This document shows positions 1-49,169 of a DNA stretch of 49,169 bases, piece by piece. The DNA is taken from NCBI GenBank assembly GCA_000934665.2, contig JYFJ02004234.1, positions 1-49,169 of the forward strand, read 5' to 3'. Position 1 is the first letter of the stretch. The number at the start of each line of letters is the position of its first letter. Source of the stretch: Catajapyx aquilonaris. Taxonomy: Eukaryota. The notes under the pieces were generated by a model, which worked only from the letters and a program-made list of their open reading frames with translations, ran no database searches and was not told where the DNA came from. The translations under genes and the position numbers were made by a program.

Positions 1-224
1 GCCACTTTCACATAGTTATCACGTGACTACCTGGTGTCACGTGGTGGATCTGAAACGCCATACGTACTACATGAATGGCCGTACCACTTAAAGCAAGAAT
101 AGTTCACATAATGCATAGTACAAATTTGTAAATCAACTTGTAACGTTATTTTGTGAACCACCCTTGTATACTCAAATTATACTAGCCTACAAAATTTCAA
201 TTTTGTTGCCTGACAAATTTGCAG

Positions 225-295
225 GGGAGGGGGGGTCACACATTTATGGAAACATGTTTAGGGGGTTGCAGTTGGTAAAAGGTTGGAAACCACTG
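225..295. mobile_element. Right end of a hAT/Charlie-type MITE (left end not identified)
   Basis: GGGGGGGTCAC...AAAAGGTTGGAAACCACTG ending at 295. This is the same terminus class as the complete element at 35651-35804. Confidence 0.45.
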
Positions 296-2906
296 CCATA
301 TCATGACCCGAATTGTTCAGTTGGTTTTCCTTCTGTTCTTATATTCAGTGATGAGGAATCATACAAGTCAATCTAGGACTTAAGACAGTCATGTTTTATA
401 TTGTAATGTTTTCATTCACACACGCGTATTGCTGACGTGAATCACTCCCTATTTGCTTTAAAATGCATTTTCAAATGAAAATAGTTGGAAAAAAGAGGCA
501 GGGAAAAAGTCAATGAAGACACAGGGAAGACACAGAGAAATTGTATTTTAGTCATTGCTGGTCACCCTGATAACGGGCAATAGCTGACCTGCGATTTTGA
601 GGGGGGGTGGGGGGAGGACCTAGGGGGTTATGTAGGGGGAGAGATGATGTGTGAAAAAATGCAAGGTATAGCTTATCTAATATCAAGACAGTGAGCTTAT
701 CTGAACAAGTGCAAGGTCATATCCTGCCCCCTCTTTTTAACTGGACCCATGTGTCCTGCTGTAATAAAATTCCAGGATGCTCACGTGGCCTTGGGAGGCC
801 TTTTCTGGAGAATATATTCTGAATCACTTGATTATAATATGTCGCCTTTATTCGCATATATTTATTTTGCACTTTTGCGGAATTGGTGCACGTTTTCCAG
901 CAGGTTCATCACAAGACTTCGACCAAGACAACATGTCAGAATGCCAGTGCCACGCAAGAATAAAGGTCTCAGCATGGGCAACAAATGCGGCACACTGTTG
1001 ACGCGCAGTTTACACTGACTAGGCCATTGTGCACTGCTGTGTACCAAGATGGCGGTGGTAGGGTAGGAAATGACGTCACTCGTTTACCCAAGCAACTAAT
1101 TTAAACACCCATCAACAATCACTCCAGGTTAATATAACCCTCATCGTTTATTATTGCAATGGATCACTTCCAACTGGTTGCTGAGATAAACAATGCAGCA
1201 AAACTCATCTACTTCCCCTGCCTCTTTATCATCGTCAACATGGGACTTAGCCAATGCACCCCTCGTCAGCATTCATTCCTGCAGCAATGGCGTCAACCAC
1301 TGTAACAATGCATGATGATGCGTTTCATGTAGCTTGTGGGGATTATAGTGTGCTGCCTACTCTATGAGCGACATACAGCAATATTGCAAGTTGCCCGTGA
1401 AACTGGAAAAAAGCTGCATTAAAATTTTGGCTAGTTGCACTTAATTTATTTGCCAAAATTATTTCATGCTGATAAAGACACATTGAGGGGGGCAGCTTTC
1501 CCCCTCCCCCCTGTTCCGGCATTGTTGCATGGGGATGTTAAAACTCGACACCTGGCTAGTTTAAAAGAGGGGGCAATATGCCTTGTATTCACACATCTCT
1601 CTCCCATCCGGCCATCACCCCCCAAATCCTCCCTCCCACCCAACTTCGCGGCCAGGTCATCTGGGGCAGGCTCATTTCACCACCTCCCTCCCTCCCACCT
1701 CACCCAATTACCCCCACCTGGTCAATCGCCCAGGTCACGTGATGAACCGTATGTTGATACTGTTATCAATGGCCACCACTCCCTGTTGTGACACTCGCAG
1801 TGCCTCTTGCGGTACCAGGACTAACAGCCCAACTAACCTAGAATTCAAAAACCGCCAGACGACAATCTTTTATACTCTGATTGTACACCTTGCAAGGGAC
1901 TGTCAGTAAGGTGTTGGTTCTTAGCTTTTGGCAGGTCTCCTGGAGTTTACCCAGTAAAACTAATTGCATGTAATTGGCTATGGATTAGTCATTAGACATG
2001 AGTGAACAAATTGGGATGAAATTCTAAGTACTTCACACCGTGTTTATTTCTTAGCAAGGTAGTACGTACATACTGTATGTTAGACTCAAACCCCGAAAAC
2101 TGCCATTGGGCGAAAAAAAAAAAAACACCAGACCTAAAACAGCCACAGCTAGTTCTGGTCGTTCCTACTTATTAATATACCTATGAATATGGAGGTGATG
2201 GGTTGATTTGTATTGGTGTGGCTGTGGAGCTTCAAGGTGACCGCACCAGCACTGCCCTTTGTTGTGGCCCTGCCAGGCACGGTCTGTCGCATTGCCAGAG
2301 GATTTTAGTTAGTTGTGAGCATAGCAAGCTGAGGTCTTCCTGTGGGTTGTGTATCCGCCCAACAATACTGACCATCTTTGTGCACTGCAGGTCAACGGAC
2401 ATTATTGTGGCACTGGAATGTGCTTGGCAAAGCCACAATAACATTTGTTCAGTGGTGGGCACAGCTAACCGAAAACTTAGCTTCGCTAACAGCTAATCCA
2501 CTAACTGAAGGCCTTGACTAAATCACAAACTCTAAACTGCTCGAAACTTCAGTGTAAGCTACCGCTAACCACTAGTGCTGACTTTTATTAGATGAATTAT
2601 TTGGCCTTTTTTTGGCTCTACGACCCTTTAAGAAATAAAAAACAGACCTAGAGTACTAAAGCCTAGAGAGCACTGCTACACATATGCCTTATTTATTTAT
2701 GTACTGTTCCGTAAAAAGTCATATTTAACAAATCCAAAAAGCAAAAAAACAAAAAATATTGCCAAAGGTTTTACATCAGTGCTTCGCAATTATTCTCTTT
2801 GGCTACCCCAAAAAATAGTCTCGTCAAATTCGCGACCCCCAGACATGCACATTTTGATCCCTCAAGATGGAAAGACAGGTAAACAGTGAAATTGAAATCT
2901 TCTATA

Positions 2907-3557
2907 CAGGGTGTTCATGAAAAACACCGACAAACCTATACCACCCCCTACCTAGGCACCAGAGGATCACATTATGTAGAGGAGTGATTATGCCTGGACC
3001 GCCTCATTACTGCGCAAATTGCCTTTAAGCAGGTAGTATAAAATATCGTGGAAGTTAGGCCACCCAACAAACTCTACCGCAGTCAGAAGGCTCTGGGAGA
3101 TCTGGGGGGCGGACTTTGTTGGTTTCTTGCCCACAGGTAGGAAGGCCTCTATGAGTACGTTTACAAGGGACTAAAAATCGGCCTAGCCTATGCTAGGCGA
3201 ACCGGTTTACTCCCATGTAGCCGCTGGGCCTACGATAGACCGGCCTTATCTGATCCGTTGTCGGGCGCAGCCCAAGGCTTTTGGGTCGGGTGGTCTACCT
3301 AAGGCGATGGCCTTGCTAAGGAAGCCTGGGTCAGGCCGATTTTTAGTCCCATGTAAATGTACTCTATGGCTAGTTATACCTGCAAATTCTATTTAAAAGT
3401 CAGAAGGAGCGATTAGGCAAAAATCGCTGAAGAGCAGGTGGGTCAATATCTCAGTAAGGAGGCGGTCTAGACATAATGACTCCTCTACATAAAGTGATCC
3501 TCTGGTGCCTACGTAGGTGGTGGTATAGGTTTGTCGGTGTTTTTCATGAACACCCTG
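2907..3557. mobile_element. Tc1/mariner-type MITE with TA TSD
   Basis: ~105-bp TIRs starting CAGGGTGTTCATGAAAAACACCGACAAACCTATACCACC and ending ...GTCGGTGTTTTTCATGAACACCCTG. TA at 2905-2906 and 3558-3559. Confidence 0.9.
3153..3364. mobile_element. PIF/Harbinger-type MITE with 3-bp TSD, innermost layer of the stack
   Basis: TIR GAGTACGTTTACAAGGGACTAAAAATCGGCCT / AGGCCGATTTTTAGTCCCATGTAAATGTACTC. TAT on both sides (3150-3152, 3365-3367). Confidence 0.8.
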
Positions 3558-4711
3558 TATAAATAAAGCCTTTGTGAGTCTGTCTGTCTGTCCGCCTGCC
3601 AACCGTCATTTGCCTGCCATCTATGCTCCACCCCCAGGCTGGGAGAGGATGGAGGTGTTGGGGGTTGACTACAGATGGCAGGCAAATGACGGTTGCCGTT
3701 ATACAGGCGGGAGAGGTTCAAGGTGTTGGAGTAGCAGGACCACAGATGGCATTGGTGGGCAGACACACAGAAAGATAGACAGTTGACGGGGGTACTGGCA
3801 GGTGTTTTCCCTTCATTCCTTTCTTCCCGGGCAACGCTGGGTGCCGCAGCTAGTCATTGATAACTCTTGTCAAGTATTTGAACTGTTCTGTAAGCTAACT
3901 TAACTTCTCATAATATCGATATATTCAGAGATAAATTCACTTTGTATGCGACTTTCTTTCTGAAATATCCCTTGTTCTTACAATTTTCCCTTTCTCCCTT
4001 TTACCCAAATTTCCCTCGAAATTTCCCAATGCCGAGGGAAATCTCCCTTCATCTACCACTGCTTTCTGTAGCCACCAAAAGACTGCCCCCCACACCCAAT
4101 CACTTTGGACTTCGCCCCCTGTGTTTAACACTTTAACCGGCTTACCTCAGAGGAAAAGCACAGACATTTTTTTGGTGCATCGCCAGTGGGTGGGAACTGG
4201 GAAGCGGAAGGTGGTCTGCATACCACCCTCCGACCTGGATGCTCAGACCATGCCCGTTGCACCTTGAACTCCTCGACCCATAACCTCTCTAATTTGATCC
4301 CTGCCTGGAGCGCCAAGTGGGAAGTGGACAATGCTGCTCCAAAATAACACAGGAACATGAATGAATTTTGTTAGGGGACAAACACTTTGCAGCACGAACC
4401 TTAGCGGAAGCTAATCGGTCCGCTAACTCTTAGCGGATTAGCGGCACTAATGCCCACCACTGCATTTGTTGCCCTGCGGCGGCAGAAGATGTTGGGCAGA
4501 TACACAACCCACAATAAGTGCTACGCTCGCAACTAGCTAAAATTATCCGGCAATACAATGGACCGTGCCTGGCAGAGCCACCACAAACAACAGGCCTGGT
4601 GCAGTCACTTCAAATCTCCACAGCCACACCATTGCCTCCATATCCTAAGCAGGAACTACCAGACCTAGTCCTGGCTGGTTTGAAAATGACCAGACCTAGG
4701 TCAGGTCGTTC

Positions 4712-4749
<38 letters not shown>
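4712..4749. repeat. (CT)n microsatellite
   Basis: Read directly; followed by an N at 4750. Confidence 0.95.
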
Positions 4750-4928
4750 NCCTACTGTATGTATGGCAATAGGGGTTTGTCCCTTGAATTGACTAGCAGG
4801 CAAGCTTTTTTGCCTGCAGAACATGACTGTTGGCATCTAGCAATGCCCCTGCCTGCTGCAACTGGCCTTCTCAAGGCATTGATTGCAAGTGATTTGTTAA
4901 ATTGTTTTTTTTGTCAATAATTATCCAG

Positions 4929-5257
4929 GTTGAGTACCATGTTCTGCAAGAGGAGCACCAAAGTGGTGGGAAAGCTACAGCCAAAATGGAAATAGAGATG
5001 GAGTTATTGAGGAAGCGAAATCAAGACCTGGAGAAAGCTCTGGAGGAGTCTCAAGAAGAAGGGAGAAGATGGGCACAAAAAGTCCAAGAGCTGCAGGGAA
5101 GGATCGATTCTCTGGAGGCACAGAGAGCACTGGCAAGTGGGGGATGGAACCGAAGGAAGTCAGGAAGCCTGAGCAGGGATTCTAGTCTGGATGGAGCTAA
5201 CGTTGATAGCGACGATTCTGACATCGTTGGATTAGTGCATGTGCCAAACCGAAGAAG
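4929..5257 (+). CDS. TBC1D1: Late coding exon of a TBC1D1/TBC1D4 (AS160, pollux-like) Rab GTPase-activating protein; C-terminal coiled coil
   Basis: Acceptor TTATCCAG|G at 4928/4929 (phase 0) and donor AG|GTTGGT at 5257/5258. Translation starts VEYHVLQEE, the motif I recall following the TBC domain in TBC1D1/TBC1D4 (..AYEVEYHVLQEE..). It continues with a heptad-rich helix (ELLRKRNQDLEKALEESQEE...IDSLEAQ). Upstream exons were not found in the window, and TBC1D1 versus TBC1D4 cannot be resolved. Confidence 0.82.
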
Positions 5258-5529
5258 GTTGGTACTATTAGGTGCAGTGAATAAATAACAAGCCATATTT
5301 ATTGTGGGAAAACTATGGGACAGGCAATAACACCGATTGGCAGGGATAACCTTCAAACCTTTTAAGAGAATTATGCCCATGTGCATGTTCGGCTAGAGGG
5401 AGCAGGCTTCGCATCACGTGATCAAAAGGGAAGCAACCCACTGAAAGTCTATCCAGTCAATTAAAAATGGGCTGAAGGCTATTTCAATGTAACTTTTAAC
5501 TTTTTTCAAATGTATTGCCAGTGATGATT

Positions 5530-5678
5530 TGTATCAACAGTCCAAAAAGAATTGTCCCTCGCGTCGAGCGGGCAGCCACGCGTCAGGATGAAAGCAACCA
5601 GTTAACTGGTTCCTTTCATCCTGACGCGTGGCTGCCCGCTCGACGCGACGGGACAATTCTTTTTGGAGTGTTGATACA
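5530..5678. mobile_element. Loop-less palindromic MITE-like element in an intron
   Basis: TGTATCAACAGTCCAAAAAGAATTGTCCC...AACCAGTT|AACTGGTT...GGGACAATTCTTTTTGGAGTGTTGATACA. ~74-bp arms with a few mismatches, centred at 5603/5604. Confidence 0.8.
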
Positions 5679-6341
5679 TTGATCCCACTGAGACACTAGG
5701 CCTACAATTTTAATTTTTAATTTTTAAATTTACATTGGCCCTTTTGGGGAACCTATTTGATTTTCAGGCTTTACCTGAATGAACCTTTTTACGATTCTAA
5801 CCTAGATTCAATCCCCTGACTAGGCCTACAATGGTCTGCTCATAGAAGTCCTTGGGTTGTTGCTGGAACCACATCTGCAACCCCTCCTCCACTTCATCAT
5901 CCGTCTGGAATCTACCTCGGCGCAAAGCTTTCTTCAGTTCATTAAAAACGTGAAAGGCACAGGGGAACGGATCAGTGCTGTAGTGTGGGGATGGCAGAGG
6001 ACTTCCACTTCATTTTATGCACAAGATCTGTGATGAAATTTGCAGTATGGGGGCAGGAGTTATCATGGGATTCTCGCATGCAGGGATTGCGCTTGGATGG
6101 TGCTTTCGGCGGGTCGCTTCCTTTTCGATCACATGATGCGACACCTGCTCCCTCGAGCTGTGCGCATGCGCATAATTTTAAGGTTTGAAGGTTATCCTTG
6201 CCAATCTGTGTCATTGCCTGCCCCACAGGTTTCTCACAATAAATACGGCTTGTTATTTATTGACTGCACCTAATACATTGAAGTACCAAATGTTTGTGAT
6301 AGTGAATATGATGACTGATATATTCCTCTTGTATTTCACAG

Positions 6342-6372
6342 GACTATTTTGAGTTCACACAACCAGAACTGA
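6342..6372 (+). CDS. TBC1D1: Probable terminal coding exon of the TBC1D1/4-like gene (..R-TILSSHNQN-stop)
   Basis: Pyrimidine-rich acceptor TTCCTCTTGTATTTCACAG|G, phase-compatible with the 5257 donor. TGA at 6370-6372, followed by a long AT-rich, CpG-poor UTR-like tract. A competing acceptor exists at 5767/5768. Confidence 0.5.
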
Positions 6373-7646
6373 TGCATAACCTGGCTCAATGTTATTTTAA
6401 TATTACGTATCGCTACTCCTGTGAATCATACTCTTCCATAAATGGCAGTTACATTATGAACAAGTACCGTAGTCATTGTAATGACATATCTGATGTAGTA
6501 CAAACATGGAGAGGGTGGTTTTTCCATCATCAGGTCACAACTTAAAATTGGCAAATCATTATATTCTTAGCATTAGTGCCATCACAGGGAAGTTTTCCCA
6601 GTGATTTTTATTGTTGCTACAAGCCTCAATCCAGAATAATTTTATTCTTCTGAATCTCCACCTGGTTGAGATGTGCAACAGCTATAAGCTCATATACAGC
6701 ATGTTCATGAATTCATCTGCCAAAATTATATGAGGCATGGATGGCATGGGTCTGAAAGGATGTCGACGCTATGTCTAGGAGATGTTGACTTTTGACATAG
6801 ACGATGTCTAACCTTACAAGTATACCCCTGTATATGCCTGCATCGCTGGTTGCCAGGACCAGATGCTCACACTCCCAGAGCATTGTTCAACCGCCTGACT
6901 AATAACCAGCAATGCAGGCATGTATGTGGGTATCCGTGCTTGTCAGGACAGACATCGTCGATGTCAAAGATTGTCCCCTGCCTTTCTGACCCGCACCATG
7001 CTTCTTCCATGCGCACCCCCTACCACCCATATAATTTTGGCAGATGAATTCTTGAACATCCTGTATATTGGAATAAAGAGGGTGTTTTTCTGGTGCCTAT
7101 GTTCAGAAGTGCATCCTTGGCTATGAGGATAACAATCATTGTGCAGCATGCTCTTAAATAGGTTTTTCAAAATGAGGGACCGAATGCAACAATTCTCACT
7201 GTACATTTCATCACATGAATTGATTGGCCAACAATAAGTGTGGCATTTATACAAATCTGATGATAGAATTCCTGCCAAAGTCAACTATTTGTATAGAGCG
7301 TGGCATTACCATAAAGTGTAATTGACAGTCTCAGAATAGCTCCAAAGAATCTGGCTGATCAGCCCTGCATATTCTGTGGTGCTGTCAGACTTTTCCATGA
7401 GCTCTGTAGAATGAATAGAAAAGAAGCAGCCGCAAAGGAAGAGACATGCAACATTGGTTTTGAATTAATATCTGACGTGCTGTTAGTGATCAAATTCATA
7501 TGGCATGATAGTGTTTATAGCTACTAAAGAACAATTAAAACACTATTAGCTTATTATGTAGGAGTGGGAGCATTTTCAGTGCCCTTGTAGCTCAGGATGC
7601 ACATGAAAGTAGCCACCTCTAAAATATTTATTTATGCCTATTTATA

Positions 7647-8576
7647 CACTACCCGTCAAAAGTTTAGCATCACCCCCAAGCAGCGGTTTTTTATTTCTCA
7701 AGCCTAAACTTACACTACAAATTGAAAGTGTGAGGCACCATTGAAAGCGTCATGTATAACGCTACAGACCAAAAAAGGAATGGTCATTCCAGGTTCAACC
7801 GAGGTGCATATTACCTATTTTGTTTAAAAGAAAATTCTCGAAAACATACATTTTCAACTATAAATATTAATAAATAAAGGTGATCATCACGAATTCATGT
7901 TTTATTTTTTTATTTGTGGCAATAAGTAAACGCCGAACACAAGAAAAATTACCACAATTTTTTTTTTTAATTATCACTCGAACTGGAATTTTTTAAGATT
8001 TGCGGCATTTCTTCTTATATGCACCCAACAATTGACTTGTTGTCAACAGCGCATTACTTGAGAACAGACACTCCTACAGAAATGGGGTTTGGACCAGCCG
8101 ATTTGGAAACCCTTAACAAATCGGCTGGTCCAAACCTCGTATCTGTAGGAGTATCGTTTCTCAAGTTATGTGCTGTTGACAACAAGTCAATTGTTGGGTG
8201 CATATAAGAAGAAATGCCGCAAATTCAAAAAAATTCCAGTTCGAGTGATAATTTTTAAAATAAATTGTGGTAATTTTTCTTGTGTTCGGCGTTTACTTAT
8301 TGCCATAAATAAAAATAATAAAACATGAATTCGTGATGATTACCTTCATTTATTAATATTTATAGTTGAAAATGCATGTTTTCAAGAATTTTCTTTTAAA
8401 CAAAATAGGTAATATGCACCTCGGTTGAACCTGGAATGACCATTCCTTTTTTGGTCTGTAGCATTATTCACGACGCTTTCAATGGCGCCTCACACTTTCA
8501 ATTTGTAGTGTAAGTTTAGGCTTGAGAAATAAAAAACCGCTGCTTGGGGGTGATGCTAAACTTTTGACCGGTAGTG
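7647..8576. mobile_element. Tc1-like fold-back element, 930 bp, almost entirely self-complementary
   Basis: TA|CACTACCCGTCAAAAGTTTAGCATCACCCCC ... GGGGGTGATGCTAAACTTTTGACCGGTAGTG|TA. The arms pair through to an 11-nt loop at 8106-8116. Confidence 0.95.
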
Positions 8577-9462
8577 TAGGTGTTTGTTGCTATTACAGAT
8601 TTCAACTAGACATTCTTAGAATAGACGAATTCTTCTGGGCTTGTGGTCATATTATTAGGAATTATTTGGACTGGTGAGATGGGCTTCCAGTGAAGATTAT
8701 TTGTTAATAATTGTGACACCTTTTTAAAATTGAAGGGGTGTGAAGTCAAAGTATGTGATAATGCAATGCAGGTCATGAGTTTGGCAATGTAATTATTGAT
8801 ATTGGGGCCCCACAAAGTTAAAGTACCCTGTGAAAGATGGAGTTATCTCAGCATGCTGAGCCAGTTGCTGAGTATGCCATATGATCATATGTGTCATCAT
8901 GATGTAGATCCAAGATGTGCCATTAATGAAGAGATTTAACAGCCTATAATTAGCTTTATGTATCTTTCATACTCTCATGTACAAGTACATGATGACTTGT
9001 AACATTTCTTTAAAAATTGTGAGACTTTCTGAAGTGTCTGGTGGTGCCTGGGTAATCTCTTCCCCCATCACACAATATATGCATTTACCCTTAGAATCAT
9101 GTGTACATGCCAGCCTTTTAGGTGCAATTAAGACACTGTCACAGAGGAACTCATTTGCACTTGGTTAACCTCATGACAGGGGTGCCCACCCCTGGTGGAT
9201 GCCTGAGTATTGAGATTGTCTGAAGGGTTCAGTGTTTGTTGTACATGTAGGAGGGACACCACTGTTACCAGTCAGAATGCTGTATGCAATGTTTGGTCAC
9301 ATGTGTGCCCCAATTGGCTGGTGCATGTGCATCCTTGCCACCACTGAATTTGCCTTGAATGGACCTCATTCTAGATGCAGTCAGGATAGCGCCAATTTTG
9401 AAAGTGTGTAGAAGGGTGTTTGGAAAAATTATGACTACATTTTAAAAATCTCATACTTTGTA

Positions 9463-9595
9463 GTAAGGTCTGGTCTCTCCCCTCTTATCGCCTTAGCCGG
9501 GGCTTGACGGGGTGTTTTGCGGCAGGTGGCAGCTTGATAGCACTGCCACCTGTTGCAAACCACCCCGTCAGCCCCCCTTACTTACCAGACCTTAC
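9463..9595. mobile_element. Small MITE flanked by TA
   Basis: TA|GTAAGGTCTGGT ... ACCAGACCTTAC|TA, with internal hairpin TGACGGGGTG..GCAGGTGGCAG / CTGCCACCTGT..CACCCCGTCA. Confidence 0.75.
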
Positions 9596-10063
9596 TATTC
9601 TAAGACCATGCTTTGAAGTAATTTATGCAATGAATTTCTTCAATTGTTATTTAAATGATGATTATGTTGCGCACACATTTCACATGGCATGTGCAAAAAT
9701 CATTTATAGATTTTGAGTCAATTACGTATGCTAAAAATTGCAGGTGGTGGACTATTTTAGTCATGACGGAAAACACTGTGTCACGAATGCTGTCTTCATG
9801 TGGTTATTCACATCGTGCACATTGTATTGTAATTACCTCAAAATAATGTGCTCTTGATCTGTGCTGCTATAGTTTCAATCCATATCATCGAGATCTGTAT
9901 ATAATATTTTTTCTTCGCCCTCTTTTTTTCCGAAAGAACTAGAGCATATAGTGAGCTGTGTAAGGGCAGGTTAAACTTAAGAGATTATTTTCTTAGCCAC
10001 ATAAGCAAGTGATCAAGTATGTTCCTTCACCTTATGTGACCTGTTTCAAATATTGGTATATGC

Positions 10064-10069
10064 AATAAA
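10064..10069 (+). promoter_or_regulatory. Candidate polyadenylation signal of the TBC1D1/4-like gene
   Basis: AATAAA followed ~35 nt later by the GU-rich tract GGGTGTGTCTGTGTGTCTTGT, near the end of the CpG-depleted tract. Earlier AATAAA hexamers also exist. Confidence 0.4.
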
Positions 10070-10232
10070 AGGCTTATGCTGATCATGTTGTATTCTTAGG
10101 AAATGGGTGTGTCTGTGTGTCTTGTAGTTTTAAGTGATTAGTGTAGGAATTGGCAGTTCTGTAAATGGAGGGATTTGATTTACTTATCAGGAGTCAGGAT
10201 CAGGAGGCTGGTTGGGGCATGGTATTAACAAG

Positions 10233-10346
10233 GGGTGGAATTTTCGTCGTACTACTAGTTACTTTTAACTTAGCTGTAACAGTGTAGTGCAATGGTATAC
10301 TGCTAAGTTAGCAATACGTAACTAGTGTACAACGAAAATTCCACCC
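10233..10346. mobile_element. PIF/Harbinger-type MITE with 3-bp TSD
   Basis: TIR GGGTGGAATTTTCGTCGTAC / GTACAACGAAAATTCCACCC. AAG on both sides (10230-10232, 10347-10349). Confidence 0.8.
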
Positions 10347-10964
10347 AAGGTGAGTTCATATACCTCCCTCTGACTGACTGAGATCCCAGTTTTGCTGCTT
10401 GTCACTTACAATTGCACTTGCAAGAAAGTCTGTCTCTGCAGTGTGCAATACATGTGGTCATTGTAAGTGGTTGTGACTGGGAGTCATCCAAAGGAAACTT
10501 CATGTCACATGGGACGTCTGATGGGGACCACCCCATCTCTGATTAGGATTGTGTGGTCCAAGAGAATGTTTCAATTGTTGAGTGATAATGTCGAACAAGC
10601 TTTGTTGTGACATAGAACAGTACTGTTAATCAGTTACTGAAAAAGGCGCTCTCATGCTATACTGGTAGGGTACTGTACAAAGTAGTGTACTACTGCACAG
10701 TAGTGTGTTCAGTACCCTGCCTTTTTCAGTGCAACCCACACAGCTAAAAACCCGTTCAACCAGGTTCAACCCAATGCATTTGCCACTCCGCACCACTCAG
10801 TTCGAACAGAAAGTAGGATGTGACGTCACGCCGTAGAGCCGTAATAAATAAATTGATTACTGCCTTATTTCTAATTGTTTTATAAAACCGACCTGGGCAG
10901 TCGCCACCAACGATTTTTCCCCACCCCCTCGCGCGCACTTGACCCATGACTCTGAGACACCCTG

Positions 10965-11293
10965 TATAATAATTATAATAATAATTGGGTGATAGGCGTA
11001 CCCCTAGGGGTTTTCAGCCAGACCTTTATTTTAACGTTGGGAATCCTATTATTGAAGCGCCTGGGCCCACGGGAAGGATGACAGGAGGGGATGTGCAAGT
11101 GCAGTGCCTTGTCTGAAATGTGGTCGTTTTGTGAGCTCCCCCGGGTAGATTAGTCTAAGGAAATTCCACCCGAGACGAAGCCAGAGATGGCCCAACTCTG
11201 CACGAGATGAAGGGGATGTCCCCGGGTTGGGATCGAACCCGGGAACTTAACATCCGTGGGCGCATACGTTACTGCAGCACCACTCCGCCTCCC
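10965..11293 (-). mobile_element. tRNA-derived SINE, family A, copy 1
   Basis: Minus-strand head GGGAGGCGGAGTGGTGCTGCAGTAACG with B box GGTTCGATCCC (11229-11239) and an (ATT)n-like tail. The body is closely similar to 42524-42917. Confidence 0.85.
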
Positions 11294-14200
11294 TCCTAAA
11301 TGCATATGTAACTGGATTTAAAAATCCAGACTAAAAAGTATTACAACCGACCTGATCTCCCTTTGTATGTAGATCCTTCCTGAGGCCCTATACCATTTTT
11401 TATTAGTTGCTGCGATAGATCATGTTCTGTACCTCATTGGCAATCTGTCTTTAAGTTGCTTTTTTATTCCACTTCCTGTACTTTCAACAAAACTACTGCT
11501 ACTGGTTGTCACTTATCTTCCTTAGTTGGTTGAATGCCTCGCATAGGTTTTTCCTTGCTATGACCCATGTGACACGGTATTAGCAGGATTCCCACCATTT
11601 GGATATGTCATGGAATAGGAGATTGCCACGAACCAATTACACCATGAGAGAAGATAACCTAGTGGTATGTTTTGCCTTTGTTCCATACGATGTGAAGACC
11701 TAAAATGCAGAACGATCAGAGAGTCATATTTTGGTCAAATTGAGTTGGGCATTGTTTTTCGGTTGGGTGGTTCGGTCGGTTGGGTGGCATAGTGGGCTTT
11801 TGACGATAAGTTGGATATGTGGTAGAGACATCAGTGATTAGTCTACACCTCCCTGGAAATATTTATGAAAACAATCTCTCCCGGTTTCCCAACAGTGACT
11901 TAATGCAGCAGTAGTTGTTATAGCAATTCTTTTTCATTTGCTTGAGCAAAAACTCAGTTAGCATCTCATTTCCTTGCAATATTGATAGATTCCATTTCAA
12001 CTCAGGCAGTTTACATTTCATGCACATCAATGCCCAGTCATATAGTAATAATTTGGAGACAATATGAAAGAAATATATGAAACTCACGTCAAATTGTAAC
12101 GTCACATGCAAACGTTCTATTCTATTAATTTTTTGACCAATATTGCTCACGTTGATACCTGTATCAACGTGAGCTTTTGGAGAAGCTACCTACTACACCT
12201 TTTCCCACCATCACTGAAAGTGGTATACATTATTTCCGAAACCTCTCAAAAAGCTGTACTTTCGTAGTTGTGGAGATTTCACAGGCTCTCCTGCGCCGTG
12301 GTGTTCTGTCCTTGAATGTACCATTGCAGGCAAAAAATAAATAAAATAAAATAAATTTTTAAAAAAGAGAGGTGTAATGTCACGTTGTCCGATACCCACA
12401 TCGCCACATCACATGGTACCCCTTCCGAGACGTCTGCTGCGAGACTGAGGGGTTCTAGAAAATATAATTAATTATCTGTTGTGGATCTCAGTTGGACTAT
12501 TTTGGGCATTGAATTAACTGCTGAAACATCTCGAAAAACAATGAAATTATGCCACCTGGTGTCCAGTTCAGGCAGTGTCAGATGCTCACTTGTTTGACGG
12601 ATTAATCGTCTTCACGTGGTTTTATGCTGGTGCTGGAATGCTGGAAACCTTTCCAGCCTCTTCAGCAATTGTCCTGTGTTGTGGGCAAAGGTGTGGAAGA
12701 GGCAATGGCAAGTTCATTGGTAAGTGCAGGGCTGAATGATTCGTGGTTGCACTACCGACAACCCGGATTAGTCGGATGTAGTAGCCAAACATGACCCGCC
12801 AAACATACGCAGAGTCTACATGGTTTGTAGGGTCGTGGCTATCTCGGGTCAGGAAGTAGGCCTACTATAAGTGTTTCGATAATGACTCCTGCTGAAAGGC
12901 TAAGTCTGTGTGATCTCATATGCAGTTATGTTAGTACAGGATTGCATGCAGTTGCATGCCATCGCATGCCATCAAGGGCGCGACACACTGATTATGGCAG
13001 CAAATATTGCATTGCATGACAGTAGTAGTAGAAACATGCTAATTTGATTTTTTCAAGTAACACTTAGAACTGTCTGCTTTGGAGGGAACGATTTTGTATT
13101 TTACACACCATTCCACCTTCCCCATCCTAGTTTTTTTTTTTAACTTGTAGGAAAAAACTATTCGGAGCCCAATCGGAAGTTGACATTGCTGGCGCGAGGT
13201 GACTGAAACGCAAATCACTCTACCAGCAATACAATGCGTTGAATCGGCCGTGGGTCTCTTTACATGCACGATCCTGCCAATTTCATGCCTTTCTGTAACT
13301 ACCAGTCGATGAGGGGAACTCGGGTAAGGATCCAGCTGGTAAAAAAAAGGAATAGTTTCGTGTTTAGTGTATTTCTACCTGTGGATCATAAACGTCTGTA
13401 CAACTACCAGCATCCTTGTTTTTTCTCTCTCTCATGGACGATGGACTTCACCATAGGCTAATGCTCATACAGTAGTTGCATAGCACCAGGATACGTCCGA
13501 ACAAAACGTTTTATGACAGATGTGCACGTCTTATTACTTGCTGCAGTAAAACCTGTATGTTGGACATTGACGGTTCCAAGAAAATTGCCCAACATAGGGA
13601 GCCGGGTGTCCAACATATAAGGATTTCAATCCCTCGGGCTTCATAGTTCAGCACACGTGTGATGTGCAAAAAAAGCAAATTAGGCAAAATACCCGACGAT
13701 GATTTATAGAGGTCGCAATGCATAGTGGGATATTTTGTCACCATTGACGTAGATATAACCAGCCCTTAGTACCGGTACTCTTCAATATTTGTAAGGAAAA
13801 ACCTCTGGACACCCACAAAGCAACGTCCTAAAGTAATATGTGCAGCACCTGTGATAATCCCTGTAACATGCAGAACTGGCCATTCAAAAGTGAACAATTG
13901 GATGGCGCATGGCTGGAATGGATCAAATTGAGATCGTATAGACGAGTATAAATCCATCGCAATTGTTGGTACCCTGTCGTGAGATATATAAAGTGGCGAA
14001 CGTCAAGTCCGGATATGACTTGCGATAAGCTAACCTAATCCAGCGTGAAGATATCACAATTAAGTCTTGGTGGCCACCTGAGCGCCTGATTTGCGATTCC
14101 CGATCCCGTCTTTCGATAGGAGACCAATCATTAACACCCCCTCCCGCCCTCCCTATTCACGCCATAACTCCTTCATTCCCTTCCACCTTCCCCCATTAGT

Positions 14201-14837
14201 TATTGCCCCACGCAGACCTTATCTACGCAACTATCGCACTACTAGGCCTGCTCCTAACTAGCTACTCATGTCTTTCGCGTTGAGAAATTTGCCCACCTAA
14301 TGGATATGGACTGATGCACAGGTTGCCAAATGTGTGCACAGGTCACTTGATTTATGAGGGTGTGGTGGACCCCACCCTAGTATGATTTAGTTTTTTTTTT
14401 TAATCATTCGGAAGCCAGTTTTGCATGATGAGCATTGCAGCCCTTGGGGACTTGTATACACGAATGAAGAGTTAACCTAATGTACTGTACAGTACATTAG
14501 CAATTCAGGTTAGCCATCATCAAGCATTTTTCTGACTCAATCTCCTGTAAGCCTTGGCGTGATTGATTGTGAACGCTTGAACCCATATCACATAAAGCTC
14601 TGTTATGTCGCTTTGGCCAGATGGAAATGATGGAAAAGGGGAAGTGACAAGCTGAGAGTCAATCAATCAATGGAGGCGCGGCCACAAATCGCCTAGCACT
14701 CAACCTGTGCACTGACAGCTTCTTCTGTATGCCCGCCAAAATACGTCACAGGTGAGACCACTAAGGGTGTCGCCTCACCTTTGACACCCACAACAAGTAC
14801 CGTACTACAGTAGAACCCAGATTATCCATCACCCACC

Positions 14838-14981
14838 TCCCCCCGATGGTATCTCCACCTTATCGTGGTGGTGGGGTTTGCGTTTCTCCCGTGACCCCAA
14901 GAGCTATGCCGGCGGTAGCTTCGTCTACTGGTAGGGCCACCCAAGCCGGACAGGTCTGGGGACAGACTAAGAGAGATGCCA
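14838..14981 (+). ncRNA. Putative HDV-like self-cleaving ribozyme (Pr77-like)
   Basis: Manual fold. P1: 5' C-run (14838-14844) with GGTGG(GG) from 14870. P2: TGGTATCTC (14847-14855) with GAGATGCCA (14973-14981). P3/L3 core: CCACCTTATCGTGGT. P1.1: ACC (14857-14859) with GGT (14875-14877). Long P4. J4/2: GACTAAG, with the candidate catalytic C at 14967. Confidence 0.6.
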
Positions 14982-15099
14982 GTCTTTCCTCTCTTCTTTT
15001 TCCTCTTCGTTTCTCTCTCCATCTGTCCCACCTTTGCTTCTTCTTACAGCCAGATAGCCATAGTTGCTTTGGCTTCTTCCGAATAAACCAAACCAAACC
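14838..15099 (+). mobile_element. Short non-autonomous non-LTR retroelement (Ingi/Vingi- or RTE-related, bipartite) with 9-bp TSD
   Basis: TSD TCACCCACC at 14829-14837 and 15100-15108. 3' tail GAATAAACCAAACCAAACC. The 5' part carries CCACCTTATCGTGGTGG and AGCTATGCC..TAGGGCCACCCAAG..GGACAGGTC, motifs I associate with RTE/Ingi 5' UTRs. No tRNA-like A/B boxes. Confidence 0.8.
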
Positions 15100-15752
15100 T
15101 CACCCACCGGACTGGGGAACTGTCGGATAACCTAAAAGGTCGGATAATCCGAGGAGCAAGAAAACCTAAATGAAATACAACAAAAACATATACCGTAAAA
15201 ACATGAAATAATGTACAATATCTCACGGTTATAAGCAATCGAGTAGTATTTACCTTTTACATACACACGCACTGCACTGTATTTACAATTTAACTAAGGC
15301 AATACAAATCAAATGCGTAGAACGTTGCAGTATTTGATGAGAAAACATGGATTTATTGCTGGGGCGGTACTGTCGGATAATCGGGGTTCTACTTTGTATA
15401 TTTTTAGGCGCAGGGTGTTGCTGCAACAATCAAGCACCGAGGATTAGTGGTCAATCTGCCCCTTGGAAGCCTATTGCGGCTGTAAATCCTGTTATTTTTT
15501 TAAATTTTTTTGCCGAACCCGGTAGAGAAAGGTGGATGACTTGTGGGCCCTGTGGGCATTGCTGGGATCATAAGTGCAGGGGCAGGCTTTTAATTTACAT
15601 CCTTCACTTCTTCATCTGATAACCCCTTGATTACTGTATGAAGAAGAGAAAAGCGTGGGATGAAATGATGCTGCTCCCAGACTCAATTGCCAATTGATGC
15701 AGGTTTTTTAAGGTTCAAATCGACCGCCAGTCCGCCACTATCAGCATTCATA

Positions 15753-15814
15753 GATTGTCGGCTATCAGAGATGGTGTCGGCTATAGCCGACACCATCTCT
15801 GATAGCCGACAATC
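15753..15814. repeat. 62-bp perfect palindrome, probably a MITE core
   Basis: GATTGTCGGCTATCAGAGATGGTGTCGGCTA|TAGCCGACACCATCTCTGATAGCCGACAATC. Confidence 0.9.
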
Positions 15815-18800
15815 GTGTGTACCTTTTGGAAAGGAGCATTATCGGCTGGAATTCTATACGGGTATTGACATATAGTGACCCGTTACCATACCTTTGTCAC
15901 GCTGCCTGTAATTGCTAATTGTCATTAATCGCTTTTCATATTATAGTATAGCAGGTATTCAAAATGGATATTTTTACACCGATCCAAATATCTGGTATAT
16001 GCGACTAAGAACACATCCCACAAAGGCGTAATTTCTCATAAACATGGGAGGAAATGTGTTTGAATCCCGTTACCACGTTTATGTTGGTGGTAGGCAATAT
16101 GGCTGGAAGCTGGTAGCTACTTGATGGGAGGGCGGGGTAGAGGCGCAGCTACTGCCCCTTTTTTTCTTTTCTCTCCCCCCCCCCTCCTCCTCTGCCACCT
16201 TAATCTTGAAGAAAAGAACAAGTAGAGGAAGGGGTCAGAGCAAAACAATCGGCACGAGCATACCCGCCCAAGTGACAGTTGCAGCTGCTGCCGACTCGCT
16301 TTTTGACGTTAATGGATGCAATACATGAAGGTCTCAGAGCTAATCCCTCATCGGGGCCTGATCGCCGGATTATCCCTCGGGACACGGTGAAAGGACCACC
16401 CTAATTTGGCAGCCAAGGAAAAAAATAGATATAGGCCTGTAAACTTCTAACCCATGCCCTTCAGGACACACATACATACACACACGAAAAATGGGAGCTC
16501 TAGTTTGTTATCTGTGTTTTTGACTCGGGGCAAATTCGCGGTGGACTCGATGCCTGTCGTGATAAATGAATGGATCTCAAGGATAATAAACTCGGGTGAA
16601 GCCTCCGGGGAATTCTTATATACTGTACAACACTGGTGCACTACACGAGTCGAACCAGTGTGGAGCAGTCAGTTGCCAGCAGTGGTCTTACTGGTACCGG
16701 CTGATGGAGATGCACGAATGTCCATTTAGGGTGTGTGATTGATAGTAAAAATTTTAATAAGTTGATCTTTGTTAGTCATTGTGGATAAATTGTTGGATTA
16801 CAACGTGGCTATCAACAATGCCCTGAAATAAGTAAATTTATTATAGCAGGTAATGGTAGTATGGGCGATGGAGGAGCCTTTGGCCTGGTGATCTGACTCA
16901 GGAGAGGAGTGAGAGTGATTGGCTGGGGCTGGTTCGTGGTGCAGTAAAGTGTTCCAGGCTGTAAAAGTGTGATCCCGCACAAGATGATATGGGAGTTTCG
17001 GGGGCAATTGGGTTGGTCGGCAAAAAGGTGGCCTGGACAGCAGGTGATGATAAGCCAGTACTCACCTGTTGTATCCATGGGTGAGAGCAAATAAGGCGCA
17101 GGTTGAGCTCCCGGGGCCAATGGGTGGGGTGCAAATCAGATTAGCAATCTTGAGTCCAGTAGCCGATTAACTTATGTGCCTCATTTGCATGCCAACGCCT
17201 TTGCTCCGCTTGTCGACACTCCCTTCCCACATGTCCTACATGCTATATACCTTGCCTTGGCGTCTGGCCAGATATTATGCTGTTTCATATTTGCAACCTG
17301 AGCCTGTGATTATTGTCTCTGCCCCACACCATCGTTTATTCATCATCTCCGTGCCAGGCTTCAAATAGCGCATGGTGTATACTATCATGAACATCACAAA
17401 AGTGGAGCATGAAAGGTGAATTACATATTCGTGACTCGGTCACTGCATGAAAGTAGCACCGACAGCGGCATTAATCATATAATGCTAATGGGCACTTTAT
17501 ATCGTAGGCTACTATTTTTTCTCCAAAACTTACTGTCCTAACTGAAATTAGGAATATGGAGATTGTGAGTAACACGACCACTCCAGGTAAATTTTGTTGC
17601 GTGTAGTGGCAGCTTGATTGGCTCAAACTCAGGCGGAAACCACGAGACGTATTATACCACACCTTGTCCAGGCATTAGTCGCGTTTCGGCCTCCCGTACC
17701 GGTCCTTTTTGTTACCATGCGCCTGTCATGTGCCTGCTCATATCTGCACACCTTAATGTAACTCGAGTTGTTGAGCATGCTAGACATGTGAAGGTCTATA
17801 CGTACGAAGACAAGTTGGATCAGTTTCATATTACAATATGTCACCCACCCTTCTCCAATTGCAGGTCATGTTGCCATAAGAACCAGACGATGTACTTTGA
17901 CAGTCCGAATATTAAGTGGAGTTAGCTTAATTTCTGACTACCCCTTATAGGAAAAAGGTGATGAATGTCTGTTTGTGTAATAATGTTTGTATATATTTAA
18001 AAATTTGCTTGCCTTTACATAAAATTGCAGCTCATATTTAGGTACACCATCACAGTCGTCAGCAGGGCAATAGCAACATGAACTCTCTAAACTGCCATTA
18101 GTTATGTTTTTGACCCTTGCCACTTGGGTAATCCAGTAAATCTGGAATATTCCTACTATGGGCATGAATGGGCAATCCATTTTGCTGGAGAAATCCAGGT
18201 GTACACTTATTCAATGACTGACTTTCCCTTCACCCCTATCTGACCCGGAATGTCCCTGCTTAGGCCTGCTTCACAGTATTTTGTAATGAGTAACTGTTAC
18301 TCCTTTGAGCTATACATTATTAGGCCGCGAGTTCAATGAAAAATGTCATTTTAATTACGATTTGTTTGATAAACGCTTGCTCATAAAGTGACCCACGCCG
18401 ATTGTCATTTACCTTCGTACATAATGACATTCTTGACAATGGAAAACAATACGGTACACTTAGACGGCACAATAAAAGTAGATTGGGGCGTGATCGAGAA
18501 AGTTGTGCATCCGGACTTACAGCAGACAACTCCATGAACTTTGTCCCTCAGATGGGGCACAAAAAAGCCAAACATTAGTTTTCTCGACGAGAGAAAAGCC
18601 TTCTGGAGTTACGTGCGGTGATAGTCTCCAGGTCCGGTCCACAACCCGGATCCCTCCAACACCCCTCCACCTCGCAGCTTCTCTTTTACATTTACGAGCA
18701 TCCACAAGTGACCTTTTTCTGGTAGCCACTCTTCCTGAGGGCACAAGTCCAGTGGTGGCAGAAAACCAGCTCCTGACTGTTTTTTTTTTGTTTTGTTTTG

Positions 18801-21800
18801 TTTTGTTTTTTTACCGCCAGTGTGTGTAGTCCCTTCAGCGTTAGCCTTGTGCATGTGTTGCCCTGAAAAGCGGACCAATCAAAGGATGCAACATCCAGAT
18901 GAGGTGCCAGCCAGCGCTCTTTTGTGTCCGCTGATGAGCGTGAAGGGGTGGCCAGGGGATGGGGGCCACTAAATCGGACTGGTTGAGAAGTGGAGGAAGG
19001 GGGGCAATGAGAGATCAATGGGCCCTGTTTGCTCTCGCCTTGGGGGGGCCACCACCCTTTGGATTAAGTGCCTGCCAAACCAAGCTACGACAGACTCATA
19101 TAAGACGTGACTTGACCCCGGGGCCATGCTCTACTCCTATATAGGACCCCAAAGTGCCATCCAGTGCCAGGAGCAGCATATCAACTTATAGGAATGGTGT
19201 GTTGGACACCCAAGTACCCTACAGTATATTATGGAAAAATTCTGCCGAAGTCAACCTTACCTTTACTAACTTCAAGTACACAGATTGAAAAGAATGTGCA
19301 GTTACGTGGGTTGTACTACGTGTAATTGGTCAAATGAAACGCATCACATTTGGTGGTCTTGCGGCAGCAGTGAGTTGGAGAAAGCATGATTAGCAATCGG
19401 TCACGCCAAGGGTTGGCCACCCTGATAATTAAATCCGCCCCTCGACACGTATATCCTACACCTAACTAACTCGCTCCTCAGTTATGCTTTTTTGTTGCCG
19501 TAAGTCTCATTAAGGACTCTGCTCGGCCACAGCCAATGGTTAATGGCTGCTGTCCCCCCCCCTCCCCCCCTTTCCGCCTCCCCCATACATTTCGTCATTT
19601 TTCTTTTTCAAACGTGTCTGATTGCTGCCGTACTAAGTTACCTCCATCGTAAGGCGAAGCTCCGTACATAACTCAATAAACAGTATAGCGCGATATAAGA
19701 TTATGTATTAAAATTTGTGATTTCACGAATATTTTGAAGGAAATTCGAAGTTTACTGATACGATCAAAAAGCTTCAATACTTGCTCATGTCTGATTCACA
19801 TTGGTTGTTTCCAACAGTAGTTATTATATCAAAAATTTTCCAACCGGCCGATCTGATCGCACCCTAAATACACAGGGTGTCATAAAATCTTCCCAAGATG
19901 AACGTCTGACAGCAGCCGATGAATCCGATGCAATTAGCAACACTACTAGAAAAAAACGACAGATTGCAATTGAAGTTGTGCATTCCTCTCTCAGATACTG
20001 GTAGACTAATTGCGATTCCGAGTGGTCGCCGTACAGAAGGCGTCTCCGTACGTTTCGAACGTCCAAAGGAAATCGAATAGAGACGAATGTAATGAGGTAT
20101 ACAGGTTTGGCAGCGGAAAGAACCTGTTCTTTCCGGTCACGAGTGTCCATAAAGTATTCCGACCAAAGAGAGTTACAAGTCTCCTTATCCCTGTCCTTTA
20201 TCACTGATGCCAATAGTCGTCTCATCAGGATTTTGGAAGAACAAGTTGCTCTTCTATGGCTATGCATTGATTTTGCTAATTTGTCGGGTCATTTTTTGTT
20301 GCGGTCATGCCCTGACGATCAGCTCAGACCTGAATGGCCAGATGATCGGTGGCACTTGTCCGGGATTTCGTGATTCGCGACGCAGTTAACCCCATCGACC
20401 TTATCCTCCTCTTACCCCGAAATGCAACCTGCTTTGGCTCCTGGCCGCCAACGCTCTCCACATTTGATATTTTTATTGAGATCAAGACCTGGTCCGGGGA
20501 CCAATCAATCGGGAATTCATTACAGGGGAGAGTGAAAATAATGGGTCGCTCGTGAGGTCCAGGTGCTTGAGCAGAGCTAATAGATTAGACCGACTCAAGT
20601 TGTCCAGTTTTTTTTGGCCTAATGTGGGGTGAGCAAACGTGGCAACCTGTCGCAAATTGCCTCGTGGTTTTTCTATCCCCAAATGAGAAAATTGCCGGCT
20701 TTTGCCCGGTTATTTTATCCGGAGGGAATGTGGAAGTCAGCTCCCGATGTATCATTTGACCCTGAGGAGAAAACGCCAGGGCTTGACCAAATTTGCAAAA
20801 ATTATCGTAATTATTGGTCCAGTGTTGCGAATGAATATTTAGGGCTGGCTGGGAACGAGACAGCTGGGGACAGGTGAGAGCTTTTTTTTTAGGCCTGTTC
20901 TTCCTCTCCGAGCAATTAGAGCAGGTAATTGCTGGTCGTGTTGTTAGCGCCTTACCGGGTGTAAACCACTGCCACATCTTGCTTGCTAAGTAAGGATTTG
21001 CGGATGCGTGCATCGTTTTGCAGCAATTTTGGGCTTGCCAGGGTTATAAACCTGTCATAGTAACTTATAATACGTGCTTGCGAGGTTCAGAATATTGAAG
21101 CTAATAAGAGCGAAAGGAGTGCAGATGTTCGCAATTTGTAATGGTACACATACTCCCGCTGTAACCAAGTAATAGACACCCTGTAAGCTATGCACGTAGT
21201 AATATTATTGTCCAAATTTTGTGATAAATTTAGGGGGGTGTTGGGCTTCTTGAAATATTTAGCAAGGTATGGGGCAAAACCTGTGCTTCAGCGCCCTAAG
21301 CTCCTGCTAATTACCACAGGAGCCAACATCACAGTATAAATGAATAGTCATTAATTCACATTCCGGAAGACGTCAAGTCCACCCTCATTAACGATACATC
21401 CAATCCTATCCTATAAAAAAGCGTGATTAAAAATGGTAAAAAATGGCGACATTTATCGCACCCCTAATGTTGTTATTCGTGCACAAAAAAGGGGCCTATT
21501 GTCAGGTGTTGACAAAAAAAGGTGAAGTGCGGTGATCTGTTGGGTTGAGTGAAGTATGTTTGATGTAGGTCGGACACGAGATCCAGTCTCTTCGTGTCCG
21601 ACACTTTCCCTGAGGGATGTATGGGATGCTCTCTCTGCTGGTTGAGTCCATTGGGCGATTTACGCTTCAATTATCGGCACGTTACGGGCTAAGTGGTACT
21701 CGTACGGGGAAGTGCTCCATAATTCCCCGCTCACCAAGCCTTCTCTTAGACCTCATTCTGAGGCCATTGTATTCGGGTCGAGCATCTTCCTCAATTTCAT

Positions 21801-22875
21801 CTCCACCTCGCATTTACGGTGACGACGACCACTCAAACCTGAGGGGATTGCCAACCTCCTTTGTCACTCTGCTGCGATGCTTATCGTGTACCTTGCCATA
21901 TGAAACGTTCATAATTGGCCGAGTCCAAACCTAAGAAACATGGTGCAAGATTCACTTGTCGGAAGTCTTAGAACGCGTTACATAATTTAGCAAATGTCCA
22001 CTCACGCGGCCAACAGGTGTACGGCGTCAGTGCGGTCACCTGAAAATTTTGCGAAACTCGAAAGTATTGAAGGAAAACAGCATTTTCTAACGACGTTAAC
22101 CGCCAGAAAAGGACATTACTTTACTAAGCGCAGGGTGTGGTTGGAGGAATGTGACGCTAACTGACCGGAGATTGTTCAGGATTACCGGTATTACATGTTG
22201 CCATTTTTTATGCCACATAACCTACAGGTTTTTGATAAGAGGCGCGGTTATAACTAACAGTACCTGGTACTTACGACGATAACACTGTTTGTATCGAATA
22301 TAATATTGTCCAAAATTTCAGACTAGATTTGATTAATCGTTGCGCAGCTTATGGTAGATATTACTTATAAGTAATGAAAGCCACGCCATTCCTGATGGAA
22401 AAGATCTTCTATAGGGGGCTAGGGAAAAAGGAGGCGGGGGATCTCATGTGAGGCCTAGGAAAATACACGTGGGTGGCTACCGTCATGAAAAGGCGGCTTT
22501 AAATCTGCCCGGAGAGAAAGTAAGCCAAGTTGAAACTGATAGCTCCCGATATTATGACGGCCTCCGGAGGATTATGAGAAACATGCTTAGAATTTTGCTC
22601 ATGTGTGACCTACACTTTATCTTTACTGTTTCTCATATTTCTGATTACCATCAGGATTGTGTGTGTGTGTGTACAGCCGCTCAAAGTGACACGTGCACAC
22701 GGTGCTCCTTGGGGAAGTCAGACATGTTTGCTCAGGCGCGGTATAGGTACTGGCCGTACTGCACGTGCGCATCACGAGCTCCGCTTGTTGTTTATGATCC
22801 AGAGGAATAGTTCCAGCATGATATCTGTGAGGAATATCCTCATTTGGTTCTATTACGGTGCCACGTATTATACAT

Positions 22876-23710
22876 CAGGGTGTTTCGCTAGGTAGTCCCC
22901 CCAACGAACCGCCAATATTTGTCTTCTCATTGTACCTAGAAACATGATGTTTGGTTTAAAACTTACCTTAGTTCATGGGATTGTATAGCACCATTCGCAA
23001 TAAATGCTGAAATTGACCTTCAACGACCTTCATAGGGACTTGAACGTAACGCGATGCGACGGTCTTTATTATCGACGATCCTCTGTATCATATCCTCGTC
23101 AATAGTCAAGATTGGTGAACTGAGTGTTTTTGGACCAATACAGTGGCAGATGACCTCCTTTAGATGAATAAAAAATCGAGGAAGTGAAGCACTTACTGCT
23201 GACATAACTTTAAAAAACTAGGTACTCTGTTTCCACCAGTCAAAAGGCCGCGAAGAAGAATAAATTCTCGGATGCGCAGGGAAAAGTGCATAAGTCAAAA
23301 AAATAATTTTTTGACTTATGCGCTTTTCCCCCGAATCCGAGCATTCACCTCTATAAATAATCCACCTCATTGGTAAGACTCGGATTAGGGGGGGAAAAGA
23401 GCGTAAAGGAAAAAATTGTCTATTTGACTTGTGCACTTTTCCCCGCGCACCCGAGAATTGTGCTTACAACAATAGGCCTAGACTCCTAGAGGTTAGAAGA
23501 CTTGGAAAAGGATGAGATTTGCGTCGCTTTGCGTTTGAATGTGTATGATGGGGGTCGTTGGATGTCAATTCGAACAGTTATTGCGAATGGTGCTACATTC
23601 CCATGAGCTAAGGTAAGTTTTAAACCAAACATCATGTTTTTATAATATGTAAAGTGGGAAGAAAAATATACCTGATTCTTTGGGGGGACTACATATAGTG
23701 AAACAGCCTG
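22876..23710. mobile_element. Diverged mariner-type MITE with long TIRs
   Basis: The left end CAGGGTGTTTCGCTA..GTAGTCCCCCCAA..AAACATGATGTTTGGTTTAAAACTTACCTTAG..AGCACCATTCGCAATAA is mirrored at 23578-23710. Confidence 0.75.
23263..23459. mobile_element. Nested MITE with internal sub-palindromes
   Basis: AATTCTCGGATGCGCAGGGAAAAGTGCATAAGTCAAA / TTTGACTTGTGCACTTTTCCCCGCGCACCCGAGAATT. Confidence 0.7.
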
Positions 23711-25039
23711 TTTAATAATGCATTCAACTTGATTTTACAATGCAGAACCTGCACTGTGTACAATGGTACTATATCGTGGGGTGAGAACAACAGGGCTCCA
23801 TCTGCATTAAACTACTTTTTCCAGAAATAGGCTTTGAAGTTGCTAGTGCAATATACTATAGGAACTAACTATTGAATTCTGGTGATAATTTCAATTTACA
23901 GTTCTCGATTCAGTAACACTTTGGAGAAAAATTGTCATAACATTACAGTTGCAATCTTTTTAATTATAGAAATGTCAATTTGCAGATAGAACCTTGTTGC
24001 ACCCAAAATAATATGAATAAGCAGTGAGTTATGTCGTGCAGATGGAACTTTGTTGTTCCCTAGGCACGATAAAAAATTAATTACCCCATATAATTCCTCG
24101 CATTTAAGTCACATCTCTTTACTGTTGGTGGTACAAAGCACAAATTAAATTATGTGTTAAAAATATGTCTGTACATATAAAGTTTTGCAGGTTCCAAAGA
24201 AATTGTCATTGTTACATTTTTCCTCATAAAGAGAGTACATTTCGGTTATAGATAACTGATGGTCTATGTATTCATTCTCTTTTGGTATCTGAGCGGCAAT
24301 AATGTGCCTCAGCTTTTGGAAAACTATTGATATGATCCTTTACTCCTTGCTTGATCTCATTGGAAATCCGAGGAATTGACTTCTTTCCTCTCTTATGATC
24401 CTCTATTCCACTCTTCCCACAATATGAAGCACAGGCTATTCAAATAAAGTAATACTTCCATGATCTCAGCATGCCCGCAGTTTTACATCAAGCGATAGTG
24501 ATGGTAAGAATGCGTTGTCTGAGAGAGGGTGTATATTCTAGTCCGACCAATGGTCATGAATCAGGCCTGCTCAGGTAGACATGTCGAAGTCAGAAATAAA
24601 GACGACCTTAGATATCCGATCGCGCAGTTTGGAAGTCCTGATAGCGATGCTCACCAGGACATTTACGTCCTTTCAGGACAGCTCGTAAAAAAAGGACAAC
24701 TGGTCCTTTTTTTGGAAGGGTGGATGCTGCTGTACTTGGAAGCAAATCGCCACTATAGTGTAATGCTGGCCACGAGACGGCTAATTGGTGACTAAGATGC
24801 TCCAGTTGATTAGTGTGGTTTCAGGTGCCTTTACGATTCCCAGATTTACGCTTCATTAGTCCTTCATGATTGGGCGACTCGTAAAACACCAGCTGTTTTA
24901 CATTCGTCATTATTTGCATCATACTGTGTCGGTGTGTCCCGATTTTGTACTTTCAACTTTAAAGCAGCCTATAAACCTGCACGACTTGCTATGCTATCAT
25001 TTTAATGGGGGTACATCTATATGAAATTATAATCATAAT

Positions 25040-25093
25040 TATCCTCCTGAGACCTGATGTCCAATATATTGGACATCAGGTCTCAGGAGGATA
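25040..25093. repeat. 54-bp perfect palindrome, possible TIR-only piggyBac-like relic
   Basis: TATCCTCCTGAGACCTGATGTCCAATA|TATTGGACATCAGGTCTCAGGAGGATA. Confidence 0.85.
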
Positions 25094-25205
25094 TAGGCCG
25101 CCAAAAGTTATTGTTTTCAAATTGAGATCAAATTGCCCACAACTGTATGCATACTCAATTTATAAAAGGCATAATATCTTCTGTTTTCCCCAGTGCCCGG
25201 ATGAC

Positions 25206-25810
25206 AGGATCTCTTCCAGGGTCGTTCTTTTCTCCGTCAATTCTACTGACAGTTGTTCGTATAATAATGTCAGATTAAAAAGTGAAACTCAGTTTTATTC
25301 TATAGATTCGAGTTTTGCGAATATCCGCATTACAAATTATTAATTTTGCAATTTTTTCCACTTTCAAATCTCGACAGGATGGCCGAGAAAAGTCAGAAAA
25401 TTTTTGCTAATAAGCAATAACAGATTTTTTGAGACGCCAATTATTAATTAAAAATGGAACTAATTATATTAATGTTTCCAAAATAATCCTCCCATCGTAT
25501 TATCACATTTGAACCAGTGTTGCAAAATTCATTTATGTCATTAATATTTCTTTTAGTGAACAAGGGCGTATGTAAAAATCAGTCGCAATGTGGTAGGATA
25601 CCATTGTTTGAAATATATATATCAAGCGATGGTACATTGTTTTACATACGCCTTTGTTCACTAAAAGAAATATTAATGGCATAAATGATTTTTAAATATT
25701 ATATCTTTTGCAAACATCCGCGGGTTTTTGCAAAAGACGAATCAACAGCACAAAACTAAGTTTCACTTTTTCACCTGGCATTATTACAAAAATGTGCTGG
25801 AAGAGATCCT
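25206..25810. mobile_element. Kolobok-like non-autonomous element with a central hairpin
   Basis: TIR AGGATCTCTTCCAG / CTGGAAGAGATCCT followed by TTAA (left TSD degraded). Subterminal AAAAAGTGAAACT/AGTTTCACTTTTT. Internal inverted repeat at ~25530-25687. Confidence 0.6.
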
Positions 25811-25984
25811 TTAAGATGCAAGGTGGCGTAACATTTATATTATTTACATATTTGCAGAGCCTATAGTCCGGCCGCGACTACTGTACCAGCACTAGCCCAA
25901 GGTAATTAGACAATCGAATGATCAAAACCACCTTTTCCGGAGAAACTTCATGAAATGCCGACCATGTTATACAACAATGTATTG

Positions 25985-26338
25985 CGGGGGAGGCGTGGTG
26001 GCCGAGATGGTAACGTCTCGGCTTGCTGTGCGGAAGGTCCCGGGTTCTTTCCCCGCCCGTGAGTTCCTTCCGCCTGCGTCAGTGGGTCTCTGACCCGCGC
26101 CTAAGGAGGCGTCTTGGCAACCTGGCCTCCTGGGGGACTGCACATGACATTGCACTTGCACCTGTGTCCCCTCCCCAAAAATCCCAATTCCCCTCCCCAT
26201 TTCCCTTTCTCCACTGCACGGTGTTATAGAAGAAAAATTCCGAAAAATTGACATGAAAATGGTGGTATTCCACCCCCCTAAAGGAGCGCTGATATTCTCC
26301 CAATGGGGTAAGTAAAATAATAAATAATGAATAATAAT
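25985..26338 (+). mobile_element. tRNA-derived SINE, family B, with 12-bp TSD
   Basis: Head GGGGGAGGCGTGGTGGCCGAGATGGTAACG (A box) with a degenerate B box GGTTCTTTCCC and an (AAT)n tail. TSD AACAATGTATTG at 25973-25984 and 26339-26350. Confidence 0.9.
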
Positions 26339-29300
26339 AACAATGTATTGAAATTACGCCCTTGTTTTCATTGTTTTAAGAAACTGTGAGTCATATCATT
26401 AGTCTACTAGTTGCAAGTCCGCATTTCATCTGTTTTTCATGTCTTTTAAAGGACACTACTGATAACCGATTAACGTTATAATAAATTTTTGTAAGATAAC
26501 ATAAATATATAGGCTTGATCGTTCGGTACGTGAAAAAATACGGGAAAAATGCATCCGTTATTACGCCAGCAGTTACACGTAATTGCAATAACTCATGGAC
26601 AGAAATAAAAGGCAGGTATTAGGGGTACCTTCACATTTTGTAATTTGTTTACGTCCATTACGTCCACCAGGCACTGTAAGTCATTATCTCGCAGTTTAAA
26701 CCCACAAAATTATCCGTGAGATTATCCATGATGCGACGCCTTAAATTTTACCATATTTTTTCGTATTCTTTTTTTTAATATCCAATGTTGCATAACCTAG
26801 TAGTCTGAGGCTTTTGTCGGCCAACATGGGTCGAATTATCCGGTGTAGGCAGCTGCATTTTGGTAGGCATAATGAGATGGCTTCCGTGCGAACTGTAATC
26901 CCCCGAGACCTTGCGGAGACGCGATTTACACAATCTACGTGCATCAGGACCGTTTATCGTACTGTGGCTTTTTGTTACCATCCTATAATTGCTTCATTCT
27001 CAGGTGGGAACACTGATTTTTTGTGGCTGCACCGGGTGTCACAGAACATTCACGCTGATCCTCCACAAGGACTTGCACGTGATCTCACCAACAAGCTGCG
27101 TATCTGTCTTCTAAAAATATAGTAGTTTGGTCGGTAGCCGTGACCGGCAACATGGTAAATCATGTTTAAGTTCTTCAAAATGGCCTGTCAGGAATAATAC
27201 ATTAAACCCAGATGTGCCTAGCGTTCTAAATATAGGACACTTGTACAGCCGGTACAGTCACATATGTAGTCATTATGTTAGTTCTTCATTTGCTCATAAA
27301 TAGAAGAATTTAAAAATTTAACAAGAAATAATTCGGGCATATCTGGGCTAAGTGTTAAGGGACGGAACAGTGCATTTCTGCCAACGTCGCTGTATGAGGC
27401 CAACAGCGCAGAATCTCACGTGTACACAATGTCGCAAATTGAGCATAATTTTTGTGTGTCCCTGTAGTGGGAAGATTGTGTAAGTGTGAAGTGAAGGTGA
27501 AGTGTATATGTAATTCGAGACCGGACGGAGCCCCGTTCTTATCGAGAGTCCCAATAAGACATCGAAGGCCGGCTCCATGAATCAGGACCACCTTTCCAGT
27601 CACGCTCTTTGGGAGCCCCGCATTTGTTAACCTTTCCCCGACCATCCGTCTGGGGATTTGCGTTCGATCGTCGCCCGAACTCAATTCGCTTAGTTCGACC
27701 AGCAGACCGGACACGAACTTGTAAACACGGACCCAGACGAGGTGCGTCAGATGCATCACAAACCGCATCATTTGAATATTCGCCTCGTAACGTGTAGGAT
27801 TAGTAATGTAGGTGAGACTCCAAGTAGCAGATAGGAGGTCAACTCACTGCATACAAAGCGTGGAATAATGGAGGTGATGATGTCTGCATCAGCATGGCGG
27901 TAGTCACTTCAACACGATACATCACTTTGGACTGGGTGGGGTCAAACGTGGATTCTCTGCAGGATTTATTTGACAATAAATCTGATGCACTACGTATAGC
28001 ATGTACTGCTGATCCAGTTGTTATTTACTTAATAACATATTGCTTTATAATAAAACGACACCTATTTTCACACGGGGGAGTGTGCATTATAATAATTAAA
28101 GCGGAAAGGGTGTTCGGAAAGCGAGTGCGTGTGTTCCCATGCTTTGTTACTTTCATAAATAATAAAAAATGCAACCCAAGATGGCCACCGAGGAAACTCC
28201 CACGTTTTCGGTGGTAAGGCTCCGGGAACTGGTGATGTCCACTTCCGTGCCACTTAGGTCATCTTATGGGTGGGATAAAGGAGGATGGCAGGAAGTGACC
28301 CGCCCTGCCCTCCCCCTAGAAAAGGTCATGAGGGCGTGTGCGCACCACGACTTCACTTCCTGCAGACGAAGCATTGTTTCTTTGCCATGGGAGCGGATGC
28401 TCTCTTTTCCTTATCCTTTGGCGATTTTTTTCCTCACTCTCCATAGTCTTGATATCGCATATCTTCCAAGTCTTCTTGTAAGGGGAAAGAGAGACCTTAT
28501 GACTCGCCACTTTTGCACCAAGTTTCGCATATGTTACGGTCAACGTTAGGTGAACGAGAAATATTCAAAATCAACTGATAAGGATGTGGGCTAATTATTA
28601 TTTAAACACACGGGACAACATATACACACATACTGGTGAATACACAGGGCTGGGTGCAATGGAAAATATTTGGGTAAATATGGTGGTTGATTCGGGTGTT
28701 GTCCAACTGCAATTAAGCAATTTTGCTGATTGATACCAGTAGACTTCAGTTGAGTTACTCCTGGGCTAGACCTAGAGGGAGGCAGATAATACATCACTTT
28801 TGAAAACAAGTGCATGAAATCATAACGTTAATTCAATCATCTGCGGTGATACGTGACCTTTTGTGAGAGTTCTCCACTAACTATTCATCTGCAATCAAAA
28901 TATGGCCATGTTGTTCGGATGGGGAGTTATAAGCAAGGACCACCCGGTGCACTGGGTGTGTCCGAACTGCCCATCCCTTTAAAGGGGGTCCTGTCATCAT
29001 GATTCAACAAATCTTTCTGAGCTTGAAAAGTGTCATGTACCCTGTACTGGCTCCTTAATGATTGTGCGTAACTTACAAGTAGAACTTTGACATTTTAAAT
29101 TGCACTTTTACGTGATAATTTAGGACAGGCCTTAACTTGGGCCTTAATATGGTGAGCAAATATATGAAGACTTGAAAGGTGTTGAAAAGTTATGCTAATA
29201 GTATAGGCAGTATAGGATGTGTTTTTACTTATGACGTAAGCATAAAATGGAATGCTATTGACGAAAATTGCACGATTTTGTGCGCAGATATAGGTGCAGA

Positions 29301-31709
29301 TACAAATATATTGAACTTGATTGACACAAAATCCGACCCTGATTGTGAATTCACACGCAACTGGGATCACGAATAAAGCCAATTGCCCTCTGCTGTGCAT
29401 TCGACAATAATAATGGAGGCTACCTGTTGCAAAGAAATGTGCTTGGCGATCACGAATTGAGACGGGCACACAAACCGACAATTAAGCGCAAAAGGCGTCT
29501 AAATCGGTAGGCCAAATCTGATTGAGAAGCTTTCGTGTTCGGCACAGCCTTGAACCAATTGAAATCTCTAACTGAACCTTTTTCGTGATGATGTCCGATC
29601 TCCTCCAATTTCACCCCCCCCCCCCNTTCACCCCCCCCCCCCCCCCCTTCCTTCTCTCTTTTTTTCCTTTCGGTTCAAAATGTGGATATTGCCAAGTACA
29701 GATCCGGGTGGGCTCGACTGCACTGGTTTTTCGCATTGAGGCGACCCTGACATGTCTCATTACACGACGGATCCTACACCCGTTTACTTTCTCTCTTAGC
29801 CGGACAAACTTTGATCGTAAAATGGCTATAAATCATTCCGACTGTTTTGTTGCTTGTCCTATACTGGGAGGAGCTCTAGATAAGAAATGAGTGTTAGTAT
29901 TAATATATAGGGTCTATAACTATCTAAATTTGCAATTGATTGCATAAAGATATTATTAGTAAAGATTGCCGCGTGAACTGTAAGATCATGATGTAGAAGT
30001 TAGACGGCCCCAAAGAAATATCTATTATTATCAGGTACGAGACATAGCACCTCTTCCTTCTAAGAAATTAATCTTATTATTATTATAAATTGTGAGCCGG
30101 TGCAACTCGCAGTTAGGAACGATACAAAGTAACTACCCCCTATAGTGCCTTCCTAATATACAACCAATAAGTATCAGCTGTGCAAAGTGATGGATATATT
30201 CACTTGCGATAGTTTTTCATTACGATTGTTATATTAAATTTTTATACCGGTACACGTAAATATTTTTTTGTGCCACAAGATGGCCCGTTATACCGTATCA
30301 TATTGACTTTTTAACTTTCTTGGGCAGGTCTTTATAGGTTCCGAAAAACACTCATCAGTATAAGTTGTATCGTTATATTGGTTTTACAGATATGTTTTAT
30401 ATCGGTAGTACTGTGCAACCAGACGGTGACATTTTTTTCTCTAAAATGGCTAATCTTCAGTTATTAAATATGATAACCTAGAATTAATTTTACAACATGA
30501 TGCCTTGTCGCATGATGATAATAATCAGACATCGTGGAATTCTCCTTCTGGAAACGCCCTCCACATAGCCATTAAGGCCATGTGGCAAATGTCAAAGTAA
30601 TGGAGCATCATATGATACGACACATCAGCAAGAAGACACATTAGGATCGAATTGTTTCATTCAGAACCCTCGTCTGGACCAGCTTTAATCCACTATTTAC
30701 TGAGGACAGCTCACCCATATTTCACCTGTACATGGCAGCACAGGTGAAGCGGCGTGCCACCCGTGAACGCACGATATGAACTGTTCCATAAACAAATAAT
30801 GAATGAGGCTAAGAATCGGCGGCAAGGTCCGATACCGAGTGCCAACTGGATGCCCCCCAGGTGGTCGCGGTCTCTGTGTCAAGATAAGCCCAGGTTGATA
30901 GATGAAGACAATAGCGCAAACGGGAGCCAGAATCGGCGTCGTTGGCGCCCCCCTTTCTGCCAAAATGAGATTACGGATGCGAAAACACAGCTCTCAACGG
31001 GACCAGTTGCCAGCTGTCAATCGTCTAGGAGGTACGGGGGCCAATCAATGGAGCCGATCGCAAAACTACTCGATTGATGAACACACTTATTGCTCTCGAT
31101 CGACCACCTATATGCACCCGGATTAACTTTTATCGCCACAGCTTCAGACTTTTAATAACTTCATCAGTCATTTCGTTTTTGCTTCCAACCTATATACCGG
31201 TATGTTGATTTGCTGCAAGTTTGTCTTCTGAGGGAACTACAACTTGTTCTTGTCGTAAGACAGGTCCTTGATCTGTGGTCCATATCAATGATTAGATAAT
31301 AAGTGACTGGATGCAAGGAGTGTTTCATTACGGATGGACTTGTGCAAATCCTAATTGTCATTCCTATAGCTGTCACTCGGTTGCGACTGGACAAGATGCA
31401 CCTGCATGACATAATTGCCTATATATTAGGAATTACAGCAATAACAACGCGATGCAAGACAGATAAAAGCCATTGAAAAGATTAGCTGATTCTGTCTTTC
31501 GGAAATTTGGTGGTGGGGTATTTGTGGATTACCAAGTACTCGTAGTATATAGCTATCGTTTCCAGATTCCTATAGGGTCCTGGAACAAATCATATTTAAT
31601 ACAGGCTCCCTCATTTATCGTTTTCCGCTATCCGTCATTTTGTCAGGGGTCCCGACAAAAGCGACGATTCGTGCGGTTTCACTGCAAATCAGTGTTGTCA
31701 TCTTGCTTA

Positions 31710-31861
31710 GGGCCAGTTGCACCGACCTCAGTATATCTTAGAACCTCGGGTATATCAAGAATTGCCATAGCAATCATTGTTGACCAACAATGATTGCTAT
31801 GGAAATTCTTGATATACCCGAGGTTCTAACTAATATATACTGAGGTCGGTGCAACTGGCCC
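31710..31861. mobile_element. PIF/Harbinger (Tourist-like) hairpin MITE with TTA TSD
   Basis: TTA|GGGCCAGTTGCACCGACCTCAGTATAT...ATATACTGAGGTCGGTGCAACTGGCCC|TTA. The arms pair to a tiny loop near 31784. A lone related end, CAACTGGCCCTTA, lies near 46104-46116. Confidence 0.9.
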
Positions 31862-32536
31862 TTAGTGTTAAGCAAGTAAGGGGTAGGGCATGGAATAGAC
31901 AGGGCTTGAGATGTCTTACGACCAACCCAAATGACTTTCGTAATCTCTGTGATGGCAATAACTTGGTCTCATATCATATGCGAGTATCCTACTGATATGT
32001 TTATATCGATGCCCGACGGAACCGCCAACTGATTTTACCAAAAATCCTCAGCTATACAAACTATGGACGGTCCTCCAGGAATCTACCACGAACAGCGAAA
32101 TGGCTTATTGCATTTCCTAGTTTATGGCACGACAACTCTTAACCCCCTCGGTAACCTTCCTCTTTGTCGAACGTCAGGCGGACTTATTGCATTAGTTTAA
32201 TCAACGCATATGTATGTCAATGTATACGGCAATCATTGCGTGCATTGTATGTAGGCTGGTCCCTCCCTGAAACCTGTAAAGAGGAAGGTGAATAAATTGA
32301 TTGATTGATTGACGAGCCTTGACCAATCTCGAGAGGACCGTGTCTCAATAATATTATTGATGATCTTAAGGTCATACAACATTATTGCTTGTTTCAAGTC
32401 AAGTGCGCATTTCTGGTGACATCAGTAAATTCCATTATTCGGGGATTTAGTGGGTTATTACTCATTACTGTGTTGCATTGTCATTCTGTTATATCTTACT
32501 GTATACTGCCACCTGTATACTTGTATACAGGTAGTC

Positions 32537-32838
32537 ACCGAAGCAGTTTGGAGTAGGGGATATGGTGTCCGACTGCTAATCGGGAGGTCCTGGGATCAAA
32601 TCCCGGGACCGGCAACTCTGACCGTGGTTTTCTGTGGTTTCCCACGGTAATTCCAGGAAAATTCCGGAGTTGCTTCCGTAATTAATAGGCCACAGCCGCT
32701 TCCTTCCATCCCTATCCTATCCCAAAAAGTGCAGTAAAAATGAAAACCAAAGAGTTCCAGACAAAAGAAACTTCCCCCCTAAAGAGCCGAAAAAGGCTGA
32801 TAATGGGGTATGAATTATTAATAATTATTATTATTATT
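32537..32838 (+). mobile_element. tRNA-derived SINE, family C, with 13-bp TSD
   Basis: B-box-like GGGATCAAATCCC. The central GGTTTTCTGTGGTTTCCC..CCAGGAAAATTCCGG..GGCCACAGCCGCTTCCTTCC resembles a core domain I recall from arthropod SINEs. (ATT)n tail. TSD TATACAGGTAGTC at 32524-32536 and 32839-32851. Confidence 0.9.
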
Positions 32839-32842
32839 TATA

Positions 32843-33186
32843 CAGGTAGTCCCCGGGGTTACGTTCTTGAAAATGTCCATAAGTCGGATTTGTACGTAAC
32901 TCGGATCCCTGAGGAACAGCGTATATTATACAGCGTAAAGATTATGCTCCAACGAACAGCTTACGTCATGTGTGTATGGTTTACATGCGCGAAGAACGTA
33001 GTTTCCCAATGATTTATTAATTATTCAATATTTATGTTGAACTTGTTGTCGATCAAAGTACGAAGAAGTGATTAAAAGTGGGGGAATAATCTTGAGTTTT
33101 TCTTCTGTGAGCCTTGGGAGGCCCGTTCGTAAGTATACGGATCGCCGCGCCGTAAGCCGGGTCGTTCGTAAACCGAGGACTACCTG
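32843..33186. mobile_element. pogo/Tigger-type MITE, copy 1; its left terminus is duplicated by the SINE insertion
   Basis: TA|CAGGTAGTCCCCGG ... CGTTCGTAAACCGAGGACTACCTG|TA. Confidence 0.8.
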
Positions 33187-33505
33187 TATTTATTGTGAGT
33201 TAAATCGACTCCTGACTGCATCTCTGACTACCCCTTCTGCATGGTAATGTCGTGATGGTGACTGTTTTATTGTGGGGACAACTACAGGGAGTATATAGTA
33301 TTGTGTATTACCTGTCACAGATGGGAAGCAGGGATTTGTTTTGATGTCGAGCATTCTGGTTGTCGCACTTTCTCCTTTCACATACCAGTACACCACACAG
33401 CACAGCTTTCCCCGTTCACACTCTTTATATACGCCGGTTTACTAATTACGCTGGTGTAAATATATAAATATTCGTGCCAGTTACTTCGGTAACCACCTCA
33501 AAATA

Positions 33506-33821
33506 CAGGTATCCCCCGGTTTACGAACGATACGGCGATCTTCATGGCTCCTCAGAATGATAATTTATCATTATTCCTCAACTTTCAATCACTTCTGCGT
33601 ATCCTTTGACCGACACCAAGTTCAACATAAATACTGAATAATTAATAAATCATTGGGAAACTATGTTCTTCGGCGCACATAAACGAACACACATGACGTA
33701 AGCGGTTCATTGGAGCAGCATTTACTGCATACGCTGTTCCTCAGGGATCCGAGTTACGTACAAATCCGACTTATGGACATTTTCAGGAACGTAACCCCGT
33801 TCGTAGACCGAGGACTTCCTG
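33506..33821. mobile_element. pogo/Tigger-type MITE, copy 2, inverted relative to copy 1
   Basis: TA|CAGGTATCCCCCGGTTTACGAACG ... CGTTCGTAGACCGAGGACTTCCTG|TA. The internal sequence is the reverse complement of copy 1 (e.g. CAGGGATCCGAGTTACGTACAAATCCGACTTATGGACATTTTC). Confidence 0.85.
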
Positions 33822-33871
33822 TATTTCATTACTCCCATGTCATTGCTACGGACTGTAATGAGGTGATTATA

Positions 33872-34027
33872 CTATGGGGCTCAAATTGTTTTGGCCACTT
33901 TATCCTGGTCTTGAAGCAACCCTTCGCACAGGCCCCATGTTGAGCTGGTGTGGGTGTGGGTGTGTGTGTGAAGGGTTGCTTCAAGACCAGGATAAAATGA
34001 GTGGTAAAAACAATTTGAGCCCCATAG
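33872..34027. mobile_element. Hairpin MITE-like element
   Basis: CTATGGGGCTCAAATTGTTTT..TTTATCCTGGTCTTGAAGCAACCCTTC is mirrored by GAAGGGTTGCTTCAAGACCAGGATAAA..AAAACAATTTGAGCCCCATAG. Confidence 0.75.
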
Positions 34028-35374
34028 GGCCATAGTACAATAGGGCTATATCACTGTACAGTATAGCATACGCGAGAAATATTTGATTATCATCATTCCC
34101 AAGCAAATGGCTGATCATAAGGGAAAATTTACGCAATAGCCATAATTACCGGATCAGATATAACGATCAGATACGAATATAATAATAATTACTTATTAAC
34201 GTGACTTCATGCTTCATACGTACGGTATATGTTTTGAATACACATTTGACATGATGTGAACAAGGTAATTTAAAGGCCAATTTTTGAGTAACATATTACA
34301 GTTAAAGGAATCAAAATCGCACGTTCATAAAGTTAAAGTGATTGATGTTGGTAGACTGCTAGTAGGCCCGATGTGACAAACTGGATATCAGAATATGAAA
34401 TAAGAGGTATCACGTTTGGACACGCAAATCCTACGTCGTCCTTAACATTCTTGAAACGATCATAAAAAGGTCCAAACACATACCTCATTAGAGTGCGTTT
34501 TGTCTGGCGACATGTTAACAGAGACAAGCCATGAGTTTATATTAATCAACAACAGGTTTCTTTGTAGTGTGGAAGGAACCTGGCTGAATAAGGAAGGCTC
34601 AAAAAAAGCCCTGATTCGATCCATATCTGCACGTCATTCGCATTCGGAGCTCGACATTCATTTGGCATCTGTTATGAATAAGGCAGGGCGTGACTCAAAT
34701 TCCATGGGGCTTCTCTTCTTCCCCATCTGGCCAAGACAAATCCAACTAGATGCAGATTTCTGCTTGGCGTGACGCTTGTCTGCAAGAATAATGGTATTGG
34801 AGATAGACTCGTATTAAAATAGCATTTTCAAATTATTAAACTGACTTAGCCAAACGAAGGTTTGTGTAGAATTTTCGTCACTTTTTGTTATCTGCTCAAA
34901 CTCCATTATAATTTACATTGTTAAGTAGTCTTTTTATCGTCTGGAGGAGAACCATTGAATGCAAGAGCTCTTCTCACACATGTTCTTCTGGCTGCGTTCC
35001 CGATAACTCATACTGAAGCGCTGAATGTAAGCATATATATTATTATAGGGATGCGTTTAAAGCATTGTTTTCAGGGTGGGAGTTTCTGAGTGGAATAAAT
35101 AGGGAATGATCTTGCACATTTAAATTATTGGCCCGTTGAAATTTTGATTTACTTACCTTTTATTGTCAAATAATAGTGCTAATATTGAGAAGTGCTTTTC
35201 AACGTTTTCTCGTTCTGCAACAAATATCACAAGAAATTACAGCCTTTTTTGAGTACAAATTGTTATTTTATTATTCTCTTCAGATGGGGCGCCACTCTGA
35301 GGACCTCTGATTCTCTGGAGTGCTGCTATTCGATCCCTCGGTCCGACAAAGAACTTTCTCCAGTGGAAAGAGTT

Positions 35375-35453
35375 TCTCTGGATTCTCTGCGTATTCGCGT
35401 AAGGTTACTCTCTGGATTCTCTGCGTATTCGCGTAAGGTTACTCTCTGGATTC
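35375..35453 (+). repeat. 34-bp exact tandem repeat, 2.3 copies
   Basis: Unit TCTCTGGATTCTCTGCGTATTCGCGTAAGGTTAC at 35375-35408 and 35409-35442, plus a partial third copy. Confidence 0.9.
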
Positions 35454-35650
35454 CCCTGTTTCCTTCCCCTGTCCAAAAGCCTATCTTTCCCTAGTATTGT
35501 GTCTTTGTCTTGAACCCCCACACTTGGTCATGATTACTCTGGTGCGGCGACTGTAAGGCCCTTCCATGCCATAGCGCCTGACTGCAAAATAATAACCAAC
35601 AACAACGAAAAAGATGTAGATCGTTTGTGGGGAATTGTTTTTGCCTAGAT

Positions 35651-35804
35651 CAGTGGTTTACAACCTTTTCGTGGTGAAATTTCATATCAAATTTATATTA
35701 GTGTAGATTTTTTAAATTGGTTGATTTATTAATTTATAAAAATAACCGCAGTCACGCGCGACCCCCCGGAAATGGCTTCGCGACCCACAGGTTGAGAACC
35801 ACTG
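35651..35804. mobile_element. hAT/Charlie-type MITE with 8-bp TSD
   Basis: CAGTGGTTTACAACCT ... AGGTTGAGAACCACTG. TSD GCCTAGAT at 35643-35650 and 35805-35812. Confidence 0.9.
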
Positions 35805-36091
35805 GCCTAGATGATCGTCGGATGGGAGTGTTAAATGCCTATTCACTATTCTAACATTTAAGAAATGTGATTCAAGACTATACACTAATGTTTAAATTTT
35901 GTGTGACAATGAACAACAGGAGTGGTGTCTCTAAATTGAAAAATGGGTAGTTTAGTAGTGCGGGTTGCTGTGTATCACAGCTGGACATTTTAAGGCGCTC
36001 ATAAGGATATATGCTCCCAGTAGGCCTATATGAACATCGTAACTTAGAATACTGTATATTCAAGCCACAATAAGCGAATAAGGCATAGATG

Positions 36092-36320
36092 ACCCACCGC
36101 CTTATCTTAATTCCAACCCCTCACACAAATCAAAACGCAACAACTTAGGGCGATAACTGGCACGAGAAGACGCGGAGTTGTCATGCCATGCATTTGACAA
36201 CGTGCACCTTGACTGTTATATCATGTGCATGACATGACAACTCCGCACTCTTGCGAGGGGCTTATCGCCCTATCAAGTTCGGGTTTCGGTATGGGGTGGG
36301 ATTAAGATGAAGTGGTGGGT
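36092..36320. mobile_element. Diverged nested inverted-repeat elements
   Basis: Outer: ACCCACCGC..ATCTTAATTCCAACCCC / GGGGTGGGATTAAGAT..GTGGTGGGT. Inner: TAGGGCGATAA..GCGGAGTTGTCATG / CATGACAACTCCGC..TTATCGCCCTA (~36146-36272). Confidence 0.6.
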
Positions 36321-37388
36321 GCTTCAACATAGTATAACTATTAACACTTCATTGCTATAGAATGTTATTTTAACTGTTTGTAAGGATTAACTTATTAATC
36401 ACGAACAAGGAAAACTAGGTGAAAATTTCATAATTAGGCTACATCTGTTCCGACTTATGCAATGCACAAGAACCGTCTAAATTGCGGCAATGAATATATG
36501 CATTGCGGGGAACCGCAAATTTTCTTCCGGAATTAATTATGTCCACGACCCCGAGAGCGTTTACATTCTTGGACCGTACATATACGCTGCACTGGTCTTT
36601 CCACTCAGATGGCCATGGTTATCGTCGTGACTTGGCCATTAGCAGGAGTCGGGAGGAGATAGGGCATGGTGTACGGCCGGGTGGGGTATGCTGGGGAGTG
36701 GGAAGTGGGAGGGGGAGATCGGCTCATCCTTTTTACGTAGGCACGTGAAGTGTACGTGTGAGATGCGGAGGATAGGAAGGACTCGGGATGGAATCCCGGA
36801 TAAGAAGTGTCCTCAGGCCCAACAGACCAATGACCACTCGCTGCTTACTGCCAAAGAGAAAGTGAAGAAGACACGGAGAGAGCGGATGAGGAAAAGGAAA
36901 GGCTGTACCACCAATAAAACGCGTATTTAGCACGTGTCTGGGTGCCCATCAACATAATTCGGCAGGACTTCTGCTAACTCAACATATTTCTGTAGCATTT
37001 AATACTAAAAGCAATATTACTACCATAACCCGAAGTGTCACGTCGCCTGTGCTACAACATGTTGCGTCTGAACAGGTTTGGCCTTTTGCGAAATCGAAAT
37101 GGCAAGATCTCCCCGTATAACTCGGTGCAGTCACACTTAAAAAGCGCGGCAAAAACCGAGCTGATTTGCGAATAAGGAGTGGATGAGCCCGCCCTGAAGT
37201 CGTGACGAGTGAAGGTTGGTCCAAATCGACGTTGTCTCCCAGGTGACTTAAGACACACCGGGTGCACTACTACTCCCCGGCCCCCTTTTAGTCAAGGGCG
37301 CTTCTTATTGTCGCAATCGCCTGGTCTTGGCTTGTCTTCAAAAAGAGCGGGTTTTTCGGGCCAGGACTGCAACTCGATACGGACCTGT

Positions 37389-37391
<3 letters not shown>

Positions 37392-37440
<49 letters not shown>
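37392..37440. repeat. (CT)n microsatellite
   Basis: Read directly. Confidence 0.95.
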
Positions 37441-37443
<3 letters not shown>

Positions 37444-39339
37444 CGTCTTGGCTGATTTTTTTTTGTTTCATTTCGATGTTCGCGATTCCTGACCTACGCG
37501 AAACGGTTTGATTCCAACGTGTCCATTTGTCCTTGCAAATGAGACGCAAATTGCGCAATAACTGAGCTCTTCGGGCAGATTTGTGCTGAATTGCGGTGAC
37601 GGAAAACGTGGCACTTTGCAGATTCTTAGAGGATGTACCGGTATCATAGCCATTACTTGCTCGTATTTTATGTCCGATTTCCGTGGTGTTACACCGACAA
37701 GCAAATAGAGGGTATAATCAAGTTCATATGTACTGTAGATGGCTGAAATGAAGAACGTGCACAGTCGCATATCGGTATCATAATACCGTATGGGCTGTTT
37801 GAAAAAAATTCAGACAGATCTCCTGAGAACTGTAACTGATCTACTAGAAAACTGTATTGACCAATAATATAGCAAGTACGCCTGGAGGAATACGTGAATT
37901 TTTTTAAATGCCTAACTCTATTCCGACAAAAATGTGACTCTGATCCTTTGAATTCCTAATTATTTATTTTTCCAAACATGGCTGGCGCCATCCTAAAAGT
38001 ACCGGTACGTAAAATCGACCCTGCTGGCCTAATGCTTGAAACAGTTAAAGGCCTAACCTGGATTTGCAAAATGAGAATAACGTCGTGAGCATCATTTATA
38101 GTTTTTAGAGAAAGGTCTTCATCGTGATGACTTCTTCACTAATATACTAAGCTGCTCATGAGCATATGTCCAGACACCTGCTGGATTCCGGGCTTGACTC
38201 ACGTCAGAACTTTCCGTGCAGGTGATTATGTGACTAAAATAAGGGCCATTAATAATATGGACGTTTTGTAACATAACTTACGCCTTGTTTATGTCCAAAG
38301 AATGAGTACCTGAGAGGATTTAAGGAATACATTGAAATCTTTCGTGATTTATAGAGGTGGTTTAAAAGAATGCAGCTAAGGTGTCGTCCATAAAGTACTC
38401 AAGGCCACCTTGCTGGTTTTATGTTTTACTCCCCCTCCCCCCTCCCCATGTCACTCACAATCACGCTGGGCCAGACCCACCTCCGAAACATCCGTCACGC
38501 TGTTGTGGAATTTCCTTCCACTTTCAGGGCTCTCCCGCCACAAAGTTATTTTCTTGACGGGTGTTTCATAAGGTCCGACAAACTTCTCTGGGGGAACTCC
38601 TGGACACCAGTGTATCACTTTATGTAGAGGTTTCGTTTAGTCTGCGCAGCCTAGTTACCAAGATAATCGTCTATTTATCATGTCGTAAGACACATCCTGA
38701 GAGGTTTGCACCCCACCACACTCGACACGCATCCGAAAATATCCGTTTTCTATTCCACATATGATGTGGTCCACGGTGTAAATGAAAACTGCATGGTAAC
38801 ATGGCCTTCCACTGCCCCGTAAACTATATGTGCATGTCCGCCATCTCCTCCTAATTAAAACGTTGCATCGTGTGGTACTCGCGTGCACCACTATCACAAC
38901 TGAATAGTGGTATGTCATTATCGCCGCAAGTAAAACGTTTGTGGGCCCGAAGCGACTGTCAAACGCATAGCACAGCTGATTGACACAGCGTTCGTCCAGA
39001 GTTGGTGTCCTTGCCAAGACATAGGCAGGCAGAACTTTCCAGTTTTAGCACTAGTCTAATCTTAATCGTAAGGGGTATAAGGGCCTGTGCAACATTATGT
39101 ATTCAATACATAACCCGACATAACCCACTATTTTTTGCTTAATTCGAATCCATACAACCGGGCCTAAGACTACAACTAATGATACAACCGCATGTGCGTA
39201 GACCCCTGAAAGGCTAAGTACAAATCATGAAAATAATTGACAGAAGATATAATCTGACCATTCTTGGCAACTACCGACTCCTCCCCTGCGGTGGACGTGA
39301 GGTCCAGGAGTATACTCTCTGTCAGTGAATATGGTGGGG

Positions 39340-39830
39340 TCTGATGGCTGATGCTGGCACCTGCCAAGAATGCCTAAATGAGTACACATTCGCGATTTTA
39401 AAATTACGGCCGTCGTCAACGCCGTTTTCCAAACGTCCCTGCCTTGATGCCACGCCTTGGCAGGGCAGCAATTTGAGGACCACCCTGGCCCGAGTATTAT
39501 TAAAATGCAATCCTGATCACAGCCGAACTGTTGACTCTGAGTGAAAGAGCAGCAGGGGGTCGATTACGTCATTAGTGTCACAGAAAACCGATGCCATTTC
39601 CCGGAGCGACTCGTTTTCGCCTTTCCCACGAGCAGGTGGCAACAATGAAGTGGATTCCTCTCGTGAATGTCCGTCTTGCTGGAAGGATGAGCCATCTTGG
39701 CCCTGAGATGGCACGCAGGGGTGTAGAAAAACCGGGCGTGCGAGGTGTGTCTCAGCGGGGGCCAAGGTGGTGTCCGTCGTACCTGAAGAAGGGTACAACT
39801 CCTCTCGGCCAGCCTAATTTGCATGTCGAT
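39340..39830 (-). pseudogene. Possible degraded APE-endonuclease fragment of a non-LTR retrotransposon
   Basis: Minus-strand translations give DTTLAPAETHL (compare D-I-x-x-L-Q-E-T-H) and, further downstream, GRNFKIANVYS (compare I-x-N-V-Y-A-P). The order is correct but the frames are broken. Confidence 0.25.
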
Positions 39831-42023
39831 GGGGGTCACACCTCCCCGATCGGTATACCTGGGAGAGTCGGCTATTTCGCACTGCCAAATTGTTTCAGAG
39901 AGAGAAAAGAGGAGTCGTGGCGCTGTTGGGAAGTCGTGACCAGGCTCTGTATACGGTCCATCAGGGTCCACTGGTCGCTTGTCACACCTCCATTTTCATG
40001 CGCAAGGGCGTTAAGAGGGACTTGACCAGAATAGATTGTGTCATAGAATGCCCATGGGAAAATCGCTGGCTGCCTTCTAAAGCAAACATCACGGAAGGTA
40101 CCCTCGTAACGGGTATTCGTCGCATATTCCAAAACAGTCACTCCTGTAATGGCTTTCTGCAACTGGTAGGCCGGAAATTATGGGACGGCTGCCACATGGA
40201 CATACAGTAATGAGTAATACAACAATTCAGAGAATTCTCGGGCAATCAACATCCTGATTTAAGCTCGCCAGATTCACATTAACCCTGATCAAGTCCTTCG
40301 GCATCACAAGTTGCAGTTAGTGAGAGACCAGGAGGAGGAGAGAGAAAAGAATAAAAAGAGAAAAGGGACGGTTGAAGGCTGATTGTCGAGACCCGTTTTC
40401 GTGAGGGAGTCGGCGATTATTAATTATTTGTACTTGTCCGGCGGCGGTGGCCTCTCGTGTTAATCTGCAGATTACATCCAGTAAATAAAGAAATGGAGGA
40501 GCTGCTCGGGGAGACACGAACGGTTCCGCTTGCTGATCACTTAGATTTTTTTCCCTGATCTCAAATACTTGCTCTTAGATAAACAGCCTGTTTTATGGCG
40601 AAAGAACAACGACCGAGTCCAAAGCATCAGCAGCGGCAGCCACTTGTGCCGACCGAATCGTTTACATGCTGCTTACCAGGCCCCCCAAAAATATATTCAA
40701 ATTAAGGGTATTACTATACATCAGACTTCTCAGGTTGAGTCGCCAAGTGCACACTGCTGAGTATATAATTATGCACTTATGAGATAGGGTTAGTTTTTCA
40801 TCCTACTATACAGTATAACGTTAGTAGGCTAGAATAGTTATTTAAAAGTTACCAGCATGGAAGCCTGCATTCATATATACTTGAGGTATACTTGTCTCCT
40901 AAAATAATTAAAAATAAAAATTATTATTGTTGTACAGCCTGCTCTAAACAACTGACTTCACGATGAATGATTCAATTACATATTTTACCTGACCGGAATT
41001 TGTTGTACAGTACAATAAGTAGGTGAGAGTATCATTCGTACAAATTAATGCCATAGTTGTGCACAACCTGGATTTTAACAATAAAAAAATCGGCGAAAAT
41101 TTTATTTATAATTAACACTGAGTTTGTACAGTGGATCAGTATCACGTCTAATTCATCTTCGACTCTGACTGTCCCATTGGTCCTCATTTGATTGCGCTTC
41201 GGGAGTGGTCGGATATACTGTAGATGCTTTGACGCCTTTGAGTCATGACTCTTCCCATCTCCGTATTAGATACACAGGCATTACAGTGCATCGGGAAGTG
41301 ACCTGGTATGCGGTGCAGCAGAGTTAGGCTATGGGAGTGGAAGGATCTATATAAGATGGCGACTTCGTGCTGACCTCACCCTGGGCTTGACTTGGCCCCA
41401 CCGGTGAAAGGTCAGCAGCATCCTCCTTCCTAACGACCTTTCTCTTTAGCTCGTTTCGCCGAGCAGGGTTCAACCAGAAAAATGGGGGTGAGGGGAAGGG
41501 GGGAGAGGGAGTGCACGACCAAAATTTATGATTGTTGTGTAGGCAGCTAGGCTCGCGGATAACTGTACCGCACACTTTATGTATGACAGCATATTTGAAT
41601 CAAGATTGCTATCCCGGACAATACGACCTACTTCATTGCTATATTATTTTGCGCTTAGAGTCATTCAGCCCCGCTCTTGCCAAGTTATATTTATGTAATA
41701 CTATGAGTGGACATTTTTATGGGGCTGTTATACATTGCAGTGGGCTCTGCCCTAAATACACAAACCATTTTAATGAATTAATGAATAAATAGTAATAAAT
41801 TAATTTATATGGAGACCAATATTCTATAGTACTCGTGTAGGATGTGTAGGTTTGTTGCCGCATATGCTACAAGATTTTGTTTAAAGTAATGCAAGCACAT
41901 TGCAATCAGTTTGTTAGTGTCCATGTGTACTGCTAATAATTTCACGCTATTGGATAGACCTATACTAATTCAATGTAATTAAATACTAATACTAATTACT
42001 ATACTATATCCTAGGCCTATACC

Positions 42024-42274
42024 AAAACACTGGTCGCAGCACAATACCCGTATATATTTGTCATTTGACTAGAGGCCCCCGCCAGAGGATATAACGACTT
42101 TTACGTCAATTTAACGACTATTTTAAAGTTAATTTAACGTCAAGATATTATGTATCATTGAGACGTTAAAAAGTCGTGAAATTAACGTAAAAGTCGTTAA
42201 AATAAATCCAGGATCCTCTGGCGGTGGCCTCTATAGTCAAATATATACGGGTATTGTGCTGGGACCAGTGTTTT
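42024..42274. mobile_element. Fold-back MITE
   Basis: AAAACACTGGTCGCAGCACAATACCCGTATATATTTG..TAGAGGCCCCCGCCAGAGGAT is mirrored by ATCCTCTGGCGGTGGCCTCTA..CAAATATATACGGGTATTGTGCTGGGACCAGTGTTTT. Internal TAACGAC repeats. Confidence 0.85.
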
Positions 42275-42523
42275 CTAAAGTCTAAACTACTGAGGCATGT
42301 TTGGTTGTTTTTTTTGTGGAGTATTTTTTGTGCTCCTGAAAGGACCAAAATCGTTCAGAAGTAATACGAATTATGTTGCTATGACATGTATGTGCAGGAA
42401 GGCGGTTCCAATCACAGGAAAAGCTAGAAGAATATTTGGTAACATATACTGTGCAAGTGGAAACGGGCTGTAATCAACGAAGCAAGTATCATTTGCTCTG
42501 GACTGTACCAGTCCAGCGCAAAT

Positions 42524-42530
42524 AATAATA

Positions 42531-42592
<62 letters not shown>

Positions 42593-42917
42593 CGTAGGGG
42601 TAGTGCTTTTCACCTTATCGGTACCTTCGCAAGGACCTTTATTATTACTCAATTGTACATTACATGTATGTACAGTTGTACACATTTGGAACCATTTGCG
42701 AAAGGCTCGGGCCCACGGGCAGGATGACAGGAGGGAATGTGCAAAGTGCAGTGCAGTCGTTGCTAATGTCATTTTGTGAACTCCCCCGGGTAGATTAGTC
42801 TAAGGAAATTCTACCCGAGACGAAGCTGGAGATGGCCCAAACTCTGCACGAGATGAAGGGGGAACCCCGGGCTGGGATCGAACCCAGGACCGTTACCGCA
42901 GCGCCACTCCTCCCTTA
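42524..42917 (-). mobile_element. tRNA-derived SINE, family A, copy 2, with a long (ATT)n tail and ~15-bp TSD
   Basis: B box at 42874-42884; body matches 10965-11293; (AAT)n at 42521-42593. TSD CAGTCCAG(C/A)GCAAAT at 42509-42523 and 42918-42932. It interrupts a short palindrome whose ends are 42479 and 42944. Confidence 0.85.
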
Positions 42918-43665
42918 CAGTCCAGAGCAAATGGTACTTGCTTCACTTTGTCTTTTGCCCAAGTTTTGTGATTTCCTGTCAGTTTATCGTTGTTCTTCGG
43001 TTTTTGATCTGGTTTGTGTGCTTATATTTATACTTTAGGCCTATAAAATTTGTCTAGCTTTTTAATTTTCTGCAACATTATCATCCATACGACCGACAAG
43101 TTAAGGTTTTTGTGCTTATCTAAGGTTTTTCGGGCCTAAATATTCGGACTCTAATGATGAGGGGCCAATTGTTGTGAAATATTCAATTAAACTGGCATTA
43201 ATGTATTAGAAAAAATGGGCAGTGAATCAGTTAAGTAAGAAAAAACACAAAATAGTGATCAGATAAAAGGTTGTCCTGTCGTCTTTTTAATTTGTGTAAA
43301 TCTGTAGCTTGGACATGGATCTGACACTTTTTATGGCTGATTTTTTACACGGTTGTTAATGTCTCTTTATCTGGGCCAATGGGGACTCGTTTGGTCCATG
43401 GCTTAGTAGTCCAATCTCCTGACCCATCGACCCTCCCCAGTACTTATCTCCTGGCAATGGCAAGCCCCTTTCCTTCTTCGGAAACTGGCATTGTTTGACA
43501 ACCTATTCTATTCCTTTTATTTAATCATCTGTTGACAAAGAAGTCGCCGAGGAGTCCCCGTAAAATAGCCATGATTATTCTATTACAAATTGCCACTTGC
43601 TTGCGTGTTGCGTAAAACAATGGAATAAACTGGAGCCGTCAGTGTGGCAATAATTAATTATTATT

Positions 43666-44062
43666 AGGCCCGATTTCTCGAACAGTGCTGTGGTTCAAAT
43701 GTAAACCCGGTTCAAGTCCGGTTTAAACCCAGCTCAGAGACTCTGAACTGGGTTTAAACCGGACTTGAACAGGGTTTACATTTGAAGAGCACAGGGGAAA
43801 AACGGGGAATGTCCAATTCCGTTGGGGTTCCTGCCAAGTGCACAGTACAATAGTAGCATAGGTGACACTTATACCTGGAGGCTTTCCATGATGGGTACAA
43901 GGGTGACAGTTGCATATAATGACGTGAAGATATCCCTATTATTCTTTAGACACGTGAAGAAATAAAGCTATTTCTTCGATTTTTCATGGACATTTTTTGT
44001 GTGACATTCCCCGTTTTTCCCCTGTGCTCTTCATTTGAACCACTGTTCGAGAAATCGGGCCT
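43666..44062. mobile_element. Harbinger-like hairpin MITE interrupted by a second element
   Basis: AGGCCCGATTTCTCGAACAGTG / CACTGTTCGAGAAATCGGGCCT. The hairpin core GTTCAAGTCCGGTTTAAACCCAG..CTGGGTTTAAACCGGACTTGAAC is centred near 43739. Confidence 0.85.
43784..44032. mobile_element. Nested TIR element, Sola- or Mutator-like (superfamily ambiguous)
   Basis: Perfect TIR GAAGAGCACAGGGGAAAAACGGGGAATGTC / GACATTCCCCGTTTTTCCCCTGTGCTCTTC. ATTT on both sides (43780-43783, 44033-44036). Confidence 0.85.
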
Positions 44063-47000
44063 TCTTATTAGAAGAGTCTGACTTTTTTGGCTCAAAAATC
44101 CCCAACATGGTTCTTAAAAGTATTTTAAAATAGGAAGTAAAACTAATATCATTATAGATATCACTAATATTAGAACCCATTTTTTGCAGGATGAAAAGGA
44201 TGGGTCCACGCAACCTAATATTACCAGCTAATACTTTTGATAATTACAAAAATAACAGAATTGTAAGAGTCATTTGTGAACGTACAGTACCTAACTGTAG
44301 ATGGCACTTTATATTTATTTGCGCGAACATTTACTTGTATAAGCATCGTTAAAATTCCCTTTTTACCCTAAAATTTCCGTTACGGAATGAGATTAGCATG
44401 CAATTATCCCGGAGACACACTGTTAATGAAATGATGGATGACTCTGCGAGTATGGCCTGATGGAAGCTGTTACACGGGGGCAGACAGGGGGATGTTCTTG
44501 CCCCGGGGACAAAACGGTGAGAAATGGGTCATTTCGAGGAGTAAAGGGCAGTGAGTGCGGTTGCACCCCCAGGCCTCTCATCTCACCCACCTTTCTGATG
44601 ATCATGATTGAACAAGATGGCGATCAGGGCATGCATTAAGGCGTGATGGGCCTCTAAAACGACTGGTCCTTTTTTTCTCTTCCTTCGTCTTACTCAAACC
44701 GGGTATCTTCTTAGCCCAGATACGCAGCAGACTCGGGAACGGCAAAAAGGGTTGGGTCAGGTCGCGTTCTCACGCCCCATATGACTTGTTACATGGGTGT
44801 CTTCTGCATGATGGGGCGAGACCTTCCATCTTTATTCTCTTCTGTCGTGTCCCAAACGAAGTGCCTTCATTACCTGCCTGCTCATCGCCTCCAGCTATAG
44901 AAAGTAGGAAGAACGTATAAGTACATCAGGACACCAAATTGAAATGAAGAAGAAAAAAAAATAGGACGTTGGAATTAGTAGACAAAACCAGCATAAATGC
45001 AGATGGGTCCAGTATGATTTTTCATTAATGCAGTCTTTCCGGAATTTTGCAACGAATTTTGGTTAATTTTATTGTAAACCTGCCTGGGGATATTGGAGTT
45101 CCACAATCGCCTTTGACCAATGTTTGCACTTGGTTGTGAACCAACCTACCAGCCGCAGTAAATTGATATAAAGACAAGTCCCACGCCAAAGAGAACAACA
45201 CTCGCAGATGTTTATCACAAGCACAGAGTGCCACAAAAAACAACGGTGGGATGTACAGTAGCTGCTTGGTAAATAAGCGTGAGGAAAAGGATAATTACCC
45301 GAATTCATGGTCATCCACATATTTCCCAGGGCCTAGGATTGTCGCCTTTGTCGGTGTCTGATGGCGTTTTTTTTTTCTTTACGGAATAAGTAGGGGGTCT
45401 TTTCACGCAATGCAAAATACCGACACATGACGCACCCAAAAGAAGAAGGTTAAGTAACGCACTCCTTCCCAGCTGACTGATAATGAATACTTTGCTCATG
45501 ATATAGGCCGGCCGGTGCCATATTACACAGGAGATATTTACGTACATATTATATTTCCCAATTATTCAATCACTGCACTTTTTGATGAATTTTGAAGAGA
45601 AAGCAGGAGAATCCAGAAATCTCATCTAGCAACAAGATAATATGTCGTAAATATAGTCTACTATCCACGTGAGAAATCATCATAGCCCATCCCGGAGATC
45701 GAACAAGGTCACTTAAGTAGCTGCCTATAAGAACCATTCTATACATAATGCCAAGAGCTCTTGATAATGCATAGTCTGTCCCTTACCAAAATTTAACCTA
45801 GCCGATATCTCGTTGCTATTCTGAATATGGCAAGCTGGTACCAGGCTAATGTGCATCTATCCTAACCTTGCGGTCATGCTGTAATGCCTCTTAACCTCAC
45901 TAATACAGTGATAACTATACTTTGTCAATACCTGTTACAAGCGAGTAATCCACGTTTTAATCTTTGCAGTTATGATCTCGTACCAGTTTGCAATTGACAA
46001 GGTCAATTCTACGTAGGGCATGTTGTATGAACTGTTATTTACGGAGTTATCTGTAGTTTACTTAATATAGACTAAGAAATTCCACCCTCAACTAATGTTC
46101 GTACAACTGGCCCTTAGTGAAACCGTTGTGTCTGATTCGTGTGACGTACTGGCCAGTGGCTATATATCTAGTTGGCATCACAACTAGTTCGTCATTAATG
46201 GTTATTAGGTGCAGACAACCTATATATAGGGAACCCCTTTGTTTGCCGCCTTGTCGTGTAATGGTCAATAGTTATTTTACCCTCACAACCTTGACATCAT
46301 GTGATGGTAAATGACTGGGAGCGAATAACCTGTAGTGGAAAGGCGCAGTTTTCTTTGTGACAGATTGGTCAATGGCCATCTTGACCTCGCCTTTACATTG
46401 CCTTATTGCACATTTAACTGTTATTTAACACAATGTGAATGAATAGTGCTTTTGTTACATAGGATTTACACAATAAGTGTGCAGATAGTTATAGGTCAGA
46501 AAAGAAATAACCCAGTAATTTTGATATAAAATTCTACATTAGAATTAACTCTGGCATTGAACGGGGAAGATGTAACCAATGGGTGCACATGTCTCATGTC
46601 GCACACGGAGAACGAAAGCAGAATGCTGTATTGCACGCACAACTTGCAAATTCTATATGTGCAGTTTTTGCGATGTTGATGAAAAATATACTGTAGTATG
46701 TACTGTAGTTTCTTAGGCCTATATTCGATAGTAGTAGGTTCGATGTACAGTGTATGGGCATTTCACACTCTCACACCTGAGGAGTGTTGTGGGAAAACGT
46801 GACACGAACCCACAAAAGTGTATTTTTCTCAGGAGAGCATATTCAAGTTTGCACTCTCTTTACAGATCATATAGGGAATGGGGGTTACATGATATAGTCT
46901 GTGTTGCCGTCTCGTGCATGATACATGAACTTGGAGTATACCAAACTGCTTGTCATGTCTTTTACATATAGTTGCAAGGTGTTCAGGTTATAAATGACAA

Positions 47001-47703
47001 AAATGAGGGTTGACACGTTTTTCCACCACAAGCACCCCTCATTTTACTCCGCAGTTTTCGGCTGAATGGAAGCATTCCTTTAGGTTCTGAAGGAGCAATA
47101 ATAATGATTTTCTGAGAGTATGACATTGCGAGTGACCCCTGCACGGAACCCATGATCATCCTAAGTCAGAGTATGAACCCATTAGGCGATACAAGATGAG
47201 TCCATTCACCCTAATATTAGCCTAATAAAAGGAACTGCTTAGTGCCAAAAATCTCTCACTTAAATTGACAATTCAATAGTCACACCCCGTACTTTGTGTA
47301 TACCCTTCGACGTGTGTACCCAAAAAATGGCAGAAGGTGTAGAACCGCTTCCAATAAAAAGACTGCCGATGAGCTGAGCCGATATGCTCGAGCCACGTGA
47401 GGAAATGGCTCGTATCGTGACAGCCCGTCGGCCGCGTTTGAACTTGAATTGATCGAGCTTGAAAATGCCCGTTTCCACTAGAATAGTTGACAACACGTTT
47501 TTAGAGGGTGGGGATGAGTGGGTGCCGCCTTTTTATACCCACCTTCAGCGCCCCCGTCTGTTGTGGAAGCGGTAATCAGGCGCAAATCCTCGTTCCATCC
47601 ATTCATGCGCAGACTGCTGCGCATGACTCCGAAGAAGAAGAAGGTGAAGAAGGAGATGCTAAAAGAGGAGGGAGGATCTCATGTGTGATGGTACCTAGCC
47701 TAC

Positions 47704-47846
47704 CCTGTGCAGCACGAGATCTAGGCCTAAATTGCTGGAAAGCGTGGGAATTCCTGTGCGACTGGGAGGCGCCGTGGCCAGAAAAAGGGTTAGGTTTTCT
47801 GTTCAGAGCTGGATCCATGGCGCGTTTCTTGGGCCAAAAACCCGTC
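47704..47846 (-). CDS. Candidate exon of an unidentified minus-strand gene
   Basis: Minus strand: pyrimidine tract TTTTCTATCTCTCCAAG|G, open frame TGFWPKKRAMDPALNRKPNPFSGHGASQSHRNSHAFQQFRPRSRAAQ, donor G|GTAGGC. The internal ATG is in GCCATGG context. No homology recognised. Confidence 0.3.
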
Positions 47847-48388
47847 CTTGGAGAGATAGAAAATACAGGCGGCGCGGAACGGTCACGCTCACCACCACTA
47901 CCACCATCCCATCCTCTTGGACCCCAGACCAGACGACCCCACCCAAATCATAGCGTCATTGTCGCATGAAGCTCGTCACTCGCACAGCCAGCGAGATATG
48001 CGCCCCACATAGTCATATCTTACCAGCCTGGCAATCTACTCAATCACGTGGACGCACTCTCTCGTCACCTATCGCAGCCGAACACGCATATTAAATTTTC
48101 CGCCATGGGAGGTCAATCACTGGCCTATACCAGTGGCCGTAAAACAGTCCTGACATCATGCAACTTAAAATACATTTGTTTAACGGAACACCCCTTTCGG
48201 AAACTTCTGACACCACGAATTCTATGTGACCGGACTGGTACACATAAGAATAGCATGTGGGTTGGGTTTCAGACACGTTGATTTAGCTATGTATAGGTAT
48301 CGGCTAGGAGAGCTTTAGGAAAGGTGTATGAAGGAAGGATGTGACCAAAATCGGCCTCGAGTGCGAAGCAGAGATTAATAAAATTATC

Positions 48389-48859
48389 CAGGGTGAAGGG
48401 ATATTGGCGCATAATCGCCATGTAGACTGATACTTGTAGTAGGCCTACTCGCAAAACTAATATAATATAGGGATGTGCAATTAGTTTTGCCGTTCGACCG
48501 TTGCGTAGTTAATGTGTACGGCGCCTTTAAAGTGTATAGAGTGTCAGATGGTCGAATATGAAGTAAACAACGACGAAGTGCACGGGTGTCACACCCGGAT
48601 TCTTACTCTGACGAGATTTTAATCGCCTATTACACATGGACAATTCGTTACGGACCCAAGGCCGGATTATTCGGAGGTCTTCGAGCTGACTTTTGCTTCT
48701 TTTAAACTGTAGGAGCGGATGTGACGTCATGAAACTTTGAAGGCGCCGTACGCATACGCAACGGCGCGGCGCGGCGCCCAAAACTAATTGCACATCCCTA
48801 TATGTATTCGTTTTGCGAGAACTCAGTCTATACCTATGCGCCAATATCCCTTCATCCTG
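48389..48859. mobile_element. Diverged mariner-type MITE with long TIRs
   Basis: CAGGGTGAAGGGGATATTGGCGCATA..ATAGGGATGTGCAATTAGTTTTG..GTACGGCGCCTT is mirrored by AAGGCGCCGTAC..CAAAACTAATTGCACATCCCTAT..TATGCGCCAATATCCCTTCATCCTG|TA. Confidence 0.8.
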
Positions 48860-49169
48860 TATAGAAAGTCGGGAGCGCATGGAATGATGGGAGACGATAG
48901 GCGACGGGTGTACTGCGAGTTAGGTCGGTGGCAAGTCAGAATGGACTAATGGTTTACTAAAATAGGGTTACATCGCAATACGTCTACATCTGCAGTGCAG
49001 GTCACATTTCCAATATACCGTATACATCTGCAGTACTTTGTAATAATACATATTATACCAGGGTGTATCTGAACTCACAAGGGAAGTGTCTGTAGGGCCA
49101 TCGGCCAATCGGCCCGAAAATGACACTAGGGGTAAATCGCAGGCCAGAAATTCATTGGTGAAAGTAAAA

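What the first reader, a model, noticed from the sequence alone, without database searches (positions are those of the whole stretch)
14838..15099. 262-bp retroelement whose 5' end appears to be an HDV-like self-cleaving ribozyme, with no tRNA head
Seen: an exact 9-bp TSD (TCACCCACC) bounds a short element with an (AAACC)n tail and no Pol III boxes. Its first ~145 nt can be folded by hand into a nested double pseudoknot. P2 is TGGTATCTC/GAGATGCCA (9 bp), P1 pairs the 5' C-run with GGTGG(GG), P1.1 is ACC/GGT, and J4/2 GACTAAG sits just before P2'. The predicted cleavage site coincides with the TSD-defined first base. Established: trypanosomatid ingi/L1Tc elements begin with the Pr77 HDV-like ribozyme, and RTE-clade elements carry similar 5' ribozymes. 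From memory ingi starts CCCTGGCGATGCCGGCCACCTCAACGTGGTGCCAGGG; this element reads TCCCCCCGATGGTATCTCCACCTTATCGTGGTGGTGGGG. Inference: a non-coding retroelement family that cuts itself out of host read-through transcripts and borrows an Ingi/Vingi/RTE-type enzyme. The ~85-nt P4 insert may be a further structured domain. P1 has one mismatch in this copy, so activity may be reduced.
Basis: partly seen in the sequence, partly recalled or inferred. Interest (0 to 1): 0.82.

Follow-up and report, generated by a model that had tools for sequence, protein, structure and literature searches.

The report
Ribozyme-headed short retroelement in an insect
This is one copy of a very abundant short jumping element whose front end looks like a hepatitis-delta-type self-cutting RNA instead of the usual tRNA-like promoter; such elements are known, so it is a new member of a known kind.

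Summary
Window 14838-15099 (+) is a 262-bp insertion with an exact 9-bp target-site duplication and an (AAACC)3 tail.

- **Abundance.** Public contigs pile up on exactly this stretch. Summed depth is about 26 in the flanks and up to about 1e5 inside, with 1331 contigs in one run.
- **Conserved head.** The first ~120 nt are also highly repeated in two other sources, one of them a termite gut metagenome. The 3' half is not.
- **Constant 5' end.** Four metagenome contigs carry a related head that starts at the same first base behind four unrelated flanks.
- **Likeness to HDV.** Element positions 9-32 are 20/24 identical, at the same offset from the first base, to an Rfam-confirmed antigenomic HDV ribozyme. 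The best other 24-mer in the window scores 16/24. J4/2 with its C (14967), the L3 U and G, a 9-bp P2 and a 7-bp P1 are all in place.
- **P1 pairing.** P1 differs between families but stays paired.

Against: no Rfam HDV model matches. P1 carries a family-wide C×U mismatch, P1.1 is weak, and +1 is C/U rather than G. Cleavage is untested and no partner LINE was found.

Verdict: a non-autonomous non-LTR retroelement with an HDV-like ribozyme head, analogous to NARTc/L1Tc and R2 SIDEs. Interest is moderate.

The parts
14829..14837 (+). Left copy of the 9-bp target-site duplication (TCACCCACC)
   Evidence: Read directly. Identical to 15100-15108. The bases outside both copies differ.
14838..15099 (+). 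The whole 262-bp non-autonomous retroelement
   Evidence: Summed depth of public contigs rises from about 26 in the flanks to 1e4-1e5 exactly between these bounds. It is the only copy in the window.
14838..14844 (+). P1 5' strand (TCCCCCC); the predicted cleavage site lies 5' of 14838
   Evidence: Pairs with 14870-76, 6 of 7 positions. Relatives L001, L002, L004 and L006 begin at this same base behind unrelated flanks.
14847..14855 (+). P2 5' strand (TGGTATCTC)
   Evidence: Pairs with 14973-81 in the unconstrained minimum-energy fold. Invariant in A1.
14857..14869 (+). P3 (ACC with GGT) enclosing the 7-nt L3 (TTATCGT), with U at L3 position 1 and G at position 6
   Evidence: Same letters at the same positions as the antigenomic HDV ribozyme of L037. 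Invariant in all 5 aligned heads.
14870..14876 (+). P1 3' strand (GGTGGGG), directly following P3
   Evidence: Relatives carry GAGGGGG, which is complementary to their own 5' strand.
14877..14966 (+). J1/4 (TTT) and a long P4 domain of about 85 nt with a conserved distal hairpin
   Evidence: The constrained fold closes P4 at 14882-85 with 14963-66. 14878-14957 is also covered by contigs of two other sources.
14967..14972 (+). J4/2 (CTAAGA); C14967 is the candidate catalytic cytosine
   Evidence: CTAAG is identical to J4/2 of the antigenomic HDV ribozyme of L037.
14973..14981 (+). P2 3' strand (GAGATGCCA)
   Evidence: At 14978 the family majority is A, which gives 9 Watson-Crick pairs.
14982..15047 (+). 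CT-rich body, specific to the window's organism
   Evidence: Covered in the two runs of organism A only; zero depth in the other two runs.
15048..15074 (+). 3' stem-loop, the candidate recognition site for the partner reverse transcriptase
   Evidence: Minimum-energy and centroid fold. 16 contigs in X1 match the element only from 15048 onward (loose ends).
15085..15099 (+). (AAACC)3 tail
   Evidence: Read directly. Loose ends behind 15089 and 15099 show variable tails and then unrelated flanks.
15100..15108 (+). Right copy of the target-site duplication
   Evidence: Read directly.

Best explanation
The element is one young copy of a high-copy, non-coding, non-LTR (LINE-dependent) retroelement family of an insect, probably of the termite/cockroach lineage.

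Its first ~144 nt form an HDV-like nested double-pseudoknot ribozyme: P1 7 bp, P2 9 bp, P3 3 bp, L3 7 nt, a long P4, and J4/2 with C14967.

**Inferred mechanism**
1. The element has no Pol III head, so it is transcribed as part of longer host or neighbouring-element transcripts.
2. The ribozyme cuts 5' of base 14838 and frees an RNA with a fixed 5' end.
3. The 3' stem-loop plus (AAACC)n tail is bound in trans by the reverse transcriptase of an unidentified partner LINE.
4. Target-primed reverse transcription makes a full-length copy flanked by a 9-bp duplication.

**Shown:** the insertion anatomy, the abundance, the constant 5' end, the HDV-like sequence and pairing, and the cross-species conservation of the head.

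**Inferred:** read-through transcription, actual self-cleavage, and the trans-acting LINE.
For: 1. **Insertion.** Exact 9-bp TSD and microsatellite tail.
2. **Family size.** 1331 contigs at 80% likeness or more were laid in run X1. By identity class: 290 at 99%+, 398 at 95-99%, 373 at 90-95%, 270 under 90%. Summed depth is 26.1 in 14750-14797 against up to 107,952.8 inside. The tool warns that this is not a copy number.
3. **Constant 5' end.** Loose ends with low agreement (0.39-0.44) lie just before 14839 in 17 (X1), 45 (X7) and 40 (X9) contigs, and before 14838 in 14 (X7). Of the 10 loci from the metagenome scan, 4 are relatives; all 4 start at the base equal to 14838 behind 4 unrelated flanks.
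4. **Head conserved across sources.** X7 (another organism) and X9 (termite gut metagenome) cover only 14838-14957, peaking at 14846-14877 with depth 1.1e5 in X7.
5. **Likeness to a confirmed ribozyme.** L037 holds both HDV ribozymes by Rfam RF00094, at 106.2 and 63.7 bits. Element positions 9-32 match its antigenomic ribozyme at 20/24 with the same offset from the first base. J4/2 CTAAG is identical. The P1 strands share 1/7 and 0/7 letters yet stay complementary. The best other 24-mer among about 98,000 in the window is 16/24.
6. **P1 pairing across families.** On A1, 27 of 28 P1 cells pair. Pair 6-34 changes on both sides (C-G to U-A), and pairs 1-39 and 3-37 change on one side and stay paired. 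Overall pairing is 97.5%, against 55-77.5% when the partners are slid. Loose-end consensus in X9 (12 and 11 contigs) implies 5' strands ending CCCCACC or CCCCACT, which would pair fully with GGTGGGG (inference).
7. **P2.** Perfect 9 bp in the family majority, and present in the unconstrained fold.
8. **No Pol III head.**
9. **Precedent.**
   - HDV-like ribozymes cut at the 5' end of R4, Dong, L1Tc, RTE and baggins elements (PMC3774820, sections 12 and 15-19 read).
   - NARTc shares the L1Tc ribozyme and cleaves in vitro (PMC3185411, passages).
   - L1Tc starts with C (same paper, primer in Methods).
Against: - **Rfam.** No Rfam HDV-type model matches, even at E<=10 on the 149-nt ribozyme stretch alone. 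The long P4 may explain this, but that was not tested.
- **P1 mismatch.** P1 has an internal C x U mismatch (14842 x 14872) that appears to be the family majority in all 4 runs. PMC3774820 section 12 says such mismatches are uncommon and have been linked to lost or weak in-vitro cleavage.
- **P1.1.** At best one A-U pair (14862 with 14877) instead of two G-C pairs.
- **+1 base.** It is C or U paired with G, not the G.U wobble of HDV.
- **P2', J4/2 and P3.** P2' and J4/2 were seen only in the window's organism. The contigs of the other sources and all 4 metagenome relatives stop before them, so P2 has conservation but no covariation. P3 never varies.
- **Weak statistics.** The pair-count shuffle control is weak, 132 of 500 shuffles as high, because there are only 4 distinct sequences in 2 groups.
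- **Fold energy.** It is not unusual: z -0.77, and 46 of 200 shuffles fold as well. The calculation ignores pseudoknots.
- **No partner.** None of the 48 translated frames I scanned carries a Pfam family.
Confidence: 0.8

Rival explanations
1. The head descends from an HDV-like ribozyme but no longer cleaves, or cleaves poorly, in this family. The fixed 5' end would then be set by something else, such as an internal Pol II promoter overlapping the ribozyme (as Pr77 overlaps L1TcRz), or simply inherited from a master copy.
For: - The C x U mismatch in the middle of P1 is family-wide.
- P1.1 is weak and the G.U at +1 is missing.
- PMC3774820 section 12 links P1 mismatches to lost in-vitro activity.
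- PMC3383444 (abstract) describes one 77-nt stretch acting as both promoter and ribozyme.
Against: - Many contigs are 99% or more alike (290 of 1331), and the TSD and tail are intact. This points to recent activity with this very P1.
- The core, including L3 U/G and J4/2 C, is invariant across families and sources.
- The C-run allows a slipped 6-bp P1 with a bulged U.
- I did not see the initiator or DPE motifs of insect LINE promoters at the 5' end. That was by eye against motifs recalled from memory, and no scan was run.
Confidence: 0.13
2. It is an ordinary Pol III SINE (tRNA-, 5S-, 7SL- or snRNA-headed), and the HDV-like fold is a chance resemblance.
For: - Its size, TSD, microsatellite tail and high copy number fit a SINE.
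- Earlier notes say the same genome holds tRNA- and U2-headed SINEs (unchecked).
- A loose HDV descriptor finds 8 other places in the window.
Against: - No tRNA by ARAGORN.
- No small-RNA family in Rfam at E<=10.
- The 20/24 in-register identity to a confirmed HDV ribozyme compares with a background maximum of 16/24.
- The strict descriptor hits only here, and in 5 of 200 shuffles.
- P1 changes in a compensating way between families.
Confidence: 0.03
3. It is an endogenous fragment of a delta-like circular RNA agent rather than a retrotransposon module.
For: The core is closer to the antigenomic HDV ribozyme than expected by chance. A delta-like agent has been reported from a termite (PMC7936874, abstract and passages).
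Against: - The TSD, the tail and more than a thousand laid contigs are retrotransposon features.
- At 262 bp there is no room for a delta-antigen gene.
- The termite delta-like agent carries hammerhead ribozymes and no HDV-type ribozyme (PMC7936874, passages).
- R2 ribozymes are reported to converge on the HDV active-site sequence (PMC3774820, section 19).
Confidence: 0.01

Closest known systems
NARTc / RIME with L1Tc / ingi (trypanosomatid non-autonomous elements sharing the L1TcRz HDV-like ribozyme head)
   Same: - A short non-coding non-LTR element with an HDV-like ribozyme occupying its first bases.
- Cleavage at element base 1.
- C at +1.
- Dispersed insertions.

Source: PMC3185411 passages, PMC3383444 abstract.
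   Different: - The host is an insect, not a kinetoplastid.
- The ribozyme is about 144 nt with an 85-nt P4, against 77 nt.
- The tail is (AAACC)n rather than poly(A) (poly(A) is recalled, not checked here).
- No sequence comparison was possible, because no L1Tc sequence was available from a tool.
- The autonomous partner is unknown here.
R2 SIDEs and R2/R1 hybrid SIDEs of Drosophila
   Same: Non-autonomous insect elements made of an HDV-like ribozyme head joined to a LINE 3' end and mobilised in trans (PMC3414825 abstract). The R2 consensus active site is nearly that of antigenomic HDV (PMC3774820, Figure 6 legend), as it is here.
   Different: - SIDEs sit at fixed rDNA sites and are rare.
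- This family is dispersed. Flanks differ between copies, and it is very abundant.
- Whether this head derives from R2, R4, RTE or another clade is not known. The supplement with termite R2 ribozyme sequences could not be read.
HDV antigenomic ribozyme (Rfam RF00094)
   Same: - The same order of helices.
- 20/24 identical letters in J1/2-P2-P3-L3-P3' at the same offset.
- The same J4/2 CTAAG.
- L3 U and G at the positions of the trans U23.G28 pair (PMC3386971 abstract).
   Different: - The P1 sequence is wholly different (1/7 and 0/7).
- +1 is C/U rather than G.
- P1.1 is weak.
- P4 is about three times longer.
- It is not found by the Rfam model.
- It is genomic DNA of a retroelement, not a viral RNA.
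HDV-like ribozymes at the 5' ends of RTE, baggins, R4 and Dong LINEs
   Same: A ribozyme at the 5' terminus that releases the element from a co-transcript (PMC6765202 and PMC3774820 passages). One termite genome is reported to be 16% BovB/RTE (PMC4348803 passages).
   Different: Those are autonomous elements with ORFs. The primary paper (Ruminski 2011) is not held, so I could not compare sequences or check what it says about SINEs.

Membership tests
HDV-like self-cleaving ribozymes | Nested double pseudoknot in the order P1-J1/2-P2-P3-L3-P3'-P1'-(P1.1)-P4-J4/2-P2' | tested here: met
   All segments lie in that order at 14838-14981. The strict descriptor hits only here.
HDV-like self-cleaving ribozymes | P1 of about 7 bp starting at the cleavage site, with its 3' strand directly after P3 | tested here: met
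   7 positions, 6 of them paired in the window and 7 of 7 paired in the relatives. One pair changes on both sides. The internal C x U mismatch is family-wide.
HDV-like self-cleaving ribozymes | Catalytic cytosine at the start of J4/2, just before P2' | tested here: met
   C14967 in CTAAGA, identical to J4/2 CTAAG of L037's antigenomic ribozyme. Its catalytic role was not tested.
HDV-like self-cleaving ribozymes | Conserved U and G in L3 (trans U.G pair) | tested here: met
   U at 14860 and G at 14865, the same positions as in L037. Invariant in A1. The feature is as described in the PMC3386971 abstract and PMC3774820 section 12.
HDV-like self-cleaving ribozymes | P1.1 mini-helix between L3 and J1/4 (two pairs in HDV) | tested here: inconclusive
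   Only A14862-U14877 can form; the next position is U x U (by eye). PMC3774820 section 16 reports variable J1/4, and its Figure 6 legend notes disrupted P1.1 in some R2 ribozymes.
HDV-like self-cleaving ribozymes | G.U wobble closing P1 at the cleavage site (+1 G) | tested here: not met
   +1 is U in the window and C in the relatives, paired with G. The active L1TcRz also starts with C (PMC3185411, primer in Methods).
HDV-like self-cleaving ribozymes | Match to a curated covariance model (Rfam HDV-type families) | tested here: not met
   No HDV-type family at gathering score or at E<=10. The same library finds both ribozymes in L037.
HDV-like self-cleaving ribozymes | Mg2+-dependent self-cleavage giving a 5'-OH product | not testable with these tools
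   Needs a transcription and cleavage assay.
SINE in the strict sense (Pol III head, body, LINE-related tail) | Head derived from tRNA, 5S, 7SL or snRNA with a Pol III promoter | tested here: not met
   ARAGORN finds none. Rfam finds none at E<=10.
SINE in the strict sense (Pol III head, body, LINE-related tail) | Short, non-coding, TSD-flanked, high copy number, microsatellite or A-rich tail | tested here: met
   The 121-aa open frame across the element has no Pfam family.
Ribozyme-headed non-autonomous non-LTR elements (NARTc, R2 SIDE type) | Head and/or 3' end shared with an autonomous LINE that supplies the reverse transcriptase | not tested
   No LINE in the window and no genome held. One lead only: 16 contigs in X1 share just the last ~52 nt.

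The most novel reading that the evidence does not exclude
The HDV-like head may be the long-lived, exchangeable 'head module' of a whole superfamily of SINE-like elements in termites and their relatives. The same ~120-nt ribozyme head is kept across species while bodies and tails are swapped. These elements would reach very high copy numbers with no Pol III promoter at all, living on read-through transcription plus self-cleavage. A conserved internal P1 mismatch might hint at regulated or protein-assisted cleavage. Current SINE definitions and SINE-finding tools would systematically miss this class.
Probability: 0.4. Interest if true: 0.62.

Novelty: new member of a known kind. Interest (0 to 1): 0.5.

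Why it matters
- **A candidate ribozyme.** It adds a very abundant, apparently recently active insect family to the short list of non-autonomous retroelements that replace a promoter-bearing head with a self-cleaving ribozyme.
- **Annotation.** Pol III-based SINE finders and Rfam would both miss such repeats. Part of the 'unknown' repeat fraction of termite-type genomes may be of this kind.
- **Ribozyme biology.** The family offers natural sequence variation in P1: three versions, one with a conserved mismatch. It also carries an unusually large P4 on an otherwise HDV-antigenomic-like core. Both would be useful for studying what the fold tolerates.
- **Limits.** It does not open a new principle. 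Ribozyme-headed LINEs and their short parasites have been in print since 2010-2012.

Tried and rejected
- **Whole genome.** Not held, so no genome-wide consensus, copy census or partner search was possible.
- **Other copies in the window.** None.
- **Earlier findings by sequence.** 0 look-alike windows. By words: 0.
- **Sequencing runs.** No RNA holder listed. This says nothing about expression.
- **Read laying.**
  - Parts without cover in X7 and X9 beyond 14957 are not evidence of absence. The window copy lacks about 12 nt there relative to its own family, and most contigs are short.
  - The X7 loose-end consensus behind 14956 (6 contigs, agreement 0.65) shows no recognisable J4/2-P2'. I could not interpret it.
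- **Metagenome scan.** 6 of the 10 loci share only the 19-mer and were dropped. All 4 true relatives end 61-93 nt into the element, so P2' could not be seen in them. No second metagenome scan was allowed.
- **Genome contigs and viral contigs with a 24-mer.** 0 hits each.
- **Searching the records behind L001, L002, L004 and L006.** Not held.
- **Rfam.** No HDV family. The weak matches listed (snoZ178, mir-641, BLV_package, Manganese and others, E 3-10) are chance.
- **Loose structural descriptor.** Unspecific, with 8 other places made of G.U-rich or low-complexity matches.
- **Fold energy.** Not distinctive for the ribozyme stretch (z -0.77) or the 3' part (z -0.75).
- **Pfam.** I translated 48 of the 67 stop-to-stop frames of 90 aa or more listed. 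All 48 had 0 families, so there is no reverse transcriptase in the window among the frames tested.
- **Flank repeat.** No second copy in the window.
- **Papers.**
  - No paper prints a 15-mer of the head.
  - No paper holds AAACC together with non-LTR and tail.
  - Ruminski 2011 is not held.
  - The supplement of PMC3774820 with termite R2 ribozyme sequences is not readable. It may bear on the origin of the head.
  - Known termite SINEs (the Talua group) are described as tRNA-derived (PMC4348803 and PMC5804259 passages). I could not compare sequences.
Full report
**What is in the sequence**

Window 14838-15099 (+) is bounded by an exact 9-bp direct repeat, TCACCCACC, at 14829-14837 and 15100-15108. 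It ends in three AAACC units at 15085-15099. It is the only copy in the 49-kb window. The window has 2 N, few long open frames and a G+C content of 38-48%. This fits non-coding DNA of a eukaryote. No whole genome is held for it.

**It is a repeated mobile element with sharp ends**

I laid public contigs of four runs on 14750-15200 at 80% likeness or more.

| Run | Source | Contigs laid | Region covered |
|---|---|---|---|
| X1 | organism A | 1331 | whole element |
| X5 | organism A | 67 | whole element, thinly at the 5' end |
| X7 | organism B | 341 | 14838-14957 only |
| X9 | termite gut metagenome | 239 | 14838-14957 only |

- In X1 the summed depth is 26.1 in 14750-14797 and between about 2e4 and 1.08e5 inside the element. 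The tool warns that this is not a copy number.
- By identity class the 1331 X1 contigs split into 290 at 99%+, 398 at 95-99%, 373 at 90-95% and 270 under 90%. A good share of the family is therefore young.
- Loose ends with low agreement, meaning unrelated flanks, lie just before 14839 (17 contigs in X1, 45 in X7, 40 in X9) and before 14838 (14 in X7). On the other side they lie behind 15089 (22 contigs) and 15099 (21 contigs) in X1.
- The family bounds therefore equal the TSD-defined bounds. Only the first base seems to differ between copies.
- The immediate flanks (14798-14829 and 15102-15165) have depth 900-6000. Several X1 contigs join 14833-14836 to 15109-15135, skipping the element. The element thus sits inside another, less abundant repeat, of which copies without the insertion exist.

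**The head is conserved across sources, the rest is not**

- X7 and X9 cover only 14838-14957, with a peak at 14846-14877 (1.1e5 in X7, 2.2e4 in X9). They show nothing from 14958 on.
- This missing cover is not evidence of absence. The window copy lacks about 12 nt at 14957-14961 relative to its own family (loose ends in X1 and X5), and most contigs are short.
- An exact-pattern scan of metagenome contigs gave 10 loci. Six share only the 19-mer and were dropped.
- The other four (L001, L002, L004, L006) carry a related head. All four begin the likeness at the base equal to 14838, behind four unrelated flanks. All four contigs end 61-93 nt into the element.

**The head looks like an HDV-type ribozyme**

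A scan of viral contigs with a 15-mer brought in L037, part of a 1682-base record. Rfam RF00094 finds both HDV ribozymes in it, at 106.2 and 63.7 bits.

Counting from the first base of each RNA, the comparison with the antigenomic ribozyme of L037 runs as follows:
- Element positions 9-32 (J1/2, P2 5' strand, P3, L3, P3') are 20/24 identical.
- The J4/2 motif CTAAG is identical and is followed by the P2 3' strand.
- The two P1 strands share only 1/7 and 0/7 letters, yet remain complementary to each other.

As a background, among all 24-mers of both strands of the window the next best match to that core is 16/24, once. L001 gives 19/24 at the same offset.

The helices in window coordinates:

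| Part | Coordinates | Note |
|---|---|---|
| P1 | 14838-44 with 14870-76 | 7 positions, one C x U mismatch |
| P2 | 14847-55 with 14973-81 | 9 bp, one G.U in this copy |
| P3 | 14857-59 with 14867-69 | 3 bp |
| L3 | 14860-66 | 7 nt; U at position 1 and G at position 6 |
| P4 | about 14880-14966 | long domain |
| J4/2 | 14967-72 | candidate catalytic C at 14967 |

- The L3 U and G are the pair described for the antigenomic ribozyme (PMC3386971, abstract).
- P2 and P3 appear in the unconstrained minimum-energy fold.
- With the P1 strands held single, P4 closes next to J4/2.

**Evidence for pairing beyond this copy**

- At 14978 the majority letter in X1 is A (34408.8 of 46249.2 depth, 44 contigs). 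The family P2 is therefore nine Watson-Crick pairs.
- On the alignment of the window with the four relatives (A1), 27 of 28 P1 cells pair.
- Pair 6-34 changes on both sides (C-G to U-A). Pairs 1-39 and 3-37 change on one side and stay paired. Pair 5-35 is C-G in the relatives and C x U in the window.
- Sliding the partners drops pairing from 97.5% to 55-77.5%. The shuffle control is weak (132 of 500 as high), because there are only four distinct sequences in two groups.
- Two loose-end consensus strings in X9 (12 and 11 contigs, agreement 0.53 and 0.59) end in CCCCA before 14843 and in CCCCACT before 14845. If their 3' strand is the majority GGTGGGG, these subfamilies have a fully paired P1 with A-U at 5-35. 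This is an inference from consensus strings, not from read sequences.
- P3 and the P2 5' strand never vary, which says nothing either way.

**Is it more than chance?**

- A loose structural descriptor was unspecific: 8 other places, G.U-rich or low-complexity.
- At the element's own stringency, which is post hoc, the descriptor hits only this place. It hit once in 5 of 200 dinucleotide shuffles of the window, both strands, mean 0.025.
- The stronger arguments are three. The sequence identity to a confirmed ribozyme is in register. The predicted cleavage site coincides with the independently defined 5' end. The conservation is limited to the head.

**What speaks against**

- No HDV-type Rfam family matches at the gathering score or at E<=10, even on the 149-nt stretch alone. 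The three-fold longer P4 is a likely reason, but I did not test this.
- The C x U mismatch in P1 is not a defect of this copy. No variant of 10% or more is listed in 14838-14880 in any run (5 rows were not shown). Most X7 and X9 contigs match from 14839 on, so they share the C-run.
- PMC3774820 (section 12) states that P1 mismatches are uncommon and have been linked to absent or weak in-vitro cleavage. Section 16 of the same paper says about a quarter of R2 ribozymes have 1-2 mismatches at the top of P1.
- Because the 5' strand is a C-run, a slipped 6-bp P1 with a bulged U is also possible.
- P1.1 can form only one A-U pair.
- +1 is C or U rather than G. The active L1Tc ribozyme also starts with C (PMC3185411, primer in Methods).

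**What it is not**

- *Not a Pol III SINE.* There is no tRNA and no small-RNA family.
- *Not coding.* The 121-aa open frame across it has no Pfam family. Nor does any other of the 48 frames I scanned, out of 67 listed.
- *Not an endogenous delta-like agent.* It has a TSD, a tail and more than a thousand laid contigs. The delta-like agent reported from a termite carries hammerheads and no HDV-type ribozyme (PMC7936874, abstract and passages).

**How it most likely works**

- *Shown:* the insertion anatomy, the abundance, the fixed 5' end, and the HDV-like head conserved across sources.
- *Inferred:* the element has no promoter of its own and is transcribed within longer transcripts. The ribozyme cuts 5' of base 1. 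The 3' stem-loop (15048-15074) and the (AAACC)n tail are bound by the reverse transcriptase of a partner LINE. Target-primed reverse transcription then yields the 9-bp duplication.
- *A lead to the partner:* 16 X1 contigs match the element only from 15048 on. Another repeat therefore shares just the last ~52 nt.
- The clade of the partner is open. Ribozyme heads are in print for R2, R4/Dong, RTE, baggins and L1Tc (PMC3774820; PMC6765202). One termite genome is reported as 16% BovB/RTE and another as holding 109,498 SINE copies (PMC4348803, passages).

**Comparison and novelty**

- The closest analogues in function are NARTc with L1Tc, and the R2 SIDEs of Drosophila (PMC3185411; PMC3383444; PMC3414825).
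- A review states that some non-autonomous SINEs use HDV-like ribozymes (PMC6765202, passages). The primary paper it cites is not held.
- The strong likeness of the core to antigenomic HDV is itself known for R2 ribozymes and is ascribed to convergence (PMC3774820, section 19).
- I therefore file this as a new member of a known kind. It has some points of interest: very high abundance, head-only conservation across termite-type sources, three natural P1 versions, and a large P4.
- Searches for a printed 15-mer of the head and for the tail motif with non-LTR found no paper. Known termite SINEs are described as tRNA-derived (PMC4348803; PMC5804259).

**Earlier notes of this scan**

Earlier notes on the same genome describe tRNA- and U2-headed SINEs and call it an arthropod with cockroach-like relatives. 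They gave context only and were not checked here.

Noticed in passing
window 14798-14837 and 15100-15165: The element is inserted in another, moderately repeated sequence: depth is 900-6000 against 26 for single-copy flanks. Several contigs of run X1 join 14833-14836 to 15109-15135 without the element, so these are paralogous 'empty' copies. The flanks hold an inverted 8-mer, GATTATCC at 14820-27 and GGATAATC at about 15141-48, which suggests a small DNA-transposon-like host repeat. There is no second copy in the window.
   Followed up: partly
window 14957-14961: Relative to most family members in the same organism, this copy lacks about 12 nt at the 3' base of P4 (loose-end consensus in X1 and X5). 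The depth dip at 14942-14973 reflects this indel heterogeneity.
   Followed up: no
window 14907-14929; L001 6056-6078: The distal hairpin of P4 is kept between the window family and the metagenome relatives. One stem position differs on one side only (A-T in L001, G.T in the window, L002 and L004), and the loops differ in length (by eye). It may be a protein-binding or stabilising domain.
   Followed up: no
window 35375-35453: A perfect 34-bp tandem repeat, 2.3 copies.
   Followed up: no
window 42521-42592, 37392-37440, 4712-4749: Long simple repeats: (AAT)24, (TC)24.5 and (CT)19.5.
   Followed up: no
L003, L007, L008, L010 (metagenome contigs): Four marine or other metagenome contigs share a near-identical stretch of 180 nt or more around the chance 19-mer match. 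This is evidently one conserved prokaryote-type gene, unrelated to the finding.
   Followed up: no
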